NCBI GenBank assembly: GCA_016784145.1 | Contig: JADHVF010000001.1 | Coordinates: forward strand, 26,367-90,366 | DNA length: 64,000 bases | Direction of reading: 5' to 3' | Source of the DNA: Patescibacteria group bacterium | GTDB taxonomy: Bacteria; Patescibacteriota; Patescibacteriia; UBA2591; UBA6264 | Shown: positions 1 through 64,000 of the stretch, in pieces | How positions within the stretch are numbered: the first letter of the stretch is position 1 | Layout of the letters: each line of letters starts with the position of its first letter | Program-made: the position numbers and the translations under genes | The notes under the pieces: model-generated | Databases searched by the model: none | What the model was told of the DNA's origin: nothing | What the model saw: the letters and a program-made list of their open reading frames with translations, nothing else

Positions 1-2502
1 GATGAATATTTAGAATCATTAGAACCAATATCTGTTGAAGCAGAACCAATTGTTGCAGATATTAAGATAGATGCTTATGGAGATGAATATGTAGAGTTTG
101 CTGGTGAAAAATTTTATCAACCAGCTGGAGCTGAAATACTATCAACAACTGTTGATGGACATCCAGCAATTGAATTAATAAATACAGATGGCCAGACAAT
201 AGAAATTGTTGATTTTGGAGAAAATGGTGGATTAAAGTATTCAGCAGAATGGCCTACAGGAGAAGTTGATTATGTTGATTACAATGTATTAGGACATGAC
301 GGGTTAGTGGAAAATGGTTTTACAGAAAAGCCATGGATCAATGAATTTAATGAAGTTTTAAATGCTGAAACATTTGACGAAACAAAAGCTAAAGATTTAT
401 TATCAGATACATTACAAAAAGGTGGTTATTTAAAAGATGCTCAAGAAACAAAAGTATTTTTGCAAGTTTTGGGAGGGGAAGATGGCCATATAGACAAAAA
501 TCTTGGTGGACTTTTAGCAGGTTCTGGTAAATTTGATGAAAATGTTTTGAAAGATGCTACTGAACACTTTAAGCAAGCCACAACTAGTGAAGAATTGCCT
601 GATAGTGAAAATTGGACGCCAAGATATATTTATAATGAGGAAGGAGAGGCAGAATTAACAAATTTTCGAAAAATCGGCTGGCATAAATATGAAATTTCCC
701 ATCAAGATGGTAGTATTGAATCAATCAAGGGAGCAGGATTTCTTGGCAAAGATACTGCTGAAGACAAGCTTCAAGATTTAATGACTAAAAAAGTAGTTGA
801 AGACGTTGAACCAGTGACCCCTGACGTTGAACCAGTGACGACAGGGGGAGAGCCAGTGACGACAGAGGGAGAACCAGTGACGACAAAGGAAGAGTCAGTG
901 ACGACAAAGGAAGAGTCAGTGACGACAGAAGAAGAGTCAGTGACGACAGAGGGAGAACCAGTGACCTCTGAGGGTGAACCAGTGACTCTTGATATTGAAC
1001 CAGTAACTCCTGAGGGTGAAGTAACTGAAGAGGTTGTTCCAAAAACCACAGATGCGGAAACCCTTGACGTTGAACCAGTGACTCCTGATGTTGAACCAGT
1101 ATCAGAAATTCCAACATTTGATAGTGTAATTGCTAAAGGGGATAGTACATTCTCGTCAGACAATAAAGAAGAACTTCTAGCAACAATAAATAAATGGCAA
1201 AATACTCCAGAAGGAACAAAACAAGAAATCACAAATTATTTAGGAGAAAATGGGTCATATCCAAGTGCTGAAAAATATATTATAACTCAAACTCCTAATA
1301 ATACAGCCCAGATTGATTTTTTTAATAAAGATGATGAAATGTTGGGAAGCAGTTATACAAGCGGGAGCTTTAGGACTGAACTGCCAACAGGAGGTGCTGA
1401 CAGTCTAGCAGCAGAAGGTGATAGCGCTGAAGAAGTTGTTCCAAAAACCACAGATGCGGAAACCCCTGATGTTGAACCAGTGACCCCTGATGTTGAACCA
1501 GTGACTCCTGACGTTGAACCAGTGACTCCTGACGTTGAACCTGCTGAACAACTATTGGATAATCAAGCGACTCAGCTATCAAATGGTGAGATTACAGCAA
1601 AGGATTTTATTAATAATAGGCTGAAAGCTAATGATGGGATGATTCATAAATCAGGATCTAATAATGATTTTAGTGGGGATATGGAAAAAATATATTATAG
1701 TAGTAATTTATCTACTGATGATAAAATTAAAGTTTTGCAAGAAATTAATGAAGAAATAGAATCTAATAATCGTTATAAAGTAATTAGTGGTAGCATAAAG
1801 GAAAATCTTGAATTCTTAGAAAGACGGCAAAGCTATGAAAAATTTATGAGTAGTGATGTTTATGATGAAAGAATAACAGCATTAAATGAAATATTTGAAA
1901 GCAAGGATGTTGACGAAGGCATTGTTATGATTAATCGAAAAATATTCTCAAGAGATGCGGAGGGCGACATTTCTTATTTGGGGGATAATTTTAGTACCAA
2001 AGATCAATTTATACCAGTTAAGATAGATGCTGGGAATATAAATGACATAGCAGAAGGGAATATAGAGTTAGACCCTGTAGAAACCACAGAGCCAGTGACG
2101 ACAGAGGGAGAACCAGTGACTTCTGAGGGTGAACCAGTGACTTCTGAGGGTGAACCAGTGACTTCTGAGGGTGAACCAGTGACTTCTGAGGGTGAACCAG
2201 TGACGACAGAGGGAGAGCCAGTAACTTCTGAGGGTGAACCAGTGACTCCTGATGTTGAACCAGTGACTCCTGACGTTGAACCAGTGACAACAGAGGGAGA
2301 GTCAGAGATAGTTCCTGATTCAAAATTTGGTACTTATGACGAGTTTAGTAAAACCGCTGAGGCCATGACAGTCGGCACTAAGTTTAATATGGGCGGGATT
2401 GAATTTATGAGATTGACTGAGTATGGCGATATTTTAGTAGTAGAAGATGGTTCAATTATAAAAGATAAAGAAGATTGGCAGGAATTTTTAAAGAAACAAT
2501 GA
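1..2502 (+). CDS. Large acidic repeat-containing secreted/surface protein (5' end outside window; frame 1 is open from nt 1, so the ATG at 307 in the ORF track is internal)
   Basis: Frame 1 translates without a stop from nt 1 (DEYLESLEPISVEAEPIVADIKIDAYGDEYVEF...) into the 731-aa ORF. The protein is Glu/Asp/Thr/Pro-rich with four arrays of EPVT[PT][DE][VG] heptads and has no recognisable catalytic motifs. Confidence 0.55.
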   Translation, partial: DEYLESLEPISVEAEPIVADIKIDAYGDEYVEFAGEKFYQPAGAEILSTTVDGHPAIELINTDGQTIEIVDFGENGGLKYSAEWPTGEVDYVDYNVLGHDGLVENGFTEKPWINEFNEVLNAETFDETKAKDLLSDTLQKGGYLKDAQETKVFLQVLGGEDGHIDKNLGGLLAGSGKFDENVLKDATEHFKQATTSEELPDSENWTPRYIYNEEGEAELTNFRKIGWHKYEISHQDGSIESIKGAGFLGKDTAEDKLQDLMTKKVVEDVEPVTPDVEPVTTGGEPVTTEGEPVTTKEESVTTKEESVTTEEESVTTEGEPVTSEGEPVTLDIEPVTPEGEVTEEVVPKTTDAETLDVEPVTPDVEPVSEIPTFDSVIAKGDSTFSSDNKEELLATINKWQNTPEGTKQEITNYLGENGSYPSAEKYIITQTPNNTAQIDFFNKDDEMLGSSYTSGSFRTELPTGGADSLAAEGDSAEEVVPKTTDAETPDVEPVTPDVEPVTPDVEPVTPDVEPAEQLLDNQATQLSNGEITAKDFINNRLKANDGMIHKSGSNNDFSGDMEKIYYSSNLSTDDKIKVLQEINEEIESNNRYKVISGSIKENLEFLERRQSYEKFMSSDVYDERITALNEIFESKDVDEGIVMINRKIFSRDAEGDISYLGDNFSTKDQFIPVKIDAGNINDIAEGNIELDPVETTEPVTTEGEPVTSEGEPVTSEGEPVTSEGEPVTSEGEPVTTEGEPVTSEGEPVTPDVEPVTPDVEPVTTEGESEIVPDSKFGTYDEFSKTAEAMTVGTKFNMGGIEFMRLTEYGDILVVEDGSIIKDKEDWQEFLKKQ
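803..1030. repeat. Tandem 21-bp repeats (gttgaaccagtgac[gt]cctga[ct]-type) encoding EPVTxxx heptads, array 1 (approximate bounds)
   Basis: Direct reading shows repeated ccagtgacgacagagggagaa / gaaccagtgac units in frame with the CDS. Confidence 0.8.
1440..1548. repeat. Tandem 21-bp repeats, array 2 (4x cctga[ct]gttgaaccagtgac)
   Basis: Near-identical 21-mers. The preceding 40 bp (gaagaagttgttccaaaaaccacagatgcggaaaccc) also duplicate nt 1024-1066. Confidence 0.8.
2088..2300. repeat. Tandem 21-bp repeats, array 3 (about 10 units gaaccagtgacttctgagggt)
   Basis: Five consecutive identical 21-mers (ccagtgacttctgagggtgaa) plus variants. They encode TEGEPVTSEGEPVTSEGEPVT... Confidence 0.85.
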
Positions 2503-2586
2503 AGGAAAAAAAGACGTGTCTCTTAATGGTCGTTGTTTTGTTGACTCACTATTAGAGATTTACATCATTTAATTTAAATAAAAAAA

Positions 2587-2613
2587 GGATCTGTCGTTGA
2601 CAGAACCTTTTTG
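2587..2613 (+). terminator. Rho-independent terminator after the surface-protein gene
   Basis: The stem pairs ggatctgtc with gacagaacc (one mismatch) around loop gtt, followed by ctttttgg. Confidence 0.5.
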
Positions 2614-2940
2614 GTTAACTTTACTTTTTCTTAAAGTGCTATACAATAGCAGCATATTTTTTATTTTTTGTTAATCTCTTTAAAAATTTATAAATGGTTC
2701 CGTATTTTGAACGAAATTCGAATTTTTTTCAAAGAAAATCTCGAACAAGAATAAGGTGCGTTTTTCTGCCTACCAACAGGTAGGTCTACATTTTTTAGTT
2801 TTTTCCTACGCAATTTTTTTCTCGCCTGCGCTGAGGATTAGGTGGGCAGGTAAAAGGAAAAGGCGATTTTTCTGCTCGGCTTTGGTGCTAAATCGTGTGG
2901 CATAGTGAATCTTCGCAAGGATTATTTGTCCGATTTTGGC

Positions 2941-2969
2941 TTGTTAAAAACTAATTTTTATGGTATAAT
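2941..2969 (+). promoter_or_regulatory. Sigma70-type promoter for gyrB (TTGTTA-17-TATAAT with TGg extended -10)
   Basis: ttgtta at 2941-2946, a 17-nt spacer, then tataat at 2964-2969 preceded by tgg. It lies 38 bp upstream of the gyrB ATG. Confidence 0.5.
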
Positions 2970-3006
2970 ATTGGTATGTTAATAAATAAATCAACGTTCT
3001 AATTCT

Positions 3007-5070
3007 ATGAATACAAAGGCAAACCAGAAGGATACTCAAAATAAAAAACAAGCAAAAAAAAGTTCTTATGGAGCTAGTCAAATTACTGTTTTGGAAGGGT
3101 TGGCGCCAGTTAGAAAAAGGCCGGCAATGTATATTGGCTCAACTGGTTCAAGAGGGTTGCATCATTTAATTTGGGAATGTGTTGATAATGGAATTGACGA
3201 AGCAATTGCAGGTCATTGTAATAGAATAGAAATAGAACTTTTGCCTGAATCAAAGATTAGAGTTAGTGACAATGGTAGAGGAATTCCAGTTGATATTCAT
3301 AAGCAAGCAGGTGTGTCAGCTTTAGAAGTTGTTATGACTAAGCTTCATGCTGGAGCAAAATTTAGTTCAGAAACATACAAGGTGTCAGGAGGGTTGCACG
3401 GGGTTGGCATTTCTGTTGTTAACGCCTTGTCGTCTAAAATGAGAGCAGAAGTTAAAAGGGAAGGTAAGTTATGGGTGCAAGAATATAAAGAAGGAAAACC
3501 ATTAAGGAAAGTTAAATCAATTGGTAAATCAACAAGTACAGGGACCACGGTTATTTTTCAGCCAGATTTTAGTATATTTGATGAAAATGAATTTAAATGG
3601 GAGGTAATACTTTCTCATTTAAGACAACAGGCCTATTTAACAAGTGGGCTGATTATTAAAATTATTGATAGCAGAGAAGAAAAAGATAAGCGATCTTATA
3701 AGTTTTATTTTGAAGGAGGAGTTAGTTCTTTTGTTCGACATCTGAACAGAACAAATGAGTGTCGTCACGAAAATATTTTTTATATGAAAAAAGAAGTTGA
3801 TGATGTTTTTGTAGAAATAGGACTTCAATATACAGAGGATTATAAAGAAACTATTTTTGGGTTTGCTAATAATATTTATACACCAGAAGGAGGAACTCAT
3901 ATTTCTGGGTTCAGAACTGCTTTAACCAGAACTTTAAATAATTTTGCTAGAGAAAAAGGATATATAAAAGAAAAGGATTCTAATCTGACAGGGGATGATG
4001 TGAGAGAGGGGTTAACAACTGTTGTTAGTGTGAGATTACCAAATCCTCAGTTTGAAGGGCAGACAAAGGCAAAGCTTGGTAATGCCGAAGCAAGGTCATC
4101 TGTTGATACGGCTTTTTCAACTATTTTTAAAGAATTTTTAGATGAAAATCCAAAAGATTTTCAAGCAATTATTCAGAAATGTATTTTAGCATCAAATGCC
4201 CGTAAAGCTGCCAGAACAGCCAAGGAAGCGGTTTTAAGGAAAGGGGTTTTAGATAGTTTGTCATTGCCTGGCAAGTTATCAGATTGTTCTTCTAAAAAAC
4301 CAGAAGAAAGTGAATTATTCATAGTTGAGGGAGATAGTGCCGGAGGCTCGTGTAAAATGGGGCGGGACAGAAATTATCAGGCGATTTTACCGTTAAGGGG
4401 CAAAATACTTAATGTTCAAAGAGCTAGGTTGGATAAAATTTTAGCAAATCAAGAATTAAAATCATTAGTGATTGCTATGGGAACAGGAATTGGAGAACAG
4501 TTCAATATAGCCAAACTAAGATATCATAAAATAATTTTAATGGCTGATGCAGATAGTGATGGCATGCATATTAAAACACTTTTATTAACATTTTTTTATC
4601 ATTATTTCCCAGAATTAATTAAAAAAGGATATGTATATGTGGCCATGCCTCCTTTATATAGACTGAAGAAAGGGAAAAAAGTTATTTATGTTTTTACAGA
4701 GGAAGAAAAAGAAAGAGAACTAGCCAAGTTACAAAAAGTAAAAGACGTAAAACCGGCCAAAGCAACTACGATTGTAAAAGGGTTTAGAACTAAAAGCATT
4801 GGAGAAGATACAGATAAACAAGAAGTTCAAGAGGACCCAACCAAATTACCAGCAGTCAGTATTCAGAGATATAAAGGGTTAGGCGAAATGAATCCAGATG
4901 AGTTATTTGACACAACCATGGACCCAGACAAAAGGTTGTTAAAAAAGATAGAGATACAAGACCTTGAATCAGTTGATGAAGTTTTTGAAATTTTAATGGG
5001 CAAGGAAGTTGCACCGAGAAAAAGATTTATTCAAACCCATGCTAAAACAGTTAAAAATCTTGACATTTAA
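3007..5070 (+). CDS. gyrB: DNA gyrase subunit B
   Basis: The GHKL ATPase motif GLHHLIWECVDNGIDEAIAGHC is present. Toprim motifs EGDSAGGS and PLRGKILNV are present, as is the C-terminal QRYKGLGEM region. Length 687 aa. Confidence 0.9.
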   Translation: MNTKANQKDTQNKKQAKKSSYGASQITVLEGLAPVRKRPAMYIGSTGSRGLHHLIWECVDNGIDEAIAGHCNRIEIELLPESKIRVSDNGRGIPVDIHKQAGVSALEVVMTKLHAGAKFSSETYKVSGGLHGVGISVVNALSSKMRAEVKREGKLWVQEYKEGKPLRKVKSIGKSTSTGTTVIFQPDFSIFDENEFKWEVILSHLRQQAYLTSGLIIKIIDSREEKDKRSYKFYFEGGVSSFVRHLNRTNECRHENIFYMKKEVDDVFVEIGLQYTEDYKETIFGFANNIYTPEGGTHISGFRTALTRTLNNFAREKGYIKEKDSNLTGDDVREGLTTVVSVRLPNPQFEGQTKAKLGNAEARSSVDTAFSTIFKEFLDENPKDFQAIIQKCILASNARKAARTAKEAVLRKGVLDSLSLPGKLSDCSSKKPEESELFIVEGDSAGGSCKMGRDRNYQAILPLRGKILNVQRARLDKILANQELKSLVIAMGTGIGEQFNIAKLRYHKIILMADADSDGMHIKTLLLTFFYHYFPELIKKGYVYVAMPPLYRLKKGKKVIYVFTEEEKERELAKLQKVKDVKPAKATTIVKGFRTKSIGEDTDKQEVQEDPTKLPAVSIQRYKGLGEMNPDELFDTTMDPDKRLLKKIEIQDLESVDEVFEILMGKEVAPRKRFIQTHAKTVKNLDI

Positions 5071-5093
5071 TTTTTATATGTTATGATTTTATA

Positions 5094-5116
5094 GGACCCG
5101 CCCAGGGGTCATTTTA
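5094..5116 (+). terminator. Weak hairpin plus T-run after gyrB
   Basis: ggaccc gcccag gggtc followed by atttt. The stem is short (5-6 bp), so confidence is low. Confidence 0.3.
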
Positions 5117-5138
5117 AGAATTTTTTATTTAAAAATAT

Positions 5139-5321
5139 ATGGTAAAAAAATTCACAGATTATATTAAAAATTCAATTATAGAATTAAGAAAAGTTGAGTG
5201 GCCAAGCAGAGAACAAGCAATAAAACATACTATACTTGTTGTTGGGGTGAGTCTTGTAGTAGCTGCTTTTTTAGGAGTAATTGATTTTATATTAACTAAT
5301 GTTTTGCAACTAGTAATTTAA
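5139..5321 (+). CDS. secE: Preprotein translocase subunit SecE
   Basis: A 60-aa protein with a single C-terminal TM helix (ILVVGVSLVVAAFLGVIDFIL) sits immediately upstream of nusG, the conserved secE-nusG arrangement. Confidence 0.7.
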   Translation: MVKKFTDYIKNSIIELRKVEWPSREQAIKHTILVVGVSLVVAAFLGVIDFILTNVLQLVI

Positions 5322-5341
5322 TTTTTATTTTTTAAAAAAAT

Positions 5342-5887
5342 ATGCCAAAGCAAATACAAAAAGAAGGCCGTCAATGGTATGCAATTCATGTTTATTCGGG
5401 CTATGAAGAAAATGTTTCAGAAACATTAAAAAAAAGAATTAAATCAATGAACATGTCTGATAAGATTTTTGAAGTATTGGTTCCAACAGAAAAGAAAATC
5501 AAAGTTAAAAATGGTAGGCGTAGGACTATTGTTGAAAAAATTTTTCCTGGATATGTTTTAGTTAGAATGGTTGTTGATGATGATTCTTGGTATGCTGTTA
5601 GAAATACACCAAGTGTGACAGGTTTTATTGGGTCGGGAGTGACGCCAACGCCTTTGTCTGATCAAGAAATAAAGTCAATAAAAAAGAGAATGAAAATAGA
5701 GGAGCCAAAGTACAAGATAGATATTGCTATTAATTCGCCAGTTAAAATAATAGATGGCCCGTTTAAGGGATTTGAAGGAAGAGTTTCAGAGGTGGATGAA
5801 GCTAGAGGGAGAATAAAGGTATTAATTTCAGTTTTTGGTAGAGAAACTCCAGCTGAATTAGATTTTTTGCAAATTAAAAAAATATAG
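5342..5887 (+). CDS. nusG: Transcription termination/antitermination factor NusG
   Basis: N-terminal [12 protein letters not shown] and a C-terminal KOW motif ([19 protein letters not shown]). Conserved position before rplK. Confidence 0.85.
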
Positions 5888-5907
5888 GATTAAGATTTAT
5901 ATTCTTT

Positions 5908-6330
5908 ATGAAAAAAATAAAAAGCACAATTAAATTACAAATTATGGCAGGGCAAGCAACTCCTGCTCCTCCTATTGGTCCAATTCTTGGACAGCACGGG
6001 CTTAATATAGCTGAATTTTGTAAGCAATTTAATGATAGAAGCAAGGATATGTCGGGCGACATTATTCCTGTTAGGATAACTGTTTTTCAGGACAATACAT
6101 ATTCTTTTGTTTTAAAAACGCCCTTAGCGTCTTCATTGATTAAAAAAGCTGTTAATGTTAAAAAAGGATCAAGTAGCCCTCTTCAAGAAAAAGTGGGCAA
6201 AATATCTAAATCCAAGATTGAAGAAATAGCTAAAATTAAAATGCCTGACCTAAATACTAATAATCTTGAGCAGGCTTGCAAAATTATACAAGGAACAGCC
6301 AGACAGATGGGAATAGAGACAGAAGAATAA
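5908..6330 (+). CDS. rplK: 50S ribosomal protein L11
   Basis: [30 protein letters not shown] is the characteristic L11 N-terminal domain. Confidence 0.9.
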
Positions 6331-6349
6331 ATAATTATATAAGTATTTT

Positions 6350-7027
6350 ATGAAAAGCAAGAAACATCAAAACATATCCTCAAAAATAGATAAATCTAAA
6401 TTATATAGTTTAGATGAAGCAATTGATTTTATTAAGAAAAATCCAGTTGTGAAATTTGAAGAATCAATTGAAGCACATATTCATTTAGGGATAAATCCAA
6501 TTAAGACAGAGCAAAAGGTTAGGGGGTCTATTTTATTACCAAATCCAATGCCAAAGAAAATCAAAATAGTTGCTTTTGTGTCTGACAAGCAGAAGAAATC
6601 AGCCAAAGAAGCAGGGGCTGACTTAGTTGGAGGAGAAGATTTGATTGATCAGATTAGTAAAGAAAAAAAATGTAATTTTGATATAGCTGTAGCAGAGCCA
6701 GCCATGATGCAAATATTGTCTAAAATAGCAAAAGTTTTAGGACCAAAAGGGTTAATGCCAAGTGAAAAAGCAGAAACGCTTGGCAATGATGTTTCTAGTA
6801 TAATTAAGCAAATCAAGGCAGGTAAAATTTTCTTTAGAAATGATGCAGGAGCAAATATTCATTGTGCTATTGGTAAGTCTTCATGGGAAGCAGGCAAAAT
6901 AAAGGAAAACCTTGATGCTCTTTTAACTTTATTAAAAAAAATAAAACCCTCTGGAACAAAGGGTGAATTTATTAGAAAAATTTTTATTTGTTCAACAATG
7001 GGGCCTGCAATAGAAATTAGTTTATAG
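6350..7027 (+). CDS. rplA: 50S ribosomal protein L1
   Basis: GADLVGGEDLIDQI and LGPKGLMP motifs. Conserved position after rplK. Confidence 0.9.
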   Translation: MKSKKHQNISSKIDKSKLYSLDEAIDFIKKNPVVKFEESIEAHIHLGINPIKTEQKVRGSILLPNPMPKKIKIVAFVSDKQKKSAKEAGADLVGGEDLIDQISKEKKCNFDIAVAEPAMMQILSKIAKVLGPKGLMPSEKAETLGNDVSSIIKQIKAGKIFFRNDAGANIHCAIGKSSWEAGKIKENLDALLTLLKKIKPSGTKGEFIRKIFICSTMGPAIEISL

Positions 7028-8414
7028 TTCTTTTTTTGATACTTGGCCCATTCGGCTTATCTTCTATATCAAATCCTAATTTATTAATTTGTTTTCTTAG
7101 TTTATCAGATTCTTCCCATTCTTGATTGTCTCTCATTACTTGGCGTTGAATAGCCATTTTTTTTATTTTAGCAGGAATTTTTGCCTGTTTTTTAATTTTA
7201 TCAAGCCCAAGACAGAGAACTTTATCAAAATCTAATATAGTGGCCAGTTTGTCTGCTTGTTTGTGATTACTTTTTATAATATCCCACATAATAGCAATTG
7301 CTGCTGGCGTATCTAAATCATTATTAATGGCTGTTTGAAATTTTTTCTGGTATAATTTTATTATTTTGCTTGGACGATTATATGATGATATTGTGTTATA
7401 TAGATTATTTAATGCATTTTGGCTTGATTTTAAGTTTTGCCAGGAAAAGGAAAGAGGAGACCTATATTTAGCGCTTAAACAGAGATATCTGTATGCAATT
7501 GGATTAAAATTTTTGGCAATTAGGGTTGATAGAGTTATAAATGTTTCTTTGCTTTTTGACATTTTGGCTTTATCAAGAATAAGAAATTCATTGTGTACCC
7601 AATAATTTGCTAGTGGTTTGTGGTTAATTGCTTGTGCTTGTGCAATTTCGTTTGTGTGATGAACAGGGATATGGTCAATTCCTCCAGTATGAATGTCAAA
7701 CGGTTGTTTTAAGTATTTAACTGACATGGTTGAACATTCAATGTGCCAGCCAGGCCATCCTTTTCCCCAAGGAGAATCCCATTGCATGATATGATTTTTA
7801 TTTTTAGGGGTTGATTTAAGCCAAAGAGCAAAATCGGTTGGAGTTTTTTTAGTAGGGTTTACACAAACTCTGGCTCCGTGTAAAAGATTTTCAATGTCTA
7901 TTTTAGCAATTTTTCCATAATTTTTAAGCTTGGCAGTATCAAAATAAATTCCATCAGCTGTTTCGTAGCAATAGCCATTTTTTTCAATTTTTTTAATATC
8001 TGATATCATGTCTTCAACATGTTCAGTTGCTTTTGCCCATTTACTAGGATGAGAAATATTTAATTTTGTAATATCAGATTTAAATGCATTAGTATAAAAA
8101 TTAGATATTTGTTTCATTGAATTAATATCTAGTTTTTTACCCTCCCTTTTAATGGCTGTTATTATCTTGTCTTCGCCTTCATCTTGGTCAGAAGTTAGAT
8201 GTCCAACATCAGTAATATTTATTACATGTTTTATTTTATAATCATTATATTCCAATGTTTTTTTTAGTATATCAGCAAAAATATATGCCCTTAAGTTTCC
8301 AATATGGGCATAATTATAAACAGTTGGACCACAACTATATAACCCAACCTGTTTTAGTTTAATTGGTCTAAATATTTCTTTTTTTCTTGTTAGAGTATTA
8401 TATAATTTTATCAT
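7017..8414 (-). CDS. cysS: Cysteinyl-tRNA synthetase
   Basis: Class I HIGH motif (YNYAHIGNLRAY), KMSKS motif (AKMSKSKETF), CGPTVY N-terminus and the WPGWHIECS zinc-site motif. Confidence 0.9.
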   Translation of the reverse strand: MIKLYNTLTRKKEIFRPIKLKQVGLYSCGPTVYNYAHIGNLRAYIFADILKKTLEYNDYKIKHVINITDVGHLTSDQDEGEDKIITAIKREGKKLDINSMKQISNFYTNAFKSDITKLNISHPSKWAKATEHVEDMISDIKKIEKNGYCYETADGIYFDTAKLKNYGKIAKIDIENLLHGARVCVNPTKKTPTDFALWLKSTPKNKNHIMQWDSPWGKGWPGWHIECSTMSVKYLKQPFDIHTGGIDHIPVHHTNEIAQAQAINHKPLANYWVHNEFLILDKAKMSKSKETFITLSTLIAKNFNPIAYRYLCLSAKYRSPLSFSWQNLKSSQNALNNLYNTISSYNRPSKIIKLYQKKFQTAINNDLDTPAAIAIMWDIIKSNHKQADKLATILDFDKVLCLGLDKIKKQAKIPAKIKKMAIQRQVMRDNQEWEESDKLRKQINKLGFDIEDKPNGPSIKKRTIN

Positions 8415-8419
8415 TTTTA

Positions 8420-9361
8420 TTAAAGTATTTTTTTTCTTTTAAAGTTATATATCATAATTAGAACAATCATTATCATTACAGCAATAATCCAAAAAAATGC
8501 AAATTTATGACCTGAAAAAGGGATATGGTCTAACCCCATACTAAAGAGGCTGGCTAGCAATGTTAATGGCAATATAATTACAGAAATAATAGTCAAGATT
8601 TTAATAATATTGTTTAGTTTGAACGAAATTAAAGAATTGTTAGTTGTTTCAATTGCTTGAATTATTTGATTCATGCTTTCCATATCTCGCCAGTTTTTTT
8701 CAGTGCTTTCAATCAATTTATCAAAATAAAATTTTATTTCTTCTAAAGAAGGTTTTAGGTTGTTTCTTTCAATAAATTTTAAAAGGATTGTTTTATGTAG
8801 TCGTATTACTTTTTTGATATTAATAATATTTGTTTTAGCAATTAGAATTTCGTTAACCATGCCTTTTTCTCTGCCTGCAAATATTTGTTTTTCAATATTT
8901 TGTATATTATTATTTATGATGTCTAAAATTGGTTCACAATTTTTTAATAATCTCTTCAAAATTTGATATACAAGAAAGTGAGTTTCTATAAAATATTTTT
9001 CTTTTTCTTCTGTTGATATTTTACAGGAATTGAAAAAATTAATTAAATCAGGTAATTCGTTTTTATGTAAAGTAATAATCAAGTCAGAGTAAATAAAAAA
9101 GTTAATCTCAGATGATGTAATTTTTCTTGTTTTTTTATGATAAATAGGAAAATGTAATGATAAAAAAGTATATTTTGAAGTTTTTTCAATTTTTTGATGA
9201 TTGGCATCAGACAAGCACTCATCTATATGTTTTTGATTTATATCAAAATTTTTGGTTAAATATTTTAATTCTTGGTTGTTTAGTTTTGAAATATTTACCC
9301 AAGTTATTTTGTCTGATTTAATTTTTTGTATAATAGATATTGCCATATTTATATAATACAA
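8420..9361 (-). CDS. CorA-family divalent cation transporter with a variant signature loop
   Basis: 313 aa with two C-terminal TM helices and a terminal YNFKRKKIL, matching the CorA YFKRKxWL tail. The loop after TM1 reads FSMGLDHIPF instead of the canonical YGMNFxxMPE. Confidence 0.6.
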   Translation of the reverse strand: MYYINMAISIIQKIKSDKITWVNISKLNNQELKYLTKNFDINQKHIDECLSDANHQKIEKTSKYTFLSLHFPIYHKKTRKITSSEINFFIYSDLIITLHKNELPDLINFFNSCKISTEEKEKYFIETHFLVYQILKRLLKNCEPILDIINNNIQNIEKQIFAGREKGMVNEILIAKTNIINIKKVIRLHKTILLKFIERNNLKPSLEEIKFYFDKLIESTEKNWRDMESMNQIIQAIETTNNSLISFKLNNIIKILTIISVIILPLTLLASLFSMGLDHIPFSGHKFAFFWIIAVMIMIVLIMIYNFKRKKIL

Positions 9362-9408
9362 TTTTTAAATAATTTGCCAAGTGTTAAAAAAATGGTAATA
9401 TTAAGAAT

Positions 9409-10350
9409 ATGATTGAACAAAAAATATCAAAGAATATTTTATTAGCCCCTTTTACAACTTTTAAAATTGGTGGTCAAGCCAAATATTTTTTAAAAGTCAA
9501 AAAAGTTCAAGATATAATTAAAGCTATTCAGTGGGCTAATAAAGAAAAAGTAGATTTTTTTATATTAGGAGGCGGGAGCAATGTTTTATTTTCAGACAAA
9601 GAATTCAATGGGTTAATAATAAAAATTGAGAGTATAAAGAATGGTATGGTTGTTTTGCCTAAGCAATCAGGTCATTTAAGAGTAATTGCTTGGGCTGGTA
9701 ATAATTTATCTCAATTAATTAATTTTGTATCAAGTAGGGGTGGGAAGGGATTAGAGCACATGGCAGGCATCCCTGGTACAATTGGAGGAGCTGTCCGAGG
9801 TAATGCTGGGGCATTTGGAGTGTCAATGTCTGATTTTGTGGAACAAGTGAGTGTTTTAAGGGATGGCAAAATCATTGATTTGAGAAATAAAAATATAAAG
9901 TTTTTTTATAGAGATAGCATTTTTAAACATAATCAAGATGTTATTTTAAATATAGTTTTACGGTTTGGTAAAACATCTTCTATTGAAAGTAAAAAAATAA
10001 TTCAAGCTAACATTAAGCAAAGAAGAAAATTTCAGCCGAAAGAACCAAGCGTTGGCTGTATTTTTAAAAATATAAAACTTAATGATATCCCATTTCAAAT
10101 AAAAAAAAGTGATTTAATTTCAGATAATTTTAAGAAATTAGGAATGATTCCAGCTGGACTACTGATTGATAAATGTGGGTTAAAGGGAGAGATTATCAAC
10201 GATGCTCAAATTAGTACACAACATGCTAATTTTATAATAAATAAAAAAAATGCTAAATCAGAAGATGTTGTGGCTCTTATTAAAAAAATTAAAAAATGTG
10301 TTAAAGATAAATTCAATATTAATTTAAGGGAAGAAATTAAATATGTCTGA
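9409..10350 (+). CDS. murB: UDP-N-acetylenolpyruvoylglucosamine reductase
   Basis: FTTFKIGGQAKYF, ILGGGSNVLF and GIPGTIGGAVRGNAGAFG are FAD-binding MurB motifs. Confidence 0.8.
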   Translation: MIEQKISKNILLAPFTTFKIGGQAKYFLKVKKVQDIIKAIQWANKEKVDFFILGGGSNVLFSDKEFNGLIIKIESIKNGMVVLPKQSGHLRVIAWAGNNLSQLINFVSSRGGKGLEHMAGIPGTIGGAVRGNAGAFGVSMSDFVEQVSVLRDGKIIDLRNKNIKFFYRDSIFKHNQDVILNIVLRFGKTSSIESKKIIQANIKQRRKFQPKEPSVGCIFKNIKLNDIPFQIKKSDLISDNFKKLGMIPAGLLIDKCGLKGEIINDAQISTQHANFIINKKNAKSEDVVALIKKIKKCVKDKFNINLREEIKYV

Positions 10351-11008
10351 CCCTAAAATGCAACATAATTTTAAATCGTTCAAGATATATATTTTGGGAG
10401 TATTTTGTTTATTGATATTTTTTTTGTCCATGTGGTTACCAACAGCAGAGATAGTTTTAACTACTTTCCCGGAACCATTAATTGCTGATTTTAGAATAAA
10501 GTTAAATGCTAGCGTGAATGATATTTTTTTTAACTTAGAAACTATTCCGGCTGAAGTTGTGTCTCTCAATCAATTTAACAAACAAGAGGATAGCAGGTTT
10601 ATTAATGGATTGATTGATGAGGATAACAGAAATATAATTATTTTTAAAGAGGATGATTTATTAAAATTCGTGGATTATAAAATAAAAGATATCTCAAAGG
10701 GCTCTTTGACTAACAAAAACATTATTTCAATTAATCCTGATAAGTGGCAAGTAGAAGTATTGAAAAAAGATTTTATTAATAAAAATGCGTTGATAAGCTT
10801 AAAAATAAATGAACAGGTTGTTAGAGATTATGATTATAATTCTTTAAGAGGTAAGATTGTTTCAAAAAAAATTAATCAAGCCAAAATAGAAATTAAAAAA
10901 TATTTAATAGTAGAAGACATTGTTATTAATGTTTGGCCTGGCTTTAAAAAACAAATGCCAATGTTCGAGAATAGAATGAAAATTAAAGTAAAACATAATA
11001 TAAATTAG
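10343..11008 (+). CDS. Hypothetical bitopic membrane protein (possibly FtsQ/DivIB-like; unsupported beyond position and topology)
   Basis: N-terminal TM helix (IYILGVFCLLIFFLSMWL) followed by a soluble domain. It overlaps the murB stop by 8 nt. Confidence 0.35.
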   Translation: MSDPKMQHNFKSFKIYILGVFCLLIFFLSMWLPTAEIVLTTFPEPLIADFRIKLNASVNDIFFNLETIPAEVVSLNQFNKQEDSRFINGLIDEDNRNIIIFKEDDLLKFVDYKIKDISKGSLTNKNIISINPDKWQVEVLKKDFINKNALISLKINEQVVRDYDYNSLRGKIVSKKINQAKIEIKKYLIVEDIVINVWPGFKKQMPMFENRMKIKVKHNIN

Positions 11009-11018
11009 AGTTTTGTTT

Positions 11019-11047
11019 ATAAAAAACCTTGACACTTTAAATATAAA
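11019..11047 (+). promoter_or_regulatory. Sigma70-type promoter upstream of infA (TTGACA-17-TAAAAT)
   Basis: ttgaca at 11019-11024, a 17-nt spacer, taaaat at 11042-11047. Confidence 0.5.
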
Positions 11048-11070
11048 AATGTAAAATATTAATTACATTT

Positions 11071-11301
11071 ATGTCTAATAACAAAAATTTATCAAAAGAC
11101 TTTATTATAATAGAAGGAGAAGTTGAAGAGTTATTACCTTCAGCCACTTTTAAGATAAGGCTTGATAATGATAAAACTATTCTAGCTCACTTGTCAGGGA
11201 AAATGAGAATACATAGAATAAGAATTTCTCCAGGTGACAAAGTAAAGCTCGAAGTAAGTCCTTATGATACATCTAAAGGAAGGATAGTTTATAGGTTTTA
11301 A
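11071..11301 (+). CDS. infA: Translation initiation factor IF-1
   Basis: S1-like fold sequence [54 protein letters not shown]. Confidence 0.9.
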
Positions 11302-11312
11302 TTTAAATTTTT

Positions 11313-11426
11313 ATGAAAGTACGTTCTTCAGTAAAAAAAATATGTCAATCGTGTAAAGTAATCCGAAGGAAAGGGAGGGTTCGTGTTATTTGTAAAAATC
11401 CAAAACATAAACAAAGACAAGGGTAA
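11313..11426 (+). CDS. rpmJ: 50S ribosomal protein L36 (37 aa; absent from the ORF track because it is under 60 codons)
   Basis: Manual translation gives [37 protein letters not shown] with the C-x2-C...C...H zinc ribbon. Conserved infA-rpmJ-rpsM position. Confidence 0.85.
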
Positions 11427-11438
11427 GCATTATTATTT

Positions 11439-11828
11439 ATGGCAAGAATATCAGGGATTAATTTACCATTAAACAAAAGAGCAGAAATAGGCTTGACCTA
11501 TATTTTTGGGATTGGGAAGAGTACATCAAATAAAATATTAGAAACAGTTAAAATAGATAAAAATAAATTAATAAAAGATTTGTCTGAAGGGGAAGTAGAA
11601 AAAGTTAGGTCTATTATCGAAAAAAATTATAAAGCAGAAGGAGTATTAAAACGACAAATCCTGGACAATATAAAAAGATTAAAACAGATTAATTCTTATA
11701 GAGGCACGAGACATTCAAAGAGGTTGCCAGTTAGAGGGCAAAGAACAAAAACAAATAGCCGGACAATAAGAGGAAATGTTAGAAAAAAAGGAGCTAGTGG
11801 AAAAAAAGCGTCTGGTAAAAAAGTTTAA
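11439..11828 (+). CDS. rpsM: 30S ribosomal protein S13
   Basis: MARISGINLP N-terminus and a basic C-terminal tail. Confidence 0.9.
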   Translation: MARISGINLPLNKRAEIGLTYIFGIGKSTSNKILETVKIDKNKLIKDLSEGEVEKVRSIIEKNYKAEGVLKRQILDNIKRLKQINSYRGTRHSKRLPVRGQRTKTNSRTIRGNVRKKGASGKKASGKKV

Positions 11829-11845
11829 AATTGTAAATTTATTTT

Positions 11846-12223
11846 ATGGCAAGTAAGAAAAAAAATATTATTAAAAATATTAGAAAAGGACAGGTTCATA
11901 TTAAAGCAACTTATAATAATACAATTGTTAGTATTACGGATCAGTCAGGAAATGTTGTTGCTTGGGCTAGCGCTGGAAAATTAGGATTTAAGGGCCCTAA
12001 AAAAGCAACTCCATATGCTGCTAGTGTTATTGTTAAACATGCGATTGATAAAGCAAAAGAATATGACTTTAAGGATGCGCAGGTTTTTGTAAAAGGAGTT
12101 GGCATGGGGAGGGAATCAGCCATTCGATCGATTTATGCAAATGGTATTAATATATTATCAATAAAAGATGTTACTTCTATTCCTCACAATGGATGTAGGC
12201 AAAGGAAGCCAAGAAGAGTTTAA
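11846..12223 (+). CDS. rpsK: 30S ribosomal protein S11
   Basis: IVSITDQSGNVVAWASAGKLGFKG and a C-terminal PHNGCRQRK. Confidence 0.9.
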   Translation: MASKKKNIIKNIRKGQVHIKATYNNTIVSITDQSGNVVAWASAGKLGFKGPKKATPYAASVIVKHAIDKAKEYDFKDAQVFVKGVGMGRESAIRSIYANGINILSIKDVTSIPHNGCRQRKPRRV

Positions 12224-12234
12224 TTTTATTTATT

Positions 12235-12867
12235 ATGAAAGCAACCCCAAGATGTAAAATTTGTAGACGAGAAGGCGTAAAACTTTTTTTAAAGGGAGAT
12301 AGGTGCTCAACTTCTAAGTGTTCTTTTGTTAAGAAGAAATATCCACCTGGAATACATGGACCAACCCAACGAATTAGAAGAACAGAGTATGGTATTCAGT
12401 TGAGAGAGAAACAAAAATTAAAAAGATTTTTTGGAATTTCAGAAAAACAATTAAGAAATTATTTTGCCAAGGCACAGAGATTAAAAGGAAATTCAGAAAC
12501 AAATTTTTTAAAATTATTAGAAAAAAGACTAGACAATGTTGTTTATAGGGGTGGGATAGCTAAATCAAGAAGACAAGCAAGACAGATTGTTAGTCACGGG
12601 AATGTTTTAGTGAACGGGATAAGATTAAATATCCCTTCTCATCAAGTAAAGGCTGGAGATTTGATTAAAATTAAAGACAAGCAAGGAGTAGTTAAATTTA
12701 TAAAAGAATCAATTGGCCAAGCTAGTAAAAAAGATCAAGAATCAATCCCGTTATGGCTTAGTTTTGACTCTAAAAAACTAGAAATAAAGGTTTTAAAAGA
12801 AATTTCAGAAGAAAGTTTACCAAAAGAGTTTAATACAGGACTAATCATTTCTTTTTTAAGTAGATAA
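12235..12867 (+). CDS. rpsD: 30S ribosomal protein S4 (zinc-ribbon form)
   Basis: N-terminal CKICRREG...CSTSKC, then an S4 RNA-binding domain (RLDNVVYRGGIAKSRRQARQIVSHGNVLVNG). Confidence 0.9.
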   Translation: MKATPRCKICRREGVKLFLKGDRCSTSKCSFVKKKYPPGIHGPTQRIRRTEYGIQLREKQKLKRFFGISEKQLRNYFAKAQRLKGNSETNFLKLLEKRLDNVVYRGGIAKSRRQARQIVSHGNVLVNGIRLNIPSHQVKAGDLIKIKDKQGVVKFIKESIGQASKKDQESIPLWLSFDSKKLEIKVLKEISEESLPKEFNTGLIISFLSR

Positions 12868-12885
12868 AAAAAATAATATAATTTT

Positions 12886-13779
12886 ATGGAGAAAAATTTT
12901 TTAGCAAAGAAAATTAAATATACAGAAGATTCAACCAATAAAAATAAAGGATTAATAGAGATAGAGCCATGTTATCCGGGTTATGGAATAACCTGGGGGA
13001 ATGCGATTAGAAGAGTTTTGTTATCATCTCTTGAGGGCTCGGCTGTTACTTGCATAAAAATAAAAGGAACAAAGCATGAATTTTCTGTTATTGATAATAT
13101 AAAAGAAGATGTAATGGAGATTATCTTGAATTTAAAATTATTAAGATTTAAAATTTTAAAAAATCAAGATGAGCCAATCAAATTAACATTATCAGTCAAA
13201 GGAGAAAAAAAAGTTTTAGGAAAGGACATTAATGAATCTTTAAGTGCAGAAGTAGTTAATAAGGATTTAGTGATTGCAAATTTAACAGATAAGCAAGCAA
13301 AATTAGATATAGATATTTGGGTTGAAAAAGGATATGGGTGGGTATCATCAGAAGACAAATCAAGGCAAGGGCTTGATGTTGGTGTGATTGTGGTTGATTC
13401 CATTTTTAGCCCTATTTTAAATGTTGGGTTAAATATAGATGATGTTCGTGTTGGGAAAAGAACAGATTTTGACAAAATTAGTTTACGAATAGAAACAGAT
13501 GGCATTATTAGTCCGATTGATGCTTTTCTTAAGGCATCAAAATTATTATCATCTCAATTTGATTTTTTTATTAATTTGACTAATTCAGAGGACGAGAAGC
13601 CTAAAAAGGTAGTTAAAAAAATTGCTAAGAAAGTCCCTGTTAAGAAAAAAGTTGTTAAAAAAGCAGTTAAGAAAGTCCCTGTTAAGAAAAAAGTTGTTAA
13701 AAAAGCAGTTAAGAAAGTCCCTGTTAAGAAAAAAGTTGTTAAAAAAGCAGTTAAGAAGAAAACAATCAAGAAAAAATAA
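12886..13779 (+). CDS. rpoA: DNA-directed RNA polymerase alpha subunit with N-terminal domain only and a lysine-rich repeat tail
   Basis: The N-terminal domain is recognisable (LIEIEPCYPGYGITWGNAIRRVLLSSLEGSAVTCIKIKG). After about residue 228 the sequence becomes KKVVKKIAKKVPVKKKVVKKAVKK repeated, with no alpha-CTD-like sequence. Total 297 aa. Confidence 0.8.
   Translation: MEKNFLAKKIKYTEDSTNKNKGLIEIEPCYPGYGITWGNAIRRVLLSSLEGSAVTCIKIKGTKHEFSVIDNIKEDVMEIILNLKLLRFKILKNQDEPIKLTLSVKGEKKVLGKDINESLSAEVVNKDLVIANLTDKQAKLDIDIWVEKGYGWVSSEDKSRQGLDVGVIVVDSIFSPILNVGLNIDDVRVGKRTDFDKISLRIETDGIISPIDAFLKASKLLSSQFDFFINLTNSEDEKPKKVVKKIAKKVPVKKKVVKKAVKKVPVKKKVVKKAVKKVPVKKKVVKKAVKKKTIKKK
13627..13752. repeat. Three perfect 42-bp tandem copies (aagaaagtccctgttaagaaaaaagttgttaaaaaagcagtt) encoding KKVPVKKKVVKKAV inside rpoA
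   Basis: Copies at 13627-13668, 13669-13710 and 13711-13752 are identical on direct reading. Confidence 0.9.
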
Positions 13780-13798
13780 AGCGAATTAAGATAATTAT

Positions 13799-14149
13799 AT
13801 GAGACACAGGAAAAAGGGGAAAATTTTAGGAAGAAAATATGCTCAAAGAAAAGCACTATATAGAGATTTAAGCAATGCTTTGATTTTAAATGATAAAATA
13901 AAAACAACAGAAGCTAAAGCAAAGGCAGTTAAGCCTATAGTTGAAAGATTAATAACAAGGGCAAAAGAAAATAGTATTACTAATTATAGAAGAATAAATT
14001 CATTTTTACAGAGTAGGGAATCAACTAAAAAAATTTTAGAAGAAATAGGACCAAAATACAAAACTAGACCAGGTGGGTATTCTAGAATTATTAAAACAGG
14101 TCCAAGAAAAGGAGATAATGCAAAAATGGTAATATTGGAACTTGTTTAA
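13799..14149 (+). CDS. rplQ: 50S ribosomal protein L17
   Basis: MRHRKKGKILGRKYAQRKALYRDL N-terminus. Conserved position after rpoA. Confidence 0.9.
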   Translation: MRHRKKGKILGRKYAQRKALYRDLSNALILNDKIKTTEAKAKAVKPIVERLITRAKENSITNYRRINSFLQSRESTKKILEEIGPKYKTRPGGYSRIIKTGPRKGDNAKMVILELV

Positions 14150-14155
14150 AATTAT

Positions 14156-14518
14156 ATGTCAAAAATAAAAATAGATAGAAAAATTCAAAAATTAGACGCC
14201 CGGGGAGAGATTTTAGGAAGATTTGCTAGTCAGATAGCTCAATTGCTTATGGGTAAAGGGAAAGAGAGTTATGTTCCAAATGTTGATGTTGGGGATATTG
14301 TTATTGTTAAAAACATGGATAAGATAAAAGTTACTGGCAATAAATTAAAACAAAAAAAATATTATAGACATAGTGGATATACTGGTAATCTGAAAATAAA
14401 AAAAATGGAAGAAATACTAGAAGAATCTCCTGAAAAATTGTTGGAGTTTGCTGTTTTTAACATGTTGCCTAAAAATAAATTAAGAAAACCAAGAATGAAA
14501 AGATTGCGGTTTGAATAA
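14156..14518 (+). CDS. rplM: 50S ribosomal protein L13
   Basis: ARGEILGRFASQIAQLLMGKGKESYVPNVDVGDIVIV matches the L13 N-terminal region. Confidence 0.85.
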   Translation: MSKIKIDRKIQKLDARGEILGRFASQIAQLLMGKGKESYVPNVDVGDIVIVKNMDKIKVTGNKLKQKKYYRHSGYTGNLKIKKMEEILEESPEKLLEFAVFNMLPKNKLRKPRMKRLRFE

Positions 14519-14545
14519 AATGTTTTTTATTTTTGGAAAATAAGT

Positions 14546-14576
14546 ATTTAGGGGTTTAACCCCTAAATTTTTTTTA
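14546..14576 (+). terminator. Rho-independent terminator after rplM
   Basis: A 9-bp stem (atttagggg / cccctaaat) with a 5-nt loop, followed by a T9 run. Confidence 0.75.
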
Positions 14577-14612
14577 CATTGCTTTAATTAATAAAAATGT
14601 TAATATATATTT

Positions 14613-15116
14613 ATGTTAGAGATAAAAAAATATAATAATTCTTGCTTAAGGGTTAAATGCAAAAAAGTTGAACAGGTTACAGAACAAGTAGAAGTATTTA
14701 CAGAGAAGATGTTAAAAACAATGCATTTAAATGATGGTATTGGGTTATCTGCTCCACAAGTAGGGGATAATAGGAGAATTATTGTTATTGATATAAACCC
14801 GATTATAGGAAAAAAAAATAAAGGGTTGTTTTCTTTGATAAATCCTGAGATAATAAAAACAAGCGAAAAATATATTAAAATAAATGAAGGTTGTTTAAGT
14901 TTGCCAGGGGTAAATTTAAAGATTAAAAGACATAAAACAATCAAAGTAAAGGCATACTCAGTAAAACATAAAAAAGAAATTATTATACAAGCAAGCGGGT
15001 TGCTTTCAGCTGTTCTACAGCACGAAATTGATCACCTGGATGGAGTTTTGATTATTGATAGGGTGGGTTTTTTTGCAAAAAGAAAAGCATTAAAAAGAAT
15101 AGATAGTAATTATTGA
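14613..15116 (+). CDS. def: Peptide deformylase
   Basis: GIGLSAPQVG, EGCLS and HEIDHLDG are the three deformylase motifs. Confidence 0.85.
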   Translation: MLEIKKYNNSCLRVKCKKVEQVTEQVEVFTEKMLKTMHLNDGIGLSAPQVGDNRRIIVIDINPIIGKKNKGLFSLINPEIIKTSEKYIKINEGCLSLPGVNLKIKRHKTIKVKAYSVKHKKEIIIQASGLLSAVLQHEIDHLDGVLIIDRVGFFAKRKALKRIDSNY

Positions 15117-15236
15117 TTACTAATTATTGATTATTGATTACTGATTATTGATTACTAATTATTGATTACTGATTATTGATTACTAATTATTGATTACTAA
15201 TTATTGATTATTGATTACTAATTATTGATTACTAAC
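15106..15236. repeat. About 9 tandem copies of a 14-15-nt AT-rich unit (TAATTATTGATTAC[TA/TG]) starting inside the def 3' end
   Basis: Direct reading shows the units. The same family recurs at 15340-15410 and, inverted, at 38655-38790. Confidence 0.7.
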
Positions 15237-15259
15237 ACATGGGAGTGAGGCCCGATTAA

Positions 15260-15334
15260 GCGGGAGTAGTTCAGTGGTAGAATGTCTGCTTCCCAAGCAG
15301 AAGATCGCGGGTTCGATCCCCGTCTCCCGCTCCA
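15260..15334 (+). tRNA. tRNA-Gly (anticodon CCC), with genomically encoded CCA
   Basis: Cloverleaf folds manually. The acceptor pairs gcgggag with ctcccgc, the anticodon loop is ttCCCaa and the T-loop is ttcgatc. The 3' end is tcca. Confidence 0.85.
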
Positions 15335-15339
15335 GCAAG

Positions 15340-15410
15340 ATAATGATTAGTAATTATTAATTACTAATTATTAATTATTGATTACTAATTATTGATTATT
15401 CGTCACTAAT
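15340..15410. repeat. Degenerate copies of the TAATTATTGATTAC repeat between the two tRNAs
   Basis: taatgattagtaattattaattactaattattaattattgattactaattattgattatt. Confidence 0.5.
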
Positions 15411-15452
15411 ATACAGGGGCCAGACCCCTTTAAGCGGGGATTAACCCTTTAG

Positions 15453-15524
15453 GCCGATGTAGCTCAGTGGTAGAGCAATCCTCTCGTAAAGGATAGGTCG
15501 TCGGTTCAACTCCGACCATCGGCT
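15453..15524 (+). tRNA. tRNA-Thr (anticodon CGU), no encoded CCA
   Basis: The acceptor pairs gccgatg with catcggc (all 7 Watson-Crick pairs). The D-stem is gctc/gagc, the anticodon stem atcct/aggat with loop ctCGTaa, and the T-arm gtcgg-ttcaact-ccgac. Confidence 0.8.
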
Positions 15525-15540
15525 TTGTTAAAAAATATTT

Positions 15541-16224
15541 ATGATAAAATTCGTTAATGTAAGTAAATTTTATAAACCAGACACATATGCTTTAAAAGAT
15601 GTTTCTTTTTTAGTAAAACCATTGGAATTTGTTTCTGTGGTTGGACAGTCAGGAGCAGGGAAAAGCACTATATTTAAGTTGTTAATTTCTGAAGAAAAAG
15701 CGACCAGCGGTAAAATTATTATAGGAGATTGGGATATTACAGATATTAGACCAAATGAAATACCAGTATTGAGAAAACAAATTGGGGTTGTTTTCCAAGA
15801 TTTTAAATTATTACCCAGAAGAACAGTTTATGAAAATATTGCTTTTGCGTTGAGTATAATATCTACTCCTAAGAAAAAAATTCCAACCATTGTTGGCCAG
15901 GTTTTAAAAATAGTTGGTATTGAGAGCAAGCAAGATCTTTTTCCGGAAAATCTTTCATCTGGAGAAGCTCAAAGAGTTGCTATTGCTAGAGCATTAGCTC
16001 ATCACCCAAAAATACTTATTGCTGATGAGCCAACAGGGAATCTTGATCCCATTACAACTAGAAGTATAGTTGAATTATTTGCAAAGATAAATAAACTTGG
16101 AACAACAATTTTGTTAGTTACTCATAATAGGGAAGTAGTTAATTTTTTAGGGAAAAGAGTGATTACATTAGACCGAGGGAATATTATCAGTGATCAGATT
16201 AATCATGGAAGATATGTTATATAG
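15541..16224 (+). CDS. ftsE: Cell-division ABC ATPase FtsE-like
   Basis: Walker A (GQSGAGKST), ABC signature (LSSGEAQRVAIARAL) and Walker B (ILIADEPTGNLD). Length 227 aa fits FtsE. No ftsX follows. Confidence 0.7.
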   Translation: MIKFVNVSKFYKPDTYALKDVSFLVKPLEFVSVVGQSGAGKSTIFKLLISEEKATSGKIIIGDWDITDIRPNEIPVLRKQIGVVFQDFKLLPRRTVYENIAFALSIISTPKKKIPTIVGQVLKIVGIESKQDLFPENLSSGEAQRVAIARALAHHPKILIADEPTGNLDPITTRSIVELFAKINKLGTTILLVTHNREVVNFLGKRVITLDRGNIISDQINHGRYVI

Positions 16225-16307
16225 TTAAAAAAAAGTTTGAAATTTTTAATATTTATGTGTTATAATTATACTAACTATAGTAATAAATAAATTTAAAATA
16301 AAAATTT

Positions 16308-16565
16308 ATGGCAAAAGAAAAACAAATTGGAAAAATTACCCATTATTTTGGAAATATTGGAGTATGTGTGATAGAATTAACAGCCGGGATTAAAATAGGA
16401 GATAAAATTCATATTGTTGGAGGAGAAAGAGATGTTGAGCAGGTTGTTGATTCAATGCAAGTTGAACATGAAAGTATTAAAAAAGCAAAAAAAGGAGATG
16501 CAGTAGGGCTTAAGGTTGATGAAATAGTTAAAAATGGAGATAAGGTTTTTTTAGTTAAAGAATAA
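16308..16565 (+). CDS. Small hypothetical protein resembling a standalone EF-Tu domain-II-type beta-barrel
   Basis: GKITHYFGNIGVCVIELTAGIKIGDKIHIVGGE...GDAVGLKVDE resembles the G-x-V-x-x-G...G-D-x-x-x-x pattern of translation-factor domain II. Similarity judged by eye only. Confidence 0.35.
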   Translation: MAKEKQIGKITHYFGNIGVCVIELTAGIKIGDKIHIVGGERDVEQVVDSMQVEHESIKKAKKGDAVGLKVDEIVKNGDKVFLVKE

Positions 16566-16639
16566 TTTATTAAAAATAAAAATTGATAAATTAAAAATTC
16601 TATTAAAATAGAATTAGTATTTTTGTTTCTTATTTTTTT

Positions 16640-16867
16640 ATGTCAGATAAAAAAAATTCATTAGACAAAATATCCATTCCAAGGAATAAATTAATTAACA
16701 TGGGATTAATTATTGTTATTTTTAATCCTTTTCCATCTGGATTAATTTATGGATTTTTTTTATTTAAAAATCCGAAAACAAAAAAATATGGGGAGCTAAT
16801 GATAATTTGCTCACTATTTTGGGGGGCTATTTCTTTGGCTTTGACTCAAAAGTATTTCCCCGGTTAG
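16640..16867 (+). CDS. Small hypothetical membrane protein
   Basis: 75 aa with two hydrophobic segments. No known motifs. Confidence 0.3.
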   Translation: MSDKKNSLDKISIPRNKLINMGLIIVIFNPFPSGLIYGFFLFKNPKTKKYGELMIICSLFWGAISLALTQKYFPG

Positions 16868-16967
16868 ATAAGCAAGGCATCTAAAATAAAGTGATTATAT
16901 AATAACTATTAATTAATGGTTATTATTGTTTTTAGGTTCTCTTATTGATTTTTTTATGTTGTGGTTC

Positions 16968-16995
16968 TTGACAGATTTTTTATTACATTTATAAT
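16968..16995 (+). promoter_or_regulatory. groESL promoter (TTGACA-16-TATAAT)
   Basis: ttgaca at 16968-16973 and tataat at 16990-16995, immediately abutting CIRCE. Confidence 0.6.
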
Positions 16996-17022
16996 TAGCA
17001 CTAGGCATGTTAGAGTGCTAAA
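16995..17022 (+). promoter_or_regulatory. CIRCE operator (HrcA binding site) TTAGCACT-N10-GAGTGCTAA
   Basis: ttagcactaggcatgttagagtgctaa matches the CIRCE consensus TTAGCACTC-N9-GAGTGCTAA. It overlaps the -10 element upstream of groES. Confidence 0.8.
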
Positions 17023-17061
17023 AGGTCAAATAAAAATAAAATAAATTAATTATTAAAAATT

Positions 17062-17355
17062 ATGACTAAAATTAAACCATTAGGAAGTCGGTTAATAGTT
17101 AAGCCGATTATTAAAAATGATGTAACTGAATCAGGTATTATTTTACCTGAGACCATGGACAAGGAAAAGCCAATTATGGGAGAAGTTGTTTCCATTGGGA
17201 GTGGCAAAGTACTTGATAATGGTCAAAGAGAGACAATTGATTTAAAGGTCGGCGACAAAATTTTGTTTGAAAAGTATGGGTCAGATGAATACAAAATAGA
17301 TGATCAAGAATTTTTAGTTGTTGATTATGACAGAGTGGTTGCAATTATAAATTAA
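17062..17355 (+). CDS. groES: Co-chaperonin GroES
   Basis: MTKIKPLGSRLIVKPI...ESGIILPE...GEVVSIGSGK. Confidence 0.9.
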   Translation: MTKIKPLGSRLIVKPIIKNDVTESGIILPETMDKEKPIMGEVVSIGSGKVLDNGQRETIDLKVGDKILFEKYGSDEYKIDDQEFLVVDYDRVVAIIN

Positions 17356-17382
17356 AAAATTATAAATTAAAATAAACTATAT

Positions 17383-19035
17383 ATGGCAAAACAAATTTTA
17401 TTTAATGAAAAAGCCAGAGAGGCTTTAAAAAAAGGTGTAGATAAATTGACTAATGCAGTCAAAGTAACGCTTGGTCCTATCGGTAGAAATGTTGCTATAG
17501 ATAAAGGGTTTGGGTCTCCAACCCTAACAAATGACGGAGTAACAGTAGCTAGGGAGATTGAATTAAAAGATAAATTTGAAAATGTTGGAGCTCAATTGCT
17601 TCAAGAAGTTGCTTCAAAGACCAATGATATTGCTGGAGACGGGACTACAACAGCTGTGTTGTTAGCTCAATCTATTATTAAAGTTGGGTTAAAAAATGTT
17701 ACTGCTGGATCAAATCCATTAATGATTAAAAGAGGAATTGATAAGGGAGTAAAAGCAGTTATTAAAGAATTAAAAGATAATATTGCGGGACCTGTCAAAA
17801 CAAAAGAAAGGATTAGACAGGTTGCTTCTATTTCTGCAAATGATGAAGAAATAGGAAAAGTTATTTCAGAGGCAATGGAGTCTGTTGGCAAAGATGGAGT
17901 AATTACTGTTGAGGAGTCACAATCTTTTGGCATGGAGCTTGATATTACAGAAGGGATGCAGTTTGATAGTGGATATGAATCTCCTTATATGGTGACTAAT
18001 GCAGATAAAATGTCGGCTGAGTATAAAGATTCATTAATTCTTTTAACAGATAAAAAAATCTCAGTTTTAAGTGAGATATTGCCTTTAATGGAAAAAATGG
18101 CTCAAGCAGGAAAAAAAGATTTAGTTATTATAGCTGACGAAATTGAAGGAGAAGCATTAGCAACATTTGTTGTTAATAAAATAAGAGGAGCGTTTAATGT
18201 TTTAGCTGTTAAGGCGCCTGGTTTTGGAGACAGGAAAAAAGAAATGTTGAAAGATTTGTCAATTTTGACTGGCGGAAAAGTTATTTCAGAAGAACTCGGC
18301 ATAAAATTAGAAAACATTGGGTTAAAAGATCTAGGCAAGGCAAGGAGAGTCATTTCTACTAAAGATTTTACTACGATTGTAGATGGCGCTGGCAGTAAAA
18401 AAGATATAGAAGATAGAATTACTAACATTAAAAAACAAATAGAGTTAAATTCTTCAGAGTTTGATAAGGAAAAATTACAAGAAAGATTAGCCAGAATGGC
18501 AGGAGGAGTAGCTATTATTAAAGTTGGAGCTGTGACAGAAACAGAGATGAAAGAAAAAAAATTCAAGGTTGAAGATGCTGTCAACGCTACTAAGGCTGCT
18601 GTTGAAGAAGGAGTTGTAGTTGGAGGAGGAGTGGCTTTAATTCGTTGTTTACCTTGTTTAGATAATGTGCGTGTTTTTGGGGACGAAAGAATTGGTATAA
18701 AAATATTAAAAAGAGCATTAGAAGAGCCATTAAGGCAAATAGCTGATAATTCAGGTAAAGATGGTGGAGTTATTTCAGAAAAGGTTAAAAAAAATCAGGG
18801 AAATTATGGATATAATGCACATACAAACAAGTTTGAAGATTTGGTGGAAACAGGTGTTATTGACCCAACCAAAGTAACCAGAACAGCATTGGAAAATGCA
18901 GCTTCTATTGCTTCGTTATTTTTAACAACAGAAGCAATTATAACTGATGAACCAGCTGAGGAAGGAAATACTTGTGGCACTTCCCCTGCTTCTGCAGGAG
19001 GAGGAATGCCAGGCATGATGCCAGGCATGATGTAA
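17383..19035 (+). CDS. groEL: Chaperonin GroEL
   Basis: [13 protein letters not shown], the (A)[13 protein letters not shown]-terminal tail, 550 aa. Confidence 0.95.
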
Positions 19036-19056
19036 ATTAGATAAATTATTCTAAAG

Positions 19057-19090
19057 AAGAGGACTTAATTTCTTTTAGGTCCTCTTTTTT
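19057..19090 (+). terminator. Terminator after groEL
   Basis: An 8-bp stem pairs aagaggac with gtcctctt and is followed by tttttt. Confidence 0.55.
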
Positions 19091-19153
19091 ATCTTGTTAT
19101 ATTTTTGTATAATGTTATAATTTGTTATAATATAAAATATAATTTATAGATTT

Positions 19154-19543
19154 ATGACCCTTAAAAGATATCTCAATTTAATGGTAATATTAACAATTAT
19201 TTGCTGGGCTTTATGTCTTTTAGTGCTTGTATTTATTAATCCATGGAAAACAGGATTAAATGGATATGTGCTTTTTTATGCAAGTTTATTTTTGGCAATA
19301 ATTGGCACATTGGCTTTATTGGGATTTGTTATAAGGGCAAAAATTGGAAAGAAAAAGCCAGTATTTAAACAAGTGGAAGTGTCTTTTAGGCAGGCAATTT
19401 GGACATCTTTTTTAATTATTGGTGTTTTAATTCTGTTGAGTTTAAGGATTTTAAGATGGTGGAATTTTTTATTTATGATTTTATTTTTTATAGCTTTGGA
19501 GCTTTTTTTCCTCACTTCTAGTAAAAAATATAAATATGATTAA
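19154..19543 (+). CDS. Hypothetical polytopic membrane protein
   Basis: 129 aa with 4 predicted TM segments. Overlaps the pheS start by 8 nt. Confidence 0.4.
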   Translation: MTLKRYLNLMVILTIICWALCLLVLVFINPWKTGLNGYVLFYASLFLAIIGTLALLGFVIRAKIGKKKPVFKQVEVSFRQAIWTSFLIIGVLILLSLRILRWWNFLFMILFFIALELFFLTSSKKYKYD

Positions 19544-20576
19544 TAAAATTGAAGCAATTAAAAAGAAAGCAATTGAAGAAATTGATAAAGCAAAAAACAT
19601 AGAGTTGCTTGCCAAAATTTGGAGAAAATATTTTGGCAGAAAGAACGGAGAGCTTAGTAATATTTTAAGAGATATTAAAAATATTCCCAAAAACAGAAGA
19701 AAAGAAGTTGGTTCTTTTGCAAACAAGAGCAAGCTTATAATTGAAAACAATATAGCTAGTAAGAAACAAGAATTAAGTTTATCAACCAAATCTTCTTTAA
19801 TTGATAAAATAGATATTACTTTGCCTGGCAAAAACATAGATTTCGGTCACTTACACCCCATTACTCAGATTAGACGTAAAGTATCTGAGATTTTTTCCTC
19901 CATGGGATTTGAGATTTTAGAAGGATATGAATTAGAGACAGATTATTATAATTTTGAAGCATTGAATATTCCGGCCGGGCATCCAGCCAGAGATATGTGG
20001 GACACATTTTGGTTGTCTGAAGACAAGAATTCAAAGAAAAAAGATAAATTTTTATTACGAACACATACATCTCCTATGCAAGCTAGAGTAATGGAAAAAA
20101 AAGACCCACCATTGCGAGTAATTGTGCCTGGTAGATGTTTTAGGCCAGAAGCAACTGATGCATCTCATGAGCATACATTTTATCAATTGGAAGGGTTTGT
20201 TGTTGATGAAGACATTACAATTTCTAACTTAATATATACATTAAGAAGTTTTCTCTCTTCTTTATTTAAAGAAAGCATTGAAGTAAGATTGAGGCCGGGT
20301 TATTTTCCTTTTGTTGAACCAGGGTTTGAATTAGATTTTCAATGCGTTTTTTGTAAGGGAAGGGGATGTTCTGTTTGTAAAAAAACTGGGTGGGTTGAAC
20401 TAATACCTTGTGGAATGATACATCCAAAAGTTTTTGAACACGCGGGTTATAAAAAAGGAAAATACACTGGATTTGCTTTTGGGGCTGGGCTTGACAGAGT
20501 TGTAATGATGAAAGCAAGAATTGATGATATTAGGTGGTTTCATAAAGGTGATTTAAGATTTATAAAACAATTTTAA
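19536..20576 (+). CDS. pheS: Phenylalanyl-tRNA synthetase alpha subunit
   Basis: Class II motifs FRPEATDASHEHTFYQLEG and GFAFGAGLDR. Confidence 0.9.
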   Translation: MINKIEAIKKKAIEEIDKAKNIELLAKIWRKYFGRKNGELSNILRDIKNIPKNRRKEVGSFANKSKLIIENNIASKKQELSLSTKSSLIDKIDITLPGKNIDFGHLHPITQIRRKVSEIFSSMGFEILEGYELETDYYNFEALNIPAGHPARDMWDTFWLSEDKNSKKKDKFLLRTHTSPMQARVMEKKDPPLRVIVPGRCFRPEATDASHEHTFYQLEGFVVDEDITISNLIYTLRSFLSSLFKESIEVRLRPGYFPFVEPGFELDFQCVFCKGRGCSVCKKTGWVELIPCGMIHPKVFEHAGYKKGKYTGFAFGAGLDRVVMMKARIDDIRWFHKGDLRFIKQF

Positions 20577-20577
20577 T

Positions 20578-22908
20578 ATGGACTTATCTTATAACTGGTT
20601 AAAACAACTTACTAAAACTAAAAAAACTCCAAAGCAGTTGGCAGATATTTTTAGTATGCATACGGCTGAAGTTGAAAGAGTAACCAAGCCAATAGATTGC
20701 TTGAAAGATTTAATAGTTGCTGAAATTATTAAAATAGCTAAACATCCGAATGCAGATAAGTTAAAAATTGTAACAGTAAAAACAGTTGTTAATAAAAAAA
20801 ATAAAATATTTAAAATAGTTTGTGGAGATTTAAATATTAAAAACAAGCAAAAAGTACCATTGGCATTATCAGGAACAAAACTTATTAATGACCTAGAAAT
20901 AACCAAAAGCACTATCAGGGGAATAAAATCAGATGGAATGCTTTGTGCAGAGGATGAAATGGGAATAGGTAGTGACCATGAAGGGATTTATGTTTTTCCT
21001 AAAAACATAAAAGTAGGCATGAGGGTTGACAAGGCATTGGGACTTGATGATTCTATTTTGGAAATAGAGAATAAATCAATTACTCATAGAGCAGATTTAT
21101 TTAATCATATTGGTTTTGCTAGAGAAATGGCAGTATTGGGGGTTGGCAATTTTGATGAATCTTTATTTGACAAGCAAAAGAAATTAAACCTAAAAACAAA
21201 TATCAATTTAGATATTAAGGTTAAAGATAATATTTCCTGCTCAAGATATATGGCGATTGTGATGGATAATATAAAAATTGAACCATCTCCAAGATGGATG
21301 CAAGAGAAATTAATGTGTTTAGGGCTTAAGCCAATAAATAATGTGGTTGATATTACGAATTATATTTTAAATGAAATTGGACAGCCATTACATGCATTTG
21401 ATTTTGATAGAATTTCAGGTAATAAAATTTTAATTCGCCCGGCGGTTAATAAAGAGAAATTATTATTATTAGATGGTCAAGAATATAGTTTAAATAAAAA
21501 TGATTTAATAATTTCTGACAAAAATAGACCAATTGCTTTGGCTGGTATAATGGGAGGAGAGTTTTCAGGCATAAACAATAATACAACTACAATTGTTATT
21601 GAGTCGGCTAATTTTAATGGTCCTATGATAAGGAGAAGTTCCAGGATTTCGGGGATTAGAACAGATTCTTCTATTAGGTTTGAAAAAGGTTTGCCGATTA
21701 ATTTTCCAGCCATTGGACTACTAAGAGCTGTTGAACTAATAAAACAATTAGCACAAGGTAGAGTGATTAGTAAAATATATGATATTCAAAGTGAGACTGC
21801 TTCTAAAAAAATAAAAAAACCAGTTAATATAAAGTTTAATTTTGATGAGGCAGCTAAATTTATTGGTAGTAAAATAAATAAACAAGCAGTAATTTTAATT
21901 TTGAAAAAGTTAGGGTGTAAAATAATTTTAAATCAAAAACAAAGTATAACTATTATTCCTCCAATTCATAGACCGGATTTAAATATTTTTCCAGATATAA
22001 TTGAAGAAATAATTAGAGTTCAAGGGACGACTAATATTGTCCCAAAACCAATAAAAACAGAATTAAAGCCAGTTTTATTAAGTGATGACTTCTTTTTAGA
22101 TGATAAGTTAAAAAATATTTTAGTTGGGATTGGATTTGATGAAGTTTATAATTATTCTTTTTATGGAGATTCAGGATTGAATAATTTTATTGTTGGGAAT
22201 TTATATCATAAAAAAATAAAAAATCCTTTAAATCCAGAACAAAAATATTTAAGAGTGAGTTTAATTCCAGGACTTCTAAAAAATGCTGTTAATAATTCTA
22301 AATATTTTTCAAAATTTAAAATTTTTGAAACTGGTAAAGTATTCTTAAAAAAAGAAGAAAAAAATATAGCTGGATTGATTTTTGGGAAATATAAAAATAT
22401 TTATCTTGAGATAAAAGGAGTAGTTGAATTATTTTTAGACAAAATAAGGATTAGTAAAAATAATTTGGAATATAAAACCAAATCAAATAATATTGTAGAA
22501 ATATTTTATAAAAAAAAGAAAATAGGCGTTATTGTAACCATTGACAAGCAAACAGCTGTTTTTGAATGTAATATCAATTTTTTGGATAATTTAAGAGATA
22601 AACAAGGTTTTTATAAACCAATTTCTCTTTTTCCTTCCATTAAAAGAGATATGGCATTTTTAATTGAGAAAAAAAATAAATGGAAAGATATTTTTGATAC
22701 AGTCAATAACATTGACCCATTAATTAAATCAGTTGATTTATTTGATGTTTTTGAAGATAAAAAATTCAAAAACAAACAAAGTATTGCTTTTCGTCTTATT
22801 TTTCAATCTAATAAAAAAACAATTGAGTCTGAAGAGGTTGATAGAATTCAATCAGTCATTACAACCAGGTTGGCTAAAAAATTTAAGGCAAAATTAAGAG
22901 ATTTTTAG
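20578..22908 (+). CDS. pheT: Phenylalanyl-tRNA synthetase beta subunit
   Basis: N-terminal tRNA-binding domain (KHPNADKLKIVTV), B3/B4 and B5 regions, 776 aa. ATG overlaps the pheS stop. Confidence 0.85.
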   Translation: MDLSYNWLKQLTKTKKTPKQLADIFSMHTAEVERVTKPIDCLKDLIVAEIIKIAKHPNADKLKIVTVKTVVNKKNKIFKIVCGDLNIKNKQKVPLALSGTKLINDLEITKSTIRGIKSDGMLCAEDEMGIGSDHEGIYVFPKNIKVGMRVDKALGLDDSILEIENKSITHRADLFNHIGFAREMAVLGVGNFDESLFDKQKKLNLKTNINLDIKVKDNISCSRYMAIVMDNIKIEPSPRWMQEKLMCLGLKPINNVVDITNYILNEIGQPLHAFDFDRISGNKILIRPAVNKEKLLLLDGQEYSLNKNDLIISDKNRPIALAGIMGGEFSGINNNTTTIVIESANFNGPMIRRSSRISGIRTDSSIRFEKGLPINFPAIGLLRAVELIKQLAQGRVISKIYDIQSETASKKIKKPVNIKFNFDEAAKFIGSKINKQAVILILKKLGCKIILNQKQSITIIPPIHRPDLNIFPDIIEEIIRVQGTTNIVPKPIKTELKPVLLSDDFFLDDKLKNILVGIGFDEVYNYSFYGDSGLNNFIVGNLYHKKIKNPLNPEQKYLRVSLIPGLLKNAVNNSKYFSKFKIFETGKVFLKKEEKNIAGLIFGKYKNIYLEIKGVVELFLDKIRISKNNLEYKTKSNNIVEIFYKKKKIGVIVTIDKQTAVFECNINFLDNLRDKQGFYKPISLFPSIKRDMAFLIEKKNKWKDIFDTVNNIDPLIKSVDLFDVFEDKKFKNKQSIAFRLIFQSNKKTIESEEVDRIQSVITTRLAKKFKAKLRDF

Positions 22909-22915
22909 AAAATAT

Positions 22916-23905
22916 ATGAAATATGATATTATTACAATTGGAGGAGCTATGAGAGATATCTTTTTTTATACAAAAGAAGGGAAAATCATAGAAACCCCTA
23001 AAGACAGGTTATGTGATAGCATAATCGGCTTTGAAGTTGGCTCAAAAGCATATATTGATAAGGTTTATTTTCAGGGTGGCGGAGGAGCAAATAATACGGC
23101 GGCTGGTTTTGCAAGCATGGGTATAAAAACAGGAATCATAGCTAGAGTAGGCGATGATAAAGAAGGAGAGTCCTTGTTATTGGAGATGAACAAGAGAAAA
23201 ATAAGCACAGATTTAATGCAAATAGATAAAAAAAATAGCACAGGCTTTTCTTTTATTCTTGGGCTTACTAGGAAAAGAAAGCATGTGATTTTTGCTTATA
23301 GGGGAGCTAGTGATTATTTTGTTTTCCCTTTTAATTCATATAAATCATTAAAAGCAAGTTGGTTTTATATATCTTCGTTAAGTTGTGTTGATTGGCCAGT
23401 AGCCATGAAAAATATTTTTAAAGTAATTAAAGCATCAAAAACATTAGTTGGTTGGAACCCAACTAATGTACAGATAAGCTCAGGCTATAATGGTTTGAAA
23501 AAATTTTTACAAATGACAGATGTTTTTGTTTTGAATGAAGACGAAGCAAGGGAATTAGTTCTTTCCAGAAAAAAAATTAAAGATTTAAATGTGCGCTCTC
23601 TTATTAAGGAAATTTATGATATGGGGCCTAAAATTGTTGTAATTACAGTTGGGCCAAGAGGAGCTTATGCTTATAATGGGCAGAAAATTTTTTATCAAAT
23701 GGAAATGCCTGCTAAAGTAATTAATGCCACGGGCGCGGGTGATTCTTTTTCTTCAGGTTTTATTGGTAGTTTATTTTATCATCCCGGAGATATAAGCAAT
23801 GCTTTGCGCTGGGGGGTGGCAAATTCTACTTCAGTAATAAAAAAAACAGGGGCACAAATAGGCCTCTTAAATAAGCGTCAAATAAATAAATATCCTGATA
23901 TTTAG
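22916..23905 (+). CDS. PfkB-family carbohydrate kinase (ribokinase-like)
   Basis: The N-terminal GG motif is GGGGANNTAAGFASMG. The C-terminal ATP/anion-hole motif is GAGDSFSSGF. Confidence 0.7.
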   Translation: MKYDIITIGGAMRDIFFYTKEGKIIETPKDRLCDSIIGFEVGSKAYIDKVYFQGGGGANNTAAGFASMGIKTGIIARVGDDKEGESLLLEMNKRKISTDLMQIDKKNSTGFSFILGLTRKRKHVIFAYRGASDYFVFPFNSYKSLKASWFYISSLSCVDWPVAMKNIFKVIKASKTLVGWNPTNVQISSGYNGLKKFLQMTDVFVLNEDEARELVLSRKKIKDLNVRSLIKEIYDMGPKIVVITVGPRGAYAYNGQKIFYQMEMPAKVINATGAGDSFSSGFIGSLFYHPGDISNALRWGVANSTSVIKKTGAQIGLLNKRQINKYPDI

Positions 23906-23910
23906 AAATT

Positions 23911-25773
23911 ATGAAAAAAATAAAAACACCTTTAGATAAACTTCATAATCTTTATGTTAAAGATTATGAAAAACTTTATAAAGAGTCGATTGATAATCCA
24001 AATAAGTTTTGGGAGAAAATTGCTAATGAATTGGAATGGTATAAGCCATGGAGAAAGGCTTTGAAGTGGAGACGATTATTTGCTAAATGGTTTGTTGGGG
24101 CTAAATGTAATATTATTCATAATGCAATAGATAGACACATTAATTCAGGTAATGGGAACAAGACAGCCTTACTATGGGAGGGACAAGATGGCACAGAAAG
24201 AAAGTTTTCTTATAATGAACTAAATGAACAAGTATGTAAAACAGCTAATGCTTTTAAGAGCTTGGGGATAACTAAAGGAGATAGAATAAGTATTTATTTA
24301 CCAAGAGTGCCAGAACAAATAATTGCAATGCTTGCTTCTGCTAAAATAGGAGCAATTCATAGTGTTGTTTATTGTGGCTTTAGCGTAGAAGCATTAAAAA
24401 CAAGAGTTAAAGATGCTAATGCTAAAATTGTAATTACCACGGATGGCTATAATTATCATGAAAAACTTATAAAAACAAAAGAAATTGTTGATAAAGCAAT
24501 TAAAGACATAGTTAGTGTCAAAACATTGTTAGTAGTTAGAAGATTGGGAAACAAAGTAGACATGAAAGACTCAAGAGATATTTATTATGATGAATTAATT
24601 GCTCAACAAAGTTCAAAATGTAAGACAGAACAATTAAGCTCTGACACGCCCTTGTTTATTTTATATACTTCTGGAACAACTGGAAAACCAAAAGGAGTGA
24701 TACATGTTCATGGTGGATATATGGTCGGAATTTATATTACCCTCAAGTGGATTTTTAATATTCATTCAAATGATGTTTGGTGGTGCACTGCAGACCCTGG
24801 TTGGATTACAGGTCATTCGTATATTGCTTATGCTCCCTTTATATGTGGGACAACCCAGTTTTTTTATGAAGGTCCACCATTGTATCCTACTCCTGGAAAA
24901 TGGTGGGAATTGATTGAAAAATATAAGGTTACAAAATTTTATAGTACTCCAACGGCTATTCGTGCTTCAATGAAATATGGAGAAAAATGGCCTCAAAAAT
25001 ATAGCTTAGATTCCCTTAAAATACTTGGCAGTGTTGGCGAACCAATTAATCCAGAGGCTTGGCATTGGTATTATAAGTACATAGGGCAAAACAGATGTCC
25101 AATAATGGATACTTGGTGGCAGACAGAAACAGGCATGCAGATGATAACTAGTTTTCCTGTAACAGAATTAAAACCAGGCTCAGCTGGCAGACCATTTTTT
25201 GGAGTTAAGGCAGAGGTTGTTGATAAAAATGGAAAACAGCTACCAGTTAATAAAGATGGCTTTTTAGTTATTAAATCACAATGGCCAGCCATGCTTAGAA
25301 CTTTATATAAAAATAAAAAAAGATATAAAAAAGTATATTTCAAGGAGATAAAAGGGGCATTTTTTGCTGGAGATGCAGCTAAAATAGATGAAGATGGTTA
25401 TTTTTGGATACAAGGGAGAACAGATGATGTTTTAAAGGTATCGGGATATAGATTTGGCACAGCTGAATTAGAGAGCGCTTTCGTGAGTTATCCAGACATT
25501 GTTGAAGCAGCTGTAATAGGTGTTCCTGACGAGATTAAGGGAGAAGCAATTAAAGCATTTGTTATTTTAAAACAAGGTTGTGAAAAATCAGAAGAATTAA
25601 AAAAGAAAATTGCTAATCATGTCAGAACAGAAGTTGGTCCAATTGCTAAACCAAGAGAAATTGATTTTGTTGATTCTTTACCAAAAACAAGAAGTGGCAA
25701 AATTATGAGAAGGATACTAAAGGCAAAAGAGTTGGGGAAAGAGATAGGAGATACATCGACTTTAGAAAATTAA
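23911..25773 (+). CDS. acs: Acetyl-CoA synthetase (AMP-forming)
   Basis: AMP-binding motif YTSGTTGKPKGV, WWQTETG, YFAGDAA and C-terminal SLPKTRSGKIMRR. 620 aa. Confidence 0.75.
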   Translation: MKKIKTPLDKLHNLYVKDYEKLYKESIDNPNKFWEKIANELEWYKPWRKALKWRRLFAKWFVGAKCNIIHNAIDRHINSGNGNKTALLWEGQDGTERKFSYNELNEQVCKTANAFKSLGITKGDRISIYLPRVPEQIIAMLASAKIGAIHSVVYCGFSVEALKTRVKDANAKIVITTDGYNYHEKLIKTKEIVDKAIKDIVSVKTLLVVRRLGNKVDMKDSRDIYYDELIAQQSSKCKTEQLSSDTPLFILYTSGTTGKPKGVIHVHGGYMVGIYITLKWIFNIHSNDVWWCTADPGWITGHSYIAYAPFICGTTQFFYEGPPLYPTPGKWWELIEKYKVTKFYSTPTAIRASMKYGEKWPQKYSLDSLKILGSVGEPINPEAWHWYYKYIGQNRCPIMDTWWQTETGMQMITSFPVTELKPGSAGRPFFGVKAEVVDKNGKQLPVNKDGFLVIKSQWPAMLRTLYKNKKRYKKVYFKEIKGAFFAGDAAKIDEDGYFWIQGRTDDVLKVSGYRFGTAELESAFVSYPDIVEAAVIGVPDEIKGEAIKAFVILKQGCEKSEELKKKIANHVRTEVGPIAKPREIDFVDSLPKTRSGKIMRRILKAKELGKEIGDTSTLEN

Positions 25774-25787
25774 GATATCAGCTAAAT

Positions 25788-26864
25788 ATGAATGATACTA
25801 AAATAACAATAGTCATTATAAATTATAATGGATTAAAATATCTCCCTGATTGTTTTGATAGTTTGAGCCAGCAAACATTTTTGCCTATTAAAGTTATTGT
25901 TGTGGATAACAATTCAATTGATGGCAGTAGAGATTATTTAAAAAAATGGAAAACAAGTAAGTTTAAGTTTGAAATTATTTTAAATAAAAAAAATAGAGGA
26001 TTTGCGGAAGCAAACAATCAAGCAATGATAGAAGATCTTAATAGTCGTGATTCTAGTGATTATATTTTTATGTTAAATCAGGATACTGTTATGGACAAAA
26101 ATTGCCTACTTGAATTATCAAGCCAGGCAAGTTTTTTTTCAAGAAAAAAGATTTTTGCATGGCAACCATTAATTCTATGTTTTTCAGATAAAAAATTAAT
26201 TCAAACATCGGGAGACAAGATTCATTTTTTAGGATTTGGTTATTCAGGAGATTTTAAAAAGCCAATAACTGAATTTTTAGCCACCAAAACATCTGAATTT
26301 CCTAGTATTACATATGCTTCTGGAGCAGGTATGTTTATAAATACAAAAGCATTAAAGCAAGTGGGATTACTGGACAAGGATTTGTTTATGTATCACGAAG
26401 ATTTAGACATTTGTCTTAGAGCGAGATTTTTAGGATATGATATTTTATTAAATGACAAGGCAATTGTTTATCATAAATATACAGAAGAAATTTCAAATCT
26501 TCGTTGGTACTGGTCAGAAAGAAATAGACAATTAACTTTATTAAAATTTTATAAAACAAGTACACTGCTATTGCTTTATCCGTTGATTTGGGCAATGGAT
26601 ACAGGCGTTTTATTTTTTAGTATTTTTGATGGTTGGGGGCGCTTGAAAATAAAAAGTTATTTTTCCTGTTCTTTACAAATATTTAAGGTATTAAAAAAAA
26701 GAAAAAGGATCCAGGGGTCTAGAAAAATTAATGACAAAGAATTTGCTACCTTGTTGGAAAGTAAATTTGATTTTGCTGGCTTTGAACATCCTTTAATAAA
26801 ATATTTAGTAAATCCAATCTTTGGCTTTATTTGGAATATTTTAAAAAAAATTATTATATGGTAA
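25788..26864 (+). CDS. Family-2 glycosyltransferase
   Basis: ITIVIINYNGLKYLPDCFDSL...VIVVDNNSIDGS is a GT2 N-terminus with DxD-type motifs. Confidence 0.7.
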   Translation: MNDTKITIVIINYNGLKYLPDCFDSLSQQTFLPIKVIVVDNNSIDGSRDYLKKWKTSKFKFEIILNKKNRGFAEANNQAMIEDLNSRDSSDYIFMLNQDTVMDKNCLLELSSQASFFSRKKIFAWQPLILCFSDKKLIQTSGDKIHFLGFGYSGDFKKPITEFLATKTSEFPSITYASGAGMFINTKALKQVGLLDKDLFMYHEDLDICLRARFLGYDILLNDKAIVYHKYTEEISNLRWYWSERNRQLTLLKFYKTSTLLLLYPLIWAMDTGVLFFSIFDGWGRLKIKSYFSCSLQIFKVLKKRKRIQGSRKINDKEFATLLESKFDFAGFEHPLIKYLVNPIFGFIWNILKKIIIW

Positions 26865-27130
26865 TTTTTTTAATTTATAATTCTTAATATAGTTGTAGTC
26901 ATTTTGAGAAAGATTATAAGCCCTTTAATATCAGTAGCAGTAGTTACAAAAATAGAAGAACCTAGAGTTGGATCCAGGTTTATTTTTTTTAAAATATTTA
27001 GAGCAGAATAGTTTGCTCTTTTTCTATGAAGTCATAATAATATTTCTTGATTCTACAAAATAGTAATTTTTGGCTTAAAAGTCAATTTTATCTTGCTTTT
27101 TAAGTTAATTTTAAATATAATAAAAGTTAT

Positions 27131-28306
27131 ATGAGCATGAAAATAGCCCACATTGTTTCAACTTTTCTACCATATAAGGGAGGCATGGGAAATGTTTGTT
27201 TGAAAGAAGCAGAGGCCATGGCCAAACAAGGGCATAAAATTATTGTTTTTACTCTTGATAAAGGGAAAAGGAGTAATACTAAAATAGATAATCTCAACAT
27301 TGAATACATAAAACCAATCTTTAGATATGGCAACACTGGTTTTGTGCCGAATATTTATAAAAAATTAAAACAATTTGACATTATTCATATCCACTGGCCA
27401 TTTATTGGTGGAGCAGATGTGGTTATTTTGTGGAAATATATTAGCAGAAGCAAAATTCCAGTGGTTGTTCAGTATGACATGGATTTAGTAGATACTGGCA
27501 TAAGAGGGGTTGTCTTTAATATTTACAATACTTTTTTTAATTTTTTGTTTGCAAGAATTGCTGATAAAATAATTGTTAATTCTTTTGACTATGCTCGTCA
27601 TACAAATATAAAGAAATATTTAAAAAAATATAAAGAAAAATTTTTACAAATTCCTCATGGTGTTGATGATAAAAGGTTTTATCCATCTAAAAAAAATGAG
27701 GAATTATTAAAAAAATATAATATTCAAAAACAAGATAAAGTTATTTTATTTGTAGGTGGACTTGATAGAGCTCATTATTTTAAAGGCATTGGTATTTTAA
27801 TAAAAGCATATCAAAAATTGATATTAGAATATAAAATCAGGGGAGTAAAATTATTAATTATTGGTAAAGGGGATTTACTTGTTAAATATAAAAAATTAGC
27901 AAATAAGTTAAATATAAGTAGAAATATAATTTTTACTGGTAGCGTTTCAGATGAATCTTTGCCAGATTATTATAATTTATCAGATATTTTTGTATTAGCA
28001 TCAACAACAAGATCAGAATCATTTGGTCTTGTTTTGCTTGAAGCAATGGCTTGTCAAAAGCCAGTTATAGTATCAAATCTTCCTGGGCCAAGGAAGCTGG
28101 TTAAAGATAATGGTCTTGTTTTTGAAATAAATGATTATAAAGATTTGGCAAGGAAAATAAAAGCATTGCTAAAAGACGAGATTAAAAGAGAATATTTTGG
28201 AGAACAAAGTTTAGTTTTGGTTAAAGAAAAATATCAATGGCAAAAAATAAACAAAGAACTAGGTCAAGTTTATGAAAAAATTATCAATAATCAAAGAAAT
28301 AAATAA
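27131..28306 (+). CDS. Family-4 (GT-B) glycosyltransferase
   Basis: N-terminal KIAHIVSTFLPYKGGMGNVCLKEA...GHKIIVFT and C-terminal EAMACQKPVIVSN (E-x7-E region). Confidence 0.7.
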   Translation: MSMKIAHIVSTFLPYKGGMGNVCLKEAEAMAKQGHKIIVFTLDKGKRSNTKIDNLNIEYIKPIFRYGNTGFVPNIYKKLKQFDIIHIHWPFIGGADVVILWKYISRSKIPVVVQYDMDLVDTGIRGVVFNIYNTFFNFLFARIADKIIVNSFDYARHTNIKKYLKKYKEKFLQIPHGVDDKRFYPSKKNEELLKKYNIQKQDKVILFVGGLDRAHYFKGIGILIKAYQKLILEYKIRGVKLLIIGKGDLLVKYKKLANKLNISRNIIFTGSVSDESLPDYYNLSDIFVLASTTRSESFGLVLLEAMACQKPVIVSNLPGPRKLVKDNGLVFEINDYKDLARKIKALLKDEIKREYFGEQSLVLVKEKYQWQKINKELGQVYEKIINNQRNK

Positions 28307-30551
28307 GGATAAATATTTAATTTTCAGCATAACATCATTGTTGTCAGTTATTATTTGGTATTTTAATTTTGAATTTTGGCAAAATCAAATTCTTTATTTT
28401 TTTATTTTTTTTATTTATGTAGTTATAAATTCAAGTTGTCTTGGTAAAATATTGGGGTACTTTGGATTCGAAGAAGAGTTACAATTTATTTTTGGAATAT
28501 TTGCATTACTTTATTTGATTGCGTTTGGCATGGCAATTCCGATAGTTTTTTTCAAGATAACACCTGTTTGGTTGTTATGCTTGCTTTTATGTTTATCTTT
28601 GATTTTGTCTTTTATTTCAAAAAAAATTAAATATTCTTCAAAAAAAATTACTTTAATTAAATCAAAATTTATTTTTAAAGTACCGAAGGCAAATATTGTT
28701 TTTGGTGTTTTTCTTTGGTTGTTTTGTTTTTTTCTTTTGTTTTATTCTAGGACAGGTCAATATATTCGTTCTCCATGGACAGTTATTCATCCTCTATATC
28801 TTTATGCTTGGGCTGGAATTATTTTTATGACGGGTTGCCTTGTTTTTTCAAAAATAAAATTAAAATATTTTTTAATAATAATTGTTTTAATGTCTTTTTT
28901 AACCCATGCTTATTTGTTGATTCCATATAAGTCTGGTTTTGGTGGAGACAAGTGGAGACACATTGGGGCAGCCAAGTCATTAATGCAAGGAAATGCATAT
29001 AAGCCCTCCTTGTTAGATGAGGAAATTACATATAAAGAGTTTGGTTCTTTTAAAATTCCAGAAGTATTTATTGCTGGCAATAAAACTTCATATGCAAACA
29101 TGTGGGGGATGACAATTGCTTTATCATGGTTGTTAGGTGTTGATGTTTTTTACATTGATTTGATTTTAGGGATTATTCTTTTTTCGCTTTTTTTACCCTA
29201 CTTGCTTTTAAAAATAGGGAGTTTTATATCTCAAAAAAAGACATTTTTATTTTTATTTGTTTTGTCTTCATTTTTGTTTTATCCTTTGCAAGCATATGCA
29301 AGTATTACCGTCCCAATGAGTTTTGCTTTTTTGCCTTTTTTGTTTTCTCTAATTTTTTTATTAAAATATTTTTCAGAAAAATTTAGTTCTAAAAAATTAT
29401 TTTATTATCTTTTGTTTTTTAGTATATTTTTGTATTTTAATTATATTTTATATTTAATTTTATTTATAGAAATTTTATTTTTACTTATTTTGTTTAAAAA
29501 TATTTCATTTAAAAAATTATCAAGTATAAAAATTATTTTATTATTAGTTGGTTGTTTTATGCTGTTGTTATTTTTTATTCCTATTTTAGATACATATAAT
29601 AATTATTCATGGTTTAAGGATGATATTCCAAGTATTGGAAAAAGTTTTAAAGAATTTTCTAAAAATATTTTATATTCAAATGTAATATTCCCTAGAAGTT
29701 ATGGCTTTGAACAGGACAATTGGCTTTATGCTACAACAGGATTAAATTTAAGCAGGTCAATTCTATCTGAAATTTTGCCATGGAATTTTATTTTAACACC
29801 ATTGCTTTGGGTAATTATATTATTTGGAATAATTTTTTATAAAAAATTAAAACAACCTAAAATAGTAATATTGTTTCTTTTTCTTTTAATATTGGTTTTT
29901 GCAAGTCAAATGATAGCTACTTACTTTATGGAAGGCAATCATATTTTTAGTAAACGTCTCGTTATTTTTAGTTCGTTTTTAGTTATGATTTTATTATCCT
30001 GGGGAGGTCATCAATTAGTAGAAAATTTATCATTAAAGTTTTTTTCTTTTAAGGCAATTGTTTATTTGCTGGCTTTATTTTTCTCTCTGGTGGCTACTAG
30101 TGTTTATATGTCAGGGCCAAAGTTCCAAGTAGTAACTGCTGATGAATATCAATCAGCTAAATATGTTTGGCAAGCAATAGAATCAGAGGTTTCTGAAACA
30201 GGGAATGCTTGTGTGCTTGCAAATACGTGGCCATTATTGGCCTTGGAGGCAGTTTCAAGTCGGCAGATTTTAACTGGAGGGTTTCCTTTTTATTATGAGT
30301 ATAGACAACCAGAAAGAGTTCAATTATTTCAGAACATGAATGAATCTCCTTCTGTTCGTTATTTAGATAAATCCATAGAAATCACTAAGTCAAAAAATTG
30401 TTATTTCATGACTGAATCAAGATGGATTTTATTTGATAAAAGGGAAGAAATAGTTGAGCAAATAGATAAAATAATAGGGGGTCATATTAATATTGGTAAG
30501 GTTATGATATGGAAATATCAACCAAATCATTTAATAAAAAATAGTTTATGA
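28272..30551 (+). CDS. Large polytopic membrane protein (at least 14 TM), possibly a GT-C-type glycosyltransferase or glycan polymerase
   Basis: 759 aa and highly hydrophobic. Operonic with GT2/GT4: it overlaps the GT4 3' end by 35 nt. No diagnostic motif recognised. Confidence 0.4.
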   Translation: MKKLSIIKEINKDKYLIFSITSLLSVIIWYFNFEFWQNQILYFFIFFIYVVINSSCLGKILGYFGFEEELQFIFGIFALLYLIAFGMAIPIVFFKITPVWLLCLLLCLSLILSFISKKIKYSSKKITLIKSKFIFKVPKANIVFGVFLWLFCFFLLFYSRTGQYIRSPWTVIHPLYLYAWAGIIFMTGCLVFSKIKLKYFLIIIVLMSFLTHAYLLIPYKSGFGGDKWRHIGAAKSLMQGNAYKPSLLDEEITYKEFGSFKIPEVFIAGNKTSYANMWGMTIALSWLLGVDVFYIDLILGIILFSLFLPYLLLKIGSFISQKKTFLFLFVLSSFLFYPLQAYASITVPMSFAFLPFLFSLIFLLKYFSEKFSSKKLFYYLLFFSIFLYFNYILYLILFIEILFLLILFKNISFKKLSSIKIILLLVGCFMLLLFFIPILDTYNNYSWFKDDIPSIGKSFKEFSKNILYSNVIFPRSYGFEQDNWLYATTGLNLSRSILSEILPWNFILTPLLWVIILFGIIFYKKLKQPKIVILFLFLLILVFASQMIATYFMEGNHIFSKRLVIFSSFLVMILLSWGGHQLVENLSLKFFSFKAIVYLLALFFSLVATSVYMSGPKFQVVTADEYQSAKYVWQAIESEVSETGNACVLANTWPLLALEAVSSRQILTGGFPFYYEYRQPERVQLFQNMNESPSVRYLDKSIEITKSKNCYFMTESRWILFDKREEIVEQIDKIIGGHINIGKVMIWKYQPNHLIKNSL

Positions 30552-31411
30552 GATATAAAAAAATTATCTTATATTTTTATCGTTTAATTCTTTGCTTATT
30601 TTTAGTTTGTTTTTTTGCTTGGTTATTTAATAAAAATATAATTCCACAAGGACATTTATTTTTGTCAAAGGATTTTTGCTCTAAATCAAGTTTTGTTTCT
30701 AATTTATATCCCGAAAATAGAGTTGGAGAAATTGAAATAGATGAAAATTCTAATTGTTGGCAAAAAATTTTTGTAGAGCCGGTTTATTTTAAAACAAAAA
30801 TTCCTAGAACTTTTACAAGAGCATCTGTAAAAATAAGTTACTCTAATCCAGATCAAGCTATTTTTCAAGTAGGATTGATGAAAAAAAGAATCAATCCACT
30901 TGATTGGAATTTTAAATTAAAATTAATTGAAAATAAAATTTTTGATGAACTAGATTGGCATAAATTAACAAGGGAAAATGTTACATTATGGCAAAAAGAA
31001 AAAAAGTTTAATACTATTCATGAATATGTTAATAATGTCCCTGATGATCAAAAAACAGTCACATTTTATTATCAGTTTGATGAACAGGCAATAAAGGATA
31101 AAACAAAAGTGGTTGGTTGGAATAGAAAAACTCCATTAGAATATGTTGACTATATTATTGCTAAATATGAGCCACCCCAGGTCATGGGAGAATGGAAGGA
31201 AAAAACAATAGAGTTTTTAGTTGGGCCAGATTATATGAATAACCATGCTTTGGAATTTATAATATCTTCTCCGGGATTAACAGTTAATCGTAATGAAATT
31301 AAAATTAATAAAATAGAAATTAATTTATATAGAAAAAATAGTAATTTCAAGATTTTTATAGAAGACATTGTTTTCTATTTGTCTAAAAAAATAGCTAAAA
31401 TTATAAATTAA
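30548..31411 (+). CDS. Hypothetical membrane-anchored protein, translationally coupled to the preceding gene
   Basis: ATGA overlap with the upstream gene, N-terminal TM helix, 287 aa. Confidence 0.4.
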   Translation: MRYKKIILYFYRLILCLFLVCFFAWLFNKNIIPQGHLFLSKDFCSKSSFVSNLYPENRVGEIEIDENSNCWQKIFVEPVYFKTKIPRTFTRASVKISYSNPDQAIFQVGLMKKRINPLDWNFKLKLIENKIFDELDWHKLTRENVTLWQKEKKFNTIHEYVNNVPDDQKTVTFYYQFDEQAIKDKTKVVGWNRKTPLEYVDYIIAKYEPPQVMGEWKEKTIEFLVGPDYMNNHALEFIISSPGLTVNRNEIKINKIEINLYRKNSNFKIFIEDIVFYLSKKIAKIIN

Positions 31412-31414
31412 ATT

Positions 31415-31624
31415 ATGAAATATTTAAGATTAATTTATACTCTAGTTAAAGAATTATGGCTTACATTGATTGGCTTGTTATTAGTTTTATTTATACTTGA
31501 AGATATTCAGCCAGGTTTTGTAAGTTTTTGGGTGGATTTAAATTTATTTTTATTAATAATTACTGTTAGTGGATTTTTGACATTATTCTTATCAAGAATT
31601 GGTTGTCAAAACTGTAAAAAATGA
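31415..31624 (+). CDS. Small hypothetical membrane protein
   Basis: 69 aa, two TM segments. Confidence 0.3.
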   Translation: MKYLRLIYTLVKELWLTLIGLLLVLFILEDIQPGFVSFWVDLNLFLLIITVSGFLTLFLSRIGCQNCKK

Positions 31625-31639
31625 TAAAATAAGAACATT

Positions 31640-32569
31640 ATGATATATATTTTATTTATTATTTTATTTATTATTCTTTTGGGAGGATTTGCAGGGTTAT
31701 TTTATTTTTTTAATAATAGGTTTAAAGAGCTTAAAGAAAAAAATAATCAAGATGGTTCTTTTCTAATGCTAAATCAAAATTTACAAAATTTTCAAAATTC
31801 AGTCAGTAATCGTCTTGAGAAAACTTCGGATATTATTTCTCAATTAAACAAAGAATTAGGAGGCATGAAAGAAATAGGTCATCAAATGCAGTTGTTTCAA
31901 GATTTTTTAAAATCTCCAAAAGCAAGAGGAGGGATAGGAGAGCAGGTTTTAAAAAATTTACTTGAACAATATTTCTCAAAACAGCATTTTAGTTTTCAGC
32001 ATAAATTCAAAACAGGCAAGATAGTTGATGCTATTTTAAAAACAAAAGAGGGGATAATACCGATTGATTCGAAGTTTTCGCTTGATAATTTTAGAAAATT
32101 AATAAAAGCAAAGTCAACTCAAGAAGAACAGAAAATTAAAAAATTATTTATTCGTGATATTAAAAATCACATTGACAGTATTTCCAAAAAATATATTCTT
32201 CCAGATGAAGGCACGGTTGATTTTGCAGTAATGTATGTTCCCTCTGAAGCGGTTTATTATGAGATTATTAAAATGGAAGAAAAAATTGATGATTATGCTA
32301 GAGAAAAAATGGTTTATTTTGTTTCACCAAATTCTTTTTATTATTTTCTTAGAATTATAATGATTGGAATGCAAGGACAAGAAATACAAGAGAATTCAAA
32401 ACAACTTTTACGAGTATTAACAACAGTCCAAAAAGATATGAGCAAGTTTAATACAATTTTAGGATTAGTTAATACTCATATTAATAATGCTAAAAATGCT
32501 GTTGATCAAGCAAATAATCAATATACAAAATTAATGGGCAAAGTTGATCAGGTTAAATTATTAAAATAA
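31640..32569 (+). CDS. rmuC: DNA recombination protein RmuC-like
   Basis: N-terminal TM segment and a coiled-coil region. Conserved RmuC-like blocks are IVDAILKTKEGIIPIDSKF and DFAVMYVPSEAVYYEI. Confidence 0.5.
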   Translation: MIYILFIILFIILLGGFAGLFYFFNNRFKELKEKNNQDGSFLMLNQNLQNFQNSVSNRLEKTSDIISQLNKELGGMKEIGHQMQLFQDFLKSPKARGGIGEQVLKNLLEQYFSKQHFSFQHKFKTGKIVDAILKTKEGIIPIDSKFSLDNFRKLIKAKSTQEEQKIKKLFIRDIKNHIDSISKKYILPDEGTVDFAVMYVPSEAVYYEIIKMEEKIDDYAREKMVYFVSPNSFYYFLRIIMIGMQGQEIQENSKQLLRVLTTVQKDMSKFNTILGLVNTHINNAKNAVDQANNQYTKLMGKVDQVKLLK

Positions 32570-32572
32570 TTT

Positions 32573-33700
32573 ATGAATTTTATTAAAGCCGTGGCTATTT
32601 TAATGGGGACTGTAATTGGAGCTGGCATATTTGGTCTGCCTTTTGCTTTTTCAAAATCAGGCTTTTTGATCGGAGTAGTGTATTTGTTTTTATTTTTTAT
32701 AGTATTATTGATAGGAAAATTTTGTTATGCAGAATTAATATTAAGAACCAAAGATGACTTAGAGATGCCAGGATATGCTAATAAATATTTGGGCAAATGG
32801 GGGAAGACATTAATTACAGTATCTTTAGTTCTTGGAATATATGCAGCCTTAACAGCTTATACAATTGGTGTCGGAGAATTTTTAGACATTATTCTTTCTC
32901 CTTTAATTGGTGGCACTCCTTTTGTTTGGTCTTTTATTTTTTGGGCTTTTGCAAGCATTGTAGTTTTAATTGGCATTAATGTTATTTCTCGGTTAGAAAT
33001 GTTTATGTCGGCTGGTCTTATTTTTGTTGTTTTTTTTATATTTATATTAACTTATCCCCATGTTGATATAAATAATTTAAAAATAATTAATTTTGACAAC
33101 ATATTTTTTCCTTATGGAATTGTTCTTTTTGCATTAGGAGGGGCAACAGCAATTCCTCTTATGAGAAAAATATTAACCAAACAAGTTAAATTACTAAAAC
33201 CAGCTATTATAGTTGGATTGATTATCCCTGTTTTAATTTATATAATTTTTTCAATTTCTATTATGGGAGTAACAGGAGTTAATACAACAGAAACAGCTCT
33301 GGCAGGGTTAAAAACAGTTGTAAATGGAAAAATAATATTAGTTGGTGGAATTTTTGGAATCTTAGCCATGTCCACTTCTTTTTTAGCTCTAGCATATGTT
33401 CTTCGTCAATTGTTTCAAATTGATTATAATATTCCATTATTTTTTTCATGGCTGTTAACAATTTCTGTACCAATGATTTTATTTGCTTTAGGTTTAAAAA
33501 GTTTTGTAAAAGTAATTGGATTTTCCGGAGGGATATTAGCTGGTTTGCAAAGCATGATTTTAATTGCTAGCTATTATAAGGCCAAGAAAATAGGGGACAG
33601 GAAGCCAGAGTTTTCTTTTAATCTTCCCAGGCCGTTTGCTTATTTAATTTATTTTATTTTTATAATTGGAATTATTTATCAGTTTGTTTATTCTTTTTAA
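32573..33700 (+). CDS. Amino-acid permease (aromatic/hydroxy amino acid permease-like)
   Basis: 11 predicted TM segments. The N-terminal MGTVIGAGIFGLPFAFSKSGF resembles the TnaB/Mtr/TyrP family. Confidence 0.45.
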   Translation: MNFIKAVAILMGTVIGAGIFGLPFAFSKSGFLIGVVYLFLFFIVLLIGKFCYAELILRTKDDLEMPGYANKYLGKWGKTLITVSLVLGIYAALTAYTIGVGEFLDIILSPLIGGTPFVWSFIFWAFASIVVLIGINVISRLEMFMSAGLIFVVFFIFILTYPHVDINNLKIINFDNIFFPYGIVLFALGGATAIPLMRKILTKQVKLLKPAIIVGLIIPVLIYIIFSISIMGVTGVNTTETALAGLKTVVNGKIILVGGIFGILAMSTSFLALAYVLRQLFQIDYNIPLFFSWLLTISVPMILFALGLKSFVKVIGFSGGILAGLQSMILIASYYKAKKIGDRKPEFSFNLPRPFAYLIYFIFIIGIIYQFVYSF

Positions 33701-33756
33701 AATATATTTTTTTTATTAATGGTCTCTGTTAATCAGGGATTTTTTGTTTAAAAAAG

Positions 33757-33860
33757 TTATCCACAGTCAGTGGTTGATAGGTGGTAAAAAATGGTTTATA
33801 ATATAAGCATCGTGTAAGCCTGTGGAGAAAAGTGGGGATAACTTAATAAAACTGTGGAAA
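33757..33860 (+). promoter_or_regulatory. mraZ promoter region with GTGG-repeat (MraZ-box-like) operator
   Basis: GTGG motifs at 33770, 33781, 33822, 33832 and 33854 with 10-11-bp phasing, plus the inverted copy TTATCCACA at 33757-33765. TTGATA at 33774-33779 and TATAAT at 33797-33802 are separated by a 17-nt spacer. Confidence 0.5.
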
Positions 33861-33867
33861 ATTATAT

Positions 33868-34299
33868 ATGTTTATAGGGGAATATAATTATTCAATAGAT
33901 GATAAAAATAGACTGGGAATTCCAGTTAAGTTTAGGTCTGAACTATTAAAAGGGGCTGTTGTCACAAAAGGTATTGACGACTGCCTTTCTTTATATACAA
34001 AGGAAGAGTGGAGAAAATATGTAACCAAGATATCTGCTATGCCAACTAGTAAGTTTAAAAATAGAGCTTTTCAAAGATTAATGTTGGCTGGAGCAATGGA
34101 TGTAAAAATAGATAAACAGGGAAGAATTACTTTGCCTGATTATTTAAAAAAATATGGCAAGATTAAAAAAAAGGTAGTAATAGCTGGGCTTTATAATAGA
34201 TTAGAAATATGGGACGAGAAAAAGTGGGATGAATATAGAAAAAAATCAGAAGCAAGTAGCTCTGAAATAGCAGAAACACTTGATGACATAGGGTCATAA
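33868..34299 (+). CDS. mraZ: Transcriptional regulator MraZ
   Basis: Duplicated MraZ domains (DDKNRLGIPVKFR and DKQGRITLP). Confidence 0.85.
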   Translation: MFIGEYNYSIDDKNRLGIPVKFRSELLKGAVVTKGIDDCLSLYTKEEWRKYVTKISAMPTSKFKNRAFQRLMLAGAMDVKIDKQGRITLPDYLKKYGKIKKKVVIAGLYNRLEIWDEKKWDEYRKKSEASSSEIAETLDDIGS

Positions 34300-34308
34300 A
34301 ATTTTAAC

Positions 34309-35181
34309 ATGCATATACCCGTTCTTTTAAATGAAGCAATTCATTATCTTAATCCAAAACCAGGCCAAAATTTTATTGATTGTACGATTGGACAATTAGG
34401 GCATTCAATTAAAATTTTAAATAAAACAAAACCAAGTGGAAAAATACTCGGGATTGATTTATCTAAACAAGCAATTGAATCTAGCCAAAAGCAACTTAAT
34501 AATATAGGAATTTTTGACAGGGCTGTTTTGGTAAATGATAATTTTGCAAATTTAAAAAAAATTGTTCAATCTAAAAAAATTAAACCAATACATGGCATTT
34601 TATTAGACCTCGGACTTTCAACAAACTTGATAGAAGAGAGTAATAAGGGATTTAGTTTTATGAGAGAGGAATTACTTGACATGAGATATGGTAAAACACA
34701 ATCAGGTCTCACGGCCATGAAAATACTTAATGGTTATTCAGAGCAAGACCTAGCAGATATTTTTTATGAATATGGAGGAGAAAGAAATTCTAGAAAAATA
34801 GCCAGGAATATTATTGAAAAAAGAAAAATTAAAAAAATAAAAACAACTGCAGAATTAAGAGATATTGTTATAAATTCTTTTAAACAAGGATTTCATGTTA
34901 AGTCGTTGGCAAGGGTTTTTCAAGCGTTAAGAATCGAAGTAAACAATGAATTAAATAATTTAAAACAGGTATTAGAACAGAGCATTGATGTATTGGAGCT
35001 AGGCGGAAGAATTGTCGTGATTAGTTATCATTCTTTGGAAGACAGGATTGTTAAGAGATTTTTTAAAACACAAGAGCAAATTAAAATTTTGACTAAAAGA
35101 CCAATAACCCCAAGCAAGCAAGAGATTGAATTAAATAAGAGGTCAAGAAGTGCTAAGCTTAGGGCTGGAGAAAAAAAATAA
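34309..35181 (+). CDS. rsmH: 16S rRNA (cytosine1402-N4)-methyltransferase RsmH (MraW)
   Basis: MHIPVLLNEAI N-terminus, a SAM-binding DCTIGQLGHS motif and LLDLGLST. Confidence 0.85.
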   Translation: MHIPVLLNEAIHYLNPKPGQNFIDCTIGQLGHSIKILNKTKPSGKILGIDLSKQAIESSQKQLNNIGIFDRAVLVNDNFANLKKIVQSKKIKPIHGILLDLGLSTNLIEESNKGFSFMREELLDMRYGKTQSGLTAMKILNGYSEQDLADIFYEYGGERNSRKIARNIIEKRKIKKIKTTAELRDIVINSFKQGFHVKSLARVFQALRIEVNNELNNLKQVLEQSIDVLELGGRIVVISYHSLEDRIVKRFFKTQEQIKILTKRPITPSKQEIELNKRSRSAKLRAGEKK

Positions 35182-35185
35182 TAAT

Positions 35186-35491
35186 ATGGCACAAACAAAA
35201 ACAACAATAATCAATTTTACTTTATTAAATTGTATTTTTATTATTTTATTTTTAGCTTTAACAGGAGCTTTATTGTATCAATCAAATTCAATGGTTTATT
35301 ATGGGTTGGAGATTGATAAAAATAATGATATGCTTCAAGACCTTTTGATTCAAAATGAATATTTAACAAAAAAAATAGTTAGTTTTAATTCAATGGAGAA
35401 TATTTCCTATGTTTCCAAAAATTTAGACATGGTTAAGGTCGAAAAATTTGATTATATTGCTTTAAATCAAGAAGTATTTGCTCAAAAATAA
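35186..35491 (+). CDS. ftsL: FtsL-like cell-division membrane protein (start moved to ATG 35186; the ORF track begins at 35150 inside rsmH)
   Basis: About 100 aa with a single TM helix (FTLLNCIFIILFLALTGALLY) and a leucine-rich periplasmic helix. It sits between rsmH and ftsI. Confidence 0.4.
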   Translation: MAQTKTTIINFTLLNCIFIILFLALTGALLYQSNSMVYYGLEIDKNNDMLQDLLIQNEYLTKKIVSFNSMENISYVSKNLDMVKVEKFDYIALNQEVFAQK

Positions 35492-35497
35492 ACCAAT

Positions 35498-37294
35498 ATG
35501 AAAAACATGACAGGGCGCTTAAAAATAACTATTGTTTTAGTTATTTTTCTTTTTGGCTTCGTGATAATTGCTCGACTTTTTGAGTTACAAATTTTAAAAA
35601 AGGATCATTTAAGGGGCTATTCGCTTCATAGAGATGATTCTTTAGTTAAATTAATCCCAGCTAGAAGAGGGGAAATAATTATAAAAGAAGACAAGGAAGA
35701 ATATAGATTAGCAGTTAATTCTAGAAAATATAATTTAATTGTTTCTCCAAGACAAATAGATAAAGAAAGTTTAGACAATTGGATAATGCAAATAAGTCCT
35801 TATTTAGACATAGAATATGAATTAAATGATAAAGATGTTGAATTGATTGAGGAGAATAAAACCACTGCAGATTTGAAATTTTTATTTTCTCGTCTTTCTT
35901 CTAAAACAGATTCTTATGAATTATTAAAAAAAGAAGTAGAAGTAGAGGAGGTTCAGCAAATAAAAAAGCTTGGATTAGCTGGCATAAGCTTTGAGCCACT
36001 AGAGAGAAGATTTTATCCTGAAAAAAATATTTTTTCTCATTTAATTGGTTTTTTAAGTAAAAATCAAGATTGTTTTGAAGAGCAAAATTGCCCTAATGCA
36101 AAAGGTCAATATGGAATAGAAGAATTTTTTGACAAAACACTGGCTGGAGAAAATGGCGAGTATAAGTCAGATGTTGATGCTCTGGGTAATATTATTCCTT
36201 CTCAAAGATATATTATTAAGCCAGCTAAAGATGGGGCAGACATTATAATTACAATTGATCGCTCCATACAGTTTTTTGTATGCAATACCCTGGTTGAGGC
36301 TGTTAATGAATATGAGGCTGAATCAGGGTCAATTTTGGTAGCCGATCCAAAGACAGGTGCAATCTTAGCCATGTGTAACTATCCTTTTTTTGATTCTAAT
36401 AAGTTTTTTGAGGAAGACATTTCTCTATTTAAAAATAATGCAATTTCTTCTGCATTTGAACCAGGGTCTGTTTTTAAGGTAATCACAATGGCTATGGGAA
36501 TTGATTTAGGATTAGTTAAACCAGAATCAACATATAATGATAAGGGATATATTGAGATAGAGGATTATATTATAAAAAACGTTGATGAAAAAAGTTTTGG
36601 GATTACCACCATGAACAATGTCTTGGAACAATCTATAAATACAGGGGCAGTTTTTGTGGCTGATTTAATTGGAATAAATAATTTTAGAAATTATACAAAA
36701 AAGTTTGGGCTGGGCAGTTTAACAGGCATAGGATTGGCAGGGGAAGCAAAGGCAAACATAGATAATTTAACTAAAAAATCAAAAACATATCTAGCCACAG
36801 CATCTTATGGGCATGGTATATCAGTTACCCCCATTCAAATGCTTAATGCAATTTCAGTAATTGCTAATTCAGGAAAATTAATGAAGCCATATATAGTTAA
36901 GTCAATTATAAGCCCTGACAAAGAAAAAATTATTTATAGTCCTGAATTTATTAGACAGGTTATTTCCCCATATACTGCTGCGACAATAACTTCAATGATG
37001 GTTTCTGTGCTTGAAAACGGGTATGGTAGAAGGGCAAAAGTTAAAGGATATCAAGTATCTGGCAAAACAGGAACAGCTATTATTCCTAAAAAAGGAGGAG
37101 GATATTTGGAAGAAGGCGTGATTCATTCTTTTGTTGGGTTTGCTCCTGCTTTTAATCCCAAGTTTGTTGCTTTAGTTAAGTTGGATAAACCCAAGCAACA
37201 TCGTTTTGCAGATTTAACTTCTGCTCCTTGTTTTGGAAAAATTGCAGAATTTATTTTAAATTATTATAATGTACCATTAGATAAAGAAAATTAA
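35498..37294 (+). CDS. ftsI: Penicillin-binding protein 2/FtsI-type transpeptidase
   Basis: N-terminal TM anchor. The catalytic motifs are SVFK (SxxK), SIN (SxN) and KTGTA (KTG). Confidence 0.8.
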   Translation: MKNMTGRLKITIVLVIFLFGFVIIARLFELQILKKDHLRGYSLHRDDSLVKLIPARRGEIIIKEDKEEYRLAVNSRKYNLIVSPRQIDKESLDNWIMQISPYLDIEYELNDKDVELIEENKTTADLKFLFSRLSSKTDSYELLKKEVEVEEVQQIKKLGLAGISFEPLERRFYPEKNIFSHLIGFLSKNQDCFEEQNCPNAKGQYGIEEFFDKTLAGENGEYKSDVDALGNIIPSQRYIIKPAKDGADIIITIDRSIQFFVCNTLVEAVNEYEAESGSILVADPKTGAILAMCNYPFFDSNKFFEEDISLFKNNAISSAFEPGSVFKVITMAMGIDLGLVKPESTYNDKGYIEIEDYIIKNVDEKSFGITTMNNVLEQSINTGAVFVADLIGINNFRNYTKKFGLGSLTGIGLAGEAKANIDNLTKKSKTYLATASYGHGISVTPIQMLNAISVIANSGKLMKPYIVKSIISPDKEKIIYSPEFIRQVISPYTAATITSMMVSVLENGYGRRAKVKGYQVSGKTGTAIIPKKGGGYLEEGVIHSFVGFAPAFNPKFVALVKLDKPKQHRFADLTSAPCFGKIAEFILNYYNVPLDKEN

Positions 37295-37296
37295 TT

Positions 37297-38589
37297 ATGT
37301 TTTTAAGTATCATAGAAAATTTTTTAGCAATACTTGCTAAAAAAACAATTAAAAAATATAAACCAGTAATTATTGGAATTACTGGCAGTGTTGGCAAGTC
37401 CAGCACAAAAGAAGCTGTTTATACTATTTTAAGCAATCATATTTTTTGTAGAAAAAATATTAAAAATTATAACAATGAAATAGGCCTACCATTAACTATT
37501 ATTGGATATGATTCGCCCGGGAAAAATGTTTTTGGATGGTTAAAAATATTTTTATTATCTTCCTTTAATCTTTTTTTTACAAAAAAGGATTACCCAAAAG
37601 TGTTAATACTTGAAATGGCGGCTGACAGGATTGGAGATATTGCTTATTTAAGAGATATTGCTCTTCCTAGTAGGGGAATAATAACAGCTATCAGCCCAGC
37701 TCATAGTGAATTTTTAGGAGGGCTTGATAATATTGCTAGAGAAAAACAAGCCATTATTAAAAAATTATCAAGTAATGATTGGGCAATTTTAAATGCTGAT
37801 GATGAAAGAATTATTCCAATGAAACAGATTACTAGGGCAAAAATAATAACTTTTGGCAATTCAATTGATGCGGATGTTAGAGTTATTTATTCATCAATGG
37901 AACAGGAAATAAAAGACAACCAGGTTAAAATAAAAGGAATAAAAATTCAGGTTAAATATAAAGATGATATTATTTCATTGTTTTTGCCCGGGATGGTTTC
38001 TTTATCAAGTATTTATTCTGTGTTAGCAGCTATTTCGATTGGAATAACATTTAATATTAAGACTAAAGACATGGTTAATTCGTTTAAGAGGTATAAACCA
38101 TTAAAAGGAAGAATGAATCCGCTTAAAGGCATAAACAAGACATTAATAATTGATGATACTTATAATTCTTCTCCTAGAGCAGCTATGTCTGCTTTAAATA
38201 CATTTGCCAAGATAAATACATCTTCTCAAGCTAAAAAATGGGTTATTATGGGAGACATGAAAGAACTTGGAGTATTGTCTGAAAAATCTCATTACGAAGT
38301 TGGACAGCTGGTGGCAGGAATGAATTTTGATTATTTAATTACAGTTGGAGAAGAATCTAGAGCATTAGCACAAGGAGCTGAAGAATCAGGTATGAATGAT
38401 AATAATATATTTAGCTTTCATGATTATCGCAAGGTTATTGATTTTTTAAAGCAAAGATTGAAAACAGGAGATATTATTTTAATAAAGGGCTCTCAGGCGT
38501 CAAGAATGGAGCAGATTGTTAAGGAAATAATAATGGATTCAGGCAAGGCAAAAGATTTACTAGTAAGGCAAAATCCTACTTGGTTATAA
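37297..38589 (+). CDS. murF: UDP-N-acetylmuramoyl-tripeptide--D-alanyl-D-alanine ligase (MurF-type Mur ligase)
   Basis: ATP P-loop GITGSVGKSSTKEAV and MurF-like DDTYNSSPRAAMSAL (DDxYNANP). 430 aa. Confidence 0.65.
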   Translation: MFLSIIENFLAILAKKTIKKYKPVIIGITGSVGKSSTKEAVYTILSNHIFCRKNIKNYNNEIGLPLTIIGYDSPGKNVFGWLKIFLLSSFNLFFTKKDYPKVLILEMAADRIGDIAYLRDIALPSRGIITAISPAHSEFLGGLDNIAREKQAIIKKLSSNDWAILNADDERIIPMKQITRAKIITFGNSIDADVRVIYSSMEQEIKDNQVKIKGIKIQVKYKDDIISLFLPGMVSLSSIYSVLAAISIGITFNIKTKDMVNSFKRYKPLKGRMNPLKGINKTLIIDDTYNSSPRAAMSALNTFAKINTSSQAKKWVIMGDMKELGVLSEKSHYEVGQLVAGMNFDYLITVGEESRALAQGAEESGMNDNNIFSFHDYRKVIDFLKQRLKTGDIILIKGSQASRMEQIVKEIIMDSGKAKDLLVRQNPTWL

Positions 38590-38596
38590 TGTTTAT

Positions 38597-38910
38597 CTTG
38601 AGCACGAATCTTCCTAAGAATCACTTAGAGGCCTTGCCCCTAAGTAGAATAGAAATTAATAATCAGTAATCAATAATCAATAATCAACAATCTCAATTAG
38701 AATCACTTAGGGGCCTTGCCCCTAAGTAGAATAGAAATTAATAATCAGTAATCAATAATCAGTAATCAATAATCAATAATCAATAATCTCAATTAGAATC
38801 ACTTAGGGGCCTTGCCCCTAAGTAAATATTGAGCACGAATCTTCCTAAGAATCACTTAGGGGCCTTGCCCCTAAGTAGAATAAGCAGAGTAAGTAGAGTA
38901 AGTAGATTGT
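38597..38910. repeat. Composite repeat region built from a GC-rich hairpin unit, an AT-rich spacer family and a short tandem repeat
   Basis: Four copies of gaatcacttag[ag]ggccttgcccctaagtagaat (a 9-bp stem cttaggggc/gcccctaag with loop ctt). They alternate with AATAATCAGTAATCAATAATCA-type spacers. A 54-bp terminal direct repeat (ttgagcacgaatcttcctaagaatcacttagNggccttgcccctaagtagaata) sits at 38597-38650 and 38829-38882. An (agtaagtag)x3 tandem repeat follows at 38883-38909. Confidence 0.85.
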
Positions 38911-38926
38911 TTTCATGTAGATGGGA

Positions 38927-40498
38927 TTAGAGGGATTTGATCATATAGGTGTTTTTGAGTCTATATCCTAGTTTGCGGTAATATTCTCTAGTGCCAATGC
39001 CGGCTATTATTGACATCTTTTTACAACCTCTTTGTTTAGCGATTTTAGTTGCTGCTAATATTAATTTTTTTCCTAATCCTAGATGCTGAGTTGCTTTATG
39101 CGGCTGTTTACTTGAATCAATTTCAATTAATTGTCCATATGTATGCAATTCTCTTATTAGGGCTGTTGAGCTGTTGGTTGGCAATCTTAATCTAATAAAA
39201 GCAGCTAATTTATCTTGTTTAGTGTCATTAAAAGATAACCATATTTCTTGTCCATCAGAGGCAGTATATTCTTTGTTTAATAATTTCAAGTTTTTAATTG
39301 TTATTTGTTTGTCTTTTATCTCTCTGCATCTAATGCATTTACATTTTAGTTTCATGTCTTTCATTTTTTCTTGAATTATCTCTCTTAAATTTGAAGTCTT
39401 GCTACCTGCTTCAATTTGCCAAGCAGGAATATCGCGAATTAATCGATTAATTCTAACATATCTAGGAGTGATTGATTTTATTTTAATAATTAAGTCAATT
39501 AATTGTTCGTCAGTATATGGTTTATAATTATTGTTTTTCCAAATATCAAACAATTTAGATCCTTTAGTAATTACACAAGGATATATTTTAAGCATGTCTG
39601 GCTGAAACACAGGATTAGTAAAAATTTGTTTAAACATGGCTAGATCTTTTTTAATTGAAGACCCTAATAATCCAGGCATCATATGATAACATATTTTAAA
39701 GCCGCTATTTTTTAATAATTTAGTTGCCTTAATTATTTCTTTTGTTTTATGTCCTCGATTATTTTTTTCTAAAATATCATCATAAACAGATTGAACCCCG
39801 ATTTCTACTCTTGTGCAACCAAGTTTTCTCATTCTCTTGATTTCTGTCTTGTTAATATAATCAGGCCTTGTTTCTAGTGTTAATCCAATAATACGATGTT
39901 TGGCTGTTTCATTTTTTTTCTGAGCAGATAGCAAAGTTTTACTTTTTGCTTGATTGGCTGCGTCAAAACATTTTTTGATAAACCAAATTTGATATTGTTT
40001 AGGCAAGTAACTCCAAGTACCCCCAATTACAATTAATTCAATTTTATCAACAGGGTGACCGGTTTGTTTTAATGATTTTATTCTCGTCACCACTTGTTTA
40101 TATGGATCAAAATCAAGTAATTTTGCTCTTTCAACAGCTGGTTCGCCTGATAGATAGCTTTTTGGAATACCAGCTTCAGTTGGGCAATAAATACAATCTC
40201 CAGGACATGGCCATTGTTTAGTTAGGACAGCCACGACAGCTACACCAGAAAGAGATCGGACAGGTCTTTTTTTTAATTGATTTTCAAAAAATGGAATTAT
40301 ATTTATTTTGTTTGTTGCTCGGGTTTGTTTGTATGCACTTAAAATATCAATGTTGCTAATCATGTTGATATTTAATTTTTTTGAAATTTTTCTTTTCCAT
40401 TTTAAAAAATCATCAAAATTATTAATTTTGCTTGATTTAATTTCCTGGGTTAATTTATAATTATTTATTTTATTTGCCATTGATTTTAATATTAGCAT
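38927..40498 (-). CDS. elp3: Elp3-family radical SAM/GNAT protein (tRNA wobble-uridine carboxymethylation enzyme homolog)
   Basis: The radical SAM motif is WPCPGDCIYCP (CX3CX2C). Conserved Elp3 blocks are SGVAVVAVLTK, ETRPDY, VEIGVQS, YVRINRLIRDIP and IRELHTYG. The C-terminal GNAT motif A is QHLGLGKKL, followed by GIGTREYYRKLGY. The protein aligns block-for-block by eye with yeast Elp3 as recalled. Confidence 0.85.
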   Translation of the reverse strand: MLILKSMANKINNYKLTQEIKSSKINNFDDFLKWKRKISKKLNINMISNIDILSAYKQTRATNKINIIPFFENQLKKRPVRSLSGVAVVAVLTKQWPCPGDCIYCPTEAGIPKSYLSGEPAVERAKLLDFDPYKQVVTRIKSLKQTGHPVDKIELIVIGGTWSYLPKQYQIWFIKKCFDAANQAKSKTLLSAQKKNETAKHRIIGLTLETRPDYINKTEIKRMRKLGCTRVEIGVQSVYDDILEKNNRGHKTKEIIKATKLLKNSGFKICYHMMPGLLGSSIKKDLAMFKQIFTNPVFQPDMLKIYPCVITKGSKLFDIWKNNNYKPYTDEQLIDLIIKIKSITPRYVRINRLIRDIPAWQIEAGSKTSNLREIIQEKMKDMKLKCKCIRCREIKDKQITIKNLKLLNKEYTASDGQEIWLSFNDTKQDKLAAFIRLRLPTNSSTALIRELHTYGQLIEIDSSKQPHKATQHLGLGKKLILAATKIAKQRGCKKMSIIAGIGTREYYRKLGYRLKNTYMIKSL

Positions 40499-40552
40499 TT
40501 TTTTAAGAATTTGTCTTTTTTATTTTTAAAAAAAATGTTAGAATATAATATA

Positions 40553-41218
40553 ATGAAACAAATAAAAGTTAGGCAGATTTTAGATAAAAGTAAACAAGCC
40601 TGGGAAGAAATAGCTGACGAATTTTCCAAATCAAGGGAAAATCTTTGGCCTGAATTATCTCCCTTAACAAAGTATGTGAAAGATAATAATTCTGTACTTG
40701 ATTTAGGATGCGGGAATGGACGTGTTTATGATCTATTTAAACATAGAAATATAAAATATACTGGTATTGATAAATCAGCCAAATTGATTGCCAAGGCAAA
40801 ACAAAGGATTCAAGCATCAAATGCTAATTTTATTGTTGGAGATGCGTTAAACATGCCATTTAAACAATCAAAGTTTGATGTTATTTTTAGCATTGCTTTT
40901 TTGCATCATATTCCAACTAAAAAATTACAATTAAAAACTCTAAATGATTGTTATAATATTCTTAAGCCAGGAGGAATTATGATTATAAGTGTGTGGAATT
41001 TTTGGCAAATTAATTTAATTAAAAAATATAAAATTTGGCAAATTTTTCTGGGCCAAAAAAACATCCTTATTCCTTTTACTTTAAAATCTAAAAAAATAAT
41101 GCGTTATTATTATGTTTTTAGATTTAAAGAGTTTCAGACAAGAATAAAATCAGCTGGTTTTTTAATTTTTAATAAAAAGAAAAGTCATAATTTTACTATA
41201 TTTGCTAAAAAGAAATAA
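40553..41218 (+). CDS. Class I SAM-dependent methyltransferase, Trm9/ALKBH8-methyltransferase-like (start moved to ATG 40553; the ORF track uses a TTG at 40511)
   Basis: SAM motif I (VLDLGCGNGR) is present. The flanking blocks AWEEIADEFSKSRENLWPEL, AFLHHIPT and ISVWNF parallel the Trm9 blocks IAPHFSxTRYKPWP, AVVHHWST and IYCWA as recalled, but this is unverified. Confidence 0.55.
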   Translation: MKQIKVRQILDKSKQAWEEIADEFSKSRENLWPELSPLTKYVKDNNSVLDLGCGNGRVYDLFKHRNIKYTGIDKSAKLIAKAKQRIQASNANFIVGDALNMPFKQSKFDVIFSIAFLHHIPTKKLQLKTLNDCYNILKPGGIMIISVWNFWQINLIKKYKIWQIFLGQKNILIPFTLKSKKIMRYYYVFRFKEFQTRIKSAGFLIFNKKKSHNFTIFAKKK

Positions 41219-41227
41219 TTTAAATAT

Positions 41228-42622
41228 ATGCAAATTTCTGAAAAAATTTTTAAAGCATATGATATCCGCGGGATTTACCCTGATGAAATAAATGAGATTT
41301 CCTCTTATAAAATAGGTCTGGCTTTTATTAAATTTTTGAAATTAGTTACAAAAATAAGGAGAAGAAAATTAAAAATAATAGTGGGGAAAGATGCACGCTT
41401 TTCTTCTCCCGAGATTTTTAAATCTTTTGTTTCAGGAGCGCTAAGACACGGGGTTGATATAATTGATATTGGAACAGTGTCAACAGATGCTTTATATTTT
41501 GCCCTTAATTTTCTTGAGGCAGATGGTGCAGCCATGATTACAGCCAGTCATAACCCCCCAGAGTATAATGGGATCAAACTAGTGGCCAGGATTTCTTTTA
41601 ACAAGAAAAAACCATATGCTAAATTTATATGTTCGGACTGGGGAATGGATAAGATAAAAGAATATGCCTTGGATGAAATTCCTTTAAAGGCAGATAAAGG
41701 AGGAGAACTTACTCATTATAATATTACTTCAAAATATTTAGACCATATTTTTTCTCTAATAGATATGGACGGGACAGAAGACATAAAAGCAGTAATTGAT
41801 TGTTCTGGTGGGACGGGGTCAGTTCTTATGAAAGAATTAGCAAAAGAAATTTCAGCTGATTTGCTTTTTATATATTCTACCTTGGATAGTAAATTTTCAA
41901 ATCATTTACCAAATCCATCTATAAAAGAAAATCTTGAAGATTTACAAAAAGAGGTGATAAAACAAAAGGCTAATTTTGGATTGATTTTTGATGGAGATGG
42001 AGATAGGGCTGTTTTTGTTGATGAAAATGGAGATATTATAGAGACAAGTATGATTATTTCCATGTTCTCAGAGTATTTTTTAAAGAAAAACCCAAAATCT
42101 ACTATTGTATATAATCTTACCTGTTCAAAAGCAGTGCCAGTTATAATAAAGAAAAATAAAGGCAAGCCAGTAAAAACAAGAACAGGGCATGCGTTTATGA
42201 AAGATGCTGCTAGAGCCAATCAAGCGATTTTTGGTGGAGAAATATCAGGACATTTTTATTATCAAGATATTTTTTATGCAGAATCAGGAGGATACACGCT
42301 TTTATTGATGTTAAAAATTTTATCACAGAGTAAACAACCCTTGTCATCTATAATTAAAAAATATAAACATTATTATTGGATTGGAGAAAATAATTTTAAA
42401 GCTATAGATAAACAAGGAGTTATTAAATTGTTAGCAAAAAAATATAGGCATGGAAAAAAGACATGGTTGGATGGCCTGACAGTTGAATTTAAAACTTGGT
42501 GGTTTAATGTTAGAGAATCTCATACAGAACCTTTGCTTAGAGTTGTTGTTGAGGCAAAAACAAAAGATTTTGCTAAAAAGAAATTAGCAGCTATTTCAAA
42601 AATAATAAAAAACCAAAATTAA
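41228..42622 (+). CDS. Alpha-D-phosphohexomutase (phosphoglucomutase/phosphomannomutase/GlmM family)
   Basis: Active-site Ser loop TASHNPPEYNGIKL, metal loop FDGDGDRAVFVDENG and sugar-binding GGEISGH. Confidence 0.75.
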   Translation: MQISEKIFKAYDIRGIYPDEINEISSYKIGLAFIKFLKLVTKIRRRKLKIIVGKDARFSSPEIFKSFVSGALRHGVDIIDIGTVSTDALYFALNFLEADGAAMITASHNPPEYNGIKLVARISFNKKKPYAKFICSDWGMDKIKEYALDEIPLKADKGGELTHYNITSKYLDHIFSLIDMDGTEDIKAVIDCSGGTGSVLMKELAKEISADLLFIYSTLDSKFSNHLPNPSIKENLEDLQKEVIKQKANFGLIFDGDGDRAVFVDENGDIIETSMIISMFSEYFLKKNPKSTIVYNLTCSKAVPVIIKKNKGKPVKTRTGHAFMKDAARANQAIFGGEISGHFYYQDIFYAESGGYTLLLMLKILSQSKQPLSSIIKKYKHYYWIGENNFKAIDKQGVIKLLAKKYRHGKKTWLDGLTVEFKTWWFNVRESHTEPLLRVVVEAKTKDFAKKKLAAISKIIKNQN

Positions 42623-42656
42623 TGGTTTTTCTTATTTTGAATATTGTTTGGGAATA

Positions 42657-43637
42657 TTAAATTATTCCCATTTTTTTCTTAACTTCAAGTATTGTTTGAG
42701 TAGCAATTATTTGAGCTTGCTGAGCTCCTTTTTTTATAATTGCTTGAATCATAGCAGGATTTTGTTCTAATTGTTTTCTTTTGGCTTGAATTGGTTCTAA
42801 TTCTTTCATTATATTTTTAAATAATATTTGCTTGCAATCAAGGCAACCGAATTTTGCTTTAGTACAAGCATCAACTACTTTGTTTAGTTCTTGTTTTGAT
42901 GAAAAAATTTCATGAAAATTATAAATATTACATTTATTTGGATTGCCAGGGTCTTTGATTGTTTTTCTGGCTGGGTCTGTCATGGCTGAAGCTATTTTTT
43001 TCCAAATAGTTTCTTTTGAGTCAGTCATGGCAATATAAGTATTTTTGTCAAAAGATTTACTCATTTTTCTAGTAGGGTCAATTAAACTCATTATGCGACG
43101 GGATTTTGTTAATAATGGTTTTGGCTCAGGAAATGTTTTTCCAAATTTTTTATTAAACTTTCTAGCAATTTCTCTAGCTAATTCAATGTGTTGAACCTGG
43201 TCTTCTCCAACTGGTACAACTTCTGCCTTGTAAAGCAATATATCGGCTGTCATTAAAATAGGATAATTTAAAATACCAGCATTTACATCTTTGGGATATT
43301 TTATCATTTTTTCTTTAAATTGGGTCATTCTTTTTAAGCTGCCAATAGATGTAATAGAGTTTAAAAGCCAGGCTAATTCAGTATGTTCTTTGACATGAGA
43401 CTGAACAAATATAATTGACTTTTGAGGGTCAATTCCACAGGAAACGAAATCAAGTACAGTATTAATCACTCGGGCTGGTAGCTTGTCAGGGTCATATGGA
43501 GATGTGATAGCATGATAGTCAACCACACAAAATAAGCTTTGGTATTTATCTTGCAACTTAGCCCAATTTTTAATTGCTCCTAAATAATTTCCAATATGGA
43601 TTGTTCCAGATGGTTGAATGCCACTAAATAATTTCAT
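42657..43637 (-). CDS. trpS: Tryptophanyl-tRNA synthetase
   Basis: HIGH motif (TIHIGNYLGA) and KMSKS motif (RKMSKSFD). 326 aa. Confidence 0.9.
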   Translation of the reverse strand: MKLFSGIQPSGTIHIGNYLGAIKNWAKLQDKYQSLFCVVDYHAITSPYDPDKLPARVINTVLDFVSCGIDPQKSIIFVQSHVKEHTELAWLLNSITSIGSLKRMTQFKEKMIKYPKDVNAGILNYPILMTADILLYKAEVVPVGEDQVQHIELAREIARKFNKKFGKTFPEPKPLLTKSRRIMSLIDPTRKMSKSFDKNTYIAMTDSKETIWKKIASAMTDPARKTIKDPGNPNKCNIYNFHEIFSSKQELNKVVDACTKAKFGCLDCKQILFKNIMKELEPIQAKRKQLEQNPAMIQAIIKKGAQQAQIIATQTILEVKKKMGII

Positions 43638-43714
43638 AGTATTATTATACCATTTTTTATAATTTTTTCAACATAAAGGGTTTAAAAATATAGAGAATTT
43701 GTTATAATTTATAG

Positions 43715-44338
43715 ATGCCAGAATCTTTTATCATAGCCCCTCTTTTATTAGGTCTTTCAACTGGAATATATTGTTTTGTTTATTGTATTCCTTTTATTGC
43801 TCCAGTAATGATTTCTGAGAAAAGAGGCAAACAACAAGACATTAAGACACTTACTCATTTTATTCTAGGTAGATTAATTGGCTATATTTTATTTGGGGCT
43901 GTGTTTGGTTATTTAGGGGAAAGTATTAATAATGATAATTTAAATATTATCTTGAATATTGCTCTTGTTTTAATGTCTTTGATTTTAATCTTACATGCTT
44001 TTGGTTTGTTAAGGTCAACTAAATCTTCGTTTTGTGCTAATATTAAAAAACATAATAAAAAATTCCCACTATTAATGGGTTTTTTTATGGGGATAAATGT
44101 TTGCCCGCCATTTTTAATGTCATTGGCTTACATTTTCACTCTTAATAGTGCTTTAAAAGGTATTATTTATTTTTTAATGTTTTTTGTTGGCACCACTCTT
44201 TATTTTATTCCTTTAGTGCTTTTAGGGTTGTTAAATAAAATGAAAGAGTTCCAACTTGTCGGCAAAATTTCAGGGCTAATAGTTGGTTGCTTGTTTTTGT
44301 TTTATGGAATATATAATATCATTTTACTAATAAATTAA
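43715..44338 (+). CDS. CcdA/DsbD-like membrane protein (putative transmembrane thiol-disulfide electron conduit)
   Basis: Six predicted TM segments. A Cys-Pro pair lies in TM1 (YCFVYCIPF) and another in TM4 (GINVCPPF), the pattern seen in CcdA/DsbD-family proteins. Family assignment is by motif only. Confidence 0.4.
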   Translation: MPESFIIAPLLLGLSTGIYCFVYCIPFIAPVMISEKRGKQQDIKTLTHFILGRLIGYILFGAVFGYLGESINNDNLNIILNIALVLMSLILILHAFGLLRSTKSSFCANIKKHNKKFPLLMGFFMGINVCPPFLMSLAYIFTLNSALKGIIYFLMFFVGTTLYFIPLVLLGLLNKMKEFQLVGKISGLIVGCLFLFYGIYNIILLIN

Positions 44339-44347
44339 TAAAAAAAT

Positions 44348-44662
44348 ATGGATAGAAACAAAATTAATAGAATTTTATTTAAAATATCAAATTATGCAGG
44401 ACCTTTGTTGGGAATTATTATGTTGATATATATTATATCGGGCTATGGCATAACCAAAGGGATTATGTCTCCCTTGTTAGCCAAATCCTTGCATAGCAGA
44501 TTGTTGCCAATTCCTTTATTCATGGTAATTGGTTTGCATGCTTTTATTAAAATGAATTTTAATTTAAGAAAAAGAGTTAGTAAAGATATAATTGCAGATA
44601 TTTGGACAATTATTTTATTTGGTCTATTTATGTTGGCTGGTCTTTATTTATACTTTTTATGA
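44348..44662 (+). CDS. Small hypothetical membrane protein (3 TM), translationally coupled to the downstream radical SAM gene
   Basis: Its stop TGA overlaps the ATG of the next gene (ATGA at 44659-44662). Confidence 0.35.
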   Translation: MDRNKINRILFKISNYAGPLLGIIMLIYIISGYGITKGIMSPLLAKSLHSRLLPIPLFMVIGLHAFIKMNFNLRKRVSKDIIADIWTIILFGLFMLAGLYLYFL

Positions 44663-45765
44663 TTAGGAAAATAGGAGCAATTTTATTTTTAATAATAATT
44701 ATCTTTTTAGTTGGATTTTTGATTTATGGTTCTGAAAAAAATAAAGACCAAATTGATTTTTATCCAGCCAAATATTATCAAACATTAGGGAATAAAATTG
44801 TTCAATGTAATTTATGTCCTAGAAAATGTATTTTATCGCCAGGAGAAATAGGGGTTTGTAAGGCCCGAAAAAATGTTGATGGAGAATTAAAAACAATGGT
44901 TTATAACAAGGTGGCAGCAGCCCATGTTGATCCCATAGAGAAAAAACCACTTTATCATTTTTTGCCAGGCACAACAGCTTATTCTATTTCAACAGCTGGT
45001 TGTAATTTACAATGCAAGTTTTGTCAGAATTGGCAAATTGCTCAAGTTTTTCCATGGGAAGCAACCTCAATGGAGATGTCTCCGCAAGAGGTTGTTGATA
45101 ATGCCTTGGCTAGTAATGCTAAGGCAATTGCTTATACTTATGGAGAGCCAACTATTTTTTATGAATACATGTATGATATTGCTAAATTGGCTCATAAAAA
45201 TGGGCTTAAAAATGTGGTGATTAGTGCTGGATATATAAATCCAGAGCCATTGCAAGACCTTTTGGAATATATTGATGCTTACAAAATTGATTTTAAGGGA
45301 TTTTCTCCTGATTTTTACAAAGAAATGACTTTAGGAGAATTAGAGCCAGTGTTAGAAACAATGAAAATTATAAAGCAATCAGGCACTTGGTTGGAAATTG
45401 TCAATTTAGTTATTCCAGGAGAAAACGATAATGATGAAAATTTGAAAAATTTAGCTTTATGGATAAAAGATAACTTAGGAGAAGATGTTCCGTTACATTT
45501 TCTTAGGTTCCATCCAGACTATAAATTGTTAAATGTTCCTCCAACTCCAATTAATACTCTAAAAAAAGCTAGACAAATAGCTTTAAACGCAGGACTAAAT
45601 TATGTTTATACGGGCAATATTTATGACCCGGATGGCAGTATTACGTATTGTCCTGACTCAGGGGATGTAGCCATTAAAAGGCAAGGTTTTTTTCTTTTAG
45701 ATAATAATTTAGATAAAAATGGCTATTGTTCGCCTGACTCGCAAGTGCCAGGAATTTGGCAATGA
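44659..45765 (+). CDS. AmmeMemoRadiSam-system radical SAM enzyme (PFL-activase-like) with an apparent N-terminal TM helix
   Basis: The N-terminal Cys cluster CNLCPRKCILSPGEIGVC precedes the canonical radical SAM motif GCNLQCKFCQN (CX3CX2C). The overall length fits the family. The predicted start MIRKIGAILFLIIIIFLVGFLIYG is a hydrophobic helix. The ORF-track start at 44602 lies inside the upstream gene. Confidence 0.75.
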   Translation: MIRKIGAILFLIIIIFLVGFLIYGSEKNKDQIDFYPAKYYQTLGNKIVQCNLCPRKCILSPGEIGVCKARKNVDGELKTMVYNKVAAAHVDPIEKKPLYHFLPGTTAYSISTAGCNLQCKFCQNWQIAQVFPWEATSMEMSPQEVVDNALASNAKAIAYTYGEPTIFYEYMYDIAKLAHKNGLKNVVISAGYINPEPLQDLLEYIDAYKIDFKGFSPDFYKEMTLGELEPVLETMKIIKQSGTWLEIVNLVIPGENDNDENLKNLALWIKDNLGEDVPLHFLRFHPDYKLLNVPPTPINTLKKARQIALNAGLNYVYTGNIYDPDGSITYCPDSGDVAIKRQGFFLLDNNLDKNGYCSPDSQVPGIWQ

Positions 45766-45774
45766 TTTTATTAT

Positions 45775-47304
45775 ATGAAAAAGAAATATTTAAAAATTAG
45801 TTTTTGGTTTTTGTTAATAATAGTAATTTGTTTGCTTTGGTTATCTTGGCAGGTCAAAAAAAATCAACAATTATATTCATTACTCCCTATTGAACAAGCA
45901 CAAGTAAAAATTATTAGAAGCCCGGCAGTGGCTGGAACTTTTTATCCTTCATCTCCATCTGTTTTGAAAAACACTATCAATCAATTTTTAGACAAAGTGC
46001 AAATAATAGAAACAGATAATCAAATAATGGGGTTAATATTGCCTCATGCGGGCTATCAATATTCGGGCCAGGTAGCTAGTTATGGAATTAAGCAATTAGC
46101 AGGGCAATCAATAGACACAATTATTTTAATTGGCAATAGTCATTATGATAGGTTTGACGGAATCTCTGTTTATGAACAAGGATATTATAAAACACCCTTG
46201 GGGGAAGTCAAGATAGATTCTGTTTTAGCGAGCAAGATTATCAATGCTAATAAGCGAATTTTTTTTAGAACTAAAGCGCATGAGCAAGAACATGGTTTGG
46301 AGGTTGAGTTACCTTTATTACAACAAGTATTAGATAATTTTAAGATTGTGCCGATTATGTTTGGAAATGGTAGCGATGATGATTATAAAATTTTAGCTGA
46401 AGCAATTGTTAAACACACGGCTAATAAAAATGTTTTATTAATTGCTAGTTCTGACTTATCTCATTATCCGTCCAGAAATCATGCGAGAATTGCTGACTTA
46501 AAAACAATTGATTCAATTTTAACTGGAGAGGTTGATCAATTTAAAAATACTATACTTAAATTAAAGCAAGAGGGGATTCCAAATGCCTCAACCTTTGCTT
46601 GTGGACAGGATGCTATAAAAACAGTGATGCAGGCATTGAAACAAATGAATGCAAATGAAATTAAATTATTTAATTATGCTAATTCAGGCGATGTTATAGA
46701 GACAGAGCAAAAAGTGGTTGGATATACTAGTATTGGTTTTTTTGGAGCCAGAAGAGGGGATTTATTGAATAAATTAGAAAAAGAAAAACTTTTACAGATT
46801 GCTAAACAAACAATAACATCGCATGTTTTAAATAAAAAAATTCCTGAATTCGAAATTAATTCAGGCAAATTAAAAGAAAATTTAGGAGCCTTTGTCACCA
46901 TAAGAAAACAGGGGAGACTAAGAGGTTGTATTGGTAGGTTTTCTCCAACAACAGTTCCATTACATCAAGTTGTATCTGAAATGGCTATATCTGCCTCTTC
47001 AAATGATAGTAGATTTCCGCCAGTTCAACCAAATGAGTTAGCAGAGCTTGATTACGAGGTTTCTGTTTTAAGTAATTTGATAAAAATTGATGATTGGCAA
47101 GAAATTGAATTAGGTAAGCATGGTGTGCAAATCAGGCAGGGCATGAGAAGTGGCGTGTTTTTGCCACAAGTTGCTACTGATAACAATTGGGACATAAATA
47201 GGTTTATGGGTGAGTTATGTTCTCAAAAAGCAGGGCTGGCATATGATTGCTGGAAAAATAATAATGTTGAAATTTATGTTTTTACGGCCCAGGTTTTCGA
47301 ATAG
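45775..47304 (+). CDS. Fused Memo-like (AmmeMemoRadiSam protein B) and AMMECR1 (protein A) protein with an N-terminal signal anchor
   Basis: The Memo/MEMO1 motifs are AGTFYPSSP, LPHAGYQYSG and IGNSHY. The AMMECR1 motifs are GAFVTIRKQGRLRGCIGRF and GVFLPQVA. The N-terminus MKKKYLKISFWFLLIIVICLLWL is a hydrophobic segment. 509 aa. Confidence 0.8.
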   Translation: MKKKYLKISFWFLLIIVICLLWLSWQVKKNQQLYSLLPIEQAQVKIIRSPAVAGTFYPSSPSVLKNTINQFLDKVQIIETDNQIMGLILPHAGYQYSGQVASYGIKQLAGQSIDTIILIGNSHYDRFDGISVYEQGYYKTPLGEVKIDSVLASKIINANKRIFFRTKAHEQEHGLEVELPLLQQVLDNFKIVPIMFGNGSDDDYKILAEAIVKHTANKNVLLIASSDLSHYPSRNHARIADLKTIDSILTGEVDQFKNTILKLKQEGIPNASTFACGQDAIKTVMQALKQMNANEIKLFNYANSGDVIETEQKVVGYTSIGFFGARRGDLLNKLEKEKLLQIAKQTITSHVLNKKIPEFEINSGKLKENLGAFVTIRKQGRLRGCIGRFSPTTVPLHQVVSEMAISASSNDSRFPPVQPNELAELDYEVSVLSNLIKIDDWQEIELGKHGVQIRQGMRSGVFLPQVATDNNWDINRFMGELCSQKAGLAYDCWKNNNVEIYVFTAQVFE

Positions 47305-49510
47305 ATAGAATTAAAATAAACCACAAATTTATTATTGATATAAATGCTAGGCTATTAATTATTCCGAAAATAGGAATTAAAATTAATGAAGGCAACAAAC
47401 AGCCTAACATTGAGCCAATTAAATCAGCGCTATATATGGTGCCTGTTTTATTATCAAGGTTTGTTTGAGATAATAGAAAAATATTATTTGAAATTGGAAA
47501 GATGGCTGCTCCTATAAAACCAGTCATTAGCAAGATTATTAAAATAATAATTTCAGATAGAACATGACTTATATTTATTAACAAAGGCAAAATTCCTATA
47601 AGGATAATTGGAAATATTATTAAAATTAAGTGCATTTTAATTAAATCATTAAAATCTTTTTTTGATTGACCATAAAATATGCCTAGGGCCATACCAATAA
47701 AAAATACTGATATTAATAGAGAAATTCGGAGATAAATATGGCCAATAATTGATTGATACGTAAAAATAGTTATTATTTCTAAGGCCATCAAACAAAATCC
47801 GCCTATGATTATTGAAATTATAGGTAATTTTTTTAATAATTGTTGTTTTGACTTTGATAAATATAAAGATATTGTTAGTAATAACATGGCAAAGATTTCC
47901 CAAAAATATGAGGATAAGGTTTTTAATAATTTTGAGAAATTTAAATAAAAATGATCTAACCAGAATAAGTTTTGATAAAAATAGGCAATTGGTTTGAACA
48001 TTTTATTTGTGGCTGCTTGTTTATTTTCATCAAACAATTCAATCATTTTGACTGAGCGAGGATTGGTCATGCGGTATTTAATATAATCTTTATTTATAAA
48101 TTTAGTGTTAATGTTTCTTTGGCTAATTCTACTTGATAAAATTTTAGAACTGATGCCAGTATAAGGGTTTTTGTGTCCTAAAAATAAATTTGATTCATCT
48201 GCTAAAACAGATACTCTTGGAAAAACTTGTTTTAAAGTTTTGTATAAAGATGCATTAAGATTAGCTAGATTGCCAGTCATAGAGCTTAATGAAGAAGACA
48301 TGTGAGTTGCTATTATGCCACTATTGGCTAGTTTTTTATGAGTTATTTGAATGAATTCTTGAGTATAAAATCGGTTAGTGTGAGCAGTCGAAGGATTAGG
48401 TATGTTTATGATAATAAAATCAAATTGTTCATTTGTTTTGTTTAAAAAATAAAAGGCATCTTTGTTAATAATTTTTACTTTATCATTTTTTAATGCTTGG
48501 CGAGCTTGTTTTGAAATATATTTTTTAAATATGTTTAATTTTTGTTTGTCTGGCTCTACGTAATAAACCTGGTCAGGATTATGCTTCAATGTTTCTTCAA
48601 GGGCTTGAGAAAGGTTATTGCCTATTAAAAGAATTTTTTTAGGAGATGAATGATGTAGCAATGATAAATGAATAAAACTTTCATAAAACAAGGCTTCCTT
48701 GTCTGAATAAATAAGCTTATTGTTTAAATAAAAATTATGTTGTGAGTCAATTTTTGTGACAGCAATGTTTCCATAATAAGAGTTGCTGGTGGCTAACAAT
48801 TCTTGATTTTTGAACCTAAGAGATTGTGTGGCTGTGTTTAGTTGTTTCAAATATGGAGAAAATGAAAGAAAAATTAGTATTATTATTAAAATGCTTGTAA
48901 AAATTTTTATTAAAAAATAGGGTGGTTTTTTATGAACAAGCAAAAGTATCATGCTTAGATTTATTACAAGTAGAATCAAAGCAACAAAGAATTCATTAAA
49001 TCTAATAAACCAAAAACTAAATAAAAAACCTCCAATTATAAAGCCGATTATTTCTAAAAAATAGGCTTTATTTATTTCTTTAATTTTATTTTGATTAAAT
49101 AATTTAGAAATAATTTTACTGGCTATTGTCCACCATAATCCTAATGTAATACATAAAGGAGCTGGAATTATAAAGGCAAATACAAAAGAATGAATTAAGT
49201 TTGGAATTTCTCCTGCCAGTCCTAGATATAATTTTACAATTCTAATTAAAAATATTTCCAGTAAAAATAACCACCCTATCCAAAAATGGATTTTGACAAG
49301 GGAATATAAGTCTTGTTTAGATTTGTTTAAATATTTTTTGAAAAAACCACTGCCAAAAGCAATCCATCCTAACCAAGCAGCTAAAATTATGCCAATAAAA
49401 AATTCATTGCCATAAAAAGTGGAAATCGCTTCCCTTATAATAATTGATTGAGTTATAATAGAACTAATCCCCAGTACAAAAATAGATGTTAAAGCATTTT
49501 TCTTCCTCAT
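47282..49510 (-). CDS. Polytopic membrane protein with a central spermidine-synthase-like (PABS/class I methyltransferase fold) domain
   Basis: About 14 TM segments flank a soluble domain. Within it, KKILLIGNNLSQALEETLKHNPDQVYYVEPD and FDFIIINIPNPSTAHTNRFYTQEF parallel the spermidine synthase GGGDGG...VEID and DVIIxDxxDP...LFTxEFY blocks. The glycine-rich motif is degenerate. Confidence 0.5.
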   Translation of the reverse strand: MRKKNALTSIFVLGISSIITQSIIIREAISTFYGNEFFIGIILAAWLGWIAFGSGFFKKYLNKSKQDLYSLVKIHFWIGWLFLLEIFLIRIVKLYLGLAGEIPNLIHSFVFAFIIPAPLCITLGLWWTIASKIISKLFNQNKIKEINKAYFLEIIGFIIGGFLFSFWFIRFNEFFVALILLVINLSMILLLVHKKPPYFLIKIFTSILIIILIFLSFSPYLKQLNTATQSLRFKNQELLATSNSYYGNIAVTKIDSQHNFYLNNKLIYSDKEALFYESFIHLSLLHHSSPKKILLIGNNLSQALEETLKHNPDQVYYVEPDKQKLNIFKKYISKQARQALKNDKVKIINKDAFYFLNKTNEQFDFIIINIPNPSTAHTNRFYTQEFIQITHKKLANSGIIATHMSSSLSSMTGNLANLNASLYKTLKQVFPRVSVLADESNLFLGHKNPYTGISSKILSSRISQRNINTKFINKDYIKYRMTNPRSVKMIELFDENKQAATNKMFKPIAYFYQNLFWLDHFYLNFSKLLKTLSSYFWEIFAMLLLTISLYLSKSKQQLLKKLPIISIIIGGFCLMALEIITIFTYQSIIGHIYLRISLLISVFFIGMALGIFYGQSKKDFNDLIKMHLILIIFPIILIGILPLLINISHVLSEIIILIILLMTGFIGAAIFPISNNIFLLSQTNLDNKTGTIYSADLIGSMLGCLLPSLILIPIFGIINSLAFISIINLWFILILSIRKPGP

Positions 49511-49564
49511 AAATATATTATAACATATATATACAGATAATTTCTAGTTTGTTATGCTTTTAAT

Positions 49565-50035
49565 ATGAAAATCCTACTTGTTTTTTATTCTAGAACTAAA
49601 ACAACAGCCAAGCTTGCTAAAGTAATGGCAGGCAAAATTGATTGTGATTCAGAGGAGATTATTGACACATTTGATAGACAAGGAGCAAGAGGTTATTTGA
49701 TTTCAGGCAAACAAACAATTCAGAAAAAATTAACATTACTTGAACCAATTAAAAATAAACCAGATTCATATGATTTAGTGATAATTGGCACTCCTGTTTG
49801 GGTTTTTACAATGTCAGTTCCAATCAGAACTTATATAAATAATTATTATAAGCAGTTTAAGCAAGTAGCTTTTTTTTGCACGCAAGGAAGCAAGGGGCAT
49901 GAGAAAACATTTAAACACATGGAAGAGCTATGTAAGCAAAAGCCGATAGCTGTGATTGATTTTACAACTAAGCAGATTATAAATCACGAGTATTCTATTA
50001 AATTAAAAAAATTTATTCAAGCAATAAAAACTTAG
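49565..50035 (+). CDS. Flavodoxin-like fold protein
   Basis: MKILLVFYSRTKTTAKLAKVMA resembles the flavodoxin N-terminal MKIxIVYxSxTGNTE loop. 156 aa. Confidence 0.4.
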   Translation: MKILLVFYSRTKTTAKLAKVMAGKIDCDSEEIIDTFDRQGARGYLISGKQTIQKKLTLLEPIKNKPDSYDLVIIGTPVWVFTMSVPIRTYINNYYKQFKQVAFFCTQGSKGHEKTFKHMEELCKQKPIAVIDFTTKQIINHEYSIKLKKFIQAIKT

Positions 50036-50044
50036 TAAATTGTT

Positions 50045-50078
50045 AATTAAAAAATACTAGCAATTAATTGCCAGTATT
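50045..50078. terminator. Bidirectional hairpin terminator between convergent genes
   Basis: tactagcaatt/aattgccagta stem (one mismatch) flanked by an A-run and a T-run. Confidence 0.5.
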
Positions 50079-50097
50079 TTTATTTTTGAAAGATTGA

Positions 50098-50628
50098 TTA
50101 TTGATTGACTTGTCTATTACGGAACATTCTTTGATGATTTTCATATTCTGGCATCACCTGAAATTTATACCTATTCATCATGCCGCCATTATATCTTTGA
50201 TAAAATTGTCTCATTGGGCGATGTTTAATCCAGAAAACATCAAGACCAGAATAATTTATTAACCAACCAGCTAATAAAATAGCCAAAATAAAACTAGTTG
50301 ATATCAAAACAAAATTTTTCTTATATGAAAAATCAAATTTTTTTAAAAGCCAGACACTAATTCCAATACCGATAATAGCTAAGCCAAGTGCCCACCAAGG
50401 GAAACTTGCTAATAGTTGTTGGTAATGAAATTCTTTCATTCGGCCATGTGTCCGCCAGGAAAATGTTACTAAACTTATTGAAAATATTGTTAAAATAGCA
50501 ACTCCAGTTAAACCAGTAATCATGGTTAGTGAATTTAAAACAAATTGCCATTTTGGTTTTATTTTAATTTTCTTTTTTTTAATTAAAGACATTACATTTT
50601 GTTGTATTTTGTCTATTTTTTTTGACAT
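50098..50628 (-). CDS. Putative membrane anti-sigma factor (by position and topology only)
   Basis: It overlaps the 3' end of the ECF sigma gene by 16 nt. It has a short cytoplasmic N-terminus and 3-4 TM helices. Confidence 0.35.
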   Translation of the reverse strand: MSKKIDKIQQNVMSLIKKKKIKIKPKWQFVLNSLTMITGLTGVAILTIFSISLVTFSWRTHGRMKEFHYQQLLASFPWWALGLAIIGIGISVWLLKKFDFSYKKNFVLISTSFILAILLAGWLINYSGLDVFWIKHRPMRQFYQRYNGGMMNRYKFQVMPEYENHQRMFRNRQVNQ

Positions 50629-51155
50629 ATTTTTTTCATTAAAATTTTAGCTCGCTTAATTCTTGTCCCGACTGTATTAACTGGCACTCTCAAAATATCA
50701 CTAATTTCTGAATATGATTTTTCTTCTATAAAAAATAAAGTTAATGGTTCGGAATATAAAAGAGGGATTTGAGATAAGCAATTGTGTATCATTGCTTGTA
50801 TTTCTTTTTTAGTAAATTCCATTTCAATATCTTCTTCGCTTTTAAAATCCATCTTGTCTGTTATTGGTAGTTCGTATTTATTTTTTTTAATAGCATTAAT
50901 TGCTTCGTTATGAACAATTCTATATATCCATGAAGAAAATTTTTTCTTTATATTAAAATTATTTAAGTTAATAAATGCTTTAATGAAAGAATTTTGTACA
51001 ATATCAGCAGCATCATCATTGTCATTGATTAGGTAATTAGAATATCTAATAAGTTTATTTTGATATCTGTTTATTATCTGACTATAAGCTTCTTCGTCTT
51101 TTGTACGGACATATTCTATTATTTGTTCGTCTGTCATTTTTTTTAATTCTTTCAT
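50613..51155 (-). CDS. ECF-type RNA polymerase sigma factor (sigma-70 family group IV)
   Basis: Region 2 is DIVQNSFIKAFINLNNF...WIYRIVHNEAINAIKK. The region 4 HTH is SYSEISDILRVPVNTVGTRIKRAK. 180 aa. Confidence 0.75.
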   Translation of the reverse strand: MKELKKMTDEQIIEYVRTKDEEAYSQIINRYQNKLIRYSNYLINDNDDAADIVQNSFIKAFINLNNFNIKKKFSSWIYRIVHNEAINAIKKNKYELPITDKMDFKSEEDIEMEFTKKEIQAMIHNCLSQIPLLYSEPLTLFFIEEKSYSEISDILRVPVNTVGTRIKRAKILMKKICQKK

Positions 51156-51240
51156 TCTTTTGATTTTTATTTAAAAAGTTTAAATACACAAAACTCCAAT
51201 TTTTTTGGAGTCTTGTGCCTTAATTAAACCATGGAATTTT

Positions 51241-51690
51241 TTAATTGTTCAAGGTTTTGTATCCGTGCTCAATATTCATGTGTTCAAAATTACATTCGTC
51301 CTCGCATGATTCATGATCGTGTCTTCCTTGGTCATATCCTCGGTGCATTCCTCGTCCAACTCCTAATCCTAATTCGGCTCGTATTTCATTAGCCCCTTCA
51401 ATGTCTCCTTGTTCTCTAAGATTATGCATGTCTGCGAAAAGGTGAAAATTTTCTTCATTGACAATATCTTTTACTATTCCTTTGCCTGTCATTAACTCGA
51501 GCCAGGCATTATAATCGTTATTAGCGAATGCTTCTTCCATTGCTTTGTGTCTGTCAGGAGTACAGTCAGACCCCCTAAGAGCACTATCGCTATAATATGA
51601 TGCAGAACTAAAGCTAGTTGTTGTCAATCCTACCACAATACCCATTAAGGCAAAAGCAGAAATAGAAATTAGAATTTTTTTAGTACTCAT
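51241..51690 (-). CDS. Secreted hypothetical protein with a His/Cys/Asp/Glu-rich C-terminus (possible metal-binding)
   Basis: N-terminal signal-peptide-like segment (ISISAFALMGIVVGLTTTSFSSASYY). The C-terminus reads GRGMHRGYDQGRHDHESCEDECNFEHMNIEHGY. Confidence 0.4.
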   Translation of the reverse strand: MSTKKILISISAFALMGIVVGLTTTSFSSASYYSDSALRGSDCTPDRHKAMEEAFANNDYNAWLELMTGKGIVKDIVNEENFHLFADMHNLREQGDIEGANEIRAELGLGVGRGMHRGYDQGRHDHESCEDECNFEHMNIEHGYKTLNN

Positions 51691-51825
51691 ATTATTTTTA
51701 TATTTATTTATTAATAATTATCGACCTTTCTGATTATTATACAATAGAAAGATCGTTTTTATTTCATTTTAATAATTTATAATTTTAGATTTATTTGTAA
51801 GCATATGGTTTCAAAAAATATATAA

Positions 51826-51910
51826 TGCCAGAGGAGGGACTCGAACCCACAAGCCCGTAAAGGCATACGGCTCTGAACCGTACGTGTTTACCAATTTCAC
51901 CACTCTGGCT
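51826..51910 (-). tRNA. tRNA-Leu (anticodon CAG), class II with long variable arm
   Basis: The reverse complement folds with an acceptor stem pairing gccagag with ctctggc. The anticodon stem is tacgg/ccgta with loop ttCAGag. The variable arm is gcctttacgggc and the T-arm is tgggttcgagtccc. No CCA is encoded. Confidence 0.85.
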
Positions 51911-51934
51911 ATATATTAGTTATTGATTATTATT

Positions 51935-53638
51935 TTATTTAATGACTCTTTTTGTTTGAATATACCATTTTTCAATTTCAATAAATCGGTCTTTTGAAAA
52001 CCTTAGATTGCCCGTTTGTATATCTTTTATTCTATGGTCAACTGCATAAGTGTAAGTAGGATTATAAAGAAATATAGTTGGGGCATTTAATGAGATTATT
52101 GTTTGAAATTCATTATAATATTCTTGCTTTTTATTTTTATCCTTAGTTATATTTGCCTTTTCAAGTAATTCGTCAATTCTTCGGTTGCTAAATCCAGACA
52201 AATTAAGTCCAGGAGAATTTGATTGAGAGGAGTGCCAAAAAGCATAAGGATTAGTCTTAAAATTTTCTAAAATTCCAAAAATTAAACAATCAAAATCCCT
52301 GGCAGTAATTATTTCTCTTGTTTGTTCAGGAGAAAGAATGGTTAACTTTGTTTTAATCCCATTGTTTTCCCATGTTTTTTGTATTATTTCGGCTGTCAGG
52401 CGGTGTTCAAAAGTATTGATAGTTTTTATGTCTATTTTTAAAATTTCATTATTTTTTTGCCAGAAGCCTTGTTCATTAATTTTCCATCCATTTTGTTGCA
52501 GTTCTTGTTCTGCTAATCCTTGATTATGAGGATATTTTGTTATACTTGAATTAAAATAATCAGAGCTTGGTAATATTGGTCCGTTAATAATAATTCCATT
52601 ATTATTAAAAACCTCTTCGGCTATTTTTTCTTTTGGCGTTAGATATGATAATGCCTTTCTAATTGTTTTTTCTTTTAATATTGAGTCATCTCTGTTGTTC
52701 AAAAACATGGCACTATAATATGGTAAATTGAATTGATGATAATTTATGTTTTTATTTTGTTCTATTTCTCCTTTCATTTCTCTGGCTAGATATCCTAGTC
52801 CATTTATTTGTTTATTATTTATTGCTTGTTCGGCAATTTCAAAGCTTGGAAAAAATTTGAAAATTATTTTTTCTAAATATGCTGGCTGGTTATAATAATT
52901 ATCATTTCTTGTAAATTCATATGACTTTATGTTCTCGTGTGTATCTTTGGTCAAAGATGAAAATTTAAATAAGCCACTGCCAACAGGTTTTATATTAAAC
53001 TCTGTCTGACCGAAGTTTTCAGCTGGTATTTGTTCCCAGATATGTTTGGGGAGAATTTTAAAAGTTAGATATTCTTCAAAATCAAGTAATTCTTGTTCAG
53101 ACGAAAATTCTACACAATTTTCGTTTATTATTGATATTTTTACATTTTTAAATATTCTAGCTAAAGGATTTTGTGGGACAGATTGTTTTATGAAATTAAA
53201 AGTAAAGATAACATCATCAACAGTCAGTTTTTTGTTGTCGTGCCACAAAATGTCATTTTTTAGACAGGTTGTGTATTTTTTCTTGTCAAAATTTATGTAT
53301 AATTCTTTGGCCAAATCATTAATTGGTTCCAATTTTTTATTATATTTTAAAAGTCCTGAGAAAATTAATTTTGATAAAGATAAATCAACCTCATTATTTG
53401 ATAGAATTGGATTAATTATATTTGGTTGGCCAACAATTCCTTCTATATATGTACCACCGCTGACTGATTTTACTTCTGATTTAATAAAATAAACTCTAGC
53501 AATAAGAAAAAAAAGAGATATAAATCCAATTATTGATAATAAAAGAATAATCTCTTTTTCTTTGGTTGTTAAAAATTTGTTCAAATATTTAATTTTTTTT
53601 AATACAGGTAGTTTAAATTTAAAATACTTGGCAAGCAT
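51935..53638 (-). CDS. Extracellular solute-binding protein, family 5 (peptide/nickel/opine-type SBP-like)
   Basis: N-terminal TM anchor followed by a domain of about 520 aa with an SBP5-like N-terminal block (KKLTVDDVIFTFN...). No permease or ATPase genes are adjacent. Confidence 0.45.
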   Translation of the reverse strand: MLAKYFKFKLPVLKKIKYLNKFLTTKEKEIILLLSIIGFISLFFLIARVYFIKSEVKSVSGGTYIEGIVGQPNIINPILSNNEVDLSLSKLIFSGLLKYNKKLEPINDLAKELYINFDKKKYTTCLKNDILWHDNKKLTVDDVIFTFNFIKQSVPQNPLARIFKNVKISIINENCVEFSSEQELLDFEEYLTFKILPKHIWEQIPAENFGQTEFNIKPVGSGLFKFSSLTKDTHENIKSYEFTRNDNYYNQPAYLEKIIFKFFPSFEIAEQAINNKQINGLGYLAREMKGEIEQNKNINYHQFNLPYYSAMFLNNRDDSILKEKTIRKALSYLTPKEKIAEEVFNNNGIIINGPILPSSDYFNSSITKYPHNQGLAEQELQQNGWKINEQGFWQKNNEILKIDIKTINTFEHRLTAEIIQKTWENNGIKTKLTILSPEQTREIITARDFDCLIFGILENFKTNPYAFWHSSQSNSPGLNLSGFSNRRIDELLEKANITKDKNKKQEYYNEFQTIISLNAPTIFLYNPTYTYAVDHRIKDIQTGNLRFSKDRFIEIEKWYIQTKRVIK

Positions 53639-53648
53639 TTTAATAAAA

Positions 53649-53864
53649 TTAAATAATTAAACGAACAATTCCTAAAACAAGAAATGAAACAGATAATACA
53701 ATTGTTGTTCTAAATATTATTTTTTCAGCTCCTCTCTTGGTGTGATATACTTCGCCACCACCACCCATTAAACTAGATAATCCGCCTCCACGTGATTGCA
53801 AAAGTACTCCAACTATAAGGAGAAAAGAAACAATAATTTGTGTTATGCTTAATATTTTTTCCAT
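53649..53864 (-). CDS. secG: Preprotein translocase subunit SecG-like
   Basis: 71 aa with two TM helices flanking a Gly-rich loop (LLQSRGGGLSSLMGGGGEVY), which is typical of SecG. Confidence 0.55.
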   Translation of the reverse strand: MEKILSITQIIVSFLLIVGVLLQSRGGGLSSLMGGGGEVYHTKRGAEKIIFRTTIVLSVSFLVLGIVRLII

Positions 53865-53879
53865 GATATATAAATTTTA

Positions 53880-54701
53880 TCACTTTTTAAAATTTTGTAA
53901 ACTCTTTGAAGATGAAATTAGTAAATTTTTAAATAAATAAGCAATAGTTAATGGACCAACTCCGCCAGGAACGGGGGACAAATAAAGATTGCTTGTTTTC
54001 TCACTTGTATCAACATCCCCAAATATTTTTTGCTGTCTTCTAGTAAATCCAACATCAATGATAATAGAGTTGTTTTTTAACATGGCTGGTTTTATTATTT
54101 TAGGAATACCAAGTGCACTTACTAATATATCTATTTTTTTGAAATCTTTAGTAAGTTGTTTTATGTTGTGAGTTAAGCTTTTGTAAAGAGATTGAGCTTG
54201 TTTTTCTTCAAATAACTTTACCAAGGGTCGGACAAAAATAGGGTTTTTAGACAAAATAACAAACTTCTTATTTTTAACTGACTTGTTAGTAGATTTAATT
54301 AATTCAATAATTGCTTGATGAACTGGTGATACAAATTTTGTTTTGGAATGAAAGCCATCAATGTCTTTGAAAGGAGAAATTTTAGCAACAATTTTTGAGG
54401 CATTTAATTTTTTGGGCAAAGGCATTTGAACTATAATTCCATGAATTGCTTTGTCTTTATTTAATTGTTCAATTAATTTTAATATTTTTATTTGAGTTAC
54501 ATCATATGAAAAAGAAATTTTTTTAAAATTAACATTTATTCGTTTAGCAAATTTTTCTTTTAATTTTGTATAAATAATTGATGAAGGATTTTTACCAATT
54601 AAAATCACAGCCAAGCCAGGTCGAAGATTATTTTTAGCAATCTTTTTTTTTAGATTTGTTTCAATTTTGTTAGCCAGTTTTTGGCCATCTAATATTTTCA
54701 T
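53880..54701 (-). CDS. folD: Bifunctional methylenetetrahydrofolate dehydrogenase/cyclohydrolase
   Basis: MKILDGQKLANKI N-terminus, PGLAVILIGKNPSS, and NADP-binding SPVPGGVGPLTIAYLFKN. Confidence 0.9.
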   Translation of the reverse strand: MKILDGQKLANKIETNLKKKIAKNNLRPGLAVILIGKNPSSIIYTKLKEKFAKRINVNFKKISFSYDVTQIKILKLIEQLNKDKAIHGIIVQMPLPKKLNASKIVAKISPFKDIDGFHSKTKFVSPVHQAIIELIKSTNKSVKNKKFVILSKNPIFVRPLVKLFEEKQAQSLYKSLTHNIKQLTKDFKKIDILVSALGIPKIIKPAMLKNNSIIIDVGFTRRQQKIFGDVDTSEKTSNLYLSPVPGGVGPLTIAYLFKNLLISSSKSLQNFKK

Positions 54702-54703
54702 AT

Positions 54704-55942
54704 TTATTTAGTTAATTTGCTAACTCTTTTTTTGACTTCTTTTAAAATTTTTTTATTATCAATATTATAAATAACCTTAGCAATTAATTTTCCAATAATT
54801 TTCATTTCTTTTTCCCTAAAGCCCATGGTTGTTAGGGCAGGAGTGCCTAACCGGATGCCAGTAGGATTAAAAGGATTTTGCTTGTCATAAGGAATTATAT
54901 TTTTATTGACATAAATGTTTGTTTTTTCTAGGGCAAGTTCTGCTTGCTGACCAGTTATATTTGTGTTTATTAAATTAATTAAAATTAAATGATTATCAGT
55001 GTTATTTGAAATTAAATTTAATCCCTGTCTTTTCAGCTCTTGTGCTAATGCTTTGGCATTTTTAACAACTTGCTTGGCATATTTTTTAAAATTAGGTTGA
55101 CTGGCTTCTTTTAGGGCTACAGCAATACCAGCCATGGTGTTATTATGAGGACCTCCTTGCATGCCTGGAAAAATCATTTTATCTATTTTTGCAGCATATT
55201 TATGCTTGCACATAATTATTGCTCCTCTGGGGCCTCTTAATGTTTTGTGGGTGGTAGTTGTAATAATATCTGTATATGGAGCAGGGGATGGGTGACATTG
55301 TCCAATGATCAATCCAGCAATATGCGAGATGTCTGCCATTGAAATTGCTCCTATTTTTTTGGCTATTTGATGAAAGCGTTTGAATTTTATAATCCTAGGA
55401 TAAGCAGTTGCTCCTGAAATAATTATTTTTGGTTTGTGCTTGATTGCTAATCTTTCTACTTCATCATAATTAATTAAATGGGTCTTGGGATCAACATTGT
55501 ATTGGATGAAATCAAATATTTTGCCAGATAAATTAACCTTATGACCGTGAGTTAAATGCCCGCCACCAGATAAACTCATGCCCATAATTTTATCACCTGG
55601 TTTTAATAGGGCAAAATAAACGGCCAGATTAGCTGGCGAACCAGAATAGGGTTGGACATTGGCATGTTGGACATTGAATATTGCTTTTGCTCGTTCAATG
55701 GCAACTTGCTCGATTTTATCAATAAATTGATTGCCAGTGTAATATCTTTTTTGAGGATATCCTTCAGAATATTTATTGCTTAAAATAGAGCCAATTGTTT
55801 TTAATACATTGTTAGAAACAAAATTTTCAGAAGCAATTAAAACCAGTCCATTTGTTTGGCGTTGTTTTTCTTGTTTAATCAATTTTTGTATTTTTAAATC
55901 AGCCATTTGTTTAATAATAAAATAAAAGTAGGGTTTTGTCAA
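54704..55942 (-). CDS. glyA: Serine hydroxymethyltransferase
   Basis: GSPANLAVY, SLSGGGHLTHG and the PLP-lysine loop TTTTHKTLRGPRGA. Confidence 0.9.
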   Translation of the reverse strand: MTKPYFYFIIKQMADLKIQKLIKQEKQRQTNGLVLIASENFVSNNVLKTIGSILSNKYSEGYPQKRYYTGNQFIDKIEQVAIERAKAIFNVQHANVQPYSGSPANLAVYFALLKPGDKIMGMSLSGGGHLTHGHKVNLSGKIFDFIQYNVDPKTHLINYDEVERLAIKHKPKIIISGATAYPRIIKFKRFHQIAKKIGAISMADISHIAGLIIGQCHPSPAPYTDIITTTTHKTLRGPRGAIIMCKHKYAAKIDKMIFPGMQGGPHNNTMAGIAVALKEASQPNFKKYAKQVVKNAKALAQELKRQGLNLISNNTDNHLILINLINTNITGQQAELALEKTNIYVNKNIIPYDKQNPFNPTGIRLGTPALTTMGFREKEMKIIGKLIAKVIYNIDNKKILKEVKKRVSKLTK

Positions 55943-55991
55943 TTTTAGATAATCTTTACTTTTATTGAATTTTTTGCTATTGTAAATATAT

Positions 55992-56063
55992 GGCCCTGTC
56001 GTCTAATGGTCAGGACGCATGATTCTCAATCATGTAACAGGGGTTCGACTCCCCTCAGGGCTA
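55992..56063 (+). tRNA. tRNA-Glu (anticodon CUC)
   Basis: The acceptor pairs ggccctg with cagggct (G1-U72 wobble). The D-stem is gtct/ggac, the anticodon stem catga/tcatg with loop ttCTCaa, and the T-arm agggg-ttcgact-cccct. No CCA. Confidence 0.75.
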
Positions 56064-56082
56064 CTTAAAAATTAATAATTTT

Positions 56083-56280
56083 ATGGAAAACAAAAAAAAG
56101 GCCTCTATTTCAGAAAAGCAGAATAAAAAAAAGAAAATTAAAATCAAGGATTTTTTTGATAATAATCCTACATTATGGAAAGTTGTTTGGGAATTTTATT
56201 GGAGAATGGTTGTTATAGGCATTTGTCTTGGTATGGTTGTAATGATTGTATTTTCTGTTTTAGGGATGTTATTTAATTAA
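56083..56280 (+). CDS. Small hypothetical membrane protein
   Basis: 65 aa with a Lys-rich N-terminus and one TM helix. Confidence 0.3.
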   Translation: MENKKKASISEKQNKKKKIKIKDFFDNNPTLWKVVWEFYWRMVVIGICLGMVVMIVFSVLGMLFN

Positions 56281-56430
56281 TTAAAAAGTAAACATAAATT
56301 TAAAAAGAGAAAAATTTTATCGTGGATTATTTTTTGAGAGTGCTATTTATTACATTTTTCTTGGTATTATTTTTTTAGTTTATAAATAAATTCATAAAAA
56401 TAAGCATAATAAATAATTGATATAAATATT

Positions 56431-56841
56431 ATGAATTTTGAAAAAATAGGGCAACCAGATGGAAACCAAGAGAAAAAAAAAGAAGAAAAGAATAAAAAAA
56501 GATTTTTTAAAGATCTTGTTAATAAAATGATGCCAGAAAAAGGGATTGATGTTAATATAGAAGAATTGCCAAATGTTGTTGGCCTAGAAATTGATAAATT
56601 AAGAAAGCATTATAATAAAGCTAATGAAAATGGCCTAATTCATTTAAGAGACATAAAAAAATTTGATTCAAGTGATGACAGGATTGTTAAGTATAAGATA
56701 TGGGTGCACATTGATAAGCATGATGATCATGGAAAGGGATATATAGGAAGTGAACACAAGACTTATGAGGCAGAAGTGAAAGATGGTGTTCTTGTAAGAT
56801 TTAATCAAGTATCCTCATTTTTTAGAGGGTCTAACTGGTAA
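56431..56841 (+). CDS. Hypothetical protein
   Basis: 136 aa with a Lys/Glu-rich N-terminus. No recognisable motifs. Confidence 0.35.
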   Translation: MNFEKIGQPDGNQEKKKEEKNKKRFFKDLVNKMMPEKGIDVNIEELPNVVGLEIDKLRKHYNKANENGLIHLRDIKKFDSSDDRIVKYKIWVHIDKHDDHGKGYIGSEHKTYEAEVKDGVLVRFNQVSSFFRGSNW

Positions 56842-56868
56842 AAAATTTATTTAGTACAATTGAATAAT

Positions 56869-57023
56869 TAAATTATTAAGAAAGCAGGGTAGGGAACTGA
56901 CCCAATGATCCTGCTAGCAACCCTTAAAATAATTTTTTAAGAAGGTGCTAATTTCAGCCCTAAAATAGGGGAAGATAAAGGTCTATTATTTGTTTATCTC
57001 TTTCCTCTAGGAAAGAGCTTTTT
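56869..57023 (+). promoter_or_regulatory. SAM-I (S-box) riboswitch with terminator/antiterminator expression platform, leader of metK
   Basis: The core aligns with B. subtilis yitJ. UUAUUAAGAAAGCAG matches the P1/J1-2 segment. AGGGAACUGACCC...GCAACC matches P2. AAGGUGCUAAUUUCAGCC matches P3. GAAGAUAAAG matches the 3' strand of P1. The terminator is an 8-bp stem (ctctttcc / ggaaagag, loop tcta, then cttttt) at 56998-57023. The antiterminator is agataaa (56973-56979) paired with tttatct (56992-56998). Confidence 0.8.
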
Positions 57024-57036
57024 AAATTAAAAACAT

Positions 57037-58191
57037 ATGAAAAAATATTTAACATCAGAGTCTGTAACAGAAGGACATCCAGATAAATTAGCAGATCAAA
57101 TATCAGATGCTATTTTGGATGTTTATCTGAGAAAAGATTTTAAGTCACGAGTTGCTTGCGAAACATTAATAACAAAAGATAATATTATTGTGGCTGGCGA
57201 AATTACTTCTAGTGCACAAGTAGATATTGAACAAATCGTTAAAAAAGTTGTTAATAATGTTGGCTATAATAATCCTGATTATGGTTTTGATATTAATAAT
57301 TGTGAGATTAGGGTATTTATTCAAAAGCAATCTCCAGATATTTCTCAGGGAGTTAATGCAATTAAATTAACAGCCATTGGGGCAGGTGATCAAGGATTAA
57401 TGTATGGCTATGCAACTAACGAAACAGATGAATACATGCCCCTGCCAATTGTTTTAGCGCATAAACTTACCAAACAATTAATGCTTATTAGAAAGAGTAA
57501 AAAATTGGCTTATTTAAGACCTGATGGAAAAAGTCAGGTAACAGTAGAATACAAGAATAATAAACCAAGCAAAATAAATAATATTGTCGTGGCAGCACAG
57601 CATAATCCTAAGATTGACATAAATCAATTAAGGGCAGATATTATTAAAAATGTCATTCAACCAGTTATTCCTCAAAAAATGTTTACTTCTAATATTAAAT
57701 ATTTTATTAATACCACGGGCCGTTTTGTATTTGGTGGTCCAGCAGCAGACACTGGTTTAACAGGACGAAAAATTATTATTGATACATATGGAGGAGCAGG
57801 TAGACATGGTGGGGGATGTTTTTCCGGAAAAGATCCAAGCAAGGTTGATAGAAGTGCTAGCTATGGAGCGCGTTGGGTGGCTAAAAACATAGTAGCCGCG
57901 GGGTTGGCAGATAAAATTGAAATACAGTTGGCCTATTCTATTGGTAAAGCTCAACCATTATCAATTAACATAGATACTTTTAATACTGCCAAGCTAGCAG
58001 ATGAAAAAATTATTAAAATAATAAACAAAGTATTTGATTTAAGACCAGGTATGTTAATTAAAGAACTTGATTTATTAAGGCCAATTTATCAGCCAACGGC
58101 TAAATACGGACATTTTGGCAGGGATGATTTGGATTTGCCATGGGAAAAGTTAAACAAGCTAAATTCAATTAATTCCTTATTAAGTAGATGA
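57037..58191 (+). CDS. metK: S-adenosylmethionine synthetase
   Basis: [34 protein letters not shown] and [17 protein letters not shown] motifs. Confidence 0.9.
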
Positions 58192-58200
58192 AATAAAAAG

Positions 58201-58230
58201 AAAAGCCCTGTTTTTTAACAGGGCTTTTTG
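58201..58230. terminator. Bidirectional Rho-independent terminator hairpin (copy 1 of an identical 30-nt element)
   Basis: A 12-bp stem (aaaagccctgtt / aacagggctttt) with loop tttt, flanked by an A-run and a T-run. Confidence 0.8.
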
Positions 58231-58242
58231 ATGAGAGATTTA

Positions 58243-58623
58243 TTAGCAAAGAATCACCTTATCAATCCTTTTAATATCTTGATCAGGAATTTTGTGTAGG
58301 TTTTTTATTTCCTTCCAAATACAGACCTGGACATGCTTGTTAGTGGTAATATTATAGTGGTTATCTTTCATTGCTAGAACTTTTTCTGGTACATTTTTAA
58401 GTGCTTCAGAAATTAATAATAGTTCTTTCTTATTCAGGTCTTCAAAGATACCATCTTCTGTTATTAAAAGGATGCACTTTAGGGCTAGATTATTATCTGG
58501 GTGTCTTGAAAAATAAGTGATTATTTTTTTCATAAATCTCTTTTTTTCATTGATTAACTCTATTAGCCCTTTAATTTTTAGGGCCATTTCTAGAGAGTGA
58601 ATCCCTGGAGTTTCCATAATCAT
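58243..58623 (-). CDS. Hypothetical protein (cassette gene 1)
   Basis: 126 aa with no recognisable motifs. It runs divergently from the next gene. Confidence 0.4.
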   Translation of the reverse strand: MIMETPGIHSLEMALKIKGLIELINEKKRFMKKIITYFSRHPDNNLALKCILLITEDGIFEDLNKKELLLISEALKNVPEKVLAMKDNHYNITTNKHVQVCIWKEIKNLHKIPDQDIKRIDKVILC

Positions 58624-58726
58624 CTCCTTTTTTATTTTGATGTACTATGCATTAAGATATCATTTTTTAGTGTTTTTGTCAAGATATTACAAAGTCCTTG
58701 CTTTTTTTAGTATTTTTGCTATTATT

Positions 58727-58996
58727 ATGAATATGAAGAAAATATTTGAAAATTTTGACAGAGAAAGTATTCCTGAAAAATTAACAGACAAAGAGGCAAT
58801 GGAGATTGTTAATAATATTCATGACAATAGATTGACTCTAGACAAAAATCATTCAGAATATTTTAATATTTTAATTAATGACAAGACAAATAGAAGCGCA
58901 AAAATTCTCAAAAGAAAATTTGTTTTACTAGAAAATAAAGATATAGTAAAAATAGAGGACTATTTAAGACAAGTATTAAGTGAAATTGATAAATAA
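58727..58996 (+). CDS. Hypothetical protein (cassette gene 2; start moved to internal ATG MNMKK)
   Basis: 89 aa and Lys/Asp-rich. The upstream part of the ORF-track ORF (58637) would leave a 13-bp divergent gap and is hydrophobic nonsense-like. Confidence 0.35.
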   Translation: MNMKKIFENFDRESIPEKLTDKEAMEIVNNIHDNRLTLDKNHSEYFNILINDKTNRSAKILKRKFVLLENKDIVKIEDYLRQVLSEIDK

Positions 58997-59066
58997 TTCT
59001 TTGTGAAAGAGAGGCCATGACAATCAATTTATTGAGACAAGGCCTATTAGCAAGATGATTAAAGAA

Positions 59067-59096
59067 AAAAGCCCTGTTTTTTAACAGGGCTTTTTG
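59067..59096. terminator. Bidirectional terminator hairpin, identical copy 2 (aaaagccctgttttttaacagggctttttg)
   Basis: 30/30 identity with 58201-58230 on direct reading. Confidence 0.8.
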
Positions 59097-59214
59097 TTAT
59101 TGTGATGTCATTAAAATGGATTACGCGCTTGTTTTTTTGTTTTTTTTACTTTTTAGATTTTAATGAATTGGTCAATGTTAATAAAATTTATTTTAATATA
59201 TATATTGTCAATGT

Positions 59215-61425
59215 TTATTTAATTAATGGTTTATATCTTTTCATTAGCAAGGCGTTAGAAATAACGCTAACAGAAGAAAAAGCCATGGCTCCAGCTGCAA
59301 TACTAGGGGATAGCAGTGATTGAGTCATAGAGTAAAAAGCTCCAGCAGCAACTGGAATACTAATTGTATTATAAAAAAATGCCCAAAAAAGATTTTGTTT
59401 TATTTTTTTAAGGGTATATTTACTTAAATCAATGGCTGTTACAACATCTCGCAAATCGTCTTTAATTAATACTATTTCTCCTGTTTCCACGGCAATGTCA
59501 CTGCCAGATCCAAGTGCAATACCAATGTCAGCCTGGGCTAAAGCAGGAGCATCATTAATACCATCCCCGACCATGCACACCTTGTATCCTTGTTTTTGTA
59601 GTTTGGCTATTTCAGCTGCTTTATCTGAAGGCAGGACATCTGCTAAAACTTTATCCATGCCAAGCTGTTTAGCAATTGCTTGCCCAACCATAATATTATC
59701 TCCTGTAATAATGCCTGTTTTTTTGTTTAATTTATGAAGTTTAGCAATTGCTAATTGAGAATATTCTTTTAATGTATCGGCAATAGCGATAATTCCATGG
59801 ATTTTTTTATCAACACTTAATATTACACAGGTTTTTCCGCTTGCTTCTAAGTTTTGTAGTTTTTTTTCAATCAAATCAATATTAATTTGATTTTCTTTTA
59901 TTAGAGCTGGTTTACCCAATAATATTGTTTGATTATTTATATCTGCCTTTATTCCTTTTCCTAAAATTGCTTGAAAGTTTTTAGCTTCAAGTAAATTTAT
60001 TTGCTTCTCTTTAGCTTTGTTAATGATTGCTTGTGCTAAAGGATGTTCTGAATACTTTTCAATTGAAGCTGCTAATTGTAGTATGGTTTGTTCATTTGTG
60101 TTTTGGGTTATTTTAATTATATCAGTGACAGTTGGTTCTCCTTTTGTTAATGTGCCTGTTTTGTCAAAAATTATAAAATCAACATTTTTGGCTTTTTCTA
60201 GTGCCTGACTGCTTTTAATTAAAATGCCATATTTGGCTGCTAATCCAGTTCCAACCATTATGGCGGTTGGAGTGGCTAACCCTAAAGCGCAGGGGCAGGC
60301 AATGATAAGAACAGCCACAAAAGCTGTTAAGGCAAAAGCAAATGATTTACCTAATAATAACCAGGTTGTTAACGCTATGATGGCTATAAAAATAACAGCT
60401 GGCACAAAATAAAGAGCAGTTTTATCAGCCAAAAGTTGAATTGGCGGTTTAGACCCCATGGCTTTCTCTACGGTTTCAATAATTTGAGATAACATAGTAT
60501 CTTTTCCAATTTTAGTTGCTTTAAATTTTAAAAAACCTGTTTTGTTGATGGTTCCTCCAATAACTTGCTCATTAATATTTTTTTCAACTGGAATACTTTC
60601 TCCGGTAATCATTTTTTCATCAACGCTTGAATAGCCATCAATAATAATTCCATCAACTGGAATTTTTGCTCCTGGCTTAATTAAAATAATATCATTTACT
60701 TTTACTTCTGATACGTCTATTTTTACTTCTTGATTGTCTTTTAAAATTATTGCCTGCTTTGGCTGAAGCCCAATTAATTTTTTAATTGCTTGGCTAGTTT
60801 TTCCCTTTGTAATGGCTTCAAGATATTTTCCTAAATTAATAAAAATTAAAATAAAGACAGCGCTTTCATAATATAAATCTTGTATGATGGTTTTATAGCC
60901 AAATATCAATGATAAAGAAATTGCTAAACTATAAACATAAGCAGATAGGGTTCCAATAAAAACCAATGAATCCATATTTGGTTTGAGTTGTAATAAATTT
61001 TTAATTCCATTTGTCCATATTTTAATAGAAAATCCAATAACAACAGAGGCAAAAATAAATTCGATTATATGAGTATTTGTTTCTATAAAATAGGGGATTG
61101 GCAGACCAATCATTTTCCCCATAGACATATAAACAACAGGTAGCCCAAATATAAAGCTAAAAATAAGGCGTTTTTTTAGAGAGGAGGAATAATCATTGGT
61201 GTTTACTTCCTCTTTTGACTGAATTTTATATCCTAGGTTATTAATAATTTTAGTTATTTGTTTGAGGTTGATTTTATTGATATCAAAATCTAAATAAGCC
61301 TTTTCATTGGCAAAATTTACATTAATTGAATTTACTCCCTCTGTTTTTTTTAGTTTATTTTCAATAATTGTTGAACAAGAAGCGCAATGCATGCCTTTTA
61401 TTTTTAATATTTCTTTTTTTTCCAT
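59215..61425 (-). CDS. copA: Copper-translocating P1B-type ATPase
   Basis: The N-terminal HMA domain carries GMHCASC. The TM segments carry CPC (ACPCALGLATP) and MxxSS (MAFSSVSV). The phosphorylation site is DKTGTLT, with GDGINDAPAL downstream. 736 aa. Confidence 0.85.
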   Translation of the reverse strand: MEKKEILKIKGMHCASCSTIIENKLKKTEGVNSINVNFANEKAYLDFDINKINLKQITKIINNLGYKIQSKEEVNTNDYSSSLKKRLIFSFIFGLPVVYMSMGKMIGLPIPYFIETNTHIIEFIFASVVIGFSIKIWTNGIKNLLQLKPNMDSLVFIGTLSAYVYSLAISLSLIFGYKTIIQDLYYESAVFILIFINLGKYLEAITKGKTSQAIKKLIGLQPKQAIILKDNQEVKIDVSEVKVNDIILIKPGAKIPVDGIIIDGYSSVDEKMITGESIPVEKNINEQVIGGTINKTGFLKFKATKIGKDTMLSQIIETVEKAMGSKPPIQLLADKTALYFVPAVIFIAIIALTTWLLLGKSFAFALTAFVAVLIIACPCALGLATPTAIMVGTGLAAKYGILIKSSQALEKAKNVDFIIFDKTGTLTKGEPTVTDIIKITQNTNEQTILQLAASIEKYSEHPLAQAIINKAKEKQINLLEAKNFQAILGKGIKADINNQTILLGKPALIKENQINIDLIEKKLQNLEASGKTCVILSVDKKIHGIIAIADTLKEYSQLAIAKLHKLNKKTGIITGDNIMVGQAIAKQLGMDKVLADVLPSDKAAEIAKLQKQGYKVCMVGDGINDAPALAQADIGIALGSGSDIAVETGEIVLIKDDLRDVVTAIDLSKYTLKKIKQNLFWAFFYNTISIPVAAGAFYSMTQSLLSPSIAAGAMAFSSVSVISNALLMKRYKPLIK

Positions 61426-61442
61426 AATTTTATTTTTTTTAA

Positions 61443-62939
61443 TTAATATGCCCTAATTATAGAACCACAACCACAACTTGGGATGCCACAATCTCCGCCA
61501 CATGAGCCACTGCTTCCAGTAGTGCCTCCACAACTTCCTTCAGGTAAATTAAGTGATTCTTTGTAGATAGTTTCTCTTGACGGTTGTTTGTTTTCATCAG
61601 TGACAATAAATTTGCCCCAAACCATTTGCATCCAGCAAGAAAACTTAATTTCACCAACTTTGGTTGGTGTAAATTCAATAATATTTTTACCTTGTTTTAA
61701 TTTTTTTCTTATATTATATCCATCATGCAGAATGATTTCATCAGTGCATCTGGTCATTTCTTTTGCAGTAATAATCCATCTAACAGGAACGCCTTTTTTA
61801 ATATATATAACATTTGGATCATATCCTCTGTATTTAATTGCCATATTAACTGTTTGATATTCCTTAACATCGCCAGTTACTATAAACTCTGTTTGGGCAC
61901 TTGATTCTCGTGGCACAAATTCCCTAAAGCCATATCCAAAATTAGTCAAACCTCTGTTAATCATAAATAATCCAAGTATTATCACTACAATTCCTGATAT
62001 TTTCATTACTTGTTTAATTTTATCTTTACTAATTAAAGAAATAAAATTACCAAAACCAAACATTAATGGCACTGTTCCTAATGCATATATTCCCATTGAA
62101 AGAGCTCCTCTGACAATGCTCCCAGATGCTAGGGCATATATTTGCATTGCTTGCAATGGTCCACAAGGCATAAGGCCATTAAGTAAACCAATGATAAAAG
62201 GTCCCTTTGGTTTTCTAGTATGTCTTTGTGAGTAAAGAAATTTTCCCATAAAAGATGGCATTTTAAGTTTGATTTTTTCAAACCAGGACATACTGGTAAT
62301 AAAAGATAATCCCATTAAAATCATAAAAATACCAGCTATTAAGATAACACTGCCTGTAAAAGTAGGGTTGATGGCAAAAAATGATCCCAATCCACCTAAA
62401 ATTCCGCCAACCATTGTATAAGATATTGTTCTTCCAAGATTGTATTGAATATGGGGCCAAGAAGCTTTTGTTTGTTTATCTCCCTTGGCATGATGTCTGG
62501 CCGTATAAGCAACTACTAATCCTCCACACATACCAACACAATGAAAGCTAACCAAGATGCCAATTAAAAAAATAAGCCAATAACTTATTTTGGCTTCATT
62601 TAATTTAGCTAGTAATTCAAGTGCACCAGAATTTTTAATTAAAACATAAACAATGATTAGTAAAATAAATAATCCAGAAGCAATTAACATCTTCTTCTTT
62701 TTATTTACTTGTGCTTTTGTTTTTTTAATCTTTTCAACCTTATATTTTAATTTTTCAATTTTAGCAAAAATTTTTCGTTGAGATATTTGGTTGTCATCAA
62801 ATTCTATTTCAGTTTTTCCAGTAACATGGTCAACTGTAATATCTTTAACTCCTTTTAAAATATCAACTTCTGTTTCAATCAATGTCTTGCAACTTTGACA
62901 ATGAGTTCCTTTGATTTTGATTTTGATTTTTTTAAGCAT
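61443..62939 (-). CDS. HMA-domain membrane protein with DsbD/CcdA-like Cys-Pro TM motifs and a C-terminal cupredoxin-like/Cys-rich domain
   Basis: N-terminal HMA (GTHCQSCKT). The TM region carries HCVGMCGG and GLMPCGPL. The C-terminal soluble domain has H...FSCWMQM, a candidate Cu-ligand set, and ends in a cysteine-rich tail CGGTTGSSGSCGGDCGIPSCGCGS. Confidence 0.45.
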   Translation of the reverse strand: MLKKIKIKIKGTHCQSCKTLIETEVDILKGVKDITVDHVTGKTEIEFDDNQISQRKIFAKIEKLKYKVEKIKKTKAQVNKKKKMLIASGLFILLIIVYVLIKNSGALELLAKLNEAKISYWLIFLIGILVSFHCVGMCGGLVVAYTARHHAKGDKQTKASWPHIQYNLGRTISYTMVGGILGGLGSFFAINPTFTGSVILIAGIFMILMGLSFITSMSWFEKIKLKMPSFMGKFLYSQRHTRKPKGPFIIGLLNGLMPCGPLQAMQIYALASGSIVRGALSMGIYALGTVPLMFGFGNFISLISKDKIKQVMKISGIVVIILGLFMINRGLTNFGYGFREFVPRESSAQTEFIVTGDVKEYQTVNMAIKYRGYDPNVIYIKKGVPVRWIITAKEMTRCTDEIILHDGYNIRKKLKQGKNIIEFTPTKVGEIKFSCWMQMVWGKFIVTDENKQPSRETIYKESLNLPEGSCGGTTGSSGSCGGDCGIPSCGCGSIIRAY

Positions 62940-63011
62940 GTTTTTTTTATTATTTTATTATTTATTATTTTATTTTTGAGAGGCTCAGCCTCTGAGGAGT
63001 TTCAAGCAAAA

Positions 63012-63281
63012 CTATTTGCAAGTGTTGTTTTTATTATTACAAGTTTTTGTTTGTTTAAATTTAATATATGAATAAATTGCCAATATCAAAAAAATTATTG
63101 ATATGATTATAAGTAATTTATTATAAGATACTAACCAGGCACTAAAAGAAGCAATTCCAAGAAAAGATAAAATAGCTGCTCCTGTTAAGGTACAACACCA
63201 CCCCAGTAGGCCGATGATGCCTAATCCGCCTGTAAGAAAAGAGATTATAGATAAAAAAATTGTTTTTAATTTATTGTTCAT
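63012..63281 (-). CDS. Small membrane protein with a vicinal Cys pair in TM1 (MerT-like feature)
   Basis: 89 aa with GLLGWCCTLTGAAIL in TM1 and a C-terminal C-x8-C (KTCNNKNNTCK). Confidence 0.35.
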   Translation of the reverse strand: MNNKLKTIFLSIISFLTGGLGIIGLLGWCCTLTGAAILSFLGIASFSAWLVSYNKLLIIISIIFLILAIYSYIKFKQTKTCNNKNNTCK

Positions 63282-63286
63282 TTTAA

Positions 63287-63412
63287 TTATTGATTTATTA
63301 AATCACACTCTCCTTTAATAATTTGACAAGATGAATTAGTATTATTAATTAAAGTTTTTCTAATAAAAATACTAGTTAAAACTATTAAAAAAACTATAAT
63401 AAATTTTTTCAT
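63287..63412 (-). CDS. Possible 41-aa exported peptide with a C-x5-C motif (not in the ORF track)
   Basis: Manual translation gives MKKFIIVFLIVLTSIFIRKTLINNTNSSCQIIKGECDLINQ. It begins with a signal-peptide-like segment and lies between two metal-related genes. No other support. Confidence 0.2.
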   Translation of the reverse strand: MKKFIIVFLIVLTSIFIRKTLINNTNSSCQIIKGECDLINQ

Positions 63413-63420
63413 ATATTTAT

Positions 63421-64000
63421 TTAAAAAAGGTTAGCAATTTTTTCGAGCTCTGATAGAGTAATTTTTATTTTTCCATTCTCGTTTTTTAAGTTTGGATTGA
63501 TTGGCGCTGGATTACAACCACCCTTTTCAGTTGCAATTTTAGCTAAAGGATATTTATTTCCACAAGCATCACAAGTCATAAAATCACCCTCTTTTTTAAA
63601 TCCTAATCTAGCATCAAAACAAACTTGGCAGGCATTGGCAGCTGCCCTATAAACACCATTTTTGTCTTTAACAACAAAATAATAAACGACTTTTCCATTA
63701 GGAAGTTCTGTATTGTAATAATGAAATCCATCAACATCAATATCACTTGCATTTAAGATTACTTTATTGCTTAATAACGAAAGATTTTGTCCATTTTCTC
63801 CATTAAACTTAATATTAGGCAATTTCATAGATGCTTTAAAAGGGATTGTGTTTTGTGAAAAAGTTGGTTGATTTGTTGAACATTTTAATAATTCTTTTAA
63901 TTCAGGTAGTTTTTTGTATCCACTATATAGTTTTTCATTTATTACAAAAGTCGGAACTGTCCTGAATTGATGTCGAACTTGTCCAGTATTAGCATTGATT
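63421..64000 (-). CDS. Thioredoxin-fold domain fused in frame to a CxxC...CxxC (DUF2318-like) Cys-rich domain; N-terminus beyond window end
   Basis: The - strand frame stays open from 63828 to the window end. It encodes ...GQVRHQFRTVPTFVINEKLYSGYKKLPELKELL, a glutaredoxin/thioredoxin cis-Pro region. Downstream are ACQVCFDARLG and MTCDACGNKYP. Confidence 0.5.
   Translation of the reverse strand, partial: INANTGQVRHQFRTVPTFVINEKLYSGYKKLPELKELLKCSTNQPTFSQNTIPFKASMKLPNIKFNGENGQNLSLLSNKVILNASDIDVDGFHYYNTELPNGKVVYYFVVKDKNGVYRAAANACQVCFDARLGFKKEGDFMTCDACGNKYPLAKIATEKGGCNPAPINPNLKNENGKIKITLSELEKIANLF

Follow-up and report, generated by a model that had tools for sequence, protein, structure and literature searches.

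A putative bidirectional terminator hairpin in three near-identical copies at neighbouring transcription-unit borders downstream of metK in a Patescibacteria genome

Introduction

Canonical bidirectional Rho-independent terminators consist of an A-tract, a GC-containing stem, a short loop and a T-tract, and ordinary terminators are individually unique. The hairpin described here, which is found downstream of metK in the genome of a Patescibacteria group bacterium, has the same build, folds with −17 to −19 kcal/mol on both strands and is positioned, like such terminators, from a few to ~100 nt past the stop codons of the genes that point into it. Unlike in ordinary terminators, the same 30 nt are used three times within 6.5 kb. 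REP sequences are imperfect palindromes with a conserved 5′ GT[AG]G-type head. They usually exceed 100 copies per genome (PMC2817692). REP/BIME elements are mobilised by RAYT transposases, are often arranged in alternating orientation and are linked to a RAYT gene. As short intergenic palindromes at gene 3′ ends with a possible effect on termination or mRNA stability, they resemble the present hairpin. The TRIT motif of Mycobacterium, known from the RNIE paper (PMC3152330), is likewise a repeated, palindromic, bidirectional terminator-like motif at gene termini. It is restricted to Mycobacterium, has 147 copies per genome and overlaps coding ends at about position −8, whereas here there are three copies in 73 kb, all intergenic and of unrelated sequence. 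The stem-loop repeat families of Cozzuto et al. (PMC2267715) are also repeated, conserved palindromes, compared with which the copy number here is tiny and the copies form a local cluster. Unlike REP/RAYT elements, the present hairpin is a perfect palindrome between A and T runs, without a GT[AG]G head and without alternating orientation; as regards REP-type dispersal, the three copies in 73 kb all fall within 6.5 kb, with none in the other 67 kb.

Integron cassettes carry attC sites of 57–141 nt, which are imperfect structures of the type R″/L″–L′/R′ with extrahelical bases; the cassettes are mostly promoterless and co-oriented, and are located next to intI/attI. The target duplications of transposons are usually far shorter than 30 bp, and about 30 bp of identity is close to the minimum for RecA-dependent exchange. 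In Acinetobacter plasmids, pdif sites with an 11-6-11 XerC/XerD organisation stand in opposite orientations around modules (PMC6449649). The locus described here, in which two divergent genes (ORF124 and ORF89) and a copper operon lie between hairpin copies, resembles dif modules and integron cassettes in that small modules, including metal or resistance modules and uncharacterised ones, are delimited by palindromes of ~28 bp (PMC6449649). It differs from dif modules in that its hairpins are perfect, directly oriented and chromosomal. Compared with dif by eye, the hairpin allows an 11-6-11 parse, with fully symmetric arms. In contrast to integron cassettes, the hairpin is perfect and of 30 nt, there is no integrase within 20 kb, the divergent genes share a promoter region, and the copper operon comes with a csoR gene and an operator-like palindrome of its own. 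It is also unlike a transposon with target-site duplication, as neither ORF matches a transposase family and the duplication amounts to 30 bp; no inverted repeats were found at the module ends besides the hairpin itself.

Results

All positions refer to the window, i.e. the whole 64,000-nt stretch of DNA that was analysed. The 30-mer AAAAGCCCTGTTTTTTAACAGGGCTTTTTG is found there at 58201–58230 (copy 1, H1) and at 59067–59096 (copy 2, H2), neither being assigned to a strand. Exact matching bore out the original prediction of two copies with 30/30 identity and 836 bp between them. Allowing for ≤3 mismatches, no further match was returned from the 64-kb window, and 0 in 100 shuffles. Together with their flanks, copies 1 and 2 form a 37-nt repeat with 95% identity. 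H1 has the sequence AAAAGCCCTGTT-TTTT-AACAGGGCTTTT plus TG and is located 9 nt past the metK stop and 12 nt past the ORF124 stop, where it would fit as the bidirectional intrinsic terminator of this convergent gene pair. H2 is not right by the stop of copA, as had been stated; it lies 118 nt past that stop and 70 nt past the stop of ORF89, and is the sole strong hairpin that could terminate either gene.

In copies 1 and 2 a stem of 12–13 bp with five G:C pairs encloses a 4-nt loop. On the + strand the calculated folding energies are −18.7 (copy 1) and −18.9 kcal/mol (copy 2); the corresponding − strand values are −17.2 and −18.0 kcal/mol. The z-scores range from −4.9 to −7.0, and 0 out of 200 shuffles equalled these folds. 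The T-tract 3′ of the stem is T5 on the + strand; on the − strand the tracts are T4CT5 (H1), T6CT3 (H2) and T8 in a third copy (H3) introduced below. A terminator consensus scan scored copies 1 and 2 on both strands, and a terminator hairpin with a 12-bp stem, as originally proposed, agrees with this putative assignment. The hairpin belongs to no Rfam family and gave only sub-threshold, terminator-like matches in that database.

The sequence was extended beyond the window by contigs of the same organism, which were retrieved with the exact MetK sequence and with the exact 89-aa membrane protein of the copper operon and which are 100% identical over the overlap. This resulted in 73,281 nt of a genome whose largest contig measures 237 kb. 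H3 is located ~700 nt past the window end, at window-equivalent positions 64703–64732 (L001 8694–8723). It matches the query 30-mer in 29 of 30 positions and has the same loop polarity; compared with copy 2 (59065–59095) it is identical over 31 consecutive nt (31/31). The statement that the same hairpin occurs nowhere else in the window is true for the window itself but misleading in view of this neighbour. H3 follows a − strand gene of 112 aa, 16 nt past its stop, and lies 185 nt upstream of csoR, with an operator-like palindrome between csoR and H3, and no + strand gene points into it that would need termination there. At ≤3 mismatches, exactly three copies are present in the 73,281 nt, all within 6.5 kb, and an independent assembly agrees. 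The three rank among the most stable intergenic hairpins of the 73 kb.

Read along the + strand, the SAM riboswitch and metK run into H1, which ORF124 enters from the opposite side; ORF89, divergent from ORF124, runs into H2 against the copper operon (copA to csoR on the − strand); the promoter of this operon and H3 follow, the latter being entered by the 112-aa gene. Each copy is closely 3′ of the gene or genes transcribed into it, at spacings of 9 and 12 nt (H1), 70 and 118 nt (H2) and 16 nt (H3). The loop of all copies reads TTTT on the + strand, so that they are in direct orientation. With three copies, two modules are delimited, namely the 836-bp ORF124/ORF89 pair and the 5.6-kb csoR–copA copper operon. 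The same order, with 0 differences, is found in the NCBI MAG and in six or more assemblies from ENA, and the arrangement is invariant in more than 20 contigs from several studies, none of which is without a module or carries an exchanged one. An assembly artefact was rejected since independent assemblies read through the repeats in the same order. Forms of ORF89 with 87 and 89 aa were rejected as strain variants; their DNA is identical and only the start calls differ.

The metK gene (57037–58191, + strand; MBL7053657.1) encodes a methionine adenosyltransferase of 384 aa with the N, M and C domains of Pfam S-AdoMet_synt. Its leader contains a SAM (S-box) riboswitch at 56870–56981 on the + strand (Rfam RF00162; 61.7 bits versus a gathering threshold of 44.4, E = 8.7e-13) with a terminator-like hairpin of its own at 56998–57017. 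The riboswitch marks the start of the metK transcription unit, which ends at H1. On the − strand, the copper operon ends with a copA-type P1B ATPase of 736 aa (59215–61425; Pfam HMA, E1-E2_ATPase and Hydrolase), which runs into H2. The remainder of the operon within the window (61443–64000, − strand; gene calls with Pfam) comprises an HMA-DsbD-cupredoxin protein (61443–62939; Pfam) and an 89-aa membrane protein (63012–63281; gene call), both on the − strand, and is completed by a 41-aa ORF and an FtrD-like gene that crosses the window end. Beyond the window follow csoR (window-equivalent 64245–64517, − strand) and, on the csoR side, the operator-like palindrome (window-equivalent 64543–64569). 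With a GC3 of 0.16–0.23 the operon is typical of the genome, and a foreign composition was therefore rejected. The chromosomal setting is one of housekeeping genes (nusG, rplA, def, rpoA, pheS, murB, mraZ/mraW, ftsI and murF among 27 further window ORFs). No recombinase, transposase or integrase was found among the genes at 53–73 kb or among these 27 ORFs, nor was a Y1 transposase (RAYT) in the same gene set. No CopA with ≥90% identity was found in any other organism. When clustered at 90%, each protein of the locus forms a singleton and thus has no near-identical copy in another organism.

Two divergent ORFs, of 126 aa on the − strand and 89 aa on the + strand, are located between copies 1 and 2, as predicted. 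The first, ORF124 (58243–58617, − strand), has 124 aa, or 126 aa if the alternative start at 58623 is used (58243–58623); the start is probably METPG, i.e. the shorter form, given AAGGAG 7 nt upstream. ORF124 looks like a real coding gene. Besides this Shine-Dalgarno sequence, its codons are periodic in the manner of coding DNA (GC1 0.42, GC2 0.21, 0.68 purine at codon position 1), and only ~0.1% of shuffles contain an equally long stretch free of stops. Its GC3 of 0.30 is mildly atypical against ~0.20 in neighbouring genes. The NCBI entry is the hypothetical protein ISS06_00445 of 'Patescibacteria group bacterium'. Among 5.8 billion clustered proteins ORF124 matched solely itself, and an exhaustive phmmer search of 1.84 billion representatives yielded itself and two marginal low-complexity matches. 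ORF89 (58727–58996, + strand; 89 aa, or 87 aa with the start at 58733) has two homologues, P0003 and P0004, of 64–66% identity with an invariant DNRLTLDKNHSEYFNI block. Hence, of the two genes that had been taken for orphans, ORF124 is one and ORF89 is not. P0003 and P0004 occur in Patescibacteria of 25% GC, where a YbaK/tRNA_edit gene immediately precedes the gene and overlaps it. ORF89 stands alone in the window in contrast to these YbaK-coupled homologues, which means that the window copy was relocated at some time. The idea of a hairpin travelling with the ORF89 family was rejected, as there is no such hairpin downstream of the homologues.

Neither ORF124 nor ORF89 matched Pfam, PADLOC, PHROGs, NCBIfam or PDB sequences, and tblastn against plasmids and phages returned nothing significant. 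Remote homology and structure prediction, which had been recommended for both proteins, thus led to no family assignment. The ORF124 protein is predicted to be helical; the AlphaFold2 models, with pLDDT values of 47 (ORF124) and 42 (ORF89), are unreliable. The suggestion of a toxin-antitoxin system found no counterpart in the data, the genes being divergent and not a co-transcribed pair, with no toxin-antitoxin or defence match in Pfam, PADLOC, PHROGs or NCBIfam. Similarly, there is no sign that the two small genes form an autonomous mobile element. In the divergent promoter region between them (58618–58732, no strand assigned), a − strand match at 58682–58654 reads TTGACA-17-TATCTT and has an extended TG, while for ORF89 we only infer a promoter on the + strand.

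A perfect-hairpin scan and a sliding-window fold over the 73 kb identified further canonical terminators at 2569, 19048, 51175, 68269 and 69053, each of which has a different stem. Of 15 alignments between the 250-nt flanks of the three copies, 14 scored no higher than shuffles. The remaining one, between the left flank of copy 3 and the reverse complement of the right flank of copy 2, is a borderline cross-strand pair (score 32, attained in 0.5% of shuffles). Extended flank homology was consequently rejected, none being significant bar this borderline comparison, and the copied unit appears to be the hairpin with its tails alone. Convergence is not tenable for three copies of 29–31 nt within 6.5 kb of one genome, and they must have been copied from one another. 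Judged from sequence, the copies are homologous duplicates.

A search for additional copies, as had been advised, produced the third copy next to the window and, outside this genome, unrelated singletons only. The hairpin core, with any loop, gave 106 matches in 185,579 GTDB representative genomes (one per species), which are singletons in unrelated phyla except for two contigs of one MAG. The exact 29-mer was found in JGI metagenomes as two unrelated singletons, on contigs of 38% and 43% GC, and the hairpin sequence was absent from IMG/VR. None of the outside matches in GTDB and JGI has gene context in common with this locus. Approximately this many matches would arise from ~2e8 independent terminators, each drawing an arm of 10 nt. 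As the outside background is near this chance expectation, the sequence would be that of a generic good terminator and not of a travelling element. A widespread or dispersed mobile repeat was rejected on account of these unrelated singletons in GTDB and JGI and of the absence from IMG/VR. Stem half-sites on their own were not found; they never occur singly, and the idea of a DNA-uptake sequence was rejected for this reason.

The nearest MetK homologues are 68% identical to the protein encoded here. In the relatives at 67–68% identity, tRNA-His and variable, unrelated genes come after metK, and neither synteny nor a similar hairpin was found there. A higher-scoring protein, P0006 (597 aa, 763 bits), was discounted as unrelated: its SAM-synthetase domains are duplicated, so that it resembles a fusion, and it is encoded on a 58%-GC contig with different neighbours.

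Discussion

Judged by its sequence features, the hairpin would function as an ordinary bidirectional intrinsic terminator. We consider it probable that this Rho-independent terminator has been copied locally to the borders of neighbouring units. What has been observed is that the copies agree in sequence, fold as described and sit where genes end, that each of the other terminators in the region is unique, and that the repeat does not extend beyond the hairpin. From whichever side it came, RNA polymerase would make a transcript with a stable hairpin and a U-run behind it, and would then be released. In this manner the hairpins may insulate three units against each other, namely metK with its SAM riboswitch, the two small divergent genes and the copper operon under CsoR control, with three near-identical direct copies punctuating three successive transcription-unit borders within 6.5 kb. 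Points against a terminator role are the position of H2, which is rather far from both stops (70 and 118 nt), and the want of any + strand transcription into H3 that would have to be stopped. The copies may have arisen locally by recombination with the hairpin as the substrate. Self-contained modules might have been inserted, by a Campbell-type or illegitimate event, at an existing terminator that was regenerated on both sides; alternatively, one good terminator might have been copied or gene-converted into adjoining intergenic regions. Both routes fit equally well, and neither a variant strain nor an empty site nor a recombination junction was seen. Recency, gene conversion or selection on pairing could account for the maintained identity of the copies.

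The original prediction considered the two-gene cassette as an insertion that duplicated its target or as a cassette exchanged by recombination between hairpins. What stands of this is that the copies are homologous and the intervals self-contained; the hairpin is, however, not specific to the two-gene module, as it delimits the copper operon too. An insertion of the ORF124/ORF89 module into a pre-existing metK terminator, and likewise of the copper operon, either with duplication of a 30-bp target or through homologous exchange between hairpins, appears to us possible but rather unlikely. Direct repeats in the same orientation exactly bracket self-contained units, the conserved context of the ORF89 homologues after a YbaK-like gene points to relocation of the window copy, ORF124 is an orphan with a raised GC3 (0.30 versus ~0.20), and 30–31 bp of identity is about what RecA-dependent exchange needs at minimum. 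On the other hand, the nearest MetK homologues, at only 68% identity and without synteny, provide no empty site for comparison; the more than 20 contigs from several studies are without variation, neither a mobility gene nor a terminal inverted repeat was found, and transposases do not typically duplicate 30 bp of target. In the copper operon, moreover, GC3 is genome-typical, and there is no ≥90%-identical CopA in other organisms. Cassette insertion is neither proved nor refuted, and has been weakened as a special property of the two-gene module; nothing seen here demonstrates that the cassette is mobile. A more far-reaching version, in which the hairpin doubles as a recombination site (for RecA acting on 30–31 bp or for a host Xer-type enzyme) and insulated modules would be gained stepwise downstream of metK, strikes us as decidedly improbable; each terminator would in that case also be an attachment site, without a dedicated integrase.

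Membership in a genome-wide TRIT- or REP-like palindromic family, which would spread in trans (e.g. through an enzyme of the RAYT type) or have a dedicated binding factor, with the local cluster being a sampling effect, is unlikely. The hairpin is palindromic, bidirectional and located at gene ends as TRIT is (PMC3152330), the window contains a second locally repeated hairpin family at 38.6–38.9 kb, and the terminator at window-equivalent 69053 has the same outer AAAAGCCC/GGGCTTTT arms. Yet no copies are present in the first 58 kb of the window or in the 8.5 kb after copy 3, and stem half-sites never stand alone; the genes examined include no Y1 transposase, the perfect palindrome has no REP-type GT[AG]G head, and other Patescibacteria contain unrelated singletons only. 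It is very improbable that the palindrome serves a tyrosine recombinase as a core site like lox, FRT or dif, with arms of 11–13 bp and a short asymmetric spacer, from which modules would excise and integrate as circles, termination being secondary. An 11-6-11 parse is possible, which is the geometry of 28-bp dif sites (PMC6449649), but any short-loop hairpin can be parsed that way, and no similarity to known dif sites was apparent by eye. The spacer has equal polarity in all three copies, with TTTT on the + strand, whereas dif modules have oppositely oriented sites and the copies here are all direct. Both modules are complete units, and Xer-like integrase genes are present on related Patescibacteria contigs; against this, there is no recombinase gene within 20 kb, and an excised or empty form was not seen among the contigs examined. 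That independent terminators converged by chance, or that the repeat gave rise to an assembly artefact, is effectively refuted. The core did arise independently many times in unrelated bacteria, but the identity over 29–31 nt spans loop and tails, for which 0 matches are expected, and multiple independent assemblies reading through the repeats have the same order.

Taken as a locally copied terminator, the hairpin is no more than a small curiosity, in that a reduced genome with few strong intrinsic terminators has reused a good one at the borders of adjacent units. Its practical use lies in the operon annotation of this MAG, and a caution derives from it, as repeats of 30–31 nt break assemblies with k=31 exactly at these hairpins. 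Were the hairpin a crossover for gaining modules such as the copper-resistance operon, it would represent a very simple route to accessory genes in CPR bacteria; these are without most classical mobile elements, which gives the crossover reading its weight if true.

A second locally amplified hairpin, ACTTAGGGGCCTTGCCCCTAAGT, is present in four copies within 340 nt at 38.6–38.9 kb of the window. The copies are located between murF and an Elp3-like gene and are interleaved with 7-mer microsatellites. This local amplification indicates that intergenic hairpins do get duplicated locally in this genome.

The metK leader and 3' flank

Immediately upstream of metK lies a SAM/S-box riboswitch (56870-56981; RF00162, 61.7 bits), the terminator hairpin of which is found at 56998-57017. 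In the nearest MetK relatives (67-68% identity), tRNA-His comes after metK (L128 11177-11251; L130 4482-4553), and past it the content is lineage-specific: one relative has AIPR and type I R-M genes there, the other giant surface proteins. The metK 3' flank is thus a variable region in these relatives too.

ORF89, the 89-aa ORF between the first two copies (H1 and H2) of the triplicated hairpin, has homologues in two other low-GC Patescibacteria. These are always joined to a YbaK/tRNA_edit gene in a fused, overlapping-stop arrangement (L116 7426-8264; L120 147-985; L121 3426-4264). This coupling suggests that the ORF89 homologues are an uncharacterised small partner protein of a trans-editing deacylase.

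The triplicated hairpin and neighbouring palindromes

H2 and the third copy, H3, have a 31-nt exact match in common, and Logan contigs (k=31; L002, L005, L006 and L127) terminate within one or the other; L127 runs exactly from H3 to H2. This short repeat breaks up k=31 assemblies such as Logan. A terminator resembling the triplicated hairpin, AAAAAAGCCCATTTTATATGGGCTTTTTT, is present on the reverse strand of contig L124 (69053-69081 in window-equivalent positions, i.e. mapped on the extended sequence). The outer AAAAGCCC/GGGCTTTT arms are common to both, whereas the inner stem and loop differ; AAAAAAGCCCATTTTATATGGGCTTTTTT may be related to the triplicated hairpin by divergence, or may represent a generic form. 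The csoR promoter region contains a perfect 12-bp palindrome, AATACCTATACCCATGGTATAGGTATT (L001 8534-8560, window-equivalent 64543-64569), probably serving the copper operon as its CsoR operator.

Other hairpins and tandem repeats in the window

A GC-rich hairpin, ACTTAGGGGCCTTGCCCCTAAGT, occurs four times in an array at 38569-38920, with one mismatch in the first copy; the array lies in a 340-nt gap flanked by convergent murF-like and Elp3-like radical-SAM/GNAT genes. These stems have no U-tract on their 3' side. The hairpins alternate with AATCAAT/AATCAGT 7-mer runs, a family that also occurs, in the opposite orientation, as long 7-nt tandem repeats of the ATTGATT/ACTAATT type at 15076-15425, on both sides of tRNA-Gly(ccc) and ahead of tRNA-Thr(cgt). 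A hairpin related to those of the array, TTAGGGG...CCCCTAA, lies at 14546-14568, 3' of a 120-aa ORF (14156-14518). Tandem units are also found within coding sequence, as 21-nt (7-aa) units at 766-2363 in a 731-aa ORF (307-2502) and as 42-nt lysine-rich units at 13603-13770, at the C-terminal end of an rpoA-like ORF (12886-13779).

Follow-up and report, generated by a model that had tools for sequence, protein, structure and literature searches.

The copper locus at the end of the stretch analysed here very probably forms a single CsoR-controlled copper detoxification operon, with the order csoR, trx-DUF2318, p41, p89, HDC and copA. On the best reading, it is an envelope system, induced via CsoR, that would combine Cu(I) capture with a thiol relay alongside the exporter CopA. 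The stretch, referred to as the window, comprises 64,000 nucleotides from a Patescibacteria group bacterium (GCA_016784145.1 JADHVF010000001.1:26367-90366).

The operon and its regulator

Five contiguous genes lie on the − strand of the window, from copA (59215-61425) through to the gene whose 3' end is at 63421, just as they had been placed in the initial annotation. The sixth, csoR, is found just past the window end on the public contig L001, which is identical in sequence to the window and continues beyond it. On this contig, csoR lies 5 nt upstream of the neighbouring 272-aa gene, and the intergenic gaps throughout the operon are 5-72 nt. When aligned to the M. tuberculosis CsoR (2hh7), the regulator retains Cys36, His61 and Cys65, which make up the Cu(I) triad C-H-C. 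About 50 nt upstream of csoR is an inverted repeat, ATACCTATACC-N3-GGTATAGGTAT, that scores 16-22 of 22 in most of the related csoR-bearing loci, against a background with a mean of 11.5, a 95th percentile of 13 and a maximum of 17. Looking for CsoR or CopY operators, as had been suggested, thus led to both a CsoR directly upstream and a conserved repeat before its gene.

At the other side, an intrinsic-terminator-like, bidirectional hairpin (59066-59095; 13-bp stem with T runs) lies about 120 nt past the copA stop and is likely the end of the operon. The core of this hairpin is found again at 58205-58224. The GC content of the operon genes (0.29-0.31) equals that of the remainder of the window, and hence the term 'island', once used for the locus, is not supported. 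Trx-DUF2318, p41 and p89 occur together only in this contig and in one relative, L047, whose cluster contains an additional DsbA-like protein.

The copA product is a protein of 736 aa, in which profile searches find the E1-E2_ATPase, Hydrolase and HMA domains. Its single N-terminal HMA domain carries GMHCASC, and the CPC, DKTGT, YN and MxxSS motifs are read from the translation. It scores 601 bits with the Cu-ATPase subfamily model TIGR01511 (cutoff 397). By these sequence features, CopA belongs to the P1B-1-type ATPases that export Cu(I). The copper context proposed at the outset is strongly supported by this match, along with the upstream CsoR and the CupA-type domain of HDC.

Domains and topology of HDC

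The 498-aa protein encoded at 61443-62939 (− strand) is named here HDC, for HMA-DsbD_2-cupredoxin membrane protein. All the features ascribed to it earlier, i.e., an HMA domain, the MPCGP and HCVGMC TM motifs, C-W-M-Q-M and a Cys-rich tail, are present. The profile searches then advised give HMA at residues 7-67 (E 2.9e-11), DsbD_2 at 123-324 (E 1.5e-50) and Cupredoxin_1, of the CupA type, at 358-446, and do not assign it to a non-metal family.

The HMA domain (residues 1-75; 62715-62939, − strand) bears GTHCQSC and is predicted to be cytoplasmic. It is 41% identical to the HMA domain of CopA, and its CxxC is found in 77 of the 79 HDC homologues (33-66% identity). Many Firmicute HDC loci also encode a separate CopZ; therefore, the domain is not simply a CopZ replacement. 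A linker rich in K/R joins it to the first TM helix.

There are seven TM helices in HDC, which comprise an extra helix (residues 84-104) and the six-helix DsbD_2 core (84-324 in all; 61968-62690, − strand), assigned from the profile, the invariant columns and the positive-inside rule. The core scores 172 bits with DsbD_2 and also matches DsbD_TM (E 1.5e-8) and PRK00293 (E 1.5e-10). In the homologue alignment, the invariant motifs are F-H133-C134-x-G-M-C138-G-G in TM1, H163, and M257-P-C259-G-P in TM4, with M137 conserved at 90% or above. As HCxxMC and MPCGPLQA were the query patterns of the genome scan, their counts of 79/79 and 69/79 are not independent evidence. The window also encodes a separate, stand-alone DsbD_2 protein that has YCFVYC and VCPP but neither His nor Met; the soft-metal ligands are thus a feature peculiar to the HDC subfamily. 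HDC shares with DsbD/CcdA the six-helix DsbD_2/DsbD_TM core, the conserved TM1 and TM4 Cys, and the Pro beside the TM4 Cys. It differs from them in its H-C-x-x-M-C of TM1 (two Cys, a His and a Met), in the extra N-terminal helix, and in being fused to a cytoplasmic metal-binding domain without a fused Trx-like gamma domain. Searched by sequence, the TM domain had no match of known structure, the CcdA/DsbD entries of the PDB giving none at E <= 1, and AlphaFold predicts the TM core with low confidence (pLDDT about 45-65).

The C-terminal domain (residues 358-446; 61602-61868, − strand) is related in sequence to S. pneumoniae CupA (E 2.5e-12 for a single sequence, 7e-18 by profile search; PDB 2MRY, 4F2E) and is predicted to be extracytoplasmic. 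Both the Cys and both the Met ligand columns of CupA match (C398, C435-W-M437-Q-M439). The conservation of these Cu ligands, on which the earlier proposal depended, holds well, with CxMxM kept in 78/79 homologues; the His ligand proposed for this domain, H405, is variable, and the position conserved as partner is C398. The Gly/Cys-rich tail that follows (SCGG...SCGGDCG..SCGCG, residues 465-492; 61464-61547, − strand) is lineage-specific by homologue comparison: at least 3 Cys are found in 16/79 homologues, and the Firmicute relatives have GGCCG/CC tails. The mean K+R is 5.8, 4.3, 8.4 and 2.3 for the predicted inside loops, as opposed to 1.3, 0, 0.7 and 1.5 for the outside ones; the placement of the HMA domain in the cytoplasm and of the CupA-like domain on the outer side is thus a prediction from the positive-inside rule only.

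The CupA/CopA pair of Streptococcus pneumoniae (PDB 4F2E, 2MRY, 4F2F) resembles the present one further in that the two Cys and two Met of the binuclear Cu(I) sites S1 and S2 are kept and the gene lies beside copA in a copper-regulated operon. However, CupA is small, with one N-terminal TM helix, and faces the cytoplasm, whereas the HDC domain comes after seven TM helices and is predicted to be outside. CupA also feeds a cupredoxin-type metal-binding domain on its CopA, while the CopA of the present operon carries a normal HMA domain, and the regulator there is CopY instead of CsoR.

Partner proteins encoded upstream of HDC

The trx-DUF2318 gene is incomplete in the window, where its frame stays open up to base 63999. 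Its full product on the public contig is 272 aa long and consists of a membrane anchor, a Trx-like domain (CGWC) and a DUF2318/FtrD-like domain. The last of these (residues 171-272; 63424-63729, − strand; PF10080, E 4e-23) has five Cys, C204xxC207...C223xxC226 and C242 in GGCNP. It is predicted to be extracytoplasmic and is tentatively assigned a Rieske-like fold. The C-terminal half of the Trx/Grx-like domain, with the cis-Pro region VPTFVIN, occupies 63865-63999 (− strand), as supported by the frame, the contig and a fold match; the CGWC active site, the anchor and csoR lie outside the window at 8423-8940 of L001. Both CxWC and the cis-Pro are invariant in this Trx-like domain, and its predicted model matches thioredoxins by fold. 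The thioredoxin-fold protein described earlier is thus real as a domain fused upstream, but the CQVC...CDAC motifs attributed to it belong to the DUF2318/FtrD-like domain. An N-terminal signal, lipobox or anchor is present in 28/28 DUF2318 neighbours of HDC; outside Patescibacteria, these partners are without the Trx domain.

The small membrane protein p89 (89 aa; 63012-63281, − strand) has a vicinal pair, C29-C30, in a TM helix and C81 in its basic C-terminal tail, all invariant. The pair was noted already in the initial annotation and is invariant across four close relatives. The relatives of p89 are always located within copper/thiol clusters, and the distant ones match the MerT, MerTP and MerE models, which suggests a remote MerT/MerF-like layout. 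The likeness to MerT/MerF/MerP lies in the CC pair in a TM helix, the Cys in a basic tail past the last helix (MerT, MerF), the HMA-fold partner domains and, in principle, a passing of metal between Cys pairs across the membrane. On the other hand, p89 is far under the family cutoffs (21 bits vs 180) and has no mer operon context. MerT also imports Hg(II) for cytoplasmic reduction, a scheme that has no evident counterpart for copper.

Between these genes lies p41 (41 aa; 63287-63412, − strand), with a signal-like N-terminus and, on translation, a C-x6-C and not the C-x5-C given before. It aligns with both ends of a 126-aa exported Cys-rich protein in L047 and is probably an internal-deletion remnant of such a protein. 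Most public contigs annotate p41 as a gene. The perfect hairpin reported between genes is located at 62979-62993 (− strand; AGAGGC-TCA-GCCTCT, 6 bp, GC-rich), in the 72-nt spacer between p89 and HDC. It is not a canonical terminator because no U tract follows. In L047, it is absent and the p89 and HDC genes abut. The window contains about 9 perfect GC-rich hairpins with a 6-bp stem, where shuffles give about 1.3, and the 86 nt around this one have a fold z of -2.25.

A proposed copper relay, its rivals and distribution

In the proposed mechanism, rising cytoplasmic Cu(I) would make CsoR leave its operator, and Cu(I) would be exported by CopA. Next to CopA, HDC would hand the ion over across the membrane, having bound it in the cytoplasm with its CopZ-like HMA domain. 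Ligand exchange along the DsbD-like core (H133, C134, M137, C138, M257, C259) would move the ion outward, and the external CupA-type binuclear site (C398, C435, M437, M439), with the Cys-rich tail, would trap it at the outer face, so that it could neither re-enter nor attack surface thiols. The membrane-anchored Trx-DUF2318 may keep the external HDC cysteines reduced and/or accept Cu(I) on its five-Cys domain, and the MerT-like p89 would be an auxiliary membrane component lined with Cys. The explanation as a whole, the CsoR operon together with this committed hand-off, has about an even chance of being right. Copper passage through the Cys chain of HDC is itself put slightly short of even. It has against it that, to our knowledge, the DsbD-family proteins characterised so far are electron movers and not metal movers, and that a second copper route beside the ATP-driven CopA calls for a rationale. 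The earlier phrase 'not just efflux', with its thiol-based transfer, is reasonable given the conserved Cys chain, from which we infer it.

By analogy with Scs, the Cys chain could move reducing equivalents in place of copper, or both. As a pure electron relay of the Scs/DsbD kind, which is rather unlikely, the DsbD_2 core would conduct reducing equivalents outward and keep the CupA-like Cys pair, the Cys tail and Trx-DUF2318 reduced, with the HMA domain only sensing or gating. The reduced external thiols would then mend copper-oxidised surface thiols and bind the Cu(I) released by CopA. The genuine DsbD/CcdA homology of the TM core and its DsbD-like PC motif in TM4 speak for this, and the anchored extracytoplasmic Trx-like CxxC domain requires a membrane electron donor. 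In vitro, moreover, the S1 cysteines of CupA are able to reduce Cu(II) (PMC7558416). The Scs system (ScsABCD; Salmonella, Proteus, Caulobacter) is likewise copper-induced (a prediction here) and has a DsbD-family membrane protein, an anchored Trx-fold protein, a DsbA-like protein and a small membrane protein with intramembrane Cys. With its DsbA-like protein, which also favours the electron relay, the L047 cluster therefore parallels ScsA/B/C/D part for part (PMC10907172). In favour of a copper relay, on the other hand, ScsB and ScsC bind Cu(I) and pass it to CueP (PMC10907172). Among the differences from Scs, HDC has HMA and CupA-like domains instead of an ScsB-type alpha or gamma domain, and its system is linked to copA and controlled by the cytoplasmic CsoR, not by CpxRA. 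The hosts here (Patescibacteria, Clostridia, DPANN archaea) are, as far as is known, mostly single-membrane organisms. The resemblance is put forward as an analogy of parts, and system-level homology is not claimed. Against an electron relay, the near-universal cytoplasmic HMA domain would have no obvious role, TM1 carries HCxxMC and not a single PC-type Cys, the His and Met are specific to the HDC subfamily, the DUF2318 partner lacks Trx outside Patescibacteria, and the separate DsbD_2 protein in the window could cover general needs.

Copper import was also proposed earlier; the operon is derepressed by excess cytoplasmic Cu(I), which argues for detoxification instead. Acquisition, with HDC and p89 importing or chaperoning Cu(I) for cuproenzyme assembly, is quite improbable, even though MerT-like proteins such as p89 are importers, HDC homologues occur in methanotrophs with their high copper demand, and an archaeal DsbD-family gene is induced under copper limitation (PMC7785015). 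Import under excess would be self-defeating in an operon that begins with CsoR and finishes with an exporting CopA, and the majority of hosts are anaerobes. Another thiophilic metal, i.e., Ag(I), Hg(II), Cd(II) or Au(I), is a very improbable target. All soft metals bind Cys-rich sites, p89 is MerT-like and the HMA domains match MerP- and MerTP-type models too, but the locus is without MerR, MerA or MerB, the CsoR triad and the ATPase motifs are of the Cu(I) type, and every ligand of the Cu(I) chaperone CupA has its match in the external domain. An iron redox-uptake accessory, with the cupredoxin and DUF2318 acting as in FtrB/FtrD or FetA, has a very slim chance. The Cupredoxin_1 entry of Pfam also includes EfeO/FtrB-type domains. 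C. jejuni FetA (fetMP-fetABCDEF) has PF10080 with two CxxC and a fifth Cys, predicted to be extracytoplasmic, alongside the membrane-linked thioredoxins FetE and FetF (PMC10783030). But FetA has eight TM helices and is encoded together with an FTR1-type permease and P19 in a cluster for iron uptake, while DUF2318 here is fused directly to a Trx-like domain with a single anchor in a copper operon. FTR1, P19 and ABC genes are absent at the locus, a Fur-type context is not seen on the public contig, the regulator is CsoR and the cupredoxin is CupA-type. A sulfite or organosulfonate exporter has a negligible probability: its one support is the NCBI record name of HDC, 'sulfite exporter TauE/SafE family protein', an identity contradicted by the profile searches, where PF01925 (TauE) gave no match at E < 0.1. 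The membrane core belongs with DsbD_2, and every fused domain and every neighbour is copper-related.

CupA is confined to a few streptococci according to a 2020 review (PMC7558416), while its fused form, HDC, is present in at least 589 species genomes, the hosts being mostly anaerobes. Counting genes on the same strand and no more than 3 kb from HDC, 56 of 78 species loci (72%) have a P-type ATPase, 26 (33%) a DUF2318 protein and 17 CsoR, and the neighbourhood of HDC with the ATPase, and at times DUF2318, is conserved across phyla. COG2836 (HMA, DsbD_2 and DUF2318) and DUF2318 proteins, fused or adjacent, were predicted in 2016 by the Erill lab as copper-related members of the CsoR meta-regulon in gut Firmicutes (PMC4938975). 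That work was a regulon inference and described no cupredoxin/CupA relationship, topology or mechanism; the Trx fusion and p89 come in addition at the locus described here. A literature search for experimental characterisation of any HDC protein returned this prediction only. HDC would thus be a common yet unstudied membrane protein, predicted to bear copper-binding domains on both faces of the membrane.

Organization and regulation of the operon

In the window, the ORF listing contains five consecutive minus-strand genes. These are copA (59215-61425, 736 aa); the gene of a 498-aa HMA-DsbD_2-cupredoxin membrane protein, here called HDC (61443-62939); the gene of p89, a small membrane protein of 89 aa (63012-63281); p41, a 41-aa ORF (63287-63412); and a Cys-motif gene, trx-DUF2318, which extends from 63421 with its frame open to the window end. 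The public contig L001, identical to the window over 63000-64000, continues past this end and gives the full Trx-DUF2318 protein of 272 aa. Beyond the window, 5 nt upstream of trx-DUF2318, L001 also carries a CsoR-family gene of 90 aa. The intergenic gaps across the six genes are 5-72 nt, and a strong bidirectional terminator is located downstream of copA (59066-59095). The gene spacing, the terminator after copA and the upstream csoR thus delimit a unit made up of csoR, trx-DUF2318, p41, p89, HDC and copA.

The initial annotation had spoken of a copper/thiol-handling island. The GC content is flat (0.29-0.31) and the housekeeping genes metK, glyA and folD flank the operon, which rules out a genomic island; it is an ordinary chromosomal operon and not a compositional island. 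At 58243-58996, the interval from metK to the copA terminator contains two small divergent ORFs (126 aa, -; 119 aa, +). The hairpin at the core of this terminator, GCCCTG-TTTTTTAA-CAGGGC flanked on each side by A and T runs, is found at 58205-58224 and 59071-59090 of the window and at about 8215-8245 of L001. This core occurs at several gene ends and looks like a bidirectional terminator reused in this genome. Upstream of csoR, L001 contains a 112-aa ORF (7853-8191) with several Cys (CKIRGQCIDC ... CINC) and a terminator of its own; it is a separate transcription unit with no family match. Elsewhere in the window, at 38690-38880, direct repeats of about 96 nt were seen, each with the hairpin TAGGGG-CCTTG-CCCCTA (copies at 38708, 38804 and 38857) and AATCA/ATAATCA runs; no tRNA was found in this interval.

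Copper efflux operons with CsoR/CopY, CopZ and CopA are textbook systems. The regulator of the present operon matches PF02583 (Trns_repr_metal) with 58 bits (cutoff 22.8). It aligns best with the CsoR of M. tuberculosis (2hh7), and the Cu(I) ligands Cys36, His61 and Cys65, which form the x-C-H-C fingerprint, are kept. A look for CsoR/CopY operators upstream of the genes had been advised, and it yielded both csoR on L001 and, about 50 nt upstream of it, the inverted repeat ATACCTATACC-ATG-GGTATAGGTAT (ATACCTATACC-N3-GGTATAGGTAT). Most of the csoR-bearing related loci have this repeat too, equally far upstream. Its scores there are 16-22 of 22, while the background averages 11.5 and reaches 13 at its 95th percentile and 17 at most. 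It is regarded as a candidate operator.

The identity of CopA as a copper P-type ATPase, proposed at first sight of the sequence, is borne out. The protein passes the subfamily models TIGR01511 (601 bits, cutoff 397) and TIGR01525 (647 bits, cutoff 346). Its translation contains IIACPCALG (CPC), FFYNTISIP (YN), AMAFSSVSV (MxxSS) and FDKTGTLT (DKTGT), which are motifs of the P1B-1 Cu(I)-ATPases, and an N-terminal HMA domain with CxxC (GMHCASC).

Architecture and distribution of HDC

Profile searches of HDC matched all three expected domains: HMA at residues 7-67, DsbD_2 at 123-324 (172 bits) and Cupredoxin_1 at 358-446. DsbD_TM also matches the core with 34.7 bits, both DsbD models being above their cutoffs. 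The HMA domain is 41% identical to the HMA domain of CopA. With DsbD/CcdA, HDC has in common a homologous six-helix TM domain. In DsbD/CcdA, TM1 and TM4 carry one redox Cys each, flanked by Pro; the TM4 motif of HDC (MPCGP) fits this pattern, whereas its TM1 motif (FHCxGMCGG) has two Cys and no Pro. Among 32 homologues of 54-69% identity, F132, H133, C134, G136, C138, G139 and G140 of TM1 and M257, P258, C259, G260 and P261 of TM4 are invariant, as are H163 and C398.

A second, stand-alone DsbD_2 protein (43715-44338, +; 207 aa, 86.9 bits) has YCFVYC and VCPP at the HDC-equivalent places, so CxxxC plus CP is a trait of the family. The His and Met of the membrane core are specific to the HDC subfamily, and they fit a soft-metal site. 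After the stand-alone gene, the stretch 44348-47304 encodes a 104-aa membrane protein, a 387-aa ORF and a 509-aa ORF; by eye only, the latter two resemble an AmmeMemoRadiSam-type radical SAM enzyme and a Memo/AMMECR1 fusion, respectively.

The C-terminal domain of HDC matches the pneumococcal Cu(I) chaperone CupA (2mry/4f2e) at E 2.5e-12 with the single sequence and at 7e-18 with the family profile. In sequence and profile searches, it also resembles the cupredoxin-type metal-binding domain of pneumococcal CopA. C398 is aligned with the first Cys of CupA, and C435-W-M437-Q-M439 with its C-G-M-N-M, so HDC has a cupredoxin-like domain with the Cys and Cys-x-Met-x-Met ligands of the binuclear Cu(I) site. 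C435, W436, M437 and M439 are conserved in at least 90% of the 32 homologues. The CxMxM motif is found in 78 of 79 HDC proteins and the CxxC of the HMA domain in 77 of 79, neither motif having been used in the genome scan. The Cys and Met residues suggested earlier as copper ligands thus stand; the His of that proposal, H405, does not, as it is not conserved among the HDC homologues.

The loops of HDC carry 5.8, 4.3, 8.4 and 2.3 K+R on one side of the membrane and 1.3, 0, 0.7 and 1.5 on the other. The topology is clearly predicted, with the HMA domain inside, seven TM helices, and the cupredoxin domain with a Cys-rich tail outside. CupA differs in this respect, as it has a single N-terminal TM anchor and a cytoplasmic soluble domain, whereas the corresponding domain of HDC follows seven TM helices and is predicted to lie outside. 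The partners differ too; the CopA that works with CupA has a cupredoxin-type N-terminal domain, whereas the CopA of this operon is of the HMA type. The AlphaFold2 model of HDC, built on a 32-sequence alignment, has a mean pLDDT of 62.8 and a pTM of 0.46; the HMA domain is confident, parts of the cupredoxin domain are moderate (pLDDT ~54-81) and the membrane core is poor. Sequence and profile searches of the PDB gave no solved relative of the DsbD_2 core.

The HDC family comprises at least 7,210 clusters at E < 1e-5, most of which are named ‘sulfite exporter TauE/SafE family protein’. That name is not supported for HDC, which gives no match to TauE (PF01925) at E < 0.1 and has a DsbD_2 core. 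A plasmid search returned only partial, distant matches bearing the same generic name. A scan with one genome per species revealed at least 589 HDC loci, with hosts including Patescibacteria, DPANN archaea, Clostridia, Treponema, Chloroflexota and methanotrophs. For the neighbourhood survey, iterated profiles of the window proteins were run against the ORFs called in 80 loci, and counts were taken over 78 species loci. On the same strand and within 3 kb of HDC, a P-type ATPase is present in 56 of the 78, a DUF2318 protein in 26 and CsoR in 17. In the Firmicute versions, a pair of cupredoxin domains is frequent, accompanied by GGCCG or CC motifs in the linkers and tails. Across the surveyed loci L024-L080 (e.g., L032, L040, L043 and L044), Firmicute and other HDC proteins with two such domains were seen, the second being devoid of Cys/Met ligands in some; vicinal-Cys motifs (GGCCG, SCCGG) occur in their Gly-rich linkers and tails. 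For gut Firmicutes, a regulon study of 2016 inferred that CsoR controls COG2836 (HMA + DsbD_2 + DUF2318) and DUF2318 proteins (PMC4938975).

The Trx-DUF2318 protein and the small genes

In the Trx-DUF2318 protein, a membrane anchor at the N-terminus precedes a Trx/Grx-like and a DUF2318/FtrD-like domain. The initial annotation had described a thioredoxin-fold protein with CQVC...CDAC motifs; these motifs belong to the second domain, DUF2318, a family that it had listed for profile searches and that is now matched with 81.8 bits (PF10080, cutoff 26.3). The fusion is common in Patescibacteria (346 matches). In the Trx part, C56-x-W-C59 and the cis-Pro P96 are invariant, and C43 and C120 nearly so. 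In the DUF2318 part, C204, C207 and C223 are invariant and C226 and C242 (GGCNP) are conserved in at least 90%, which amounts to two CxxC motifs and a fifth Cys.

The AlphaFold2 model of this protein is confident, with both domains mostly at pLDDT > 90. Foldseek relates the first domain to thioredoxins, and a profile search aligns it with glutaredoxin, CxxC and cis-Pro in register. For the second, Foldseek finds Rieske-type domains (E 6e-3 to 1e-2, probability ~0.99), and sequence and profile searches of the PDB gave no solved relative of DUF2318. C204 and C223 are spaced by 19 residues; the spacing in the Rieske CxH...CxxH motif is also 19. The Rieske-like assignment is tentative. At NCBI, DUF2318 proteins are named ‘Fe-S-containing protein’. 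A signal peptide, lipobox or anchor is present in all the DUF2318 neighbours of HDC (28 of 28), most of which are without a twin-arginine (Tat) motif; the domain is therefore placed outside the cytoplasm, with export probably by Sec. Because of this probable route, a metal-thiolate or redox-Cys role is favoured over a pre-assembled Fe-S cluster. In C. jejuni, FetA carries DUF2318 and is found beside the thioredoxins FetE and FetF (PMC10783030).

For p89, there are four close relatives among 5.8 billion clusters and 19 profile matches among 1.84 billion representatives. C29, C30 and C81 are invariant, and C88 is not conserved. MerT/MerF carry vicinal Cys in their first TM helix and have a second Cys site facing the cytoplasm, features to which the C29-C30 pair and C81 may be compared. 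When the MerT profile was checked, as had been recommended, p89 itself gave no match to Pfam MerT and matched MerTP_fusion only, weakly and well below the family cutoff (E 1.5e-4, 21.4 bits against 180). Several of its distant relatives match MerT, MerTP and MerE models, the lowest E being 2.8e-9, and these matches alone support a remote likeness of p89 to MerT; p89 is not demonstrably a MerT itself. No MerR, MerP or MerA was found in the window, in L001, in the relative's locus L047 or in L087-L091; score and context rule out p89 as a bona fide MerT.

The p89 gene lies directly upstream of HDC in L087 and L088, and directly after a DsbA-like gene in L047 and L089-L091. In L089 (3979-6246) and L090, the cluster starts with csoR and a DUF411 gene and continues with an unknown gene, the DsbA-like gene and p89; L091 shows the downstream part only. 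This is a csoR cluster of a different kind, and p89 thus tracks DsbA-like genes as well as HDC. Downstream of the cluster are hemerythrin, flavodoxin-like, rubrerythrin and desulfoferrodoxin genes.

The locus L047 (66% identity) has three extra genes between trx-DUF2318 and p89 (5279-6753). Their products are an exported Cys-rich protein of 126 aa (CCINPPCTMC...CAC...PCPQC; without a Pfam match), a SHOCT protein rich in His and Met, and a DsbA-like protein with CPYC. A 362-aa ORF, which by eye only resembles the tRNA thiouridylase MnmA, is located between HDC and copA in L047. p41 aligns with the first 28 and the last 13 residues of the 126-aa protein. It is probably a deletion remnant, and its candidacy as a dedicated Cys peptide is downgraded, as it matches the two ends of a longer protein.

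The 6-bp hairpin reported between genes is indeed present (AGAGGC-TCA-GCCTCT, 62979-62993), within the 72-nt spacer between p89 and HDC. GC-rich perfect 6-bp hairpins are enriched in the window, with about 9 sites against about 1.3 in shuffles, and the local fold around this one has z = -2.25. At the same position, L047 has no spacer. A terminator is ruled out, as no U tract follows the hairpin, which may be a minor element of RNA stability or processing.

A possible copper relay and its alternatives

The computed results show how the operon is built, with a regulator of the Cu(I) type and a pump for Cu(I); they also show that thiol partners are exported and that synteny is conserved. Along HDC, three copper-type ligand sets lie in series, in the cytoplasm, in the membrane and outside. 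The initial annotation was largely right in what it observed, with several corrections. It is proposed that, under copper excess, CsoR would derepress the operon and CopA would export Cu(I). HDC, the DUF2318 protein (here fused to Trx) and p89 would then handle Cu(I) at and across the membrane via a chain of Cys ligands, and external Cu(I) would be captured on the CupA-type site and the Cys tail. The copper and thiol interpretation of the initial annotation is supported in part: detoxification agrees with this scheme; copper import is unlikely for an operon that CsoR controls. Little supports a role for another metal, for iron or for sulfite.

As to what passes through HDC, a copper relay is tentatively preferred, as a possible rather than a probable course, because it gives every conserved part a role, including the near-universal cytoplasmic HMA domain. 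It would also explain the subfamily-specific His and Met residues. An Scs/DsbD-like electron relay is a rather more doubtful choice. It would draw on the known chemistry of the DsbD family, in which electrons pass from cytoplasmic thioredoxin to an external Trx-fold partner, and the operon encodes a candidate for such a partner in Trx-DUF2318. Exported Trx and DsbA-like partners also speak for it (PMC10907172). The likeness of the locus to Scs (ScsABCD) is by analogy only: ScsB has a periplasmic alpha domain, whereas the domain scan of HDC shows only HMA, DsbD_2 and Cupredoxin_1, and Scs is controlled by CpxRA, whereas the regulator here is CsoR. The copper relay and the electron relay are not mutually exclusive. 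A more specific form of the copper relay, which is judged rather unlikely as a whole, is that HDC is an ATP-independent metal conduit of a new kind. Its DsbD-fold core with His/Cys/Met ligands would move Cu(I) by ligand exchange from the cytoplasmic HMA domain to the extracellular CupA-type binuclear site, after which the Rieske-like, all-Cys DUF2318 and its fused thioredoxin would process the copper.

The kind of system is already known, namely a CsoR/CopA operon. Its main accessory protein, HDC, represents a widespread and misnamed family of distinctive architecture; the 2016 regulon prediction is all that was found in the open-access literature on HDC/DUF2318 proteins, with no experimental characterisation. 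What becomes of Cu(I) at the outer surface of anaerobes, and of bacteria that have no outer membrane, is poorly understood. The present locus sets an abundant family, mislabelled as a sulfite exporter, in a clear copper context, and shows the CupA-type Cu(I) site to be widespread and, probably, extracellular. In a 2020 review, CupA was described from only a few streptococci (PMC7558416). HDC homologues exist in cultured hosts (Clostridium hominis, Lacrimispora, Acetobacterium malicum, Treponema primitia and Methylobacter marinus), so genetics is feasible. A testable model is thereby offered that links the folds of copper chaperoning, DsbD-type thiol relays and MerT-type metal transfer, and a systematic annotation error, the TauE/SafE name, would be corrected. 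If the conduit reading is true, a membrane-spanning copper route common in anaerobic bacteria and DPANN archaea would have as its external end the CupA-type domains, which have been regarded as restricted to streptococci.
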